A stretch of DNA of 62,804 bases, filler included, from Globobulimina sp. (taxonomy: Eukaryota), in NCBI GenBank assembly GCA_003354225.1. It is 25 parts of 25 records of this genome, joined end to end, with 100 filler letters (N's around TTAATTAATTAA, not from the genome) between each part and the next. Parts side by side here need not be neighbours in the genome. Positions count along the whole stretch, not along the records: positions 15,109 to 17,526 come from PIVH01006802.1; 24 more parts are not named here. One strand, given 5' to 3'. Positions 1 to 62,804 of this stretch are shown in pieces. The notes under the pieces were generated by a model that saw only the letters and a program-made list of their open reading frames with translations, was not told the DNA's origin and searched no databases. The position numbers were made by a program, and so were the translations under genes. Each line of letters opens with the position of its first letter. The first letter of the stretch is position 1.

Positions 1-1
1 A

Positions 2-640
2 TTTCAACCATTACCTCCATCCACTGTTATTCTCCAACAACAGCAACAACAACAACCGCAATCATACAATGTCAAAAACAATAATAACAATCAACAAAAA
101 CTTTTTTTATTTCAACAAACACCATCGATGTACAATTTATTTGACAATAAAAGTAATAAAAGTAATATTAAAGCAAAAATAAGTAATTATAAACCACAAA
201 ATATTCCTCGTTTTATTATAAAAACAGAGAATAAGAATGAGAAGGAAGCAAAATTTGGATATTTAAAATTTAAACAGGATGATTCTGACAACACATTTGC
301 TGGAAATCGGAATATATCGAATGTAATATTTTGCGATATCTTGGAATCAGAGATCGAAGAAGAAGATTGTACAAATGGTAAATATCATAAATGTGATAAA
401 TGTGAGAAAAAATATAAATATTTGTGTAATTTACGATCACACAGCAAAGTACATACAAATGAGGCTCATGTATGTGAATATTGTCAAAAACGATTTGGAC
501 GAAAAGCAAATTATCAGGAACATAGACGAGTGCATACCGGCGAATCTCCATATTCTTGCAATATTTGTAAGAAATCATTTAAACAACGACATGGTTTGAA
601 AGATCATATGCGATTGAGATGCGTGCATTTTTCAAAATAA
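2..640 (+). CDS. C2H2 zinc-finger protein, 5'-truncated (3 fingers)
   Basis: Frame open from contig start; CDKCEKKYKYLCNLRSHSKVH, CEYCQKRF..HRRVHTGESPYSCNICKK with TGE(S)PY linker. Confidence 0.9.
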   Translation, partial: FQPLPPSTVILQQQQQQQPQSYNVKNNNNNQQKLFLFQQTPSMYNLFDNKSNKSNIKAKISNYKPQNIPRFIIKTENKNEKEAKFGYLKFKQDDSDNTFAGNRNISNVIFCDILESEIEEEDCTNGKYHKCDKCEKKYKYLCNLRSHSKVHTNEAHVCEYCQKRFGRKANYQEHRRVHTGESPYSCNICKKSFKQRHGLKDHMRLRCVHFSK

Positions 641-743
641 TTACCTTACATAAAAACTCGTTCCTTTTGTTTCTTTGTTTCTGTTTCACATTTTCATTGT
701 ATACAATATTATTGAGTCTACAATAAATACTACAAATATATAC

Positions 744-954
744 TGAAAGAAATGCATTAAAGTTTGAGAGGTTGAGAGGTTCGGAGGTTTAGTGCGTTCA
801 GAAGTTGGGAGGTTCAGAAGTTGAATTATTAATGAAACAAGAATCCAATTATACGATACTTTTATCCACCAACTTCTCAACATCCCAACCTCTCAACGCA
901 TAAACTTCTGAACCTCTCAACTTCTCAACCTCTGACTTAAATGCATTCCTTCCA
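744..954. mobile_element. MITE/foldback-like element with ~80-bp imperfect terminal inverted repeats
   Basis: Left arm 744-823 (TGAAAGAAATGCATTAAAG..GAGAGGTT..CAGAAGTTG) is the imperfect reverse complement of right arm 870-954; arms are built of ~9-bp sub-repeats. Confidence 0.65.
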
Positions 955-1227
955 TTGTTTCCTATCTTGACAGTATGCCATTGCATTCTGACGATATATT
1001 GTTTCTACGTATTATATTTGCAAAAACGTAGTCACAACTCACAAAATACGATCAAAAGTGGCAAGTACTAGAGTCTCAACTAAAACATAAAATTATTTAA
1101 AATTAAAACTTATAAAACTATATGAAAAAAGAAAGAAAGAACAATGGATAAGAAAATATAATATAGATTATAATTAAAGCAGTATCTTGTAAAATAAAAA
1201 CAAAAGAAAAACAATAGAAAGATATAT

Positions 1228-2418
1228 TTATATTTCCAACGCATGATTTCCCTCAATAACACGATCAAACCTCGTGTCATTTACTTGCGCTTTAAAATGA
1301 ATCCTACCCAATTTTGGTTTGCACACAAAACAATACAAAAAACAACCAATAACAAGGAACACAGCCGCAGAAATCCCAACTCCTAAAATGATATACCTCA
1401 CTATCTCAACCTCCTTACAGTCCACAGCCGACACTTCCTCGTCATCGCCATCGCCATCGCCATCCCCTCCTACACCCGGTGTATCATAAACACTCATATC
1501 CGGTTCCGCGAAACTATCCGCTCCTAAGCCACACACAAAACTCATCGTAGCATTCAGCGTCGCATACACACACTCACTGGTATTAAACCCGACGCCTTGT
1601 CCCATGACACAAGCGCAACTGTCCCAGCTGCAGCTTAGTACCATCTCTTAACAGAATTGGCTTCTATCCCAACAGCAATCCGCCCACTGGCTTAACTGCG
1701 CATGGCACTCCACTTCGATATCACTAATTAGGCCAAAACATGGCTCGCCGATTTCGTCCTCCAATCTACGACGCGGTTCCAACGCCACATCAGTGTTTAC
1801 GAAATAGGTCAAAGCAGTCTCGTCGTTGGCGGTGCCTCCCCAACAGCCGGGGTCTAATTCCATTGTGCTGCCGTCCCTTTTTTCGAACGTAAGTCCCGTA
1901 TTATAAAAATTGCCACACATACCGCACGTATGCGCCTTATAACAATCAGAGACGCGGATTTCCACCGCTTCTTCATCGATATTGCCCGCAAAAACAGTTT
2001 GTGAGGTTATTAACAAATCGTTTGTACACTCACTGCCAATCACGTTCAGAGCTAATATGGAATATCCATTTTCAAACCGCCACCGAATTTCAAATGGACC
2101 CAAGGTTACGACCGTGTTTTGAGCGGGAAATTCCGTGTAAGTCTCGCCACAGTCGGTGTTGTAAGAGACGCCGTCGTTTCCTTTGTTTCTAATGCAATAC
2201 TCCTCGCCTTCCGTGCCCGCGTCATTGCCATTCCATAGTCGCAAAATGGTGTAATGTAAAGAGGTGAAGTAATTGTCATAGCGTTGGATCACTCCAATCA
2301 AATCAAACGGCATTACATTAATGTGCTCCACGTCGTGACAGCGGGTCATATAATATACGTTTCCGGGAGCATCTGGGCCATGCGGTCCTTGCCAATTATT
2401 CACAGCACAGTTCCACAT
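1228..2418 (-). CDS. VWD-domain type-I membrane protein, 5'-truncated, with one in-frame TAA at 1648-1650
   Basis: TCGMCGNF VWD motif, Cys-rich C8-like region, C-terminal TM (IILGVGISAAVFLVIGCFLYCFVC); ORFs 1648-2418 and 1228-1644 share a frame (..SQFC*EMVLSC..). Confidence 0.7.
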
Positions 2419-2518
2419 NNNNNNNNNNNNNNNNNNNNNNNNNNNNNNNNNNNNNNNNNNNNTTAATTAATTAANNNNNNNNNNNNNNNNNNNNNNNNNN
2501 NNNNNNNNNNNNNNNNNN
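2419..2518. other. Artificial contig linker (first of 24): 44 N + TTAATTAATTAA + 44 N
   Basis: Same 100-nt block recurs every ~2.5 kb; the 12-mer gives stops in all six frames; contig lengths fall from 2418 to 2414. Confidence 0.98.
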
Positions 2519-2724
2519 GGGACAATCCAGAGTCGTTGGAGAGAACTCTTTTCGAGCCGTTCCGGCCATTTTGGCCCGCTCACTTGACCATCGCGGTTCG
2601 GACCGCGCCATTGCGGCCAATTTGGCGTGGCGGTCGAAATGTCTCCCGTGTTGTCGGCCAACAGGACCGTCGGCAGCACTCCGATCATCCCTATTGCAAG
2701 AGTCAGAGCAACGTATCTGTTCAT
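2519..2724 (-). CDS. Bacterial (Planctomycetes-like) PQQ-like beta-propeller protein, N-terminal fragment
   Basis: Signal peptide followed by NWPQWRGPNRDG..WP motif; GC-rich relative to host DNA. Confidence 0.75.
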
Positions 2725-2842
2725 TTCCAGGTTCCACCTTGTGTGTTCTTCGATTCGGTTAGCCATGCAGTCCGAGCACGTATCTGTACAGCGTGATTTG
2801 CAGGAGACTGTCAGGGAGCATATGCAACATTGTCCGCTGTGC

Positions 2843-3877
2843 CGATCCAGTCGACGTCAAGAATTTCGTTTACAATTTAGGCGCTTTAAAGTTAAGCAAA
2901 ACAAAATTTCTGTTGCAAACTGCACATATTTTTCAGTGCAAAGTAGCGTGCAATAAAAGAAATTATTTTTTTTTGAGTTGCATGCAATTATTGAACCACG
3001 CATTTTCGCGCAAAAACACAGATTCAATGAATTTTTAGCAGCCGAATGTGAGGAAGCCATCCGACAGTTAATCCGCGTGACGCCCTTATCGGACGTGTAC
3101 GAATTACGTGGTAGCTCCTCGCAGCACGTCCAGAATGTGCTACGTGTCTTGGATGACAAGTTCAAAGAATTCGGGGTGACGTTCAGCAAAGCGGCCATCA
3201 CCGACGTCGTCTTAAATGACGAATTGCGCCGCATCTTGCAAGGAACGACGGAGTTTCGTACCAAAATCAAAGAGTTGGACAAAGAGCATGAGCATAATAT
3301 GAAATTAATTACTTACGATTATCAGCAGAAACTGTCCGAAAAAGACCGTTTATACGAGCGGCGATTGCAAGACATCGATGCTGATATCACTGTGGCTTTG
3401 GTCAATCGCAAAAAGGATATAATTAATGCGGAGTCGCGGCGAGAAGTGGCCATCACCAAAGAGGAGGAACATGCGGCGGTCTCCAAGAAGAGGGCCGAGT
3501 CGCAGTTGAATGTGACCCAAGCAAAGGCAGAGCAGCAAAATGCCAAATTATTAGCCATTGCCACGTCGGCGTCAGAGGGCGCCAAAATTAAAGTTGATAA
3601 GGAATGCCAAGTGGCGGTGTTTGAGTCGCAGCAAATGATCAAAGTGGCTTCGAATAAGGCGCAGGCATTGAAGACCGAGGCGAAGGCGGAAGGCGATGCT
3701 GCCGATTCGCTGAAAGTTATTCGAGAGCATAATTTGGAAATGGCCAAATTGGAGGTTCAAGAAGCCATCGCGAGGAGAGCTAGGATGGTGATATCGGGGG
3801 ATCAGGGCGAGGCACTCATTAATAGCATATTGGACAAGGAGTTGTTGAGTGGTGACATTACTTTAAATTATAAATAA
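2843..3877 (+). CDS. SPFH/band-7 (stomatin/flotillin-like) protein with coiled-coil tail, 5'-truncated; intron 2891-3021
   Basis: Splicing GTTAAG..ACACAG joins ..FVYNLGAL to FNEFLAAECEEAIRQLIR..FGVTFSKAAITDV, followed by an Ala/Glu-rich coil. Confidence 0.7.
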
Positions 3878-4140
3878 ATAAATAAATTCTTTTGTGATTT
3901 TAGTTTTTTCTTTAATTTTTTTTTGTGATTGCGTTTTGTTGAGGATATATGGACGGGAGGTGTTTGAAATGTAATTAATTTTGCACGTATACTTGTTTTG
4001 TGTGAGCTATTTGGATATGTGTTGGTGTAGCTGACAATAATTTCATAATTCTTATCACCAATCAGTAGGAAGGTACTGTTTCTTGTGATGCTTAATATAA
4101 ATTCCCAGTGAAAACTTTAATTTGAGCAACTCAAATAACA

Positions 4141-4809
4141 ATGGAAGGCAACGGAGCCAGTACTACAAAAAGAGTCAGCGGTCTATATCGCTTTTGGTCG
4201 TCAAACACAAACACAAACACAAATAACGCATCTCACCCATCTTCACCAAATGTAAAAGCAAATGTAAATGCGGCTGCTATATATGGCTTAGTCGTAGTTG
4301 AAAGTGAGAAAGAAATATCTGAACATATATTAGAAACATTTAGAATTGAGAATAAAAAGTGTAATATTTTGGTGGTAGCATGCTGGTTTTGTGCCATATC
4401 AGTCGGTGTATTTTATGGTGAATCAGACTCATATCATAATTATACAACACATAAAACAGACGAATATTATGGTCATAATATATTTGAATCTTATCATAAC
4501 GTATTTGGCCAGCCTCAAAATCAAATATTTATATCGACAACAAATAATTCTGCGATTGGGATATTAGGCTATGACAACACCAATAATTTTATGGATGATT
4601 TAGATGATGAATGTGTACGTATTGCAAACAAGTATGGCAATAATAGAATATCTATAGCAATGAATGAAAAAAAGGACACATTGACTATCCCCATCGCATT
4701 ATGCGTATTGGCACTAATTATCAGGTCATGGCGATTAATGTTTATCCCTTTGCTGACATTTGGAACTTCAATCTGCTGCTCCTTCTCTGTCATGCGACCG
4801 GTTAAGTAA
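4141..4809 (+). CDS. MMPL/RND-like membrane protein fragment
   Basis: KKDTLTIPIALCVLALIIRSWRLMFIPLLTFGTSICCSFSVM resembles the MMPL TM2-TM3 region; GTTAAG donor at 4801. Confidence 0.45.
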   Translation: MEGNGASTTKRVSGLYRFWSSNTNTNTNNASHPSSPNVKANVNAAAIYGLVVVESEKEISEHILETFRIENKKCNILVVACWFCAISVGVFYGESDSYHNYTTHKTDEYYGHNIFESYHNVFGQPQNQIFISTTNNSAIGILGYDNTNNFMDDLDDECVRIANKYGNNRISIAMNEKKDTLTIPIALCVLALIIRSWRLMFIPLLTFGTSICCSFSVMRPVK

Positions 4810-5600
4810 TTTATAAAAAAAACAAAAAAATTCAAACAATTAATCTGAGTCATTCGCAGTTTTTTGGTTTCCATATACAAATTCCGTAAATCGAATGAGC
4901 GGTGAGGAGGGCATATATGTATATGTCTGTTGTGCGNNNNNNNNNNNNNNNNNNNNNNNNNNNNNNNNNNNNNNNNNNNNTTAATTAATTAANNNNNNNN
5001 NNNNNNNNNNNNNNNNNNNNNNNNNNNNNNNNNNNNAGGAGAATCTTGCATCAATCTAAACTGCTTTTCTGTCTGTTATTATCCATGCAAAAATATAAAG
5101 GACTCAATAATTACTTTTTTGCATTTATGGGTATATAAAATAATTTGTATGTATTTTTATTACATTTTGCTTACAAAAGACCACGAAATCACTGTGATTG
5201 ATACCCTTTTTTTGTATCAAAAGTTGTAAAAGTAAAAAAAATATGAAATGTTTAAATGTATGCAAATCATGAAAAACTGTCAAAAATAAATAATAGCACA
5301 TCAAAAACGAAAATGAGCAACTATTGGCGCATTTAGTGCTATTTTTGCAACTTGTATTACCACTAAAACTATAAGCCAAATGTCAATTGATATTATGGCC
5401 GAATTAATGGTCGTTTATTATTGGAAAGAAATAAGAGCATCCGGTTTTCAGCGTCAGATTTATGTTACGCTGTTCATCAATCAGCTCTTCAATACATCGC
5501 AGATTCGAACCATTCAACAACAAAACAAACCAAAGCAACATATTAAAAAACAACAACAAAACAAACCAAAATTATGTTAGAAAATAAGTACATATTTACA

Positions 5601-7330
5601 TCATTTTTTTTGTTTAATAAAATAATTTAAAATACACATTCTATGATCAATATCATACAAAGCGGCATAATTATGTTCCGCCAATTCAATCTCTTTCAAC
5701 TTGTCATATAATTCCACCCTTTGTTCCAACCTTTCTTTTCTCGACGCCTTGTACCCATAATTCACGCCTTCCTTTTCTAAAAACACATTCTTTCTCACTT
5801 TTTTCCAAGAATGCGCCAGCCCCCACTTTAACATCCGGGCCTTACTGATATGTCCATCCAACTTCGTATCCAATCCTTTAACGGCAATATCCGAATCTTT
5901 GCCCACCACATCAAACAAATCGCGCACAAACTGCCGACACCGATCATTCGAAATAAAACCTTCGCCTTCGTCGTCGTACGCATCGAACGACTCTGATAAC
6001 TCTTCCTTCCTTTCCTCATAATCGCGCGACAAGACTCGCGGCCCTCTTTTGCTGACATCCGGTTCCCAGACTTGCCGCTCTTCCTTCTTCTCATCGCTTT
6101 CCTCGCTCTCATTACCCACATCCTTATCGTCCATATTTCCGCCATTCTTCACTTTGTTATACTCCGTCTCCTGTTTCTTGTTAAACGCCGTCAAAATCCG
6201 CGTCGCTTTCTTCTCGTTGCTGCGCTCAAAAACCACCAACAACTCGTAACAAAATTGCCTTTTCCCTCTGTCCTCGTCTTGCTTGAGACCGTCCGATATA
6301 ACGTTCTTGGTCAACTCCCAAAATTCTTTGCCGGGCTTTATTTTGGCTTTGGGATTGCCCGCCTTTTTCAAGTACACTTTGATGCCCTCATAGCAGCCTC
6401 GCTGTACACTGGCGAAGTCCTTCAAAGTGGTGCCTTGGATCAGTGTCTTCAACACCTTATTGTCCGCGTCGTCGGGCACATATCTCAGCAAACATTTGCT
6501 TAGCATCAAGGCGGAAAACGACGACAACGCGTCCGGGCAATCGTAGATCTCCCAGCACACGTTCAAGATCTTAGAAACTTGCGACTTCAAATTGCCTTTT
6601 TTAGACTTGGCGATATCAGACAAAACCATACATGCATTGCGTACGATATGCGCGTTTTTGCTGCGTAGCGCAGCCAATAATCCCGGCAATAGTTTGACGA
6701 TCAGATTCTTGCAATCTCGGTCCTTTATGTCTGGAGTGGCGATCATATCGCCGCAGACACGCAAAGCCATTAATTGTTCCTTGAAATCGCCCTTTTTCTG
6801 TTTCAAAATCGCCTTTAACTGTTCCGGCGAATATGGCCCCTCAATGGTGGAGAAATGGATGTATCGCTTTGCTTTCATCAGTTCTTTCCATATCGCGTTG
6901 TATTGCGGATACGCACCGTACACCGCTTGGACAAAGGCCTCGAATTCTAAGGCTTCCTCCTTTTCGAAATCTAACGCTCGAAAGGCCTTTTTCGCGATGT
7001 CCATGTCATATTTTTTAATTTCTAATAAGGTCAAACATTCGCAGAATTCGTCGAAATCTACCTCGCCATGGAGAGAGCCTGCTTTTTTTCTGGGTTTTAA
7101 TTTATAGGCAAAGTGTGTGTAATGTCGTTGAATGGAATGGAATGGAATGGAATTATTAGTCTTAACTCAAATACTTGGATGAATTTTCTACTGCGTGCAA
7201 TTGTTAATAATTGCGGATCATAAGCAACACCGTCGTCTGCATCATCTGCGTCTGTTGCTTTCAAGCCCATTCGTTTCCTTTTTGCAGCGATTTCTGCTCT
7301 TTTTTGCTTGCTTGTTTTCTTGGATGACAT
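5601..7330 (-). CDS. EF-hand + TOG/CLASP-N-like HEAT + EF-hand protein; intron 7090-7166
   Basis: Splice gives KFIQVFEKKAGSLHGEVDFDEF; LRSKNAHIVRNAC HEAT motif; DAYDDEGEGFIS and DTKLDGHISK EF loops. Confidence 0.6.
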
Positions 7331-8061
7331 ACTGAATTAATTTCAATATCAAAGTCTGATGTGATTTATAAATATGACTGTTTTTCAATGAACGGCGTAG
7401 CAACGTTACAATGATACAAAGTAAGCTGAAAATGCTTAAGTCCACTCAAAGCATNNNNNNNNNNNNNNNNNNNNNNNNNNNNNNNNNNNNNNNNNNNNTT
7501 AATTAATTAANNNNNNNNNNNNNNNNNNNNNNNNNNNNNNNNNNNNNNNNNNNNAAATCAAAAAAATAGTTATTTACAGTTATTTACATACTGATGGTAT
7601 GTATGACATTTTTATAAAATGTATACATCAAATTATAATTGTGCTACATTTTTTAATAAATATGCAATATTAATATTTTCGTTGGAGTTAACTATAAAAT
7701 GTAGAAACACCAAGACAATTTGTCAGTATTGCATGTATTGACATTTTTTGATATCCATATTTTCTCAATATCATACATAATATTACCATCCGAAATAATT
7801 CATGTCTGCCTAAATAATTCTGCGTTCTTTGTTCTGTGCACAGTCACCAATTACTCACCTTATAACTTAAATATTTCTTGATATACGGTTAATGTTTATA
7901 TTTTGTTGTTGTGACGATTATTGTGTTTTTGTTATACCTGTTCAGACGAAACAGACCTATTGCTTACCGGGACAGGAAATCGTTGAACGCTATGGCAGTG
8001 TTCATAAATATATAAAAACACTTTTAAATTGTCTGATTCAGTAAAAAACTTAGGTAAGATA

Positions 8062-8139
8062 CAGTAGTGTTCCCGATAAGATATACATGTATGATCCCGA
8101 CCTGTCAAGGGATCATATAAGATATCGGGAACACTACTG
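8062..8139. mobile_element. Tc1/mariner/pogo-type MITE, 78 bp, flanked by TA
   Basis: TA|CAGTAGTGTTCCCGATA...TATCGGGAACACTACTG|TA, perfect 17-bp TIRs; inner TATGATCCC/GGGATCATA stem. Confidence 0.75.
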
Positions 8140-8335
8140 TAACTCAAGGTAGATGTTTTTAGGTAAATCCTTGTTGAGATATTAACTCAAAAGAAAGAAG
8201 AGAAACCACATAAATATACAATTCGCGTTGAAATAAAAAAGAAAGAAGTCCCAAGACATCATGTTAAAAACGTACTACAGTTATTAACAAATAAAGTTAT
8301 TAAAAATATATACACAAAAAACTTTGAAGCTAACC

Positions 8336-8803
8336 ATGCCTTGCTACAAATTACTTTTGGTTGCAGCACCCAGAGCAACTAAGACCGAGTTATTGACAAC
8401 ATTTAGGAAAATTGGGAGAGAAATTGTAGATCGAGGAGGAGTAATTCGTGGATTTAAAAATTTAGGAATCAGACATTTACCGCAAAAAATGAGACGTCAT
8501 GGATTAATATGCAATGAAGCAAGATTTATTGAAATGAAAACAGATTGTTCTTCGGAAGCCAGAGGTTTGGTTGATATCATATTAAAGGACGAACTGAAAG
8601 TGTTAAGATGGGATATGAGTAAACTAAAATTACCCCCTTATAAACGAATGACATACAGCCAATTGGATCACATTATGGAATATTCAAATCCTGTGATAAA
8701 CGATCCGGTCTTTGATTTCCCGAAAAAAGACGAAATGAGAAGACTTAAATACAATGCAAAGCGTAAAGCATTGGATCAAAACAGCAACGAAAACCTATAT
8801 TGA
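8336..8803 (+). CDS. MRPS6: Mitochondrial ribosomal protein S6 (bS6m)
   Basis: MPCYKLLLV..IVDRGGVIRGFKNLGIRHLPQKMRRH..ELKVLR, typical of bS6m/Mrp17. Confidence 0.8.
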   Translation: MPCYKLLLVAAPRATKTELLTTFRKIGREIVDRGGVIRGFKNLGIRHLPQKMRRHGLICNEARFIEMKTDCSSEARGLVDIILKDELKVLRWDMSKLKLPPYKRMTYSQLDHIMEYSNPVINDPVFDFPKKDEMRRLKYNAKRKALDQNSNENLY

Positions 8804-8905
8804 CATCGAATATTCTCGAATTTTCTTTAAAATTAATTAATGAGCAACTGTTAACTGTAAATAAGTAGTTATTAAGTACACGATTTCGAAATAAATCAAA
8901 GAATT

Positions 8906-9688
8906 TCAGAAATATGAAAAGAATCTGGATTGTGTATCCCGTATTTTTTGCGTTATTCCCTTTCCTCGATAATGTCTGCTATACCAATACGTAAATACTG
9001 TGCTTGCTATGATGCATGAAATAACTGCATATTTCCGTATTTGTCCACTCCTTCTCTCGCTCTCCTCACTTAATATAATGTCATATTTCATATTATTTAC
9101 TTCTTTCTGTAAATTATATCGCGAGATTTCTTTACAACTAAAATCAATTTGTTGTATCGGCAAATTATTCGCTTGTTTTTTTAGATATTCGTGGTCATAT
9201 TTCATTGCTAACTGCGCCGATTCCCTTCGTTTTTGCAATGGCGACACCTTATTTTCTGCGTCTTCCTCCTCAGTCATTTTCTGATCATCACATCCCACCG
9301 CAATGTTATTTACATCATGCTCGTTATTGGACAATTTCACTGCATTTATTTCAATTTGTTTCTGTTGATTCTGGTTTTTGAATGACTCTGTTATCTCTTT
9401 CTCGGTGGCTTGTCTTTGTTGGTCGCGATTCTCCGTCAAATATTGTTCATTGTTTTTCTCATCAAAAAAGGATTGGTATTTATCCACAGTCTCTTCCTGG
9501 CCATCATAATATTCCTCGATCTCGTTTTGTCTCTGTACTAATTTGTTGTTATTCTTAGTGTTTTTTTTGTTTTTATTATGCAAACGGAGCACTCGGCCAA
9601 GTCGTTGTTGTTTAAACATTGCGTTTATTGTTTCCAATATTTTTAATGATAAACCACTCAAAACTTCCCATTGCGAATTGTTGATCAA
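8906..9688 (-). CDS. Hypothetical tail-anchored membrane protein (likely 3' part)
   Basis: 260-aa ORF, low-complexity charged region, C-terminal TM YAVISCIIASTVFTYWY plus basic tail. Confidence 0.5.
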   Translation of the reverse strand: MINNSQWEVLSGLSLKILETINAMFKQQRLGRVLRLHNKNKKNTKNNNKLVQRQNEIEEYYDGQEETVDKYQSFFDEKNNEQYLTENRDQQRQATEKEITESFKNQNQQKQIEINAVKLSNNEHDVNNIAVGCDDQKMTEEEDAENKVSPLQKRRESAQLAMKYDHEYLKKQANNLPIQQIDFSCKEISRYNLQKEVNNMKYDIILSEESERRSGQIRKYAVISCIIASTVFTYWYSRHYRGKGITQKIRDTQSRFFSYF

Positions 9689-10452
9689 TAATTAATATAT
9701 TGATATTTGCGAATTGTTTCCAAAAGTACTTTAATAAAAACCAATAATAATATTAACAACAACAACAATAATATAGTAATAATAATTAAATAACTCTCAT
9801 ATTTTGTAATTTAATTTTTCTAATCTATCTGTTACAAGATTTCAGAGGATCTGTTTGTTACTAAATGTCCAGTAATTGTCCGTGATTTGCAAGTTATTAT
9901 TTTTAATATTACGATGGAGATATCGGCACAAGGATGGATTTGTAATTTATATTCATAGGTTTTTGCTTTATANNNNNNNNNNNNNNNNNNNNNNNNNNNN
10001 NNNNNNNNNNNNNNNNTTAATTAATTAANNNNNNNNNNNNNNNNNNNNNNNNNNNNNNNNNNNNNNNNNNNNAGATAAACTCTTGGTTACAGAATATTAT
10101 TCCTAAATTTACCGCAGCTGGCTTGACTTTGGATGATATCATGCGATGTTCTGCAGACGATATTGTAATTGGGTATAAAATGTATATTAACCAGATATTA
10201 TCATTACATTACATATATATTTGTACCAACGTATACATAGAGAGTTATTTGAGATTTTTACTATGGACGAATTGCAAAATTTGAAGCAATTTGATAAAAA
10301 AGCAATGGAGAAGAAAAGAAAAAATAAGAAGTAAATAAATTCACGTAATCTGTATTTTGACCAACTTCACCAACCACATATTGCATGGATGCGCTTGGTC
10401 TTTCTTAATCGTATTTATTTCTAATTATTTCTCATTTTTTTTGTATACACAG

Positions 10453-11069
10453 TCCATCAGATCAAATCTGAAAAGAACAACAACAATGCAAAGAGGACAC
10501 AGAAAGCAAAACAAAAACAAAAACAAAAGAATAATAAGAAGAGTAAAAACCAGAAGAAAGCAACTGCACAAAGAATAAATCCACGTAATCGACAAAAGAA
10601 AGCAACGACACAATGGGTTCGAGTATATGGTGATTATCATTGTCAATTATGTAATGAAAGATGGTCCAATGCGCACACTCTACAGACTCGCGATGCATTG
10701 CGACTACGCAGCCAAGAATGTTATGAATGCGGTTATGGTGTGTATGCATATTATGTGCATGCTTTATGCCATTATTGTAAGGATTATCCGTGTCGATGTG
10801 AAGATTTTTTTACTGAAGAAAGAGTGTACGGTTATTATTCATGTAGAAAATGTAGACATGTATGGGAGTCAGCATATACTTTTCAAGAAAGAGGAACGAA
10901 AAAGATTCTCTATGCACAAGAATGTATAAGATGTACAGCAAATAATTTTGCAATTAAAACCAAGCCACTTGATCGGAACAAATTTTTTAATGATCCAAAC
11001 AAAGCTCATATACAATCATTATGCGGTAAATGTAGATATAAAACACATCCTTGCACATGGTTTTTATAA
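10453..11069 (+). CDS. Tandem 3CxxC zinc-binding (ZCCHC24-like) protein, last exon; upstream exons probably in 10073-10330
   Basis: Frame open from ACACAG acceptor at 10452; RVYGDYHCQLCNERW..QECYEC, RVYGYYSCRKCRHVW..QECIRC, then HIQSLCGKC. Confidence 0.7.
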
Positions 11070-11336
11070 ATAAATGTTTAATATAAATTTAAGTATTAAG
11101 AACTTGCAATATTAATATTACAGTGGTTCATCTGTCAGATATTGTCCACATTCTACAAATTTCTGAAATTTCATTCCGTGTTTTTGTTTGGATTTCTGTA
11201 TTTAGAAGTTTGTTAAATAGAAATAGTTTGGAAATCACATGCGTTTCATTGTGTATTTTTTATGCATTTTAATATTTTCAGGTTTTCGAAAAAGAAAAAA
11301 AACTTCGTCATCATCCTTGTAGCATTTCAAGCTGCT

Positions 11337-12461
11337 ATGTATTCCCGAATTATTGTTGTATTGATGTGTTTCTTTGGTACATTAAAGTGTGAAGACTGCA
11401 GCGCCACCATATCGATGGATGATGAAACTGCTGCAATTGTAAGGTTGCTCGCTACAAATGCGCCAAGGGTATTTCCTCATGGATTATCCGGAAATAATAT
11501 ATGTTTTGAGGTTCCTGTGTATGACTTAAAGTTAATTTTATGCATCAAATTAGGCTTTTTCATACACACAGTGCTTCTGAGAAAGTGTCCTGTTTATTTA
11601 CAATAAATTTACACGCCTTCATCCGTGTTTAATTTGGATATATGTCTATTTTATTGGGTTAACAATATAGCTGAATTGAATTATGTCATATATCCAAATT
11701 AAACCAGCAATACATACATTAAATAATTACACTATAAATAGCTATTGAATGTATTTATAATGTAAGGAGCACAAACAACAGACACTGTTTTTATGAAAGG
11801 AGCACAAATTAAATTATCTACAAACAATCTACAAATATTAATATAAAAAACAAATCAACAGTGGCTGTCAAGTAGCAACAGCCTCACATTGTGGCATAAC
11901 GCAAACTGTAAATGAATGCGAAAATGCATTGAGTACAGCAACCGATATTTTTACATTCAATGATGGTGCCACAATAACATTTGGTGGAGTGTATGGAGTA
12001 AGTCCTGTAGTCGCAGGAGCCGATGGTTCTGATATTGGGCGTGTTATCATCGGGATCGATGCTATGAACGATAATATTGTAAATAGTACCGGTGGATATG
12101 AAGGGGTTACTGGGTCAAGATCGGCCATCGGATTTGTTACATTTAATCAAGACGGAACTGCAGATTTCGATGTTTTTTTTACATTGAATTTAGGTTTTAA
12201 TGAAGCTGTTGATGATGATAATGAGTTAAGTGCATATATATGGTGTCAGTGGAGTGTTGTTGCAAATTTATTATGATACATAGATCAAACGATTGGTTTT
12301 CAGTGTTTTTTGCTGGAAATGTTTCAGATAAACAGAGTGCAACAATGCATTTTGATCCTGCATTGATAAGTAATATGTGGGCGTTAGTAATCGGAGTGTT
12401 ATTAGTAAGTGTTGGGCCATGTATTTGTGTTTTTTATCGTAAAAATTTTCGGGATTATTGA
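11337..12461 (+). CDS. Multi-exon secreted/TM protein, possibly dirigent/allene-oxide-cyclase-like barrel
   Basis: Signal peptide MYSRIIVVLMCFFG; TDIFTFNDGATITFGG..IVNSTGGYEGVTG; intron 12225-12283; C-terminal TM. Confidence 0.4.
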
Positions 12462-12590
12462 AGGTATATAAACAAAAAATAAAATGTAGANNNNNNNNNN
12501 NNNNNNNNNNNNNNNNNNNNNNNNNNNNNNNNNNTTAATTAATTAANNNNNNNNNNNNNNNNNNNNNNNNNNNNNNNNNNNNNNNNNNNN

Positions 12591-13515
12591 TGGGAAGAAC
12601 TGCCAGCGCACTATAAACGGCAAACCCGGCGGGGAGGGCGGCTTCAACCTGACTGGAACGTACATTGACCAGCATATAGGAAATTAGTTCTGAAACACCG
12701 TGCCGGTTGAAGACAATTTCGATAACATACACGCCCATAATGATCGATGCGGCGGAGAGGCCCGTGCTAGTGAGTCCGGGGATCATCGCGTTTCTGAAAC
12801 CATGCTGCCAAATAATGCCCCGGTTGGAAAGGCCAATGGACTTGGCTCGGCGAATATAATCTTTGCCTAATTCATCGATCATGGACGAGCGGGTAACCAG
12901 CCCAAGTGTAGCCAGATGGACCAAACTTAGTGCGATCGTTGGAAGGATCAAATGTTTCAGAGCATCGAGAGTAACATCAGGTCTGCCATTGAGCAGTCCG
13001 TCGATGGTGATCAAGTAGGTGTAGTTTTTGAACCTCTCATGATTAATTATCAGCGCAGACTTCAGGCTAACCTCCCCAGGTGGAAACCAATTTACCCCAG
13101 CATAAAAAATACTGAGGAGTAGCAACCCCAGGAGAAAGGGAGGAATCGAAATACCTATAAAGCTGGTCAGTCGGAATCCCCGGTCTAGTAAGGATTCTTT
13201 TTTCCATCCCGAGTAAGTCCCCAATAGCAATCCCAGCGGGATGAAGAGCAACAGAGAATATAAAGTAAGTTCCAAGGTTGAAGGGGTGCGGACGAGCAGG
13301 GCCTCAAGTACATCTTGACCGACATTTGGGCTCCAGCCCCAATTCCCTTGGATAAGTTGAGTGAGCCAACGAAAATATTGAACCGGATAAGGATCGTCTA
13401 AGCCATATTCTCGGATGATCACATTGAGCACGCGATGGATTTGTTCATCGCTCTTTGGTTTGTACTCGTCTGGCAAATAAACTGCGGCTCTGGCTTCCAC
13501 TGGGACGAGCATCAC
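12591..13515 (-). CDS. Bacterial peptide/nickel ABC transporter permease (DppB/OppB family), truncated at both ends
   Basis: YGLDDPYPVQYFRWL..GNWGWS, TLEL, HLILP, and EAA-loop region DYIRRAKSIGL..HGFRNAMIP. Confidence 0.9.
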
Positions 13516-15008
13516 AATTGCGTAAATCTATTATGTCTACGTTTCAGGAAATGGAGCATACAAAAAAGACTCAACATATTAAAACATTGACCATCTTAAA
13601 ACTTCGTATCTCAAATCCTATAATACGTATATTGCCAACACTAATCTCATTTTGTTTAAATGCAACCTCTATAAAAATGGAACTAGAATACCCGAGTCAA
13701 CAGAGCATTGAATTCGAAATGATGCATAATCGGCGAGTTGAAGCAAACCGCCTTGATTTTAATGATGATCACCATTCGCATCACAATGAGGATGATTATA
13801 ATTCATTAATGGTAACGGAAGAGACTGTAATTAAATATATGCGACAATTATTTCATACCATTTCGTACCTACCAAATGTTCAAGTTTTATTCATTCGATT
13901 CATTGACTTTCCGTTGGATGTTTACAAAGATTATATTTCAATGTGTTTCAATTTAAAAGCCACAAATTATAAATCTTTTCCTTCCTTAAAATCGCTAACT
14001 TTCCCAATTGATAATAATAACATTCGCGTCTATATTGAGCGAGAATATTGGTCCATGTTTAAACATTTTATTGATAGACATCATTTGAATCAATTTACAT
14101 TGTTGTTGGATGCAGAAATGTCACATTTAAATGATATTTTTATTCAAGCAACAACCAATTTATTCAACCAATTTTGCAATGTATTTCTACCCACTTTATT
14201 GAATAGAAAATATGCATTAAAAACGTTGGGCATTTTAGCGCAATCTCCAATGAATGTGTTATGTGATAATAATGGAATGTGTTATTCACTGATAGCTCCA
14301 TTTTTTGATTTACATTCAATTCATTTGCAAAGTTTAAACGAATTTAATTTATATTTGCCAAATACGCCAAATATGAATGATATGTTGCGTTTATTAACAT
14401 TTATCACAGAAAGTGAGAATAAATTAATTAAATTTCGATTGGAATTGCCAAATAATTTCAGATATAAAAAAGACACCAAAAAATTGTTACAAATAATGGC
14501 AAAATTTGTCAACAAAAACAAACAATTAAATGAATTGCATTTTCATGTTACAAAAATTGTGAATAATATTGGAATTAAACAGTTATTTAAAAGTATTCGA
14601 AACCATCCAAATTTAATTATATTTGAAATGTCCGAGATTCAGATTAATGCAATAACATGGAATGCATTTCTCGACATTTTTCATAATGATAATGATATGA
14701 ATACCAAACGGAACACAAATTTACAAGTTTTTAAGCTTCATTTTAAATATAAACCATGGCATAAGATTTTAGAAAATAAAAAATTAAATATGTCCAACAA
14801 TGATATATTGACAATCATTGATGTACTATTTAAAAATCAGCAATATTTATATCAACAAATAAAAATATTTGAAAAATTGATGAAAGACATATATAATATG
14901 AATATGGATATAATTCTTATTCTGAATTCCTTCATTTTTAATCAAAATATATTAACAATGAAAATATGTGGTTTATCGCATGAAATTAAAAAGAAAAATA
15001 TTGATTGT
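13516..15008 (+). CDS. Eukaryotic RNI/LRR-like hypothetical protein, truncated
   Basis: Long AT-rich ORF with LxxLxL repeats (FPSLKSLTF, LKTLGI, LNELHF, NLQVFKL). Confidence 0.5.
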
Positions 15009-15109
15009 NNNNNNNNNNNNNNNNNNNNNNNNNNNNNNNNNNNNNNNNNNNNTTAATTAATTAANNNNNNNNNNNNNNNNNNNNNNNNNNNNNNNNNNNN
15101 NNNNNNNNA

Positions 15110-16988
15110 CACCCCGCAGTCGCAACAAACCCGACAGTAAGGAGTTTTTACAAAGAGTGGGAACAGCAAACCCCCCCTAAAAGTCCACCAAAATGGCACC
15201 TACCCACTGGTACGTTTATGAAAGCATTGCAGGAATTGCCAGATGGAAAGACGGGCGGTATTGGACATCCCGACAAGGAATTGCATGCAAAGATGTATGA
15301 TTTATTGGAGAATGGCAGCAAAATTGAATAGAAATGAGGATGCAGAATATCCCCTCAATGTTGATCAGCATATACAACGCTGTGAAACAGTACAGAAACG
15401 AATCAAAGATAAGGCGCTATGGGGGCCTCATCATGAAAATAGAATGCCGGAAGGATACGAGGATTATCATTTAAATCCCGTATTTTTCAAAGACGAAACG
15501 CCAATCGGTGGGAAGAGGAAGGAAAGAATGATTGTGGACTGCTCCAAAGCCAGTACACAAGGATTTGCACCAAATGATAATATCTTCGAATGGGAGAAAT
15601 CGTGCGAATATATTACGATACTGACAATAATTAGAATGATTGTTAGCTGTGGCATAAAATGGATGGTTGCAGCTGACGCACAAAATGCATTTAACAGAGT
15701 ACCAATAAATAACAAATTTATCAGATGGTATGCGATGAAGATTGGAGTATGGATCTTTATGTGGACAGCATTGGTATTTGGCGGAGCATCAAGCTGCAAT
15801 ATATACGCTATGTTTGCAGGTACATTGGCGTGGATTATCGCAAATACGTACCAGTATATATTCTATATTGATAATGTATGTATACTCAGAAACTATTTGG
15901 ATGACTTCTTCGCGGGACATAGAAGCGAAGCAATGTGTTGGCAGCAATATTACGCTATAAAATGGATGTTCCAATGGCTGGGAGTGCCAACACAGGAAAA
16001 GAAGTTAATAACACCAACACAGATATTGATATGGATTGGTTTTATTATTAATTTGATAACGCAAACGCTATCAATACCGATGAACAAAATAACAAAGACA
16101 TTAATGAAAGCAACCATTTTAATGGAAGCACATAAGAAAAAACAAGACGTGGAAGCACGGCAAATATCGCAATATATTGGAATTGCAAGACATATATCAT
16201 ACGTACATTATTATATAATACCGGGACTGCGGAGATTGGAGGAAGCTGTGTCGGGAAAAGACCCAACGCAGAAAGTGAAAATAACAGTGGAAATGGCCAG
16301 GGATATCGAGATGGTCATGAAACCCATCAGAAAATCACAGAATAACAGCATCAAATTCAGCTGGTTGCTATATGACAAAGCAAGCGCTGACATGACAATA
16401 GAAACTGACGCCGCTGGAAAGCTTGGCATTGGAGGCATTGTGATGGAGGATACGGGAATGTTTTATGGAACAATGTACCATCAAATGACTGAATGGAATG
16501 AAGCCAATCCACCGGATATCGTATATCTGGAACTTATGGCTATATATGTAATGCTAAAAATAAACCCGGAGCAATGGACCGGGAAAGCACTACTTTTATT
16601 ATGTGATAACAAGGCAGTTTGCGCCATTGTGGCCAAAAAATGTGCCTGTTTCTACAGAAAGGATTTGCAAGAACTAATAAGGAGAATATGTGAATTATGC
16701 AACGCTTATTGTTTTTATATATGGATTGAATGGATTGCATCGCTTATGAATCCAAGAGCTGATGGACTATCGAGAGGAAAGCCATACGCATTGGAAACAT
16801 GTGATAGAAGTTGGAAACTCAGAAATAAATCAAGAGAGTCACTAAAATATGCAAATGAAGCTTTAACTGTATACAAAGAAGCAAGGAAACGGATGGCTAA
16901 TTTGAAAGGAAAACGCAAAGAATGTACATGTGATAATCAATTCGCATGCGAGCAACAGAAAGTATATCCAAAATGGAGAGCAAATTAA
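15110..16988 (+). CDS. Pol: reverse transcriptase + DIRS-type RNase H; apparent frameshift near 15325-15335
   Basis: RMIVDCS..PNDNI, DAQNAFNRVPI, LVFGGASS, YLDD (15894-15905), WIGFII; RNase H ETDA, LELMAI, CDN, N.RADGLSR. Confidence 0.92.
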
Positions 16989-17095
16989 TAAACTTGCATT
17001 GCTAACTTTTTTTTCTTTTTACCAAAAGTCGATTGTTTTATCTATTTAAAGTTACACTTTATTCGTAAAGTAAAGACCTTAACCTTACTAACTAG

Positions 17096-17526
17096 CAAAA
17101 AACCTGTTTGAACATACAACTAAAGGCGCGACAAACGAAACGGTTCAAACCGAGAAGAATGACAAGACAGCAATTTCAGAAAAAAAGACAAGAAAATTGG
17201 CAATATAGACATGCGCCAAACACCAATGAACAATATGGATCAATAGAAAAGTATTGGACAATATTTAGCAAAATACACGAAAGACCGATCGACGATTTTA
17301 GTGAGAATAACATCATAGATTACATGATATGGAATAAAGAATGTAAGAAAGCATTCGGATGGACGGCAATCCATTCACATCAATATGGATTAAAAGATAT
17401 TGCCCTTAAATATAACAAGAACATAAAAGTCGCAAAAGAGTATATGCCAAACCTGCATAATCATAAAATAGCAGAAAAGAGGCAAAACCCTGGCAAGGGC
17501 GGATCGAGACCGATCGATGAAACAAT
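17096..17526 (+). CDS. Tyrosine recombinase N-terminal core-binding domain, 3'-truncated
   Basis: APNTNEQYGSIEKYWTIF..IIDYM..TAIHSHQYGLK..SRPI resembles the DIRS/Cre-like YR N-terminus; position after RNase H fits. Confidence 0.65.
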
Positions 17527-17711
17527 NNNNNNNNNNNNNNNNNNNNNNNNNNNNNNNNNNNNNNNNNNNNTTAATTAATTAANNNNNNNNNNNNNNNNNN
17601 NNNNNNNNNNNNNNNNNNNNNNNNNNCATATGACACTTGTGTGGTCGATGCAGCAGACAAAGTCAGAGCAAAAAATTTTGTTGTGTTAGAAAATGGTGAA
17701 TATCGGTTAGT

Positions 17712-18119
17712 TTGGATATATGTTTACAAAGATTAGCTCAAGGACCTTGGGGTGAAGCTGCATATAAATGTAAAACTGGAAGTATTGAATTAGGTAAATA
17801 TGGAGGGGCAGTCGGTACAGTCGTAGATTTAGTCAATAAAGAATTACAACGCGAGTTTAATTATACAGATCCTAAACATTTTCAAAATTTGTTGGCCTAT
17901 TCAAATTGTATGCTATTCACAATTCGTGTATTATCAATATGTGGTCGAGTTATACCTAAACCAGAGAAAATATTGGAGAAAGCAGAAGGATTTAGTGCTG
18001 AGGATAGTGGAAAATTTAAAGCAGCATGGAATGCTTATTGTGCACATTGTAAAAAAAATATTGAAAGCGCAATAATAAATATAATATACTTATTAAATTA
18101 TATACAAAAATACACATGA
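17712..18119 (+). CDS. Hypothetical protein fragment
   Basis: 135-aa ORF with protein-like composition; no motif recognised. Confidence 0.35.
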   Translation: MDICLQRLAQGPWGEAAYKCKTGSIELGKYGGAVGTVVDLVNKELQREFNYTDPKHFQNLLAYSNCMLFTIRVLSICGRVIPKPEKILEKAEGFSAEDSGKFKAAWNAYCAHCKKNIESAIINIIYLLNYIQKYT

Positions 18120-18346
18120 TACACAGTGCACTTATGTGCTCCTATGTGCATACATGTGTATTGCTACTATGATATTCCAATGCACTCCACCATATGGTTC
18201 TAGACACTTGGTGATGATCTCACAAAGCTCCAACAATTCTAATTCAAAAATGTGACTCAGAAAATGTGAACTAGAAAAGTCAAGCTATCATCTGCTGGTA
18301 GGTTAGATAAAAAAAAGTCGACTTAAGTGTGCAACTAAGCTGAACC

Positions 18347-19885
18347 ATGGGTTGTCTTCTATCTCCAGACATTGAGAATGGATGTAGCGGAGAAGCAGAT
18401 CCACACAAAGCTGTTAAAGAAATGAATACGCCACGTTCTGGATCGCGAGAAGCCAAAAAAAATACTCCAAACACCAACCAAAAAATCACATATGCAAAAT
18501 TCGAGTCCTTCCCATCCGTATCAGACCCAGAAGACATAACTCCCGACGTAATCAACAAAATCAACAAAGACACCGCCAACACTGCTTTTTCACCCAAATT
18601 GCAGCAAGTCGCCCAAATGGTAGATTTAAATCAAATCATCGCCGAAGATCGAGAATTAGAGGACGTGACCATCCCAAACAATGCCAGCAACACTGCCAAC
18701 GACATCTACCCCGATGATTATAGTGACTCCATGGACGAATCTGACAAAATCAACCAAGAAACCACCATTTATGAGATCACCGACGACATGAAATCCAACA
18801 TCGACGTCTTAATCGCGGACAAAATCCATGAATTACAAAGCCTTCCGGGCACCAACTACGTGATGCTTGAGGGCACTTTTTCCACCAAAGCCGGCAAAAA
18901 AAATGGCAAAACCAAAACCAATCAAGATTCCTGTTTCGTTTTCAACCAATTTGGCCCTCAAAATATCTTGCAATTCTACGGTGTGTGCGATGGCCACGGT
19001 CCTTCCGGACACAATGTGTCGCGATATTGTGCTGAACATTTGCCTCAGATTTTGATCAAGGACCCCCAGCGTATATTGACTACACTATGCAAACCCGCAT
19101 ATGCTTTGATTCAAAGCTTCAAAGAGTTAGAAAAGCAGTTGGACGCAGAGAAAGAGAGTGGCAAATTGCAATTTGATATGAGCGCGTCGGGGACGACAGT
19201 TTCCTGCGGCTTGCGGGTGGGGAATTATTTATATTTGGCCAATTTAGGCGATAGTCGCGCGGTTATGGGCGGCTATGACTTCAACACGAATAAGAACACG
19301 ACCACATTTAGCAAAATCAAAGTGAGCTCACGGCAGTTGACCACTGACCACGAACCCAAGAATGCCAACGAAGCGCAGAGGATCAATCAGAGTCGAAAGG
19401 GAAAGTTATGCGTAGAGAATGACGGCAGCAGTCGGATACAGATCAATTTGGTGGACGATAAGCTATCGAGTCCCCGACTCAGTCTGTTGCAGTTGAAGCA
19501 GACGTACGGTGTGGACGCGTTGAAGCAGTTACAGAGCGTCAGCGCGTCGGTGAGCAGGTCGATTGGCGACAAATTGGCCCATAAGTATGCGGGCGTTATT
19601 AGCGAGCCTGATATTATTATTCATAAATTGAACAAAGACGACTTGTTTGTGATGTGGGCATCGGATGGGATTTGGACAGTGTTGGATAATGAGGATGTCA
19701 CGAAATTGATTGGAAATAAGTTGAAGACTTGTGCTAAGGAGAAGGTCTATGATGGATTGCAGAAATTGAATGATAGGATCGTGAGGGAAGCACACTTTGT
19801 ATGGGAGGATGAATTTGATGAGTATGTGGATGATATCACTGCCGTGATTGCCAGGATTGGCACTAAAGCATTGTATGATGAATAA
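18347..19885 (+). CDS. PP2C/PPM family protein phosphatase with a predicted acylated N-terminus (MGC)
   Basis: NQDS, VCDGHG, SGTT, ANLGDSRAV, DH.P, SRSIGD, ASDGIW, DDIT motifs. Confidence 0.95.
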   Translation: MGCLLSPDIENGCSGEADPHKAVKEMNTPRSGSREAKKNTPNTNQKITYAKFESFPSVSDPEDITPDVINKINKDTANTAFSPKLQQVAQMVDLNQIIAEDRELEDVTIPNNASNTANDIYPDDYSDSMDESDKINQETTIYEITDDMKSNIDVLIADKIHELQSLPGTNYVMLEGTFSTKAGKKNGKTKTNQDSCFVFNQFGPQNILQFYGVCDGHGPSGHNVSRYCAEHLPQILIKDPQRILTTLCKPAYALIQSFKELEKQLDAEKESGKLQFDMSASGTTVSCGLRVGNYLYLANLGDSRAVMGGYDFNTNKNTTTFSKIKVSSRQLTTDHEPKNANEAQRINQSRKGKLCVENDGSSRIQINLVDDKLSSPRLSLLQLKQTYGVDALKQLQSVSASVSRSIGDKLAHKYAGVISEPDIIIHKLNKDDLFVMWASDGIWTVLDNEDVTKLIGNKLKTCAKEKVYDGLQKLNDRIVREAHFVWEDEFDEYVDDITAVIARIGTKALYDE

Positions 19886-20390
19886 GTGAGTTTTTTGTTT
19901 GTTTGGTTATTATGTATAATTTGTATATTTTGTTCAACGACATAGGAATATATAACGTTTTTAACTTTTTTAAGCAACGCGTTTCGTAATTATGATGGCT
20001 TTTTAGGTCGGTCAGGGGCAAAACGGATCAAGGGTAGATCCTGANNNNNNNNNNNNNNNNNNNNNNNNNNNNNNNNNNNNNNNNNNNNTTAATTAATTAA
20101 NNNNNNNNNNNNNNNNNNNNNNNNNNNNNNNNNNNNNNNNNNNNAGGATAAAGTATACAATTTCAAAAGAAAAGTGTTCTAAACACGTCCTATTCTAAAG
20201 TAACTCCAAAAGTTGAAGTCCGACCACCAAAATGAAAATTAGCTCAATAGTTGTCTGCAGTGTCGGTATCGTCAGCAAACGTTGGTAATATTTAAGGAGA
20301 TTGGTGGTGTTGAAAAACACCTGGTTTGCGAGAAATTATATAAATTTACCCTGAATTAAGTTTGCATAAATTGAACTTTCTCACTCATGT

Positions 20391-20846
20391 TTAAAATGCT
20401 TGCGATTCATTTTCAGAGGTCTTGTTTTGTGATGATTTACCTTTTTTACTTTTTTTATTTTTTGGCAATAAGGCTTCGTGAATATTGCCCAGCACTCCAC
20501 TGCCCGGAATAACTGCATTACCAAATACTACATCCAATTCCTCATCAGATCTGATGGCCAGTTGAATGTGTCTCGGCGTAATCCGTTTATTCTTATTATC
20601 TTTGCAGGCATTTCCGGCCAGTTCCATGACCTCAGCACAGATATACTCCAAACAGGCTGCCATATAAACGGGAGCTGTCGCACCATATCTTGGAGAATAT
20701 GCGCCTTGTTTTAGCCACCGAGCAATTCGGCCCACAGGAAAAGTAAGTCCTGCTTTGGCCGATCGCGTTTGTTGTTTTCTTTGGGCTGTACTTCCTCTTT
20801 TTCCTTTTCCTCCTTTTCCACTTTTGCTTCCTTTTTTAGCAGGCAT
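20391..20846 (-). CDS. H2AX: Histone H2A, H2A.X-type
   Basis: [44 protein letters not shown]-terminal SQAF. Confidence 0.9.
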
Positions 20847-21257
20847 TTTTTTTTTGTGTTAATAAAATAAGATTGAGAATGTTAGAATTGTTTTGTGTTA
20901 ATAGAAGTTTAATTTGTTTTGTGTTGGTGATAAATTGTTACAAAATATGTTTATTTGTATTAGGAATATTTATATGCGTATTAAATATGATTGGTATATA
21001 ACAGTAATATAACATACACAGAGTATTATTCTGATATTTTTTGAGTAAAGAAAAAAAAAACTGAAAAATCTCTATCTGTTTATTTGTATCGGATTACATC
21101 CTTTTAGGAATTTAGGAGTCAAATTCTTTCTCACTCGTCGCAATCAAAACGAGCAAAGTTTGTTTTATTTGCAAATGATTGTCATAAATCTGCGCAGGGT
21201 TTTGCTGATTATTAATAGAACAATAATAAATAACAAAAACATGCAAATAATAACAGG

Positions 21258-21512
21258 ATGAATACTGAACAAGGCAGATTGGTGGAAATCTACATTCCTC
21301 GTAAATGTTCGTGGACACACAAACTATTATCAGCCACAGAGAGAGGAAGCGTACAAATCAATGTAGCTGCGCTAGATCCAAAGACTGGAGTTTACAGAGC
21401 TAATGAATTTGATACGTTTGCATTTGCTTCAAAAGTAAGATCGGACGCTGTGGTCGACAAAGCTCTCTGTAAATTGGCTTACAAAAAAGGAATAATTCCA
21501 TTACGTATCTAA
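21258..21512 (+). CDS. RPS21: 40S ribosomal protein S21 (eS21)
   Basis: MNTEQGRLVEIYIPRKCSWT..SVQINVA. Confidence 0.93.
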   Translation: MNTEQGRLVEIYIPRKCSWTHKLLSATERGSVQINVAALDPKTGVYRANEFDTFAFASKVRSDAVVDKALCKLAYKKGIIPLRI

Positions 21513-21917
21513 CAAAAAAATCATTAATTATCAATTTATCAATGTATTAACCATGAATTTGAATACAAAACAAAAAAAAATGACATGTCTTTGTAACTTT
21601 TTGTTGATTAAAAAAATTTAAACTTATCCTTGCACTCAAATAATGTTTTGAATTTACAGACTTTTCCCATGAAACTAGAAATAGCACCAAACGAAATTCA
21701 ATATCATTTAAAACAATAATTGATTTGTTTAAATCAGATCTTTGACATCTTGAGTTTTTGAAGAAAGTTTTTTGAAGTATCAACCGAAAAAACACCAAAC
21801 AAAAAAAACACAAAAATTTAACAAGAAAGAACCACAGAGTGACAAAAGTAATTTATTTACAAAAACAATCGTTTTTATAACAATCTATATGGGAAAATGC
21901 GCAAACAACCACAATAT

Positions 21918-22534
21918 TTATTTTGGCTTAGATGATTTATTCGTGGCTTGTATGATTCTCGTCAATGTGTCAAACACTGTGGTCGACCGATGTATACGTT
22001 TTAATTTCCATCCATGAGCGTGCGAGTCGTCACTACCCATCAATATGATGTCAGCCATATCTTTAAAACATGGACAACACGGACTGTACGACAACATACA
22101 CCAACAACAGCCCTGTTGCCGTTGGACATCATCCACATTCTCATAGGCCATTGAATCTGTTACCTGTGTTTTATATCCATCAATACGCAGAATCGCATGT
22201 ATATATATTATATGTATCATACTCTGAGACAACATCCCTCCCATTCTTCGCCAATGGCATAGGAAGCAGTTATTTTATATTTTGGTTCAAAACAACCGCA
22301 CCACATCCAAGCAAATGCATGATAACATGTTCCGCGGTCCAGTGAATTATAGATTATATTCTGATCGACAAACCTTGTTTCTGCTTCGATTTGGACACCC
22401 TTCACTTCAACTTTCTGATGTTGCCGGTTTTTCATCTCATTGACTCGTTCATGGACGATCGCGGTATCCAGTGTCTGGGCCACGATATCCATCTGGTCGT
22501 GCATGTAGAGGTGGTTGTCGACGGCATAGTCCAT
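21918..22534 (-). CDS. Cys-rich hypothetical protein (bacterial-PH-like C-terminus); intron 22164-22222
   Basis: GTATGA..ACACAG splice joins ..EGCCLR to VTDSMAYENVDDVQRQQGCC.. Confidence 0.55.
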
Positions 22535-22661
22535 TGTGTATGCTTAGTGCTTTCAACTAATNNNNNNNNNNNNNNNNNNNNNNNNNNNNNNNNNNNNNNN
22601 NNNNNTTAATTAATTAANNNNNNNNNNNNNNNNNNNNNNNNNNNNNNNNNNNNNNNNNNNN

Positions 22662-23060
22662 CTCGAAGCCCTTTTCGAAGGAACTGGCGCCGACTTGGGA
22701 GTCGTTGATGTGTTCTGTTTCGGTGAGGTTTGCCTTTTCTTCTTGATGGTGGATGTCAGTGATCTGTTTGTGGCAATATGTGAGACCGAGAGGTATGGAG
22801 TAATCCGGCGGCGACACTTCTTCTCGGAATTGGATCTGAAAGGCGTCCGTATCACCGATGGCTAGCAAGTCTTCCATAGCTTCTTCGTTTAGGATGTTGT
22901 CCGCGTTTATATGGCCGTCGTCGTCTTCGAATTCGTTGTTGTAGTCGTCGGTGAGTGATTTGTTGTTGATGGTAATGACTCGGAGGCCGGCTTGCAAACC
23001 TTTCTTTTGCCAAAAGTAGGGATCGCCTTCGTTGTCTTGGTCGTAATGAACCATACTCAC
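22662..23060 (-). CDS. Hypothetical protein fragment (possible PDZ-like)
   Basis: KKGLQAGLRVITINNKSL resembles the PDZ GL..GD.I..IN pattern. Confidence 0.35.
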
Positions 23061-23787
23061 ATAACAACAACCATTTTCTACTACGTATTCAAATGGCAGT
23101 GGGAATCGAAGGGAGATTTCGAATTCTTTTTGTAAATCTGTGGTGTTTTTGCTATTGTTAGCATGTGTTTAGGTGTTATAAAAAAGTACACGAGATATAC
23201 CAAAATAATATTTTGGAAAGTATACGGTAAATAATTGCGCCATTATACGTAATCTTGTTTGTAGAGTTTTTTTCAACTGGATTTAATTTAGTTTTATTAT
23301 TTTTTATTAAAATATTAGCTTTTGCTGTTAGCTCACTAATTCGGTCGGTATGTTTTGCAAAGAGGACAACAACAATAATAAATGAAAAAAAAAACATTTT
23401 CTCAATGTTTACATGTTTATATTCGCATTTGTTTGCTTATCTTACTTACTTACGCACTAATATTGGAATTAAAACATCCAGAAATTAAAAAAAATATATT
23501 ACATAAAAATACAACAGATCGAAATTGAGTATACAGATAATATTACAAATTATATAATATTACAGAAATTATATAGTCAAATAATAAAAAAAAAGAAATA
23601 AAAGAAAATATTCAAATTGAGTTTGGAAAATTGTACAACATTGACATAACAAATGAAAATAATTAATTTCAAATCGACTCTCGAGCTCAACTTGAATTCC
23701 CTTGCGTAGTAATGATCAGATCATCACATATTTACATTGAAAAGACACCACAATACACACATATTTACATTCATTCAGTGCATGACT

Positions 23788-24243
23788 TCACAGTTCATAC
23801 GGGTCATAATCATCAGATACCCACCAATGTTCTGCTAAAATACAGGCATTGCAGACACCATACGCTTTAACAGGAAGTAATGAATTTGGATTTGACTCAT
23901 ATAAAATCTCTTGAATACATTTAAATCGCATAGTTAAAGCACGCAATTCATTTAAAATCGATCCAGTTTCAATACAATATTTATGGTTTGATACAGGTGC
24001 ATTTCGCCATGATTTTGCATCTAAATTAAGCGGTTTATAGTTATCGCCACTTATCGGGTCATACAAACGCGTTAATTGTTGACTTACATCATACCAAAAT
24101 GGATGAATTGACGTTTTATTTCGACTCGCCACCGCTGAATATTCTGAATAATCGTCCCGAAGCATCCAAAATACACCGCCTTGTTTATCCTTCCATTGTA
24201 ATAATTGGATAAAACGCGTTAACTCTGAGATATCTGTATACAT
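23788..24243 (-). CDS. Hypothetical protein, last exon(s)
   Basis: 151-aa ORF preceded by an AT-rich intron-like stretch; 24409-24654 may be an upstream exon. Confidence 0.4.
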   Translation of the reverse strand: MYTDISELTRFIQLLQWKDKQGGVFWMLRDDYSEYSAVASRNKTSIHPFWYDVSQQLTRLYDPISGDNYKPLNLDAKSWRNAPVSNHKYCIETGSILNELRALTMRFKCIQEILYESNPNSLLPVKAYGVCNACILAEHWWVSDDYDPYEL

Positions 24244-25178
24244 TTATTACATTTTCAGGTAGTTATTTTATTTTGTATTTGAAATCTTTACTTTACTTTA
24301 CTTTATAATTACATTTTAGTTATATTTTGAGATTTCATATACAAAATAAAATAAGTAGTTTTTATACAATAAGTAGTTATAATAAAACGTTTTTTATATT
24401 TTCAGTTTTTATAACACATAAATACCTGCAAACGCATTGAACTCTGATATTACTTCATTTGATTGTATTTCATTTATATATTTAGCAGGATTGTAAATCC
24501 ATTTTCGTTTTAATGGTAATAAAAAAATCGCTGAATGTAATATAAAAGAAGGACAATCTGCAAAGGTTTGATAAAGACCAATTAAACTGACAAATACAAC
24601 ACGTCTGCCATCCAAGGATTTTATATCAATTTTACTATTCTTCCCTTTATTCATTTGATTATGGCTAATAATGAACTTATCATTATTTGTGCTTTGCTTT
24701 TGGCGTCGTTAGTTTATCCATTTCGCACATTTTGACAATATGTTACCTCGATTGGATTTGTTTTCATCGATGTTATTGCAAATTGTGTGCATTGTTATCT
24801 GATTACCCATGGCGAGTAGTCGAGATGATCAGTATTGACTAGCTCCCTTCGTGAAAATCTTAATATACTAATTAATTTTTATCTTCAAAACACTAAGAAA
24901 TCAATCGTGTTAACACACATTTATGTATACAACATATAATTGATTGGTAGAAATATTTGCAAAAAACATGGTAGAAATATTTGCAGTGAGTGAAAACATG
25001 CTTATCCTTGCACTTAATTAAAATAATATGACCAACACATGATTCAAAAAGTATCAACTACAACACCAGATTTGCTTANNNNNNNNNNNNNNNNNNNNNN
25101 NNNNNNNNNNNNNNNNNNNNNNTTAATTAATTAANNNNNNNNNNNNNNNNNNNNNNNNNNNNNNNNNNNNNNNNNNNN

Positions 25179-26042
25179 TCCATAAATTTCAGTTTCAAAA
25201 CTTGCAGTAATTACAGTTCCATTTTCAGGTTTCCCAATTTTCTTTTTATCACTTACAGTAAACATTTTTCCATTGTTCTCTTCGGTAAGCCAATATGGCT
25301 GGGAATAAGCGTGATCATTGGGAATAGAATTAGCCTGTTTGACTCGGACGGCTTTATTATACTGAAGATCCACATTTAAAACTGAATCAAATTCAGCTAA
25401 ACTTGTAGAAATATTTTTGATTTTGATTGGAGCGTTTGATCTATTTATTATCATTGTTCGTACATCAACAACTTCACCTGGTGATGAATCATAATCCCAC
25501 ACTATTGCTTCCATCCAAAGACCGGAACACATTTTTATTAATTCTTTTACTTCATTCATTTTAACATTTGACCAGAATCGATTATCAAGATTATTTAACT
25601 CTTTATATAGATTAACAAGTTTTTTAATTGATTTTGAAGGATTAGCTGGATCAAATTCAGAAGTTATTTCATTAATTAATTTCTGTGTGTTGTTACTATT
25701 CGACACTCGATCCCAAGATAATTCAACACCATCAAAAATATCTGTAAACATTGAATCGCCTGAAATTAGATCAAACATTGTAGTTTGAGAACCTAATCCA
25801 GCGGTAACGCCAAATCCTTGTGTTTTATGGAAAGATCTACTTTTGGCAGAAATTTCCGAGTAAGATTTACCAACAATCGAGTTATAATCACCAAAATCAA
25901 TTGATAACGCATTGTTAGTTGGCTGCCAGGTGTTCCACATTATTCTTTTCGGCTGCCATACTTCAAAATCTTCAAGTTGATCAGGAAAAACAGTTGGATC
26001 TGCTGACATATGGAACGCTTCCTCAGCTAAAATTGCGGAGGA
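25179..26042 (-). CDS. Bacterial PIG-L/LmbE family deacetylase (Bacteroidota/Ignavibacteria-type), internal fragment
   Basis: SAILAEEAF..ADPTVFPDQL..WQPKRIMWN..GKSYSEISAKSRSFHKTQGFG..SQPYWL. Confidence 0.85.
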
Positions 26043-26130
26043 AACTGACAATGTAGTCCTCGAATGTTGCCTTTTATTTCAACTCGCTTTATGGTTCTAT
26101 CTTTCCTGCTATCTTTTAATTGCTTTACTT

Positions 26131-26463
26131 GTGCTGTGTTATCGTTTATTGCTGCAGCTATGTCGTGATCTCTTCGATTGCGATTGCTACGATTATGGAA
26201 GAAATCATTTGAAATCAATCAAAAATTATATTAAATATGATGTACAAACAAAATGCGTGGTGTGTTTAAATAGTTTAATATCGTCAGATACTGTTATTCT
26301 AACTTGCGGCCACCAATTTTGTAAAACATGTTTATTGGAATATGAAATGAGTAAAGGAAAGACAAGCGCGTATAATGCTATTTGTCAGTGTCCAATTTGT
26401 CGCAACAAATATCAGAAAAACATCGGCAAATTTGAATATGATAGATTTATTTATATTAAATAG
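26131..26463 (+). CDS. RING-finger (C3HC4) protein
   Basis: CVVC..LTCGHQFCKTCL..CPICR. Confidence 0.8.
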   Translation: MLCYRLLLQLCRDLFDCDCYDYGRNHLKSIKNYIKYDVQTKCVVCLNSLISSDTVILTCGHQFCKTCLLEYEMSKGKTSAYNAICQCPICRNKYQKNIGKFEYDRFIYIK

Positions 26464-26991
26464 ATAATGGAATGGAAGAAAATTATATATATTGATTTTT
26501 TTTTTTACTGCAGCGATATCTTTGCAGCGAACACAACGCAACAAACAATATGTTTTGTTGAGCGCGTTGTTTTGTTTGCAGGTATCTGCAGCGAGAACGA
26601 TGCTCACAATACATGTTTTTTGTTTTTATAATTTTAATATTGTTTGTTGCCAATATAAACTATTATGGTCGAGGGTGCTGCGCAAGGATAAAAACTTGAT
26701 ATTTTGACAGTACATCTTCTTAACTTCACAGAGCAGCCTTTATCGCATCTTTTGAAGCTTTGTTTCAAATTTCCAATGTGATGATTATGCATATATTTAA
26801 TTAAAATGATGTTTTCTGTGCAATGATAGTGAAAAAATGCGAATCTATTCTAAAACCAAAAGCAAAATAAAAAAAGAATTACATTAAAACAATGACAGGA
26901 TATTGATGGATAAAAAAAAAGCAACAAAAGACAAAAAAGAGATAGATTTCTATACAAAAAGAGTCGTCTGATATTTATTTTATTTATACTT

Positions 26992-27594
26992 TTATTGTCG
27001 TCTCATATTAAAGCCTCGCGTTATTTTTTTCCTTTGATCATTATCATAATTGGCCATTTGTTGTTGATTATGGTGTTGAGCTTGTTGCTGATGATGAATT
27101 TGATAATGATGGCCGTGATTATGTCGATATTCCTCCATACATTCATCCAAAAGGCCTTCATCTTGTTTTATAATTTGAGCCGCAAACTCATCATTAAATG
27201 ATAAACGAACTAAAAACGAAGTCAATTGAAACAACAACAAATCCGTTCCGACGTCATCCGTCTTACTGCACCTTTTAAAAAGCGATATTATTTTCGGCAA
27301 AAAAGTTTGTATCTTCTTCTTATAAAATAAGTCATTTTTATCACTGATCAATAGCTCTTGGATGCATTTCAAATATGGTCCATATTCATGCGAAGCTTTA
27401 AATTCTTCCGCGACTTTTCGGTACAAATAATCAAAGATAATCTCAGATAACATCCAATTATTAAAACACGAATACGTTAGAATCGCAATGCATTCCTTTG
27501 CGAATAGACATTTGTTTTGCGGTCCATTGCGATCTCGAAACAGCCAATCAATGATATTGACATTTGTCACTTTGCGCGGCGCATAAATGCCGCC
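26992..27594 (-). CDS. C-terminal fragment resembling USP9X/USP24/USP34-type deubiquitinase
   Basis: YSCFNNWMLSEII..HEYGPYLKCIQELL..D..KKKIQ resembles the USP9X-family C-terminal helical region. Confidence 0.4.
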   Translation of the reverse strand, partial: GGIYAPRKVTNVNIIDWLFRDRNGPQNKCLFAKECIAILTYSCFNNWMLSEIIFDYLYRKVAEEFKASHEYGPYLKCIQELLISDKNDLFYKKKIQTFLPKIISLFKRCSKTDDVGTDLLLFQLTSFLVRLSFNDEFAAQIIKQDEGLLDECMEEYRHNHGHHYQIHHQQQAQHHNQQQMANYDNDQRKKITRGFNMRRQ

Positions 27595-28111
27595 NNNNNN
27601 NNNNNNNNNNNNNNNNNNNNNNNNNNNNNNNNNNNNNNTTAATTAATTAANNNNNNNNNNNNNNNNNNNNNNNNNNNNNNNNNNNNNNNNNNNNTCTGAG
27701 GACTTAAACTATGATACATATTGTTATTGTTATTCACGAGGCGCACTCTGTTCACATTTACATTGAGATTCCGATTGGATATATTTGACACATTGATATC
27801 TTTGCTTGTGTGCGAATTGCGGACAATGACAGCAAAGGGTGCTCGCGTGGCCATGTTCAACTGATTGCGACTTGCAATTATTTTGGGCAATGCACTCGGC
27901 ACAATTTTTCTACTCTGGATCACCAATGTCGCTCCTTTTTTGTTTGTGTACATAACATTTACATTAATAATACAGATTGAACACATTTTTATACTTATTT
28001 CTGTAGAATTGTATAACTGCAGAATTATACAATGCATTCAGATTTGTGTACATCTAAAATACAGACTGTGTTCCAATAAAATGCGGAAAATGTACAGTTA
28101 ATGAAAAATAT

Positions 28112-29059
28112 TTACAAACCGGACGCAAACTGTGCTCTCGGAATATTTCGAAGTAACATGTTATTTCTAATTAACTGCGGATGCGGAATCGGTGCCAATT
28201 TCTTATGATTCCGTAAATGTTTTGGGTCTCCGTGGCCGTGCGAGTTATGATTAATTTTGTTTATTTTCGGTTGTATGATATCTGTGCCGTATCGATGCGC
28301 GAATCTGCAGCTATCACCGCGTGGACAATGACCATTCTTCCAATCCAAACATAGCGATTTCGATGCTAAGACATGTTTATATCGGCACGAATCACCACGT
28401 TTGCAATTGCCATGGTTTTGAAAATCATAGCAAACATCGGCGATTTTTAAGGTGATTTTTGCATTTTTAATTTCTGACTCAGCTTTTTTTTCTGTAGCTG
28501 CTGTATTTCCGCCCTCTTTTTTTTGTTTTTTATTGTTTTTTTGTGGCGACAAAGAGAGAATACATTAACTCGATTTATTTAAAGCGGATATAGACGGCGA
28601 ACGTGAACGTGATTTGACAGAGACATCATCGAAATCTTTGGGTTTATAATTTCTGTTATACTTTTTTCGGAATTTATCTTCGATTTTTTTCGAGTATTTC
28701 TGAAATTTCTTAATTAATTTTGATTTTTGGCGAGTGAATAGTTTGTTATTTTTGTTTTTAGTGTTTGTACGAATGTTAAATGTGGAATTGGAGCAATATT
28801 CGTTTGATGATGAACATTCATTGGGATTTGTAGACGATTTGTTATCGTTTGATTCAGTTTGTGTTTTATTGCTGGAATTTGAATTATTATCAATTATATC
28901 TCTGCGGCGTAATCTGTGCTGATTGACCATTGATCTCTGAATCGTTGGACCAGAAATATGATATTGTTTCACTTCAAGTGTTGTTCGTGGGACTGATATA
29001 GATCGCATTCTTACCAATTTATTACCGTTATTGTCACGAATTTTGTTTTGAGCCGCCAT
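28112..29059 (-). CDS. Tandem CCCH zinc-finger protein; intron 28516-28569
   Basis: CYDFQNHGNCKRGDSCRYKH and CLDWKNGHCPRGDSCRFAH; 54-nt GTTAAT..AAAG intron removes the stop between same-frame ORFs. Confidence 0.8.
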
Positions 29060-29130
29060 GATCAGAACAAAAAAGAAATTGACTAAACAAACTGTTTTTA
29101 ATTAATATATAAACAGTTTTTAATCTTAAA

Positions 29131-30110
29131 ATGGACACTACAAAAACAGGGAATAGAACACGTTTACGACGACAAATAGTGGTGGGATTGGTTGGTATCG
29201 CAGCCGCCGTGGCAGCTTACCAAATATATAAAAAAGTCACATCAGAAAAGGATAATTTACCGGGTCCCGATCCTTCAAATAAAGACATGGGCAATTTCGC
29301 AGATATGGGCAAAGCTGGATCATTGCATGAATATTTAGAAGAATTAACCAATAAATATGGAAGAATTGGCGCCTTTTGGTGGGGACAGACCAGAGTCGCA
29401 TATATAACATCACGGCAAATATTATTAGATGCAGCAAATAAAAAAGTATTCAAAAATCACTGTGATCGGCCACCATTTTTATTTGATGGCTTTAAACCAT
29501 TAATCGGGAAACATTCAATTCAATATGCGAATGGCGCAGAGTTTAAAGCCAGATATCATAGTGTTTGGTTAGCTGCATATCAAAGAAAAATGATTCCCAA
29601 AATACCAATTCTCTCTAAATTGACTCAACAAACTGTCGACAATTGGACCACATTAATAAACGGTGTGTTATTTATCTGCAATATACATTAATAAATATAC
29701 AATATGTACATGTATTTGATATATTTTGTAGATAAAAACGATGAAAAAGAATGTAATCAATGCATTGTGGTCGATATGATGCATGAAAGTTTTATTTTTT
29801 CTTCTCGCTCGACAATTTCTGCAAGTTTTGGTTCAAATATTAGCGAAGAATTACGTTCCGCCATTGTCGAAGGTTATGAATATGGCTGGGATGAGATGGA
29901 AAAAAGATTGGTTGATGGCATCCCGTCCACTGCTGAAAGAGATGCCAAATTGGAACAAGCTCTCAATAAAATTAGAGGCAGCGTGAAAAGCATACTTTCG
30001 GAGAGTCATAACCCGGATAAAAACTCATTTTTAAGTTGCATATTGAAAGAAAAGGCGTTATATGATACTGAGGAGAAGATAATGGATGAAGCAGTGACTG
30101 CTGTGGTTGG
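29131..30110 (+). CDS. Cytochrome P450, CYP20-like, 3'-truncated; intron 29663-29731
   Basis: N-terminal anchor, LPGP hinge, GSLHEYL..YG.IGAFWWG, DRPPFLF..LIG.HSIQYANG; ends at the start of the I-helix. Confidence 0.75.
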
Positions 30111-30210
30111 NNNNNNNNNNNNNNNNNNNNNNNNNNNNNNNNNNNNNNNNNNNNTTAATTAATTAANNNNNNNNNNNNNNNNNNNNNNNNNNNNNNNNNN
30201 NNNNNNNNNN

Positions 30211-32625
30211 CGCTAACTCCATATTCATTGCTCATAAATTGGGACAAATGCCAGAATATACTCCATGTTTTCTGATGTATAACGTCTAAATAATTCAACT
30301 CGCACTCACTGTCAATCAGTTTAAATAATTTGTCAATGAATAATGATTTAAATGATTCATACTTTTTAGAGTTCTTTCTTTCTTCAAATACCATTGACAA
30401 ATACATTAATAATATGCCAAATAAATATTCGTCGCGATTTATCCTATCTTGTGGGTCAAATATTTTTTCATGATACACTGTGTGACACATTGCTGTAATT
30501 TGATCGACATATAACTCTGCGATATGTGGATATTTATACCATAACAAAAACGCATTGCCTATCATCGGTTGGAGCACTGTCGATTTTTTACTCTCAAAAG
30601 CTTTCATTATTTGCTTTCGGATATGTCCATTTTCTGCATGCAACTCAATGTCATGAAATAGTGTCGGAAATAATAGCAATTCGACGCAATAATTGTCCGA
30701 GATTGACAATCTATTTTTTGCTGATAATATATACCATGCCGCCTGGGACAATATTTTTAAATTCGACGAGGATAAATCACCAAATGCTAATGATAAAGAT
30801 ATAGATTCTAAAATATCTGCTTTAATGCCATCGTGTGCTGAGTCCAAAGCGTCTACACCAAATTGAATGACTTTGCGCGCAATTTTAGGATTTATAATTA
30901 TATTTTTCGCAGATAATATACCCAAAATTGCATTGAATTGTATTGTTTGTAATGCGTTACAATGCGTTTTGTGAAGATTTGGAAGCAATGGAAGTGACAT
31001 TAATAATGTCAACAAATCTGTAGCGACGTTATTACTATTCGCATTTTGAATGTTTTTAAAGATATTTTTGGTGAATTTATAATGATATTTAATCATCAAT
31101 GATAATAAAAATAAGGATGGGAAATCTTGTAAAGCATAATATCCTTTTTTTGCGTAAATGTCAATCAAAATTGCCTCCACTTTGCAAGTTATAAATGACT
31201 CAATCTGTGATAAATCACCATAATATTTTACGAGATTTGCGGATAAATTGAATATCCAATGTCCATCGTTTGAAAAATCCGCATTTACTAATTCTTTATC
31301 AAAGGTATATGACAATATTTCATTCATTGGTTTCATCATTCTCTGCCTCAACAACTGACGGCTGGATATAATGAAAGCACATTAATCAACAAATAAACAA
31401 ATATGAAGAGGTTCTAAACTGTTTCGCAAATATTTTTGCATGATTTTCCGTCAAATTAATAACAAATGAAAGCAACTGCATGCAAAATTGCACCGTACTC
31501 TGTGATTTGTACGGTTGCGAATATGATACTGATGCCACTCTTTATTGATTTAATAAATACATTGACAAATTACAAAAAAACAACTAATATAACTTAACTC
31601 AAACAAGATATCAATAATGTTGTGGAAGGACGCAGTGCATTCAATAAATTGCAGCATATGGCCAATAATGCCAACCTTTATCGATTTGTCAGCAGTTTTG
31701 ATATATTGTTGTATTAAAAATAATAACTCCTTTCCAATCCAGTCAGATTTATTCAAGTTACTTCTAAAACATATAAATCCTTCATTTGCTACATTTGGCG
31801 ATATGCATCGCTTTGGAATGGCATTAATTAATCTGTTTAATAACATATATTTTTCATATATTGCAAACATACACAAACAAAGCAACTGTGACCTAACTTG
31901 CACACTGAATAAAACTCTATGTTTGGATCAATATCAACAGCAATAACTTTACATATCAACGGGATCAATTTCTGCTTATACAACGGAGCAAATTTGTTGA
32001 CAAAATTACTGATCATACTTTGAAATTGTTTCAAATTTTGTTTATTGATCATATATAATTGCTGCTCTTTTTGCTGTTCATTAATTTCCGTTAAAAAACC
32101 AAAAATGTGATATAATGAATTAAACGATGTTACTTTCGTAGATACAGCGGTTAGAAATTCAGATAAAAACACTTGTTTTGCAAAATTGTCGCTAATAAAT
32201 TGAAATAAATAATTTGTTAAAAATGATTCAATTAAAAATCCAAACCCTTCCGGCGGCGATTTCGTACTCAATGCTTCCTCGGCTTTGCTATTTACATTTT
32301 GCCATTGCGACATCGGTCTCGCTGTATATTTTTGATTGGTTTTATTTTTTGTAATGTCATAATACGATGTTCTAAACCATAGCGGAGAAGTAATTGAACA
32401 CAAAAACTCATTAAACATAAATGACTGCGTAAAGGGTGTAATCACATTATTTTTATGAAAATCCCACGATAATAAACAATACATTGTGGTTCTGCGAATT
32501 GCTTTGTTTCTATGATCCAACCCTTTCATCCAAATAATATCTAATATCGATTGCAACCAATGGATCATATCAAATGACTGCTTATTTCTGCAACTTAACA
32601 TCAACTGCAATAATTTGGGGAATTC
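30211..32625 (-). CDS. Large multi-exon ARM-like protein, possibly the N/mid region of TARBP1/Trm3 tRNA 2'-O-methyltransferase
   Basis: Consecutive minus-strand ORFs; IIWMKGLDHRNKAIRRTTMYCLLSWDF resembles a Trm3-family N-terminal motif; SpoU domain not in contig. Confidence 0.4.
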
Positions 32626-32725
32626 NNNNNNNNNNNNNNNNNNNNNNNNNNNNNNNNNNNNNNNNNNNNTTAATTAATTAANNNNNNNNNNNNNNNNNNN
32701 NNNNNNNNNNNNNNNNNNNNNNNNN

Positions 32726-35140
32726 AATTACGGTCTGGAATCGATGATGATTATTACTATTTTAATTCCACTCTTAATAATCGTACACTGTCTGTTTATT
32801 TGATTCCTGTAACTCATCATACGATACATATTTATATTTATATGACATGGATTTTAACGCTTTATACGAGGGCGATGATGATGGTGCTTGCAACACGAAG
32901 GAACAATTACGTATTGGGAGTTTGGATCCTGGTCAATATATATTGGGAATTAGTGGTTTTGACTGGGAGTACAATGATCATTTATGGCATGCTTCCGGTG
33001 ACTGGAATATCAGAGTTAACTGTAGTTTCAATTCCATTATAACCAATGATGAAATCAATAGCAGTTCTTCATACATTCTGAGATCCAGAGATTATTGGCC
33101 CGATTGGTTCCCGGGCGAAATTTGTGAATATACGTATGGTACAACATTGGCTACAATCAATACAGCAGATGATAAACGTGAAGCATTTGATCTTATACAA
33201 GGTTCATTGCACGAATATCAAATGACAGCGGCTAGTTCTGATTTTTGGATTGGTATGTACAGAGACACTACGACTGACAACAAATGGCAATGGCTAGATG
33301 GCACCCTTTGGTATGTACTAATTGCACTTTAATTAGCTTGTAATTTGTTAATTTGAATTGCATAAAGTGATCAGACACCAACCGGTGATTGTGCAGATAT
33401 TGCAAATTGGCAGCATGGCAGACCTATGTCTGTAAATCAGTCTGTTGACAATGTGACATATTCACGCGTATATTCCAGTTATTCAACAATACCAATATTT
33501 GGATCAGTTTTGGTTCTTCCCTCAGTTATCAATAATACCGCTACCATTGTGGATGAGCCATTTAGTTTTTTTCAAGAATTCGACCAACGTTTCTGGAGAT
33601 GGTATCTTTGCAATGGTATGTGACTTTCATTTGCAATGATCTGCAGTCTAATCTAAATGTGTTAATTTAATGTAGCGCCAAACTCCAAATATGTCCCTCA
33701 AAACTGTACTGATGAGCTGAATTGTTGGAAAAAACATGATTGCTGCGATGATATGATATTAAACGCAGATACATCGACTGACCGGACATTTTTTGGAACA
33801 CCATATCAACCATCAATTGCACATTGGAATGGACAATTATTTGTATTTGGAGTACATCAAATACATTCAGCAAATATAAAACAGCTCACCGGTCACTATA
33901 ACTGGAATCATACAGAATATCACCGACAAAATGTGTCAGCGTATGAACCATGTCGTTATTATCAATACCAATCATCTTTATATCGATTATATGAAACCAG
34001 GAATGTTGGAAATCAGACTTGGTTGGATGTAGAAGCCCATGAATATGACTACATTTTAGAGCATATCGATTTAAATACTTTAACTGTTACATACCACAAA
34101 ACATCACAGATAATTGGTACGTTTATACATTGCATGGTAGCTGGTGGAGAGAATGTGTACCTTATCCGGGAGAGAGATATTTTGGTTTATACTGTTAATA
34201 AAAATAAATGGAATATTTTTACGTACGACGATGTCACGCTACCATCATTAACGGTTTTCTTTGATTTTCAGCCGGTTGCTTGTACCATCACTAGCAACCA
34301 TTCATACATACACATATTCAGCCAATCATATATGATCCCACTGGTCACCGACTATGATTATGTCTATTCAGAGAAGTTAGATTTTTTTGTGGTTAAATAC
34401 GACACAGAATCTACAACATTTACAATTCTAAACATTCCAAATCTATGTGTGGTTAAATCACAATGGTATGATGACAGTGTGAGTGTAATTACTGGCAGAG
34501 ATAATAAAATATATTTACAAGGATGTTACACCGCAGCATGGAAAACACTGATATTTGATCCGGAGACGGAGAATTTTGAAAACAAAACAGTTAATATTGA
34601 CCATCCCATACCGACTAACACCACCATGCCTTATTATAGACAATCACAATTAGCTGTGGTTGATGATAATATTTTACTGCTGCTTTACAAGGATAGTACA
34701 GATAATTCCATTTCATTATATACCGCAATTACAGATTTAATATCAATTAATTTTACAGAGACAACCTCTGCCAATGTATGGCCCTCCGATGGATTTCTTA
34801 TTAAATATTATGTTAATGATTTCACAAATTATCCTCATCCATCGGATGTGGTTTATTATCTGACGTTTTATAGTGAAGCTACAATGAATGATATTGCTGC
34901 CGCAGTGGTGTTAAATACATCTAATGATCACTGTGTTTGCAACGAAACAATATATAATTGTAAGAATTGTCAGCAACATTTCGATTTAAAGCATTACTTG
35001 ACATTATCTGATAATGATAGAACAGAGCTGGAATTCGTAGCAGTTCATTCAAACACAGATTCATTGATTATTCCAAAATATATTACAATCGAGTTAGAGC
35101 GGTGCAGCATATCCTTTATGGATTTGGGTATAACCACAAC
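32726..35140 (+). CDS. Large extracellular protein with C-type lectin and kelch/beta-propeller-like regions, truncated; introns near 33311-33367 and 33617-33675
   Basis: CEYTYGTTLATINT..FWIGMY..WQWLDGT; GTATGT donors; long exon 33753-35140. Confidence 0.65.
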
Positions 35141-35294
35141 NNNNNNNNNNNNNNNNNNNNNNNNNNNNNNNNNNNNNNNNNNNNTTAATTAATTAANNNN
35201 NNNNNNNNNNNNNNNNNNNNNNNNNNNNNNNNNNNNNNNNAAACCACAATAGATTCCACCACATCTTCGAGGAAAAGGAATTAAAAAATTGAAT

Positions 35295-36146
35295 ATGAAC
35301 CAGGAACATCATAATAATAATAACAGTGATACGACAATAATTAAATGGTACAGCGATGAGAAAGAATTTGAATCAAAATTAGGAGTTTCATTATCTTCGT
35401 TTAAATTAAATATAGCATCATATAGAAATGATAAACAATTGAATGAATTGACAAAGATAAATCTATCAAAAGCAAATGCAAACAAATCTGTATTATTTGT
35501 ATTTGGACCTCCGGCTGTCGGAAAATCGACAATTTATAGATATTATTTGTTGGAATTTGGTATATACGATGCAGTAAATACTGACGGTGATATTGTACGG
35601 AAAACACACTATGGAATTCAGGAATATTTGCGGAAAAGCAATGAATTAAATATTGGCTATTATGAATTCTTTAAAAAATATTGTAAATATTGGTCAGCAA
35701 ATTGGAAGTTTGAAATTCGTCAAAAAGCTATGAAGCACAGACAAAATATCATTGCATTTTCAACTTGTCACAAATTGGATGAATGCATCAAAGAAATCAA
35801 TTCGTTTTTTCATAATGGATATCGTATTAAAATATTAATGGTTTGCGCTGAATTTGATAAATGCAATGAAATGGGCATACAAAGGGAGAGATTGAACGGA
35901 AGAAAACATTTAAGCGCGACTTATAACAAAAGCATGCAGGGCTCAATGGATGTTATTGATTATTTATTAGAAACCAATAAAATTAACACCAAAAATAATG
36001 ATTTAATTGTTGTTAGGAATGCGTATGAAATAAATCAACCACCGGAAAGACTCAATGCTGACTGGGAAAATATAAAACATCGCATATTGCTTCCAATGAA
36101 AAAACGAGCAACGCGTCCAATTGACAGGACTTATAATAATTTATAA
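35295..36146 (+). CDS. P-loop kinase, zeta-toxin/AAA_33-like
   Basis: VLFVFGPPAVGKST Walker A; DGDIVRKTH; GY.I.IL.V and R..LNGR. Confidence 0.65.
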   Translation: MNQEHHNNNNSDTTIIKWYSDEKEFESKLGVSLSSFKLNIASYRNDKQLNELTKINLSKANANKSVLFVFGPPAVGKSTIYRYYLLEFGIYDAVNTDGDIVRKTHYGIQEYLRKSNELNIGYYEFFKKYCKYWSANWKFEIRQKAMKHRQNIIAFSTCHKLDECIKEINSFFHNGYRIKILMVCAEFDKCNEMGIQRERLNGRKHLSATYNKSMQGSMDVIDYLLETNKINTKNNDLIVVRNAYEINQPPERLNADWENIKHRILLPMKKRATRPIDRTYNNL

Positions 36147-36181
36147 TAACTGCTCGAGCCCGCTGTCATTGACATAAAAAA

Positions 36182-37629
36182 TCAGGATTCTAATTTTTTT
36201 TGAATGATTTTTTGAATTTGCTCAGTGTTTGGCATGAATTCTAAGTCTGCCACAAGACACAAATGATCAGAGACATAATCTTTGTTTGGTAAAAAGGGCC
36301 ATTTCTTACCACTTTCAATTTCTTTTTCTCCGATAACACTAAAATCATTTTTTTCAATATTAATCATTGAGTCCAAGTTTATTATATGATATGATAAGTC
36401 ATTTTGTATTGGATGCTCCAAATACGATAAAATCCGAAAATTATCATTACAAAAAATATAATCAATTGTGCCACTAAAATGTGGGACATGATTGGTCCAA
36501 ATTGGTTCATCCGATGCTGTTCCATACACACTTTTCCATCGCAGATTTGTTTCATAGTCACATAAATCGCAAATATATTCTAACTCCAATAGTTTTGGAT
36601 ATTTTTCACTGTCGGTTATGGTTTTGGATAAATATTGAATATCAATTGCTTTCTTCTCTGCAATAATGTCAGCTTCACTCTTAAACATCTTGTCATTTTG
36701 CAAAAACTTACTAGAAAAATCTTCATTTAAATCATGTCGCTCTTCAGCCTTTTCCTCTTCCCTTTGTTTAGTATAATGAATTGATCGATATATCTTTTCG
36801 TAAATCCTTGTTTTTGGGTGGTCAGCATGCTCACATTTGACATTACATTGAGTCATTAACTGATAAACACCAGACATCATAGACTCTCCTTGCTGTTCAT
36901 TTATAAATGGATCATATCGATCTGCCTTTGTCTTAACAGGCAATGCATTAAAATCGCCACAACAAATGATTGGAATTTGATTTATATTCAAATTCCATCC
37001 ATTTGTAATCACCTCATTCAATGCTTCATTAATCATCAACGTTTGTGCTAATTTAATTTGTGGCTGTTTCGGGTTCCAATGTAAATGCGTTGTACTTGCA
37101 ATCAATTCATATGATTGTTGTTGTAACATTTGCAAATGTAAAACAATCAAAACATCCGGACATTGTTTCAATGCTTTACAGCGAAAATAAGATTGTTTAT
37201 CTCCAAAATACTTATCATATTTTGGCAAATCACACTCTTTGTTGAGTCTTATTATTGTTTTATTTAATAATTTAAATTTGTTTCTATTATAAGCAATTGT
37301 ATCCGTTGTGCCATCAAAGCCTAATTTATGTCCATTTTCATCACGAATTGCATGAATCGAATCATATCCAATCAAATCCAATTCCATTTGCAATGAGTTA
37401 TGATATGTTTTATAAGTCGTTTCTTGTAATCCTATAATATCCGGCGAAAACGCTTCAATTTCGGATATAAAATACGTTTTTTACGGTAATTCCATTTGCG
37501 ATATTTCAATGCCGTATAATTGAGATCTGTATTTAATGCATATCTCGCTCCATCTGCTAAAATATTGTAGCTCATTATACGAAGTGACGGTAATTGCAAG
37601 TTCTGATTCGGAATGGCAACATTCACCAT
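36182..37629 (-). CDS. CCR4/nocturnin/PDE12-family EEP nuclease with a frameshift near 37468
   Basis: IMSYNILA, (shifted) PDIIGLQE, TTHLHWNP, CGDFNA, FSGTIDYIF, SDH. Confidence 0.85.
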
Positions 37630-37755
37630 TCTTCGATGCGAACGATAGAAGTTTANNNNNNNNNNNNNNNNNNNNNNNNNNNNNNNNNNNNNNNNNNNNT
37701 TAATTAATTAANNNNNNNNNNNNNNNNNNNNNNNNNNNNNNNNNNNNNNNNNNNN

Positions 37756-38901
37756 AGATAACCATTTTAATTGTACTGTCTGCATGTATTTTATTGTTGG
37801 TATTGTGTGCCGTATTCTTTTTGCTGTATGGTAAGAGAGCTAAAAGTATGGAGATGGAAAAAGAAGAGGAAATTAGAAGAATGCAAACGCAAATTGAAAT
37901 GATGAGTGCTGTGGCAAAAGGACCGGGACCGCCAGACATAGGCAGCAAGGATTTGGAGGGAATAATGTTTGAGCTTGAAAATGAGAATAAAGAGGAGTAT
38001 GCAACCAATGATTATCGACCTGGCAGTATGGATGTGGGTGCAGTGGAAGTTGGACCTTCGTGGAAAGGCAAGAAAATGAAAAATTGGACAAATGAAGAGA
38101 TAATCGATTGGATAAAATGTATGAATTTGGGCGCTGACTGGGTCGGCGTGGTGTTGGCGGTCATTGAGATGAATGCGTGTACGGGAGAAGACATTGTTGA
38201 TTTGAAGTCGTTGGAGGATGTCGGCGAAGCATTTGATATCACAGAGAATAAGATTTTATGTAACAAGTTATTGCGGGAAATCAGAAATTTTAAACCCAGT
38301 GTTAAAGGGGATAACCGGTTTTGGCTAAATATAATTAATTATGGTAATAATGAACATTTGACGTTGGATGATGGCGTTGTAAAAACAGATACAATTAAAA
38401 AAATTAAAACTATGTATAAAATACAGTCAGGGCTTGATTTTGATATTCAACATATTCATTTTAAATATAATAAAAAGGAGTTGTTTGATCGTAGAACATT
38501 ACAACAGTGCGGTGTTACAAACGGAGAGCATTTAATTGTTGTTGAGTTCGATGAGGTGTTTGCAGTTCATATGTATGCGCAGGGAAATCGTTTGAAATTA
38601 AAACAAAAAGTCACCAAAGATTATAAAATACAGCAAATTAAGCAAATGTATAAAGGGCAATCTGGAGTGTATGCGAGTATTAGCGATATTCAGTTTTATT
38701 CCAAAAAGATATTGTTGCATAATAATGTATGTACATCTTATTTTGATGTGTATTGTATGTTATATTATATTCGCAATGTTTTAATTTATATATATATATA
38801 TATATTAACAGAAAACGTTAGAACAGTGTCGTATTATTGATGATAAACATTTGATTACAGTCAAATTTGAAGCAGATGGTGGTGGCAAACATATAGATTA
38901 A
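37756..38901 (+). CDS. Membrane protein: TM + SAM + two ubiquitin-like domains; intron 38727-38811; 5'-truncated
   Basis: TM segment at contig start; WTNEEIIDWI SAM; two Ubl repeats (DTIKKIK..ELFDRRTLQQCG and YKIQQIK..HNNKTLEQCR); ends EADGGGKHID*. Confidence 0.7.
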
Positions 38902-39379
38902 TAAAAATTATAAAATATGTCAAAACCTGAAACTTTTTGTTTTGAGCTGTATTATGCATAAACAATATTAATATGCCTTTAATTTATTAAATTATATTTT
39001 CAACTCGTTTGTGTATGGATTATGTCTGTAATCTCAGGAAATTTTTTGTTTGTTTGTAGTGTTTGCTTTGTGGAATAATCCATTGTTTTTTTTTATTCTA
39101 ATTATTTCAAAATTCAATTATTATTCAAATATGTGTTTCACCGCATTCAGGTAACACTTCTGGTGTATATATGTATGTTACCTATTTTCACATAAAACCT
39201 GCAAGAAGTCCGACATAGCGGTGCACTGCGTAGATTTCAGTGAAATCCAATCAGATGTTGTTCAAAAACGGAACTGCAACAATGTCAATGAATTCAAATT
39301 GCTATAAAAAAAACAAACAGGATTGCAACTAGTATCTGTGTAACTGTCTTACATATAAATATATATATATCATTTGTCA

Positions 39380-40101
39380 TCACTTTTTCGCTTTTTTGCC
39401 TTTAGCTTTATGTATAACCATTTCTTTATGTATTTGATGACATGTTAAATCAACTAAATCTAATAATTTATCCGTATCTCGTTTCCACGCATTAAGTATT
39501 TCATTCTCATATTCTTTTTTCTTAAATCTTATGATCCCATCCAACCGATTAATCCTTGCAAATATCTCTTTATCAGTCACCATTTTCGAGACATACTCTT
39601 CAGTCTCATCCATATTTATCGATAAAAACGTCGACAGTCTCCCCAATGAAATACGATTATAATACTCCCCAACCACACGGATATTATGTTGGATTATGCG
39701 ATCCTTTAACAACACACTTAATTTTGGCTGTTGTTGGCTGTCCACCACACCGATAAAGGCAAAATTGTTTAATTTATTACTCATCTCCGCATTCAATGGA
39801 TATTCAATCAATTCCCTCCTCGTTAACAATGTCAATAATTGCCTAAAAATCGGTAATTCCTCCAATAATTTCTTCTCATTCAACAAGGTTTTAAACAATA
39901 AATCATTTTGTTCATTGCCATATTTTGCCAAAATAACTGCAAATATCCCATTACTTAATGCCTCTAATTTTTCCTTCCTAGTTTTTAATAACGTTTTTAA
40001 GCGAAAATACGATTTGGCCAACTCCAAAAATTGCCTATTATGATGGTAAAATAATATCAAACTCAAATTCCAATATTTCACCTCCAAATCGTATAACTAT
40101 T
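39380..40101 (-). CDS. PSMD12: 26S proteasome lid subunit RPN5/PSMD12, last exon (PCI domain)
   Basis: RIIQHNIRVVGEYYNRISLGRL..FARINRLDGIIRF..ILNAW..LLDLVDLTCHQIHKE. Confidence 0.92.
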
Positions 40102-40270
40102 CCATACAAATTAGAAAAAAACAATAAGTGCAAGGATAACATATAAAAAAAAATAAAAAAACTCAACATTNNNNNNNNNNNNNNNNNNNNNNNNNNNNNN
40201 NNNNNNNNNNNNNNTTAATTAATTAANNNNNNNNNNNNNNNNNNNNNNNNNNNNNNNNNNNNNNNNNNNN

Positions 40271-40563
40271 TTTGCATACATTTCACACAAAAACTCGCTA
40301 AATATTCTCTGTCCGCTGCTATCCGCAGTTTGTCGCTCATTTAATATTTCATAATATATCAACGCCGCAATCACTCGTTTTATTGGTTGACAGTCATTGA
40401 CTTTATGCATACATTTATCACTCTCATTATCCGTTTCATTGCCTTTATTTTCTAAAAAAATATCAAAATCGATCACTGGTTTGGATGCATCATCGTTTTG
40501 CTTGTTGGCTTTGTTAGGACTTTGTTCATTTGATTGTGGCGTTGGTGGCTGTATATTGTCCAT
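40271..40563 (-). CDS. Hypothetical protein, N-terminal fragment
   Basis: ATG-initiated ORF running to the contig edge; C..VNDCQPIKRVIAALIYY. Confidence 0.45.
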
Positions 40564-41481
40564 TGCGTACTTTACCTGTTTTGTAAAAAGAAAATTTTGA
40601 GATCGACAATCTCAGATTTTCCACGACAAACTGTATTGATTTGAAGCATATACAAATCATGTTATATTATATTATATGCTGTGATTATAAACTGTGGCTG
40701 TGATATTATCAAAAATTACGACTATTTGTAGGCTGTGAGTACAATTATTGCCATGAACATGTTGTCAATAAATATTTGTTTGTAATTGTATAAAATCCGT
40801 TATTTCCAGCTTCAATCTGAATGGTTTGTAGTTTTTCCAATTCAGTACGTCAGCCACAGGACGTTTAAGATTTTGATTCACTGCGATGTCGGATGCAATA
40901 TGTTGTGATACATTAATTTGTGTAATATAATGCATATAATTCTGTTCCATTTGTATACAATAATACGTGTAATTTAACATGTTTTTTTTAGTTTGAAACC
41001 GACATAATTTGTACGTGTTTTTTTTTCTCAGTTTCAAACTATAGACACCTGGGTTTAGTGGGTTACGATTGGTTGTTTCGTGGCAATCATAGTCAGAGTT
41101 ACGGCGATAATGTCGTGGATGATGTCAATGCGAATGATTTGATGAATGCGAATATGCGCTGTAGCGTACATGATATATTTCTCCCATAAATACATCATAT
41201 TTAAGTTTAGTTGCATACCACATGCGTGATATTGTGATAATCATCGTTTTTAATTGGTTAGTCATAATAACATATATCCACAATTTATAATCACATCACA
41301 CGTCGATGCATATATGCTTAGATACCGTATTTAAATCAGTTTCTATTTCTTTGGAGGGAGTCCGAGGGACTATACTAAACTGCGATGGTGGCAAGGATTT
41401 CTTTTTCCTGTTCCTGCGACAATGCGGTCGTTATTTTTTCTGAATTAAGTTTTTTTTTTTCAGCTTAAACACCACATTTTA

Positions 41482-42081
41482 ATGGCAGAAAGACAAGGAT
41501 TGAAAGGGGGAGATTCTGACTCTGAACGTACAGGAAATACACAGATAACCACTGAAGAGGATAAAGTTTGTTGTGGATGTTGTTCGGTATTTGGTGCATT
41601 TTACGCATTTTCAACTGAATATATTGTTGCAGCAATATTATTATTTGTAGTTTTCATTTCAATCATTGGTGATTTACCGGATGAGTCGTGGTGGATGTTG
41701 GCGATTGTAATAATTGCGGCATTGAGCAGATTACTTGTCGGTATTTTAGGAATTTATATGACAGTCAAACTATCGGATGACGATCCACATAACACTCCAT
41801 CAGAGAGTTTAATTAATATATGGACATTTTTTATGTTATGGATACCAATTATTTTTAATTCATTATGGATATTTTTCACCACTGCATTAGTATTAGCATT
41901 GTCGTCAATATTTGGAAGTAGAGATATCGAGTTCGAGCAAGTATTATTAATCGCTTCATTCCAAGCACCGCCAATCATTGATATGATCATTTCAATTACA
42001 TTTTATATTATGGTCAATAAATTCATTGAGAAAACTACAAATCGGAAAGTATACGCATGTCCATGTTGTTCTTGTTGTTAA
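41482..42081 (+). CDS. Four-TM membrane protein with Cys-rich termini
   Basis: Four hydrophobic segments; VCCGCC and CPCCSCC ends. Confidence 0.65.
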   Translation: MAERQGLKGGDSDSERTGNTQITTEEDKVCCGCCSVFGAFYAFSTEYIVAAILLFVVFISIIGDLPDESWWMLAIVIIAALSRLLVGILGIYMTVKLSDDDPHNTPSESLINIWTFFMLWIPIIFNSLWIFFTTALVLALSSIFGSRDIEFEQVLLIASFQAPPIIDMIISITFYIMVNKFIEKTTNRKVYACPCCSCC

Positions 42082-42215
42082 CTATTTGTATTTGACGTGA
42101 TCGATCTCTTTGACTTCATGCAATTCAAAAATTGAAAATCAAGGATGTAACTTTCATTCGGACATTTACCTTTTATTAAAATAAACTCCATCTGAGCTAA
42201 AAAACCTTTATCAAA

Positions 42216-42685
42216 ATGGAAGCGTTCATGATATCAGCAGCAGCATCATTTATTTCAGGAGTAGGCCATGGCGCAGCATATAAAGTCGCCGGGCAGTTAG
42301 CATTGTCGTTAGAGGCTGTGATTGCAGCTGATATTAAACATCCAGATGTTCTACAAATATTAGTTGCATTAGATGTAAATGCAAGTTTATCGACAATCAA
42401 AGCATTGCTTGAAGATTTAAAACGAATATTACCGCGATGTGGTTCAACAATGAAAGTGTGTTTTGACAATTTGCATAATTCAGTGGCTTCAATACAAGAA
42501 CAATTAGAAACTGTGGAGACAAAATGCAAAACACATAATGTGTCATATTGGTCATATATTTATACATATCCTGATGTCACAAATGAATTAAATAAAATTA
42601 AACAATTAAAAACCATCATGGATCGTCGAATTGATTTAGTAACACAATCAACAACGATCGAATTGCAAATAGCATCATTTAATAA
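42216..42685 (+). CDS. Helical hypothetical protein, 3'-truncated
   Basis: LDVNASLSTIKALL..KVCFDNLHNSV..HNVSYWSY..MDRRIDL. Confidence 0.55.
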
Positions 42686-42834
42686 NNNNNNNNNNNNNNN
42701 NNNNNNNNNNNNNNNNNNNNNNNNNNNNNTTAATTAATTAANNNNNNNNNNNNNNNNNNNNNNNNNNNNNNNNNNNNNNNNNNNNATCATTCAATTTCTT
42801 CGATAGAATGTTTATGCGTACCCCAAAGACTAAC

Positions 42835-42844
42835 AAAAGGAGGT
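42835..42844 (+). promoter_or_regulatory. Shine-Dalgarno site of the bacterial integrase fragment
   Basis: AAAAGGAGGT immediately upstream of ATG 42848. Confidence 0.75.
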
Positions 42845-42847
42845 ATC

Positions 42848-43165
42848 ATGAATATCAAAGAAGCAGCAGGGTTGTTTCGGCTTCACCAAAAATCAAATTT
42901 AAAACCGAGATCAATATACAGTTACAGTTACATCATGAAACAATTTGAATCTGTTTATGGAGACTATCAGGTTCAATCGATAGCTTCAGATGAAGTATTG
43001 CAGTTTCTGGAAGATCAGACAGGAAGTGCATCCAAGTCTACACGCAGGCTACGATATGTTCAACTGAAAACCTTCTTCAATTTCATCATTGATAATTATG
43101 AGCTCAACATTAAGAATCTATGTTCCTCGTTAACGCTGTCCAAAGCATTCAAAATGGCGCCACAC
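42848..43165 (+). CDS. Bacterial tyrosine integrase N-terminal (SAM-like) fragment, truncated by a chimeric junction
   Basis: KPRSIYSY..F...YGD..ITxDE-like (IASDEVLQFL)..STRRLRYVQLKTFFNF; strong RBS. Confidence 0.75.
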
Positions 43166-44627
43166 TCCAAATCGCGATCGATTAATTCGAAATATATGGA
43201 CAATAAATCCGATTGGTCTCCGCGTAGTTTATTAATATGCGTATCGTACTGCTGTTGTATAAATTGAATGTGTTGCTGCACTCGAAACATTCTCCGCATT
43301 TCGTCGCGAATGTCCGCCAAATTACTATCGATCTCAGACAGTTTGCGCAAATGCTGCTCTTTCCCCACATCCATCGCCACCGCGTCGCCGCCACCGACCT
43401 CAGCATCGTCGTACAATGGGTTGGCATTGCCGCCATGGATGGTGCTACGATGCAAACTTTCCAACAGATTCGATTCTACCTTCATTTCGTCCAAACACTG
43501 ATTCGCTTCTTTGGTGAACCTAACGATGGAAGCATCGATCCACTCTTTGTACGGTAAGAAAATGGACGAACTCAATATGCCGCCATCGATGTACGAGGCG
43601 ATATTGTTATAATTTATGTTAAATACATTGTTGTTCTGCCATATACTCTGAAACTTAGAATCGATGTCTTTCTGCTCCAAACCATTGCCATTGTCCATTA
43701 GCGACATTATCGATTTCTGTGAAGGGTAATGCGGTGTTTCTGATTCGCGCATTTCCTTAGAATGCCGTTCTAATTTATTTGTTATGGCGTCTATGTCGGT
43801 AAAGCCCCCATCGGCACCGACGCCGTGGCTGCCTTTTTTAAATGGTGCCGGTGTGTGGGCCGCAGTGGGCGGCGGCGGATGAGGCGGATGAATGGGGTTA
43901 TTTTGGTTGTAATGCGTATTATCTTTCAAGAGCTGCGAGAACATATTGGCTTGCCATTTATGGATGATTTGGTGCGAATGGATGTAAAATAAGTCATTTT
44001 TGTATAATTCTATGTCGTTGTCGTCTTCGTTGAGGATGGAGGAGGAGGAGGCGGATATGGAGGGAATCATCGATGTGATGGGGGTGGGAATAGGCGGCAA
44101 ATCATAGCCTTCTTCGCAGTGTTGATAGTGTGCTTTGTTGTTGCTGTATGACTGTGACTGTGCGGAGGGATTATTGTCATTCAGATTGAAAAAATTGGGA
44201 TCAATGACACCTTTCGATTCTAATTCATCCAAAGTGCGTCGCCTGGATTGTTGCCATTGTTTGAAATGACTGTTTCCAACGTCAATTAATATGGATTGTG
44301 CGCCTTTGTTTGCGTGGAATTTGGCTGCGTTTTCTAGGATTTGTGCTTTTTCGTAATCGTTGACCAATGGTGGTTGATACATGCCATTTTGTTTCAGATC
44401 TGCGATGGTTTTGACTGCGTTGTGTTGTGCTTCATCTGCTTTTATGAATATTTGTAACATCGCAGATTCGCAAATATATAGTATATAGTTTTGTAACTTT
44501 GCAGCAATTCCTTAGTATCATCATCCAACAAATTAGTATAATCTTCAAACTCTGTCGATGCGTCAAACGTTTTCCGTCTTTGCAATTGATGGTATCCATT
44601 TGGTTGGATGATCGGTTGATGTGCCAT
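43160..44627 (-). CDS. Eukaryotic hypothetical protein (low-complexity/coiled-coil), 3' end lost at junction
   Basis: Long ORF to 44460 plus upstream exon MAHQPIIQ.. Confidence 0.5.
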
Positions 44628-44879
44628 GCAAACTGTAATTAAAGTTTTTAAGCTAAAGAAACTTTTTTCATTCTCGAAATATATTGAAAAACACATCCTC
44701 GATCTTATCAGTACACGTACTTTGCACGTACAATGATTGAGTCGATTCTCGTCACATATATGGTGTCAGGTACTGCAACCATTGATCCATGATATACATC
44801 AGATACTTATTACATGCATGATATACAAAAACAAATTAATTAATGAAATGTAAATTAATTATATACGCAGTCATTTCAC

Positions 44880-45200
44880 AATCATGCAATCATATGTATG
44901 CATGTGGCTGTTCATCAGATGAATATGGTCTCCATTGTAGTATTGAAGGATGCATTTACGATGCACCGTATCTTTATTACAACTGGCAATCAATTTCTTG
45001 TGCTGTGAATTCACCGTCGAGTTACATTGAAGAAACAACTAATCCATGTTGTTCAGTCAATTCACCGTCGACCTATGTTGATGTTAGAGATTGCTGTCAA
45101 ACCAATGATCCTACAGTCCACCCAACCCCCGGCCCCACTCATCGCCCAACAGACAATCCGACGCATGCTCAATGGAATGAGTGCTCTGGCAGTGATCAAC
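44880..45200 (+). CDS. Cys-rich secreted protein fragment with PT repeats
   Basis: CAVNSPSSYIE/CSVNSPSTYVD duplication; PTVHPTPGPTHRPTDNPT. Confidence 0.45.
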
Positions 45201-45300
45201 NNNNNNNNNNNNNNNNNNNNNNNNNNNNNNNNNNNNNNNNNNNNTTAATTAATTAANNNNNNNNNNNNNNNNNNNNNNNNNNNNNNNNNNNNNNNNNNNN

Positions 45301-46307
45301 TTATCATCGTCTGAGTCGTGAATCCCTGGCACTTTTAATGGTGCAGCGGCGCAAATTGCTTCTTTAACAGCAATGGAGAAGTCCCATTGAAAAGGCACCG
45401 TCGATTCATCTGTTTTTTGTCGTAAAATGAATTGAATGAAGGAAGTGGCACATTGGAAATATCGCACAATCTCCCAAATATCGTCAGATATCTTAGCAAA
45501 ACCGATCGGATCTGTTTCAAACTGCGGCTCAATTCGTTTAATATACGATTGTATGGCATGTTGCATCATAGTCACTATCACTGCACCATTCTTATAACGT
45601 TTTTGTATTTGCTGCATAAATCTGCTCCGACTGCACCATTTTGCCACCGATATTTCTGTGTTGTCATTGTCTAATTTCAATTGCATTCTGTCGCGTTGAT
45701 AAATGTCACATAGATACTGCAGAAAAGGGATTTTATTCTCATTGCCAACGGTTAAGCCCATCAACATGTTTTCGTCTGCATTTAATGCAATTTGTTGGCA
45801 GATTGTTGGACATTGTTTAATATATAATTGGCGGATTGATTCTTTTTTGTTTGAATCTAAAAATGAATCTAAAATGTCGAAATTTATCTTATTTGGATCA
45901 CTAATTATCGTCGGATATCTGCCGTAAACATAACAATATTTTAAAAAATTATACAGTTTTTCATCTCTTTCTGATTCGTTTTTTAATGGTTTATCGAATG
46001 GAAATGTATGATCTGCATCAAAATCTAAATAGGAACAATTTTCAATCTCCATATCATCGGCGAATTCTTCTTCCAAGGAATCGTCATCAAATTCGTTTTC
46101 ATCTACGAAGGCCTTAAATTTACCACCTTGTCGTTTGGCGAGATCTTTATAATAATGTTGACCTTCACCTATATAGATGTAATATTCACCAATTATATCA
46201 TCCAGATCTTGTAAGGTTTTGACATATGCGAATGATGGTGTTTTTTCCTCTTGATCATGACTTGAGGGTTGCTGTGGTTGCTGCCATGTGCTTTTAACAG
46301 ACGACAT
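45301..46307 (-). CDS. Hypothetical protein, 3'-truncated
   Basis: ATG-initiated ORF of >330 aa running to the contig edge. Confidence 0.55.
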
Positions 46308-46411
46308 GTTTTAGAGTAAGAACTTAACGACGGTTCTTTTTTTTAATTCTAACAACAGACACATTTATCACCATCGGATAGAACAATTGGTATTAGATAT
46401 AAAATAGAAGA

Positions 46412-47524
46412 ATGTTCCCAATAAAATTATTTTTTTTAACTGCTGGTCCTCTGATCCTCATCTCTTTTATAAGTGCGACCGTGGTCATGATTTGGGTTTC
46501 ATCATCATCTCAATTCTCCACACTCTCTGATGTAGTGCCCAGTGGCATTGTGGTACAAAAAAATGGCATTGGTCGCTCCTGTTTGAATGATGTATACGAT
46601 GAAATATTTGTAATCTCGATCAGAAGTCGAATAGAAACATTATCCATAACTTTACATCAACTCAATGAGGAGCACATTAGCTACACCTTTTGGGCGGGCC
46701 ATTCAGCCAACAACACATATTCTGTGTATTTATGGAATACATTTAAGAGCTATGTTGATGCAGACAGTGAAGCTCAAGCATCGCATTTTATGGATCACAA
46801 AAACTCAGCGTATCAAACAAAGAATATTTTCTTTTTAAGACAAACACAAATTGATATACTTAAATATGCTCAAAAACACAATCTTTCAAAAATACTGATA
46901 TTTGAAGATGATATTTTGTTGGCGAATCCTTACTGGATCCACCAATTTTGCTTAGTGGAACACAAAATTCCTGAATGGTATGCATTAAATATTGGGGTTA
47001 ATCAAAACGTTCGACAAAAAAAACATACTTTAAATTTGCAATCAATTGCAAACAGCTCAGAAATAACATATTTTAAATTAAATCGATTTAGTTATGGTGC
47101 ATATGGCATATCTTTCTCTTATCCGATGTATCAAATATTAATTCAATTATTTGATGTTCATCTTAAAGTCACTAATTTATATCCATTGGATAGTATGGGC
47201 AATCATTTCAAGACCAGGAATATTTCAGGAATCAATATTTTAAGCAAATGTTTCAATATTCATCCAAATTTGGTATTGCCTGATGTTACAACTTCAATAT
47301 TAAGGGATCGCAGAATGAATGAAATATCATTTGTTATTCGTAGGACTACAGATCATAATTTAAGTCATTATTCAAAATATTGGAATTTACGATTCGCAGC
47401 AGAGAGTTCAGGGACATCTGACAATATTTCATATAAAAAAAATATAATTAATTTTGACGAGATTGCAGCAAATTCACCATCTCATTTGTATATAACACAA
47501 CAGCCATTTGAACATTTCAATTAA
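46412..47524 (+). CDS. Glycosyltransferase family 25-like type-II membrane protein
   Basis: N-terminal TM; DEIFVISIRSR, ILIFEDDI, GAYG motifs. Confidence 0.7.
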   Translation: MFPIKLFFLTAGPLILISFISATVVMIWVSSSSQFSTLSDVVPSGIVVQKNGIGRSCLNDVYDEIFVISIRSRIETLSITLHQLNEEHISYTFWAGHSANNTYSVYLWNTFKSYVDADSEAQASHFMDHKNSAYQTKNIFFLRQTQIDILKYAQKHNLSKILIFEDDILLANPYWIHQFCLVEHKIPEWYALNIGVNQNVRQKKHTLNLQSIANSSEITYFKLNRFSYGAYGISFSYPMYQILIQLFDVHLKVTNLYPLDSMGNHFKTRNISGINILSKCFNIHPNLVLPDVTTSILRDRRMNEISFVIRRTTDHNLSHYSKYWNLRFAAESSGTSDNISYKKNIINFDEIAANSPSHLYITQQPFEHFN

Positions 47525-47815
47525 TGTCGCAATACCATGACATTTATGTATTTCATCCAAGATATATTATTACTTTTCTTCCTTTACTTTTATAGTTTTA
47601 TTGCTTTCTGATTACAATGTAAACAAATGTTAAAATATTATTTATACAATGTAAACAATATTATTTATAAGTTTATAAAAAACAAAATTAAATTCAATTT
47701 ATTAGTGAATACGATNNNNNNNNNNNNNNNNNNNNNNNNNNNNNNNNNNNNNNNNNNNNTTAATTAATTAANNNNNNNNNNNNNNNNNNNNNNNNNNNNN
47801 NNNNNNNNNNNNNNN

Positions 47816-48537
47816 TTAAATAACACTAGTGTTATTTAACAAATACGAGCTGCGCTCAAAGAGAGAGTGCGCTTTTTCAGTCTTGCCGATGGAGGCTAAC
47901 ATTATGGCATATTCTTCATGGTATTTTACAATATTTGGCTTCAATTTGATGGCTTTTTCGAAATGAAATAATGATAAATTGAGCAGTTGCGATGGTCGTT
48001 GCGAGTGTGACTTATATTTGTTGTGTAATAATAAGCCATAATTAAAATGTAATGATGCGGAGGGTTTGTATTTATTTAATAAAATATCGAAATATTTCTT
48101 GATTTTCTCGTAATTTCCAATTACATCCACTTGCATTAATAATTGAGCAAAATGGTAATAAATATCACGTAATTTTTTCTCATTTTTAGCTTTCTCCATT
48201 TTGTAATGTTTTAGGCACTTTTCATAATATATTTGGGCATCATTTAATTTATTTAAATCGTGATATAACAGCGCCATTTTATAGTAATACACATAATTGG
48301 TCGTGTCGTTATTTATGCAGCGTTGGTAACATTGCTTGCAAATGTTATTTTGGTGCAGATACTTGCAAACATCGCCGAGTTTGGCCAATATTGATAAATC
48401 GTTTGGTGTTTCTACCCAGATTTGGATCAGTACCTTTTTTGCTGGCCTCCATTCTTTCTTTTTAACATATTGTTGGGCCAATAATAATCGTTCAGAAATG
48501 GTGTAGACAGACGACATATCGATCAGGCCATTGTCGC
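47816..48537 (-). CDS. TPR-repeat protein, last exon
   Basis: TPR-like repeats (YYYKMALLYHDLNKLNDAQIYYEKCL; HFEKAIKLKP); preceded by a poly-T..TTAG acceptor. Confidence 0.8.
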
Positions 48538-48584
48538 CTAAGCATTTGAAAAAAAAAAAAAACTTTAACAATATTAAAAGTGTA

Positions 48585-50174
48585 ATGGATGAATCCTCGA
48601 CATCAAAGTGTCCGAATTGTTGTCTAAATCCATGGAAGGAACGCATGCTTCGTCTTGCCACCGACAGTAAATTCCACGATGTATCCTTTATTGTGGGTAG
48701 CAACCGCGTCAAAATTGGTTGTAATCGTAGTTTATTATCCATTCATTGCCCCGTATTTGAGGCAATGTTTTGTAATGGAATGTTAGAATCGTCATCAAAT
48801 TCAGTGGAAATCCCCGATATTAATCCCATTGTATTTGCCGCAATGTTGCAGTGGATGAGCACAAATACATTAAATATCTCAAGTATATGCCATCTAAATA
48901 ATTTAATCAAATTAGCCGATAAATATCAGATCATCGGCTTAATTGATAGTTGCTGTCTATTTTTAAAATATAATACGGTGACAATCCATGTCATCACCGA
49001 TTCGATTTTATGCACCTATCACGGCGTCGATTTGGGCCTTAAAAACCTCAAAGATATGAGCATCAAATTACGCATTTTATCCTATTCCACCATCGCCGAT
49101 GTCATAAATGCCATTTCCAAGCAATTGAATTGGAATAAAAAAGCCATCAAATTATGGCGCGTTTCAAACCGCAAAAATGCCACAATTCGGCCCAATCGAT
49201 ATCTATCTCCAAATACAGAGATAAAAATCAATAAAAACAATAAAAAAGAAAAAGACGATGTGGACGCTGATAACGATGCCGATGCCGATGCGGATGTGGA
49301 TGATTTGGGCGATATCGATATTGATGACCTTGACCATGATCATAATAATAATAACGAGTCAATGCATAATTTATTTAATTTAAATAATATGAAATGTAAT
49401 GTGTGTTATAAACAAATCAGAAACACGCAACAAAGCAAGAAAAAGAAGATCGATTGGAGTCAATATTCGGGCGAATGTCCAACAAAAGCGATCTATGCTC
49501 GATTATGTAAATCAAAATATAATGACAACAACGACAGCAATGAGAATAATGGCAGTAACACAGATTGTTGTTTATTGTCGCAATCTTTCGCGTTTTAACA
49601 AAACAACAACAATACATTTGAGATGGAGAGTGATGAGAAACTCCAAAATGAAGTCAATCACTCTAAAAATTATGAGAATAAAATCTTATTATTTTTGAAG
49701 TATTATGATGTGTATCATGAGTGTTTGTCGTTGATCTCTTCGATTTTGGTGGATAAGAATGGCAATATTTCATTGATTTTAAAAGCCATTCGAGAGATCG
49801 CGCATTGGTCGGATGAACGGGAGATTTTATTGTTTGAGGAAGAAGATTGTAATTCGAATAAAATAAATCCAATCAAAGTCAATCAAACCATCCATGAATC
49901 GAGTTTGGTGGATGGAGACATCATTGTATTCCAAGAGCGATCCAATATTTTTACAAATTTAAAATTAAATGATGTCACCTCGTTTTTTCAACAATATTCA
50001 TTCAATATGAATCATCAAAGGAATAGTCATCGATCGATGAACTCAAATAGGATTCGGAGAATATCTTCAAATGCGAATAGTAATAATAACAGCAATAATA
50101 ATAACAACAACAACAATAATAATAATAATATGAATCCGATTCCGCTCGATGTGGACGATCCGTATACTCTATAA
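48585..50174 (+). CDS. BTB/POZ protein fused to USP7-type UBL1-UBL2; in-frame TAA at 49596-49598
   Basis: FHDVSFIVG..LSIHCPVFEAMF..VEIPDI..LADKYQI; IKLWRVSNRKNATIRP (UBL1); ILLFLKYYD..LFEEE..LVDGDIIVFQ (UBL2). Confidence 0.78.
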
Positions 50175-51292
50175 ATAAAATAAACATTATTCTAAAAACG
50201 TGTCACTGTAATAAAATAATACATGTATTTNNNNNNNNNNNNNNNNNNNNNNNNNNNNNNNNNNNNNNNNNNNNTTAATTAATTAANNNNNNNNNNNNNN
50301 NNNNNNNNNNNNNNNNNNNNNNNNNNNNNNTTTATTCTCGATATTTGGTGATGTTCCTCGATTATTCACAGCTTGTAATGGCACAAAACCACTCATAATG
50401 AACGTATTAAAATATATGTTGAATAATAATACAACCGCAGAGATTAAGAGACGTATTGTTGTGGTTAATTATTATTTGACGCTGGTATTTATAGATAAAA
50501 TCAATGATAATTCATTATCGAATATAGATTATTTTGCAAATATGCATAATTCAAATAAATATGGCTTGGCCAATGTGAATTGGACAGATTTACAAAAAGC
50601 AGCTGGATATAATATGCATGTAACCAAAGCTCGATGGTTTCGAACAATTTTGTCGTTCTTTGTGGTGATTTATGATCTTTTTTTGTTGATATTCTTCTCA
50701 GATATTTATCTCAATTGATTGGATGTTATTGTTTGTTGAGATATATTGGTATTGCTATCATATATTAATTTCCTTTTGGATGAAACACATCCAATCGATG
50801 CATTTTTTGGAATAGGGATTAATTGTAAAATGTGAAAATATGCATATTGTGATGCATAATATTGCTGTTTTGTACAAGATTATGTTTGATTCATTCAATT
50901 CGAAAAGGTGACATTAATCGAAAATGTTTGCGATAATATTCATCCAGAGAATGAAAATGCATTTAAATTAAAATTATTAATTGGGCAATGTAATGAAATC
51001 TTGTAAATATTGTGCGAATGTATCAATTGTATCTATAAATGCTCATATTCTGACAAATTAATTTTAAGTTTTTGTGTTCTTTCTTATAATTAGTTTAATA
51101 ATATTCCCCGCAATGCCATTATGCCAATTACTTTCATATTGTATTATTAGTTTGTGTATAATTATTGTAACGTTGTTGTTATTTTTTTAACAGATTCTTT
51201 AAGTGCGAGGATTAATATTGACTATTATCTTGAAAAAAGCTAAACTCCGTCACAGTTAATGTCAAGAAAAAACCAAATAACAATCCTAAACG

Positions 51293-52613
51293 ATGTCTGA
51301 ATCACTCTCATACGAATTGGTATTTATGATTCCAAATCCCCACCATATACATCTATAAAAACGAAACAAATTAATAAAAACCCAACTTACATAATCCAGG
51401 AATTACAAAAACAAATTCAAAGATTGCAATATCAATTGGAAGAACTTAGAGATAAATACGATGTCTCTCAACAGAACACAAAATTCATCCAATTAGAAAA
51501 AAGGGAAATCAACACAGAAGTATGCCATTATGCCACATATAAATATATCCGTATTCGTTTTCTGTTAAGTTATACAGAAACAATTTGTTTCCCTAACAAC
51601 ACATAACAAAAAAGCTCGAACAAATTAAACAAGAAAACAACGATTTAACTGAACAAAACTTAGAACTACAAAGTATTACAAATACCATGGAAATAGAAAG
51701 AGAGCATCTTTTCCAGCCTCAATTGCAAGAATTACAGTCGACCCATATGGAACAATCCAAATTAAAAACCCAATTAGCTACAAAAACACACAATATTCGA
51801 CAATTAAACACAGAAAATATACAAATCAAACAAGAAAACGAAAAATATAAACACGCTCTGAAAAAATATGATATAGATTTACGTAAAAAAGACGAATCGT
51901 CGCAAAATATGGCACACGCATTCAGCGAACAATTAGATCTCTTGAAGCAAGAAAATGAGGAATTAAATAAAAAATTATTTGAATCGGAGCTTGATTTATA
52001 TTCTTTACACAAACAAACATTATCAGCGCTGCCCGACGATGAGAAAGTGTCCAATGACATGTACGATTCGTACTCATTATTGAATCAAATGCAAGATAAC
52101 ATTGAGATAAATATAAATATTGACGATGATGAAGAGGAAAACAGCAACGATAATCTCGCACAATGCGACCATATTAATCCATTGATATTAAGTGCAGAAA
52201 CACCAAAAAACAGATTGAATTCGCAGGTACATGGAAGGAAGACGTCCATTACGTTATCGTTCAATGATTTAGCGAGTGTCTTAGAGAGGAGAGACAGTGG
52301 ATATTTGTTGAAAACACGGTTGTTTTCGATGCAAAGTGGTACATTGTTTGACATCGATGAAATGGAAGATACTGTGGAGGATCATCGTGATCTCGATTAT
52401 GATGAGGGAGATGATACTAATTTGTGTGAGGAAATAAAAAAATTACAAATGGAGAATAAATTATTGGTTGAAACACATTCTGAAATAGAACAAGCGTTAC
52501 AAGCAAGATTGCAGAAAAAACAAAAGAAAATTGATGGTTTAAAAGAGAAAAATGAATCATTGAAAATGGTATTAAGCAAAAAAAATTGTAATTTGGTGCC
52601 TTGGTGCAGATAA
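51293..52613 (+). CDS. Multi-exon coiled-coil protein
   Basis: Exons bounded by GTATTT..CAG and GTATGC..CAG; long heptad-rich ORF 51687-52613. Confidence 0.55.
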
Positions 52614-52845
52614 TATATCGATTCACTATATTTTGTAAATTAATTTGCTTTTGGCTTCATAATCGCTTATGTTACTCGCAAGGGGTAATCGCTTTTATTT
52701 GTCAGAATATATTTTATTGAATTCGTATGTTTCTGCAGGAAACGANNNNNNNNNNNNNNNNNNNNNNNNNNNNNNNNNNNNNNNNNNNNTTAATTAATTA
52801 ANNNNNNNNNNNNNNNNNNNNNNNNNNNNNNNNNNNNNNNNNNNN

Positions 52846-53081
52846 ACACGCTCGATGGTCGGCAGGTCGAGGGTCTCGCCTTGCTCCTCCATCAGGTCCC
52901 AGGACGAGCAGTGGGAGCAGGCGGCGTTGCAGTCGTTCGAGACGGAGAACTCGACGCCCCGCAGCACCGGTTGCTTGAGCGCAACCAGCTTCACGTAGTT
53001 GGTCGCGATGCGCGGCAGGATGTACGGGTAGCGTGTCGCGAGACCCTTGTGCTTGAGGACGAGTCGCTTCCAGTTGTTCAT
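52846..53081 (-). CDS. Bacterial radical SAM protein, N-terminal fragment
   Basis: CNAACSHC (CxxxCxxC); GC-rich; GAGGT RBS-like site upstream. Confidence 0.85.
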
Positions 53082-53590
53082 GTCGGTTCGAGACCTCTGA
53101 GGACGTCCTCAGCTTTGTGCAGCGTAGCGCCGCTCGGTCGAAAGCGCATCGAGGGCGGGAACGGGGGCCGAGACCTCGTCCCGTGCAGGTTCCAGGAAAC
53201 AGCAACCGGCGCAAGATGGGAAGGCCCCGCGGCTTTGCAGCTCGCGTCGGAAGGTGCGGAAGGCGGGGCCGCAAATATAAATATTGTTACAATGCAATAA
53301 ATCAATGTTCCATACTACTGTAATTCTTTAGCTTCTTTTGTTGTTTTGTTCACCGCTCAAATTTTCTTGCAGTAACCACACAAAAATTATAACTCCAAGC
53401 TTGTCCATAAGAATGTGTGTGAATTTGTGATCTTTGCTTTAACAGCCTTAAAAATTGTGATTTTTTGTTTCTGATAATTTCAGATGAAGCAATTACATTT
53501 ATTTCAGATTTTCAGTGGTCTTACAATGGTTTTTCAAAGATGCACTGTACGTATTGATGAGTTCTACAACATTGTCGCAAGAAATACAAG

Positions 53591-54640
53591 TCATTTATCA
53601 AACATTTCTAACAATACGATGGAAAATAAAGCTTCCATAAATCTTCTTCTTTTTTGTTCATATCGAAATTCTATGCATTCATTAGTCATTTTATGTTGCA
53701 ATGAAATCACAAATCCATTATGAAATACAATGAATTTATATCTGTCCTGAAGTGCAATGGTTGCAATATGTGATTGTTTATCAAATCCATATCCAGCAAA
53801 TCGTTCATCATACAAACTAAGATACATATTATTTTTGATAATAATATATGGTTCATATTGAAATTCGTATTCTATTTCGTAATCATTGTTTGACTCAAAC
53901 CATTTTTCGAAATCTGTCGCGTTATGACCGACGTTAAAACGATCGGAGTGAAAAGCATTTATATTGTTATCATTTATTTGCTGATATAAATGGAGTTTAT
54001 TGTTTGGCATTGATTTCTCATTAAAGTTGTGATTATTTATATGTTTATATTCAAACGCTGGTATTACCAATGCAATATTGTTGCGATTATAATTATTATT
54101 ATTAATATTATTATGAATGTGATTAAATAATATATTATGCAAATTTATGGATGGTACAAAATCAACATCCAATAAGAATATATATTTTATTACATTGACT
54201 TTTAATTTAATATTTTTTAATGATACATTTCTTAAATAATTTATTGGATAATATTCATTTGTATTCTTTTGAAATATTATGTTTATATTTATATTGTTTT
54301 TATCATTAATATTCACAACATTCTTTATTGCTTTTTTATATATTTTTATTTCGTTAATTTTAATATAAATGGAACATTCAATAATTCCCGGATACCATAA
54401 CAAAGACATTATTTTTAAATTATTAATTCTATCTAAACTGCATTGTGTTATGATACATATTTTATTTTGTAATGCGATATTACACTTAATATAATTTCGT
54501 ATTGTTTTGAAATTATTAATTGCTTTATAATTATAAGCACCACTTTCAATTAACTCATTTTTCGATATTTTTGATAACCATTCTTGTACAGATAATGGTA
54601 TAGTTTTATTTTCTTGGTCATGCATTAATTGGTCATGCAT
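53591..54640 (-). CDS. Glycosyltransferase family 49 (LARGE/B4GAT1-like)
   Basis: YPINYLRN, LLDVDFVPS, ALVIPAFE, YEPY, YDERFAGYGFDK. Confidence 0.88.
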   Translation of the reverse strand: MHDQLMHDQENKTIPLSVQEWLSKISKNELIESGAYNYKAINNFKTIRNYIKCNIALQNKICIITQCSLDRINNLKIMSLLWYPGIIECSIYIKINEIKIYKKAIKNVVNINDKNNININIIFQKNTNEYYPINYLRNVSLKNIKLKVNVIKYIFLLDVDFVPSINLHNILFNHIHNNINNNNYNRNNIALVIPAFEYKHINNHNFNEKSMPNNKLHLYQQINDNNINAFHSDRFNVGHNATDFEKWFESNNDYEIEYEFQYEPYIIIKNNMYLSLYDERFAGYGFDKQSHIATIALQDRYKFIVFHNGFVISLQHKMTNECIEFRYEQKRRRFMEALFSIVLLEMFDK

Positions 54641-54799
54641 TAATTTGAGTCAGACTGAACTTCATAACGCATAATGGGAACCGTTTCCTGCTGTAAAACT
54701 AGTTTATTTAATCCTAATTGGTATTATTATTATAATACTGATACAAAGCAAGAGGAAAATAAAACTATACCATTATCTGTACAAGAATGGTTAGATGGA

Positions 54800-55260
54800 A
54801 TCCAAATTAAAGCATAGATTGAATGTAGTTTTTGAGAATTTGGGCTGAATCTCGCCTAAATCTATGGGGAATAACATAATGTTCCTGAGAATTATGCTGG
54901 ATCTATTGGGACGAAATTAGCGTAAACTTGAGATAGATTAATGCAATGCTGAATCTTTTCGACATGGGTTGAATGTACATTCAACCAGAATTACCAGATT
55001 CAACTACATTCATTCATTGAATGTCTATGAATCTTTTTACTGTGTTTGAATGTATTTGAATGTACATTCATGGTATTACTAAAAGATTAATTATCGCATA
55101 ATCGATCTCGAATCCACAAAAACCTCATGTCATTACATCCAGAACGATTCCTAACTGCATTGCGTTATTTCCCATAGATTTACGGAGATTCAACATAATT
55201 TTATGGAAGATTCATCCCAAATTCTCAGAATGTACATTTAATCTATGCTTTAATTTGGAT
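54800..55260. mobile_element. MITE-like element, ~460 bp, with 53-bp terminal inverted repeats
   Basis: 54800-54852 vs 55208-55260 match at 48/53; internal GAATGTACATTC palindromes. Confidence 0.75.
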
Positions 55261-55576
55261 NNNNNNNNNNNNNNNNNNNNNNNNNNNNNNNNNNNNNNNN
55301 NNNNTTAATTAATTAANNNNNNNNNNNNNNNNNNNNNNNNNNNNNNNNNNNNNNNNNNNNGAATCCCTAAACATGCTGTTTTTCACAACTGTGGACTATA
55401 ACAACAAAAAACTATCGGACTTTGTGCACGAACAAAATGTTTCATTTAAGCTGTTGAGTAATTAATACAAGACACAATCACTAGCATTCGCTTCGAACCA
55501 CATAAAAAAAGAAAGATGAAAAAAGTCAATCTATACACTATACAAACACAGCAATGCAATCATCAGCCATTTCTTT

Positions 55577-56782
55577 TTACGAATTTGTTTTAAATACAGA
55601 CCGTTGATATAACAACAAATATCCTCGCATTTGTTGTAACGCTCGATTTGAATTTATAGCCAAATTATTTTTACTTTCAACCAAATCACTTATTTCTTGT
55701 TTCATATTTTCAATTTGTTGATCTTTTTGATATAATTCATTCTGTAAATCCTCGATCTGTTGTCTCATTTCATTCAAATAAACCTAGAAAATGTGCAAAA
55801 TATACAAACGTATTCGTAAACATTTTGTATATATAATATAATTCAAGTGATTGTTTACGAATACATTTGATTTCAAGACATTTTCTCTAACTTTCTCTCT
55901 TTGCATTGCATCATCATCCATATAATCATCAGAATCGCTGCCATCATCACCAAATAAATCGGGTGGTTTAACCGACTCTTTTCGAACATGCTTTGCTTTC
56001 CTTTCCAACCGTTTCTGTTCAATCTCCGCCGCAGCATGTTTCTGCGCAAAAATCTTTTTCATCACATCCTTACTGATCGCCTTAACATCTTTCGTATCGA
56101 ATATAAGCCCCAACTCATTCTCCACCGCCCTGAACGTGGATATTTTCCGTTTATGCGCCGTCACCGCGTTTGCTACGATGGATTCAACACTGATTTCCTC
56201 GCCTTTTCCACTGCGCATATTTGGGTTCACCTCTTTCATCACTTCAGCTGCCAATTTCGTCGCTTCTTTCTGGTCTGGGAAATACTGCGAAATGTCTTGT
56301 TTAATGGCCTGGAATTGCGATACTTTGCGTTTGTGTTCTTTGCGTGCTTTGTCTACAATATTCTGGATGTTGACTTGTTGCACATTCTCGTTGTTTGGGT
56401 TCATTTCTTTCATGGTTTTCTTGGCGATGCGCACAGCTTCGTCTTCATCGAAAACGAGCCCTAATTCTTGTTTTAGCGACGCAAACTGAGACACTTTGCG
56501 CGAATGCGATTTCATTACACGGTCCACGGTGTCTTTTATGTTTCTGTCGTTCTCATTTGATTGGTTCGCTTGGTGCGAAAAGCCAATCAAGTTTGTTGCT
56601 ATCGTTTGCGCAGCATTTGGATCCATTATATTTTGGAAATCGTCCTGAATCGATGCTATTTGAGACTCTTTTCTGCTGTGCTGAGTCATTGCTTTTTCCA
56701 TGCTTTGGTCGAAGAAGTTGTCAGGAATTGGAACATCACCAAACTCATAGTTGGCTGGATCCGGCATAGCGATATCAACCAT
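55577..56782 (-). CDS. Repeat protein (HxRKxS units) with C-terminal coiled coil; intron 55784-55864
   Basis: HSRKESQI, HSRKVSQF, HKRKVSQF, HKRKISTF, HVRKESV at ~55-aa spacing. Confidence 0.7.
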
Positions 56783-56913
56783 GTTGCTTTAATTGTAATT
56801 ATTGGTGTGTTTTTGGTGGATTTAGAGACAGAAACAACGGATCGATTCACACTTGAACTGCTAGCTAGAGATTTTTGAGGTTTTTTTTTTAGTTAGACTG
56901 AGTTGATAATTTA

Positions 56914-57775
56914 ATGCATACCAAAATGTTTAAAAGCACACTACAACACAGTAAGCAGCTGATATTCCAGAAACACTTTATACGACACATCAATTGTAAT
57001 ACAATTCGATTTCAAAGACAAGTCACAAACACAGAAATTGAAAAATATAATTTTAACTCTGATCGTGATGTAATTCCATTATATCAGTATTTTCTGAAAT
57101 TTTCTTGTTTTAATATTCAACTTCCATCGATTGAATGCAATGAGAATAATAATAAAAAAGATTTCTTTCCATTACAAGATCTAAAATGTAATTGGCTGTA
57201 TACAGATAATTATAAATCTCTATTTGGCTCAACAAATAAAAATCAAACACAGACCAAAAAATTATCAATGTCAGAGTATGAATTTATGACTGCTCGGTTA
57301 TTAGTAAAATATTTACGGAATTTTCCTTTCATTTTCACCGAAACAGAAACGCAAAACGAATTTGTCGACATTGACTTATTTGACTCAGACCGTCACCGCG
57401 AGGATAAATATCGCAATGTTGATAAAATTGTGGATTTCGATGAAATTTATTATAAAATGTTTGAAGAGAAATGTGATTTGCAACACATCGATGCCAACAA
57501 CATCAATATTTCGGTGCCATTGTCAAAGGACGTCATCGAAGGATTAATTCGCAGATTCAAAGTGAATATAAATGGCCATTCGATTGATCGAAGCCGCTTT
57601 TTCCTAAAAGAAAACGACGAGATCATATTCGATATTCCTCGAAATGATTTGACTGAAAATTGCCAACGCCGATTACTGGAATATTTGTTCAAATTGTATG
57701 AGATTTACAATCGTAAAAACGAGACAATTGAACAGTTTTTGAATTCATCGCAGTTCAAAACCGTCATTAAGAAAA
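56914..57775 (+). CDS. Hypothetical protein with possible mitochondrial presequence, 3'-truncated
   Basis: N-terminus basic and lacking acidic residues; ORF runs to the contig edge. Confidence 0.5.
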
Positions 57776-58381
57776 NNNNNNNNNNNNNNNNNNNNNNNNN
57801 NNNNNNNNNNNNNNNNNNNTTAATTAATTAANNNNNNNNNNNNNNNNNNNNNNNNNNNNNNNNNNNNNNNNNNNNATATTGTGTGTTGTGTGCGAGACAA
57901 TTATGTTCGAAGCGATCATTATTGCAATATCTCTGTACTTTGTTATGTATGAATGTTAAGTGTTGATATGCATTCTATTTTAATCTGATAATCGAAATAA
58001 CTACCATCAAATAACGACATGTATATATACACATAATTTGTGATTTGTGATCTGGACGTTGACGTTGTTTGTCTGAGCTTGGATGTGGATGTGAGATGAC
58101 TGGAGATGAAAATTGTGAAATGGACTACAGTTTTTTTCAAGAAAATGACGTGATGGCACCAATTAATTGTAGCACATGCCATGCAAAGAATTATTAATAA
58201 TATGATAAATTACAAGCAGTTATTGTGCATATCGTAAAAGTACAGAATCTCCATTCCTTAATCCATAGATCAAATCCAAATCAACATCAAACGGTAAAAT
58301 AGCTTTTGTTCGAACACATTCAAATTCCAATTGCTGAAAACAAAAAATAAATTAAATTTTGAACATTTACACATGCACAAT

Positions 58382-59236
58382 TCACTCAACTTTTTTTGTA
58401 GGATTATGATTGTTATTTTGAATATTTTTTTTCTTGCATATTTCATCCAAAATAGAAGCAAATTTTTTATCTCCACCGAAAAACATTGCCATTTTTTCAA
58501 TTTCTTTGTTTTTCAACTCTTTGGCAAACTGAATCTCCATAAAAAATCTGGCATAATAATTAATTTTATAGTCACCAGTTGCTACACCTCTTAATCTTAA
58601 TTTTTGTTTATAAATATCATATTCCTCCTCATTATCGAACTTATCCCATTCTGTTTGAACCACATTGACATTCTTTGTCTTTTTCTTTTTATCTCCAATA
58701 TCAATATACGCAAAACATACATTATAAATATAGCATAGATCGATGGAAGCAAACTGTTTCTGCACCATATTGCTTCTAAAATATCCCATAATTACAATTA
58801 AACCATTCTTTTGAACTGCTAACCACGAATTTATTTGTTGTGCAATAGGTTTTGGATAGGTACAGCCCGCTGGATTCGTGTCGGCAAAAGCACCGCAACA
58901 AGAATATATTTCTGCCATTCTGCATATTCCTTTGGATGGACCAAACCCACCGCAACGACAATCATCGTCGTGATAAAATGTGCCGAGAGAATGGTATCTT
59001 TGCGTTATTATTTTTATTGGTGAAGGTTTCAACTTATTTGCACTTAATTTTGTCAACTTTTTCCCTTTTATTACAGCATCGATTGTGAATAATGAGACAT
59101 TGTTTAAAAATGCTACCAATTCCCTATCCCAATCGAGTTGATTCACTTGTTTTAATATTGCAGCTTTGTTTAAAGACATTTGTTTTGGAACTGAAGTGTT
59201 TTTAAAATAATTTACATAATGTCCGCCTCTGTTCAT
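58382..59236 (-). CDS. Hypothetical protein with a Cys/His (Btk/zinc-like) motif
   Basis: RYHSLGTF..CRC..C..YSCCGA..PAGC. Confidence 0.45.
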   Translation of the reverse strand: MNRGGHYVNYFKNTSVPKQMSLNKAAILKQVNQLDWDRELVAFLNNVSLFTIDAVIKGKKLTKLSANKLKPSPIKIITQRYHSLGTFYHDDDCRCGGFGPSKGICRMAEIYSCCGAFADTNPAGCTYPKPIAQQINSWLAVQKNGLIVIMGYFRSNMVQKQFASIDLCYIYNVCFAYIDIGDKKKKTKNVNVVQTEWDKFDNEEEYDIYKQKLRLRGVATGDYKINYYARFFMEIQFAKELKNKEIEKMAMFFGGDKKFASILDEICKKKNIQNNNHNPTKKVE

Positions 59237-59239
59237 TTG

Positions 59240-59506
59240 ATGAAGTTTAAGTGTGATATTATTGTATGGTGCAAAAAATTGCAGAAGAAAACAAGAGATT
59301 TATGGAAGGAATCAAAATATTTCCGTATAATATCCATTGCGACTGCAGCATTTTATGGTGGATTGTTAGCACGAAGTTTATACATTAAATCTCATCGCAA
59401 ATATTGCAATATGCCATCTGGACCCATAGGATATCCATTTTTTGGTGAGATGCGAGCATTGCTCTTTAATCCAATGCTTTGGAAAACCATCGCTCCCATA
59501 TTCTGA
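59240..59506 (+). pseudogene. Cytochrome P450 N-terminal fragment
   Basis: TM anchor then MPSGPIGYPFFG hinge; stops before the catalytic core. Confidence 0.5.
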
Positions 59507-59618
59507 CTTCGTACTTTCTGTTTCAAAATCATAATTCATGGTATTGAGAATCTCTTTCTAAACCCAACATGAACTTCGCATTCTTGTTCCTCTTGGGGAT
59601 AATATATATATATATTAA

Positions 59619-59803
59619 ATTAAAGAAATGGTGGACCTGTCATGGGATAATATATTTATTCTTTGATAATATAAATTATTTTTCAGAATATATATGTATC
59701 ATATTGTATCTTGACAGGTCCACCATTTCTTTAATATATTATCTCAAATAATATATATATATTATTCGATCCTATATGCATATCTTATCTGGAACACCAC
59801 TGT
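59619..59803. mobile_element. Remnant related to the 8062-8139 MITE, with a perfect 24-bp inverted repeat
   Basis: 59619-59642 vs 59712-59735 perfect IR; 59768-59803 matches the reverse complement of 8061-8096 at 31/36 and ends ACTG|TA. Confidence 0.65.
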
Positions 59804-60236
59804 AATATATATACAGATATATGTATTTACATGTCTGGAGAAAGCAGACGGGTCACCCGGTACATTAGCTGTAGACAGTTTTCTAGTTGAGTAACTTTTT
59901 TAATACAGAAGTTTCCACGGTAAACCAGACAAATATTTCTCCTGGGTATACCAGACAACATGAGTTCATTCAACAACTCTTGTAATTGTATTTTTATTTT
60001 TGTTGGGAAATGGAGATACAAAATGTCGGTGTAAACCGTACTACATGGGTTCAAACGCCAATGTAAAAGTTAAGGTAAACCAGACGTCCGGTGTACTGTG
60101 GAACGTTCTGTATATGATCCCGTGCCGAACTCCTACTTATGCTACATACTTTCTAACTGACCTAGACTTATGGGAAACATTTTCCAGATGACCAGTGGAG
60201 AGCTGTAGGCACATATTGATCATATATATATTACCT

Positions 60237-60284
60237 AAAAATGCAAAAATGCAAAAATGCAGAAATGCAGAAATGCAGAAATGC
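60237..60284. repeat. 8-bp tandem repeat A(A/G)AAATGC x6
   Basis: AAAAATGC x3 then AGAAATGC x3 near the contig end. Confidence 0.85.
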
Positions 60285-60390
60285 AACGACNNNNNNNNNN
60301 NNNNNNNNNNNNNNNNNNNNNNNNNNNNNNNNNNTTAATTAATTAANNNNNNNNNNNNNNNNNNNNNNNNNNNNNNNNNNNNNNNNNNNN

Positions 60391-62804
60391 ATTGGTGGTA
60401 GGCTGTAAACCCCGGCGATATCAATGCATTGTTTGTGTTCGCATCCACGTGATCCATTTGCGCGTCGTGTACATTGTTATTGCTCTCATAACGGAGATGT
60501 TTTTCACTCTCAAACTCACCGAAATCGTCATCAAACTCCTCCGGCTCTTCACTGATAGGCGGAGGAATGGGGTTGTTTTTATTAAACAGCTTCTTATTCC
60601 TATGTTTGTATTTATATTCGTCCTCTGATAAATTGCTACTTTCCTCGTAATACGAGTCCGTGTAAGTACTCTGCGTATCGTTGCTTTGCGCACTCACCGC
60701 CGACGACAATGCACTGAGCACACTTTGCTTCTCTTTCTTTTTGCTCCTATTCTTGCCACCATACTTATTGCGTAAATCGTCAAAGGTCAAATTGCCATCC
60801 TCGCCATGTTCATCTTCGCGCTCCGCTGTGGAGACACTGACACTCACTGTAAACACCGCGCTCTTATCATGCGCCACATTGTCATGCACACCGTACTCAA
60901 TCCGCCGCTGTGGCAATTCCTCATCGATATCCTCCTCCTCCTCCTCCTCAGACGACGTAGTTTCGTCGCTATCCTCCTCGTCGTCAAACTGCGTCGTCGG
61001 CGTGTCTCTCTCCACCAAATCGCCCGAATCCACAGACAAAAATCTATTATCATTCATAGGTCGAAAATCTGCTTCCTGGACATGCACGTCATGCACTTTA
61101 ATATCAGGCAACATATCGAGCTCTTCATCGCGAGCAGGCTCACTATTCAATGCACTCAATAGCTCACATTGCAGCTCTTGCGGCATATCGGCCATATCGT
61201 CGGTGCCGGTATATTCGCTCTGGAAGTAATTATCTTGCGATGGAGGCACAGTATAATTGGTATTTGTGTCCAAATCTTCGTCATAATACTCAAACTCGCC
61301 GGTACTGTATTGTCCAGAATTGTGGCCGTTGTTATTCTGACTGTTTGCAAATTTCGTTTTCCATATTCGTTTGAAATCGTTTCTGGGACCGATGGCTGGG
61401 ATCAATTCCTTCCAATCTTCGGGCAATAAGTCCGCGAGTCTGTGATCTTTCACTTTGTGTTTATAGAAATTGCCCAAATATTCATCGTGGTATTGGCTGT
61501 CTACGCGTTGAAGCGTTCGCTGTATCCATTCATAGCCATTGCCGCCGCCGGCAAATATCTGCCGAGTGTCGTTATATTCGCCTTCATAGTTATTGTTGTT
61601 ATGCGTATATATCCCATCGACATATCCATCCAATACCTCCTCATACGGCTCTATGTCATTTGTATAATTTGCGTTTGCTGTGTCCATGTTGTGTTTTTTT
61701 TTCTTTTTTTTGACTTTTGGTGGTTTCCTGTACTTTACAGTGAGATTCGTATCAATAGCAACGCCCACATTATCCATGTCATCCATGTCATGCATATCGT
61801 CCATTACTATAATATCGGATTTATACCGTTTATTAAGCGTATTATTGTAGTTATCATTGGGCGACACGGCCGGCGTTGGAGTACAATCTTTAATGAGATG
61901 CATAGATGATTTGCTATTTGGTATACTGTCATCTTTATAGGCGGGCAAATCGTATGGTATTTGCTCTGAGGTTAGGCTCTGATCATAGCGCTGCCCGGTT
62001 CTTTTGGGCGATTGCAAATAATTGACTGCCAATCTATGTATATTTGTATTCGTATTGGTGTTGGATGAGCGCGACTGTATATGCGTATGCGTGTGTTTAT
62101 TAGTATCGTTTTTACGGTTCGTGTTACTTTCGCTGTACGCCCTTAATATGCCAATCTGTTTTGGTGCTAGTTCCAATTCATAGTTTGGTGGTTTTAAGTT
62201 CTTTCTACGTTGTAAATGGTTTAAGCGCCGTTTGAATGTTAAATATGCTAAGAAACAGAAAACAGTACAAAAACATAAGGTGATTACTGTACTGAATACT
62301 GTAATTTCTATATATTCATAGGATTGCATTTTATTGCTGTAATATTCATCGTCGCCGACCACAGTCCCACCGATTGGGTGTTGGGTTGTGATGTTGGTGG
62401 TATATGGAAACCAGGCAAATGTGGGCCGTTTCGTGGTGGACGTGGTAGGCGATGTGGATGGTGAACGAGTGGGAGAAACGCTTGTATCTAAACATGTTTT
62501 TTATAAAATATAACATACAAAAACATGTAAACATCTGTATACAAACCAGTTGGCAAATTGGTAGGACTGATAGTGGGCCAACCACTTGGTTGTAATGTCG
62601 GAGTGTGCGAAGGTAATGTGGTGGGCTGTGAAGTGGTGGGAATAGGCGGTGTGGATGGATTATGTGTGGGTGATAGGGATGGATTGTATGATGGATATGT
62701 TGTGGGTGAACTAGATGGAGTATACGTCGGTATATGCGTGGGATATTTGGTAGGTGTCGTGGATGGATTATTTGTGGGTGATATGGTGACGGTAACTTTT
62801 TATG
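60391..62804 (-). CDS. Type-I membrane protein: PT-rich mucin stalk, TM, SAM-like domain, acidic tail; intron 62488-62546; both ends truncated
   Basis: PT.xPS/PT repeats, TM ITVFSTVITLCFCTVFCFLAYL, YLGNFYKHKVKDHRLADL..WKELIPAIGPR. Confidence 0.7.

Follow-up and report, generated by a model that had tools for sequence, protein, structure and literature searches.

The contig spanning positions 15109-17526 most likely derives from the interior of a DIRS-order retrotransposon that uses a tyrosine recombinase, has a Ngaro-type layout, belongs to a diverged multi-copy family and probably comes from a foraminifer. We classify the element as Ngaro-type on architectural grounds, without claiming proven membership of the Ngaro clade, and we infer both the replication cycle as a whole and those parts of the layout that lie off the contig, namely the catalytic domain of the recombinase, the gag and the repeats. 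Retrotransposons with a tyrosine recombinase form a minor order with a patchy distribution, and foraminiferal genome assemblies are very fragmented and rich in repeats.

The window, that is the whole stretch of 62,804 bases analysed here, consists of 25 contigs of 2414-2418 nt each, ordered by length and joined by N44-TTAATTAATTAA-N44 spacers, and positions 15109-17526 correspond to exactly one of them (2.4 kb). As the window is made of separate contigs joined together, the contigs on either side of the element are not its genomic context and only indicate the type of assembly.

The pol frame encodes a reverse transcriptase and an RNase H

The main pol frame lies at 15222-16988 on the plus strand and has 588 codons from stop to stop (coding part 15222-16985, TAA at 16986-16988). 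The core of the reverse transcriptase (RT), aa 122-262 at 15585-16007 on the same strand, was detected with Pfam RVT_1 (E 6.7e-7), the score of 29.6 bits coinciding with the curated cut-off, and its YLDD motif is found at aa 225-228 (15894-15905). The RNase H domain, which covers about aa 385-520 (16374-16781, plus strand) and includes D396, E437, D462 and D514, was delimited by conserved columns and by the structural model. It carries the motifs ETDA (aa 394-397), LELMAI (aa 436-441), CDN (aa 461-463) and ADGLSR (aa 513-518). Across 84 family members, D152, D227, D228, D396, E437 and D462 never vary, and the conservation of D514 is 90% or more; Y225 is invariant or nearly so among the relatives. 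The first-pass annotation had proposed an RT and a DIRS-type RNase H from such short motifs, and indeed every motif that it listed is present in the 588-codon frame, with RVT_1 and the predicted fold in agreement.

The AlphaFold model of pol, computed from the alignment of 84 sequences, reached a pLDDT of 90.9 and a pTM of 0.89 and shows the strand and helix pattern of an RNase H at residues 391-517. When the model was compared with the PDB, the top matches were the RT or RT-RNase H of Ty3, XMRV, HERV-K, CaMV and HIV-1 (E about 1e-15), the closest solved RT-RNase H folds being those of Ty3 (4ol8) and CaMV (8r0s). The RNase H-bearing chains align with the model over about 600 columns at 11-15% identity; a sequence search of the PDB with pol returned nothing relevant. 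The RT and the RNase H are both real, their catalytic residues look intact, and the fold is confident.

Ahead of the RT core, the motif R.IVD.S..PND.I had been described as Ngaro-like. In the form R..(I/V)D.S....N..I we found it to be a signature of the whole family: over 84 sequences N118 does not vary, and R102 and S108 each reach at least 90% conservation. It is common to the recombinase-bearing relatives, where it appears at the ORF starts of L012 and L015 (two of the loci described below).

The C-terminal tail (16782-16985, plus strand) consists of a long helix followed by a K.C.C.....C..Q..Y..W motif. The helix spans residues 537-559 in the model and the residues after it are of low confidence; the tail has no Pfam match. 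Its cysteines, earlier noted as a short CTC..C tail, are in full C-T-C-x5-C at aa 568-576, that is C568-x-C570-x5-C576, with a motif span of 16923-16949 and the cysteines at 16923, 16929 and 16947; in an alignment of 20 sequences each of the three reaches 90% conservation or more. In the whole 588-aa frame, no further Pfam family was found at E <= 1, and specifically no Dam-type methyltransferase, no rve integrase and no RVP protease. This bears out the earlier statement that neither a methyltransferase nor a DDE integrase follows the RNase H, after which only 70 residues are left, far too few for a Dam-like methyltransferase.

A frame break near the 5' end of the contig

The beginning of the contig holds an N-terminal portion of pol whose frame is open on the 5' side; it was located at 15110-15328 on the plus strand, in a frame one base behind that of the RT, and it ends with a TAG at 15329-15331. 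By tblastn, 15137-15316 matches aa 2-40 of P0001 and aa 56-86 of P0008, two of the family proteins, in this shifted frame, and from 15339 on the homology runs in the RT frame (that of 15222). Because five of the nine close relatives carry the N-terminal part fused in frame to the RT, we place a +1 break in this copy with respect to the intact relatives, at 15317-15338 (plus strand); it amounts to one surplus base or two missing ones, in a segment with a run of four A's.

The break is either a lesion in the copy or an assembly error. A Logan contig over 15169-15829 has no gap at the break and possibly derives from the data of the assembly itself. As a default explanation, we rejected programmed +1 frameshifting at 15317-15338, given the five of nine close relatives with a single frame. 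As assembled, the copy is probably not autonomous. The first-pass annotation, made from the sequence alone, does not contain this break.

Relatives of the element carry a recombinase after pol

A word-indexed protein search (4562 candidates) returned nine proteins at 40-50% identity and three more at 24-26%, none of them named. The family is much larger when searched with a profile of the close set against 1.84 billion representatives, which matched 8664 proteins at E <= 1e-3, 2422 at E <= 1e-10 and 276 at E <= 1e-30; the best 150 of the 8664 measure 140-827 aa, lengths that give no sign of forms fused to a further large domain. In a Pfam scan of 19 family members, including the eight longest, RVT_1 was detected in 16 and RNase H-type families in three, and none of the 19 had a methyltransferase, integrase or protease family. 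P0008 and P0001, whose N-termini are complete, showed RVT_1 only, with no protease upstream.

Gene order was observed in longer DNA. Metagenome and genome contigs scanned with the close alignment A1 gave no relative, nor did viral contigs scanned with the 20-row alignment A3; the same A3 applied to JGI metagenome contigs gave 19 loci at 22-32% identity to the window pol. The layout that recurs in these loci is a gag-like ORF (about 315-366 aa), followed by pol (about 570-600 aa) and then, on the same strand, by an ORF with a length near 329 aa. Five loci end too soon after pol (L001, L007, L016, L017 and L019), and in all 14 that have enough downstream DNA a frame matching the recombinase profile follows pol on the same strand. 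This profile, A4, was built from the recombinases of nine of the 14 loci, and it also matches downstream frames that were outside its build, in L010 (2e-15), in L003-5 (5e-5; three near-identical copies) and in L018 (4e-5), as well as a second piece of L013 that was not used in the build (3e-36). Pfam Phage_integrase was found at E <= 0.01 in eight of ten downstream frames tested, above the curated cut-off in three, and several of the downstream frames also have an N-terminal SAM-like domain.

Other features of the loci were recorded as well. After the recombinase, L011 and L012 have an ORF resembling a GDSL hydrolase, with a score below the cut-off. An upstream or permuted gag-like ORF of 315-368 aa was seen in L006, L011, L015 and L009, with a weak CCCH zinc-finger match in L006 and L009. 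In L015 the two ends of the contig are direct repeats of about 190 nt, and the ends of L009 overlap by 35 nt, with the gag-like ORF after the recombinase. The ends of the relatives fit direct or split-direct termini and not inverted ones, which does not amount to a demonstrated A1-B1A2B2 pattern. The contig studied here is internal to the element and carries no gag; a repeat search within it returned one 22-nt pair at chance level only.

These observations bear on a first alternative, namely that the contig comes from a PAT-like or DIRS1-like element, a superfamily of the same order that carries a Dam-like adenine-methyltransferase domain after the RNase H and, in DIRS1, inverted terminal repeats. 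The RT and RNase H of such elements are broadly of the type seen here, and a tyrosine recombinase takes the place of an integrase. In PAT-like elements the recombinase likewise comes after pol, and the repeats are split direct ones (PMC6681497); the rows of our tree (see below) are unlabelled. The pol of DIRS elements, however, includes a methyltransferase that is detectable with Pfam Dam (PMC3783388), and here the short remainder of pol, the scan of the same frame at E <= 1 and all 19 scanned family members are devoid of such a domain, the longest of the best 150 matches being 827 aa. We therefore consider a PAT-like or DIRS1-like origin highly improbable and retain the methyltransferase-less, Ngaro-type layout.

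ORF2 is probably the beginning of a tyrosine recombinase

Downstream of pol, and separated from it by a spacer of 170 nt (16989-17158, plus strand, from the ORF map), a second frame was found. Gaps between pol and the next ORF are comparable, from 9 to 163 nt, in L002, L006, L008 and L009. The ORF2 frame extends over 17096-17526, has its first ATG at 17159, 170 nt past the pol stop, and is open at the end of the contig. The segment 17159-17526 (plus strand) would hold the 122 initial codons of a tyrosine recombinase, from an N-terminal SAM-like domain to the residues SRPIDET, where the contig end cuts the frame.

The first-pass annotation had read in this frame the N-terminal signature of a tyrosine recombinase. 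Against profile A4, ORF2 gave a weak match (E 3.3e-4, 14 bits), which was nevertheless above the controls: it was the best among 276 stop-to-stop ORFs of the window and the only one of them to match the profile, the next best having an E of 0.48. With hhalign, ORF2 scored 29.8 compared to 12.9 +- 2.5 for 200 shuffles, whose maximum was 21.2, so that 0 of 200 reached it. The hhalign probability of the match was 17% for ORF2 alone and 48% when two homologues were added; with these two homologues, the profile-profile comparison gave an E of 1.9e-4 across 111 columns in collinear order. Collinearity holds from the SAM-like domain as far as the R.PIT box, for which the contig has SRPIDET in its last residues, so that it stops at the first residues of the recombinase catalytic domain. 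Position and strand are those seen in the relatives. A Pfam scan of ORF2 returned no integrase or SAM-like family at E <= 1, the top match being MepB-like (0.0037).

The two homologues, P0179 (76% identity, 124 aa) and P0180 (73%, 114 aa), were the sole matches among six candidates, and a search for longer ORF2 homologues found none. Both begin at an internal Met, extend about 50 residues beyond the point where the contig ends, and part from each other after about 25 of these; no clear LR.SE arginine box was found in either extension. The two copies look decayed. The fold predicted for ORF2 from its single sequence was poor (pLDDT 52.4, pTM 0.29); it is all-helical, hence compatible with a SAM-like domain, and does not count as evidence for one. 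Based on the profile match together with the position after pol, ORF2 most probably represents the N-terminal third of a putative recombinase.

A different view of the same frame would be that ORF2 is an unrelated accessory gene and that the contig stems from an LTR retrotransposon or a pararetrovirus-like element. The closest folds of pol, which are the RT-RNase H of Ty3, of retroviruses and of caulimoviruses, speak in its favour, as do the weakness of the ORF2 match and the extended homologues without an arginine box. Compared to Ty3/gypsy elements and caulimoviruses, though, no protease stands before the RT in the relatives with complete N-termini, no DDE integrase is fused after the RNase H, and the next gene differs: a recombinase-like frame is found downstream in 14 of 14 relatives with enough DNA after pol, and ORF2 is the one frame among the 276 of the window to match their profile. 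This makes an LTR or pararetroviral origin quite unlikely, and the tyrosine-recombinase element remains our preferred reading.

The element groups with recombinase-bearing elements in an RT/RNase H tree

We calculated a tree of 58 RT/RNase H rows over 566 columns by a quick search with IQ-TREE, using SH-aLRT as the only measure of support. The rows were 47 of the roughly 160 family proteins, mostly full-length, ten ORFs from the loci, and the pol of the element. This last row belongs to a clade of nine (SH-aLRT 100) with P0001-P0008 and P0030; this clade lies inside one of 19 rows (100), which in turn lies inside one of 50 rows (100, stem length 0.99). Further members of the 50-row clade are L002, L006, L008 and L009, in which the recombinase was verified, and L010. 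On the other side of the tree, we found L011, L012, L014 and L015, which bear a recombinase as well, two of them with the GDSL ORF.

Elements with a recombinase are thus present to either side of the deepest split that has support, and the simplest reading is that the whole set, including the element, is one group of tyrosine-recombinase retroelements. The intended outgroup, P0010-12, was not monophyletic, the rows are unlabelled, and the tree is silent on the position of the element with respect to DIRS1, PAT and VIPER. As the rows are unlabelled, the term Ngaro-type is used here for an architecture and not for a placement by reference phylogeny.

The element is a diverged repeat family, probably of a foraminifer

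Large frames across the window were scanned with Pfam, and 10 of 29 had a family at E <= 1e-5, the other 19 having none. On the contigs other than that of the element, these families include histone H2A, PP2C, BTB/POZ, C2H2 zinc fingers and a Glyco_transf_49 domain, and the contig at 12591-15008 encodes a bacterial-type ABC permease. This content fits the assembly of a divergent protist with some bacterial admixture. The G+C content of the element contig is 38%, and that of the other contigs in the window ranges from 30 to 43%.

The earlier attribution to a probable foraminiferan is supported, not proven, by this protist-like content and by one taxon label. P0180, which is 73% identical to ORF2, is labelled EukProt EP00483, Globobulimina turgida, a rotaliid of the phylum Foraminifera, and no other close homologue yielded a taxon label. 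A match at 73% identity indicates that the same family would be present in a foraminifer, the species not necessarily being the same. A transcriptome of Globobulimina turgida is listed in the literature (PMC6783311). At the level of the family, the matches to pol in the Atlas were unnamed or RVT_1 clusters only, with labels mostly of Mollusca or Euglenozoa.

In one public run, X1, 80 Logan contigs align to the element contig at >=80% identity, 55 of them only in part. Six do so at >=99% identity, two at 95-99%, ten at 90-95%, and 62 below 90%. This shows that the element is a diverged, multi-copy repeat family; the 80 contigs do not translate into a number of copies. In runs X2 and X3 of the same sample, no Logan contig aligned to the element contig.

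The element could be real and still belong to another organism of the sample, such as a prey, a symbiont or an animal contaminant. The assembly is not clean, as the bacterial-type permease illustrates, the Atlas look-alikes of pol are labelled mostly as molluscs or euglenozoans, and the contig is present in only one of the three runs. The only labelled close homologue, on the other hand, is from a foraminiferal data set, the G+C content does not depart from the range seen elsewhere in the window, the same run contains numerous diverged copies, and the clade of the element is separate from the clade with the GDSL-bearing elements, which we take to be the one resembling animal Ngaro. An origin from another organism is in our opinion unlikely, and we keep the foraminifer as the probable host.

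Comparison with known systems and proposed replication

The closest architectural counterpart is the Ngaro superfamily (DrNgaro1 of zebrafish, the fungal Ngaro groups 1-4 and the Ngaro types 1-4 of Cafeteria burkhardae), whose pol likewise comprises RT and RNase H only. As in the contig, where the recombinase is represented by a weak N-terminal match, Ngaro elements have a recombinase frame after pol on the same strand and no protease, DDE integrase or methyltransferase. The likeness extends to the relatives, which show a gag-like ORF1 (L006, L011 and L015) and a GDSL hydrolase ORF after the recombinase (L011 and L012). For Cafeteria, PMC8547959 describes a gag, an RT(PF00078)-RH and a YR(PF00589), with split direct repeats. 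In PMC3783388, the repeats of Ngaro are given as A-pol-B-A-B, and DIRS elements as having inverted repeats at their ends and a Dam-like methyltransferase in pol; the contig, internal as it is, does not include the ends of the element.

In contrast with known Ngaro elements, to which the layout of the relatives corresponds, the element has a pol only 22-32% identical to that of the architecture-verified relatives, a conserved C-terminal C.C.....C motif is particular to its 19-row clade, and the host here would be a foraminifer.

Replication is proposed from what is established for the DIRS order. The RT would reverse transcribe a full-length transcript, and the RNase H would remove the RNA template. 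The split direct repeats would then pair to give a closed or circular double-stranded cDNA, and the recombinase would insert this cDNA by site-specific recombination, without a target-site duplication.

Novelty and distribution of the Ngaro layout

A literature search by titles, which covered sources other than Repbase Reports and subscription journals, returned no Ngaro or DIRS elements in Foraminifera or Rhizaria, and a Ngaro-type element seems undescribed so far in foraminifera. The papers that mention both a foraminifer and Ngaro concern a mollusc and fishes. The element is of a known kind, it reveals no new mechanism, and it represents a modest extension of host range. In 2013, Ngaro elements were said to be known only from Opisthokonta (PMC3783388), and they were later found in a stramenopile (PMC8547959). 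A multi-copy foraminiferal family would add Rhizaria to this range and would have a bearing on the question of an early eukaryotic date for the layout.

More tentatively, the 19-row clade, with its own C.C.....C motif and less than 35% identity to any architecture-verified relative, might constitute a distinct and deep lineage without a methyltransferase, native to Foraminifera (Rhizaria) and still active there; we consider this possible, and rather doubtful. If true, such a deep lineage would favour a Ngaro layout that arose early in eukaryotes over one that arose in opisthokonts and was transferred later. For the annotation of foraminiferal genomes, the element would provide a repeat family to mask and a marker that separates host contigs from contaminants.

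A conserved cysteine motif in the C-terminal tail of pol

The RT and RNase H frame of the Ngaro-type element (pol) carries, in its C-terminal tail, the motif K.C.C.....C..Q..Y..W (window 16923-16949), whose conservation is at least 90% in an alignment of the 20 closest family members. Across these aligned sequences the Cys motif offers no evident fourth metal ligand, and the confidence of the predicted pol model across it is low.

Homologues of the downstream ORF

The downstream ORF (ORF2), a probable N-terminal part of a tyrosine recombinase that is cut by the contig end, has two homologues, P0179 and P0180, whose predicted proteins both begin at an internal Met corresponding to ORF2 residue 56. 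Their sequences part from each other about 25 residues past the end of the window's contig, and no obvious recombinase arginine box was found in either predicted protein. Many copies of this element family may be decayed.

Repeats and additional ORFs in distant relatives

Element layout was also analyzed in metagenome loci that are distant relatives. The locus L015, with gag, pol and recombinase, has direct repeats of about 190 nt at both ends (4-189 and 5498-5657), made of several blocks with 96-100% identity, the 3' copy being truncated by the contig end; it also contains a 37-nt tandem repeat at 290-363. In L009, the ends of the contig match each other over 35 nt at 97% (1-35 versus 6271-6305), and 3' of the recombinase there is a gag-like ORF (4848-5951) that weakly matches a CCCH zinc finger. 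The L009 contig has the appearance of a single element of about 6.27 kb that was assembled in tandem or in circularly permuted form. In L006, the stretch that separates pol from the gag-like ORF contains about 8 tandem copies of a 9-nt unit, TTTGCATTA (1911-2006).

Two other distant relatives, L011 and L012, carry a GDSL/SGNH hydrolase-like ORF 3' of the recombinase, at L011:3705-4337 (E 1.4e-5) and L012:2119-2538 (E 1.9e-5), both matches being below the Pfam cut-off. Some DIRS-order elements are mentioned with a hydrolase ORF in the literature (PMC6681497).

Composition of the window

The window (1-62804) strings together 25 contigs that are unrelated to one another, each 2414-2418 nt long, arranged by length and separated throughout by N44-TTAATTAATTAA-N44 spacers; the order of neighbouring contigs carries no meaning. 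Contig 12591-15008 encodes a bacterial-type ABC permease on the minus strand (12592-13527, BPD_transp_1, E 7.8e-25) and, on the plus strand, an AT-rich orphan frame of 527 codons (13428-15008) whose start overlaps the permease frame; this contig could be chimeric, a contaminant or the product of gene transfer. In contig 35241-37655, a Zeta_toxin/AAA_33-like kinase frame at 35253-36143 (+; E 1.1e-13) adjoins an Exo_endo_phos frame at 36185-37480 (-; E 5.6e-8), which could be the endonuclease from a non-LTR retrotransposon.
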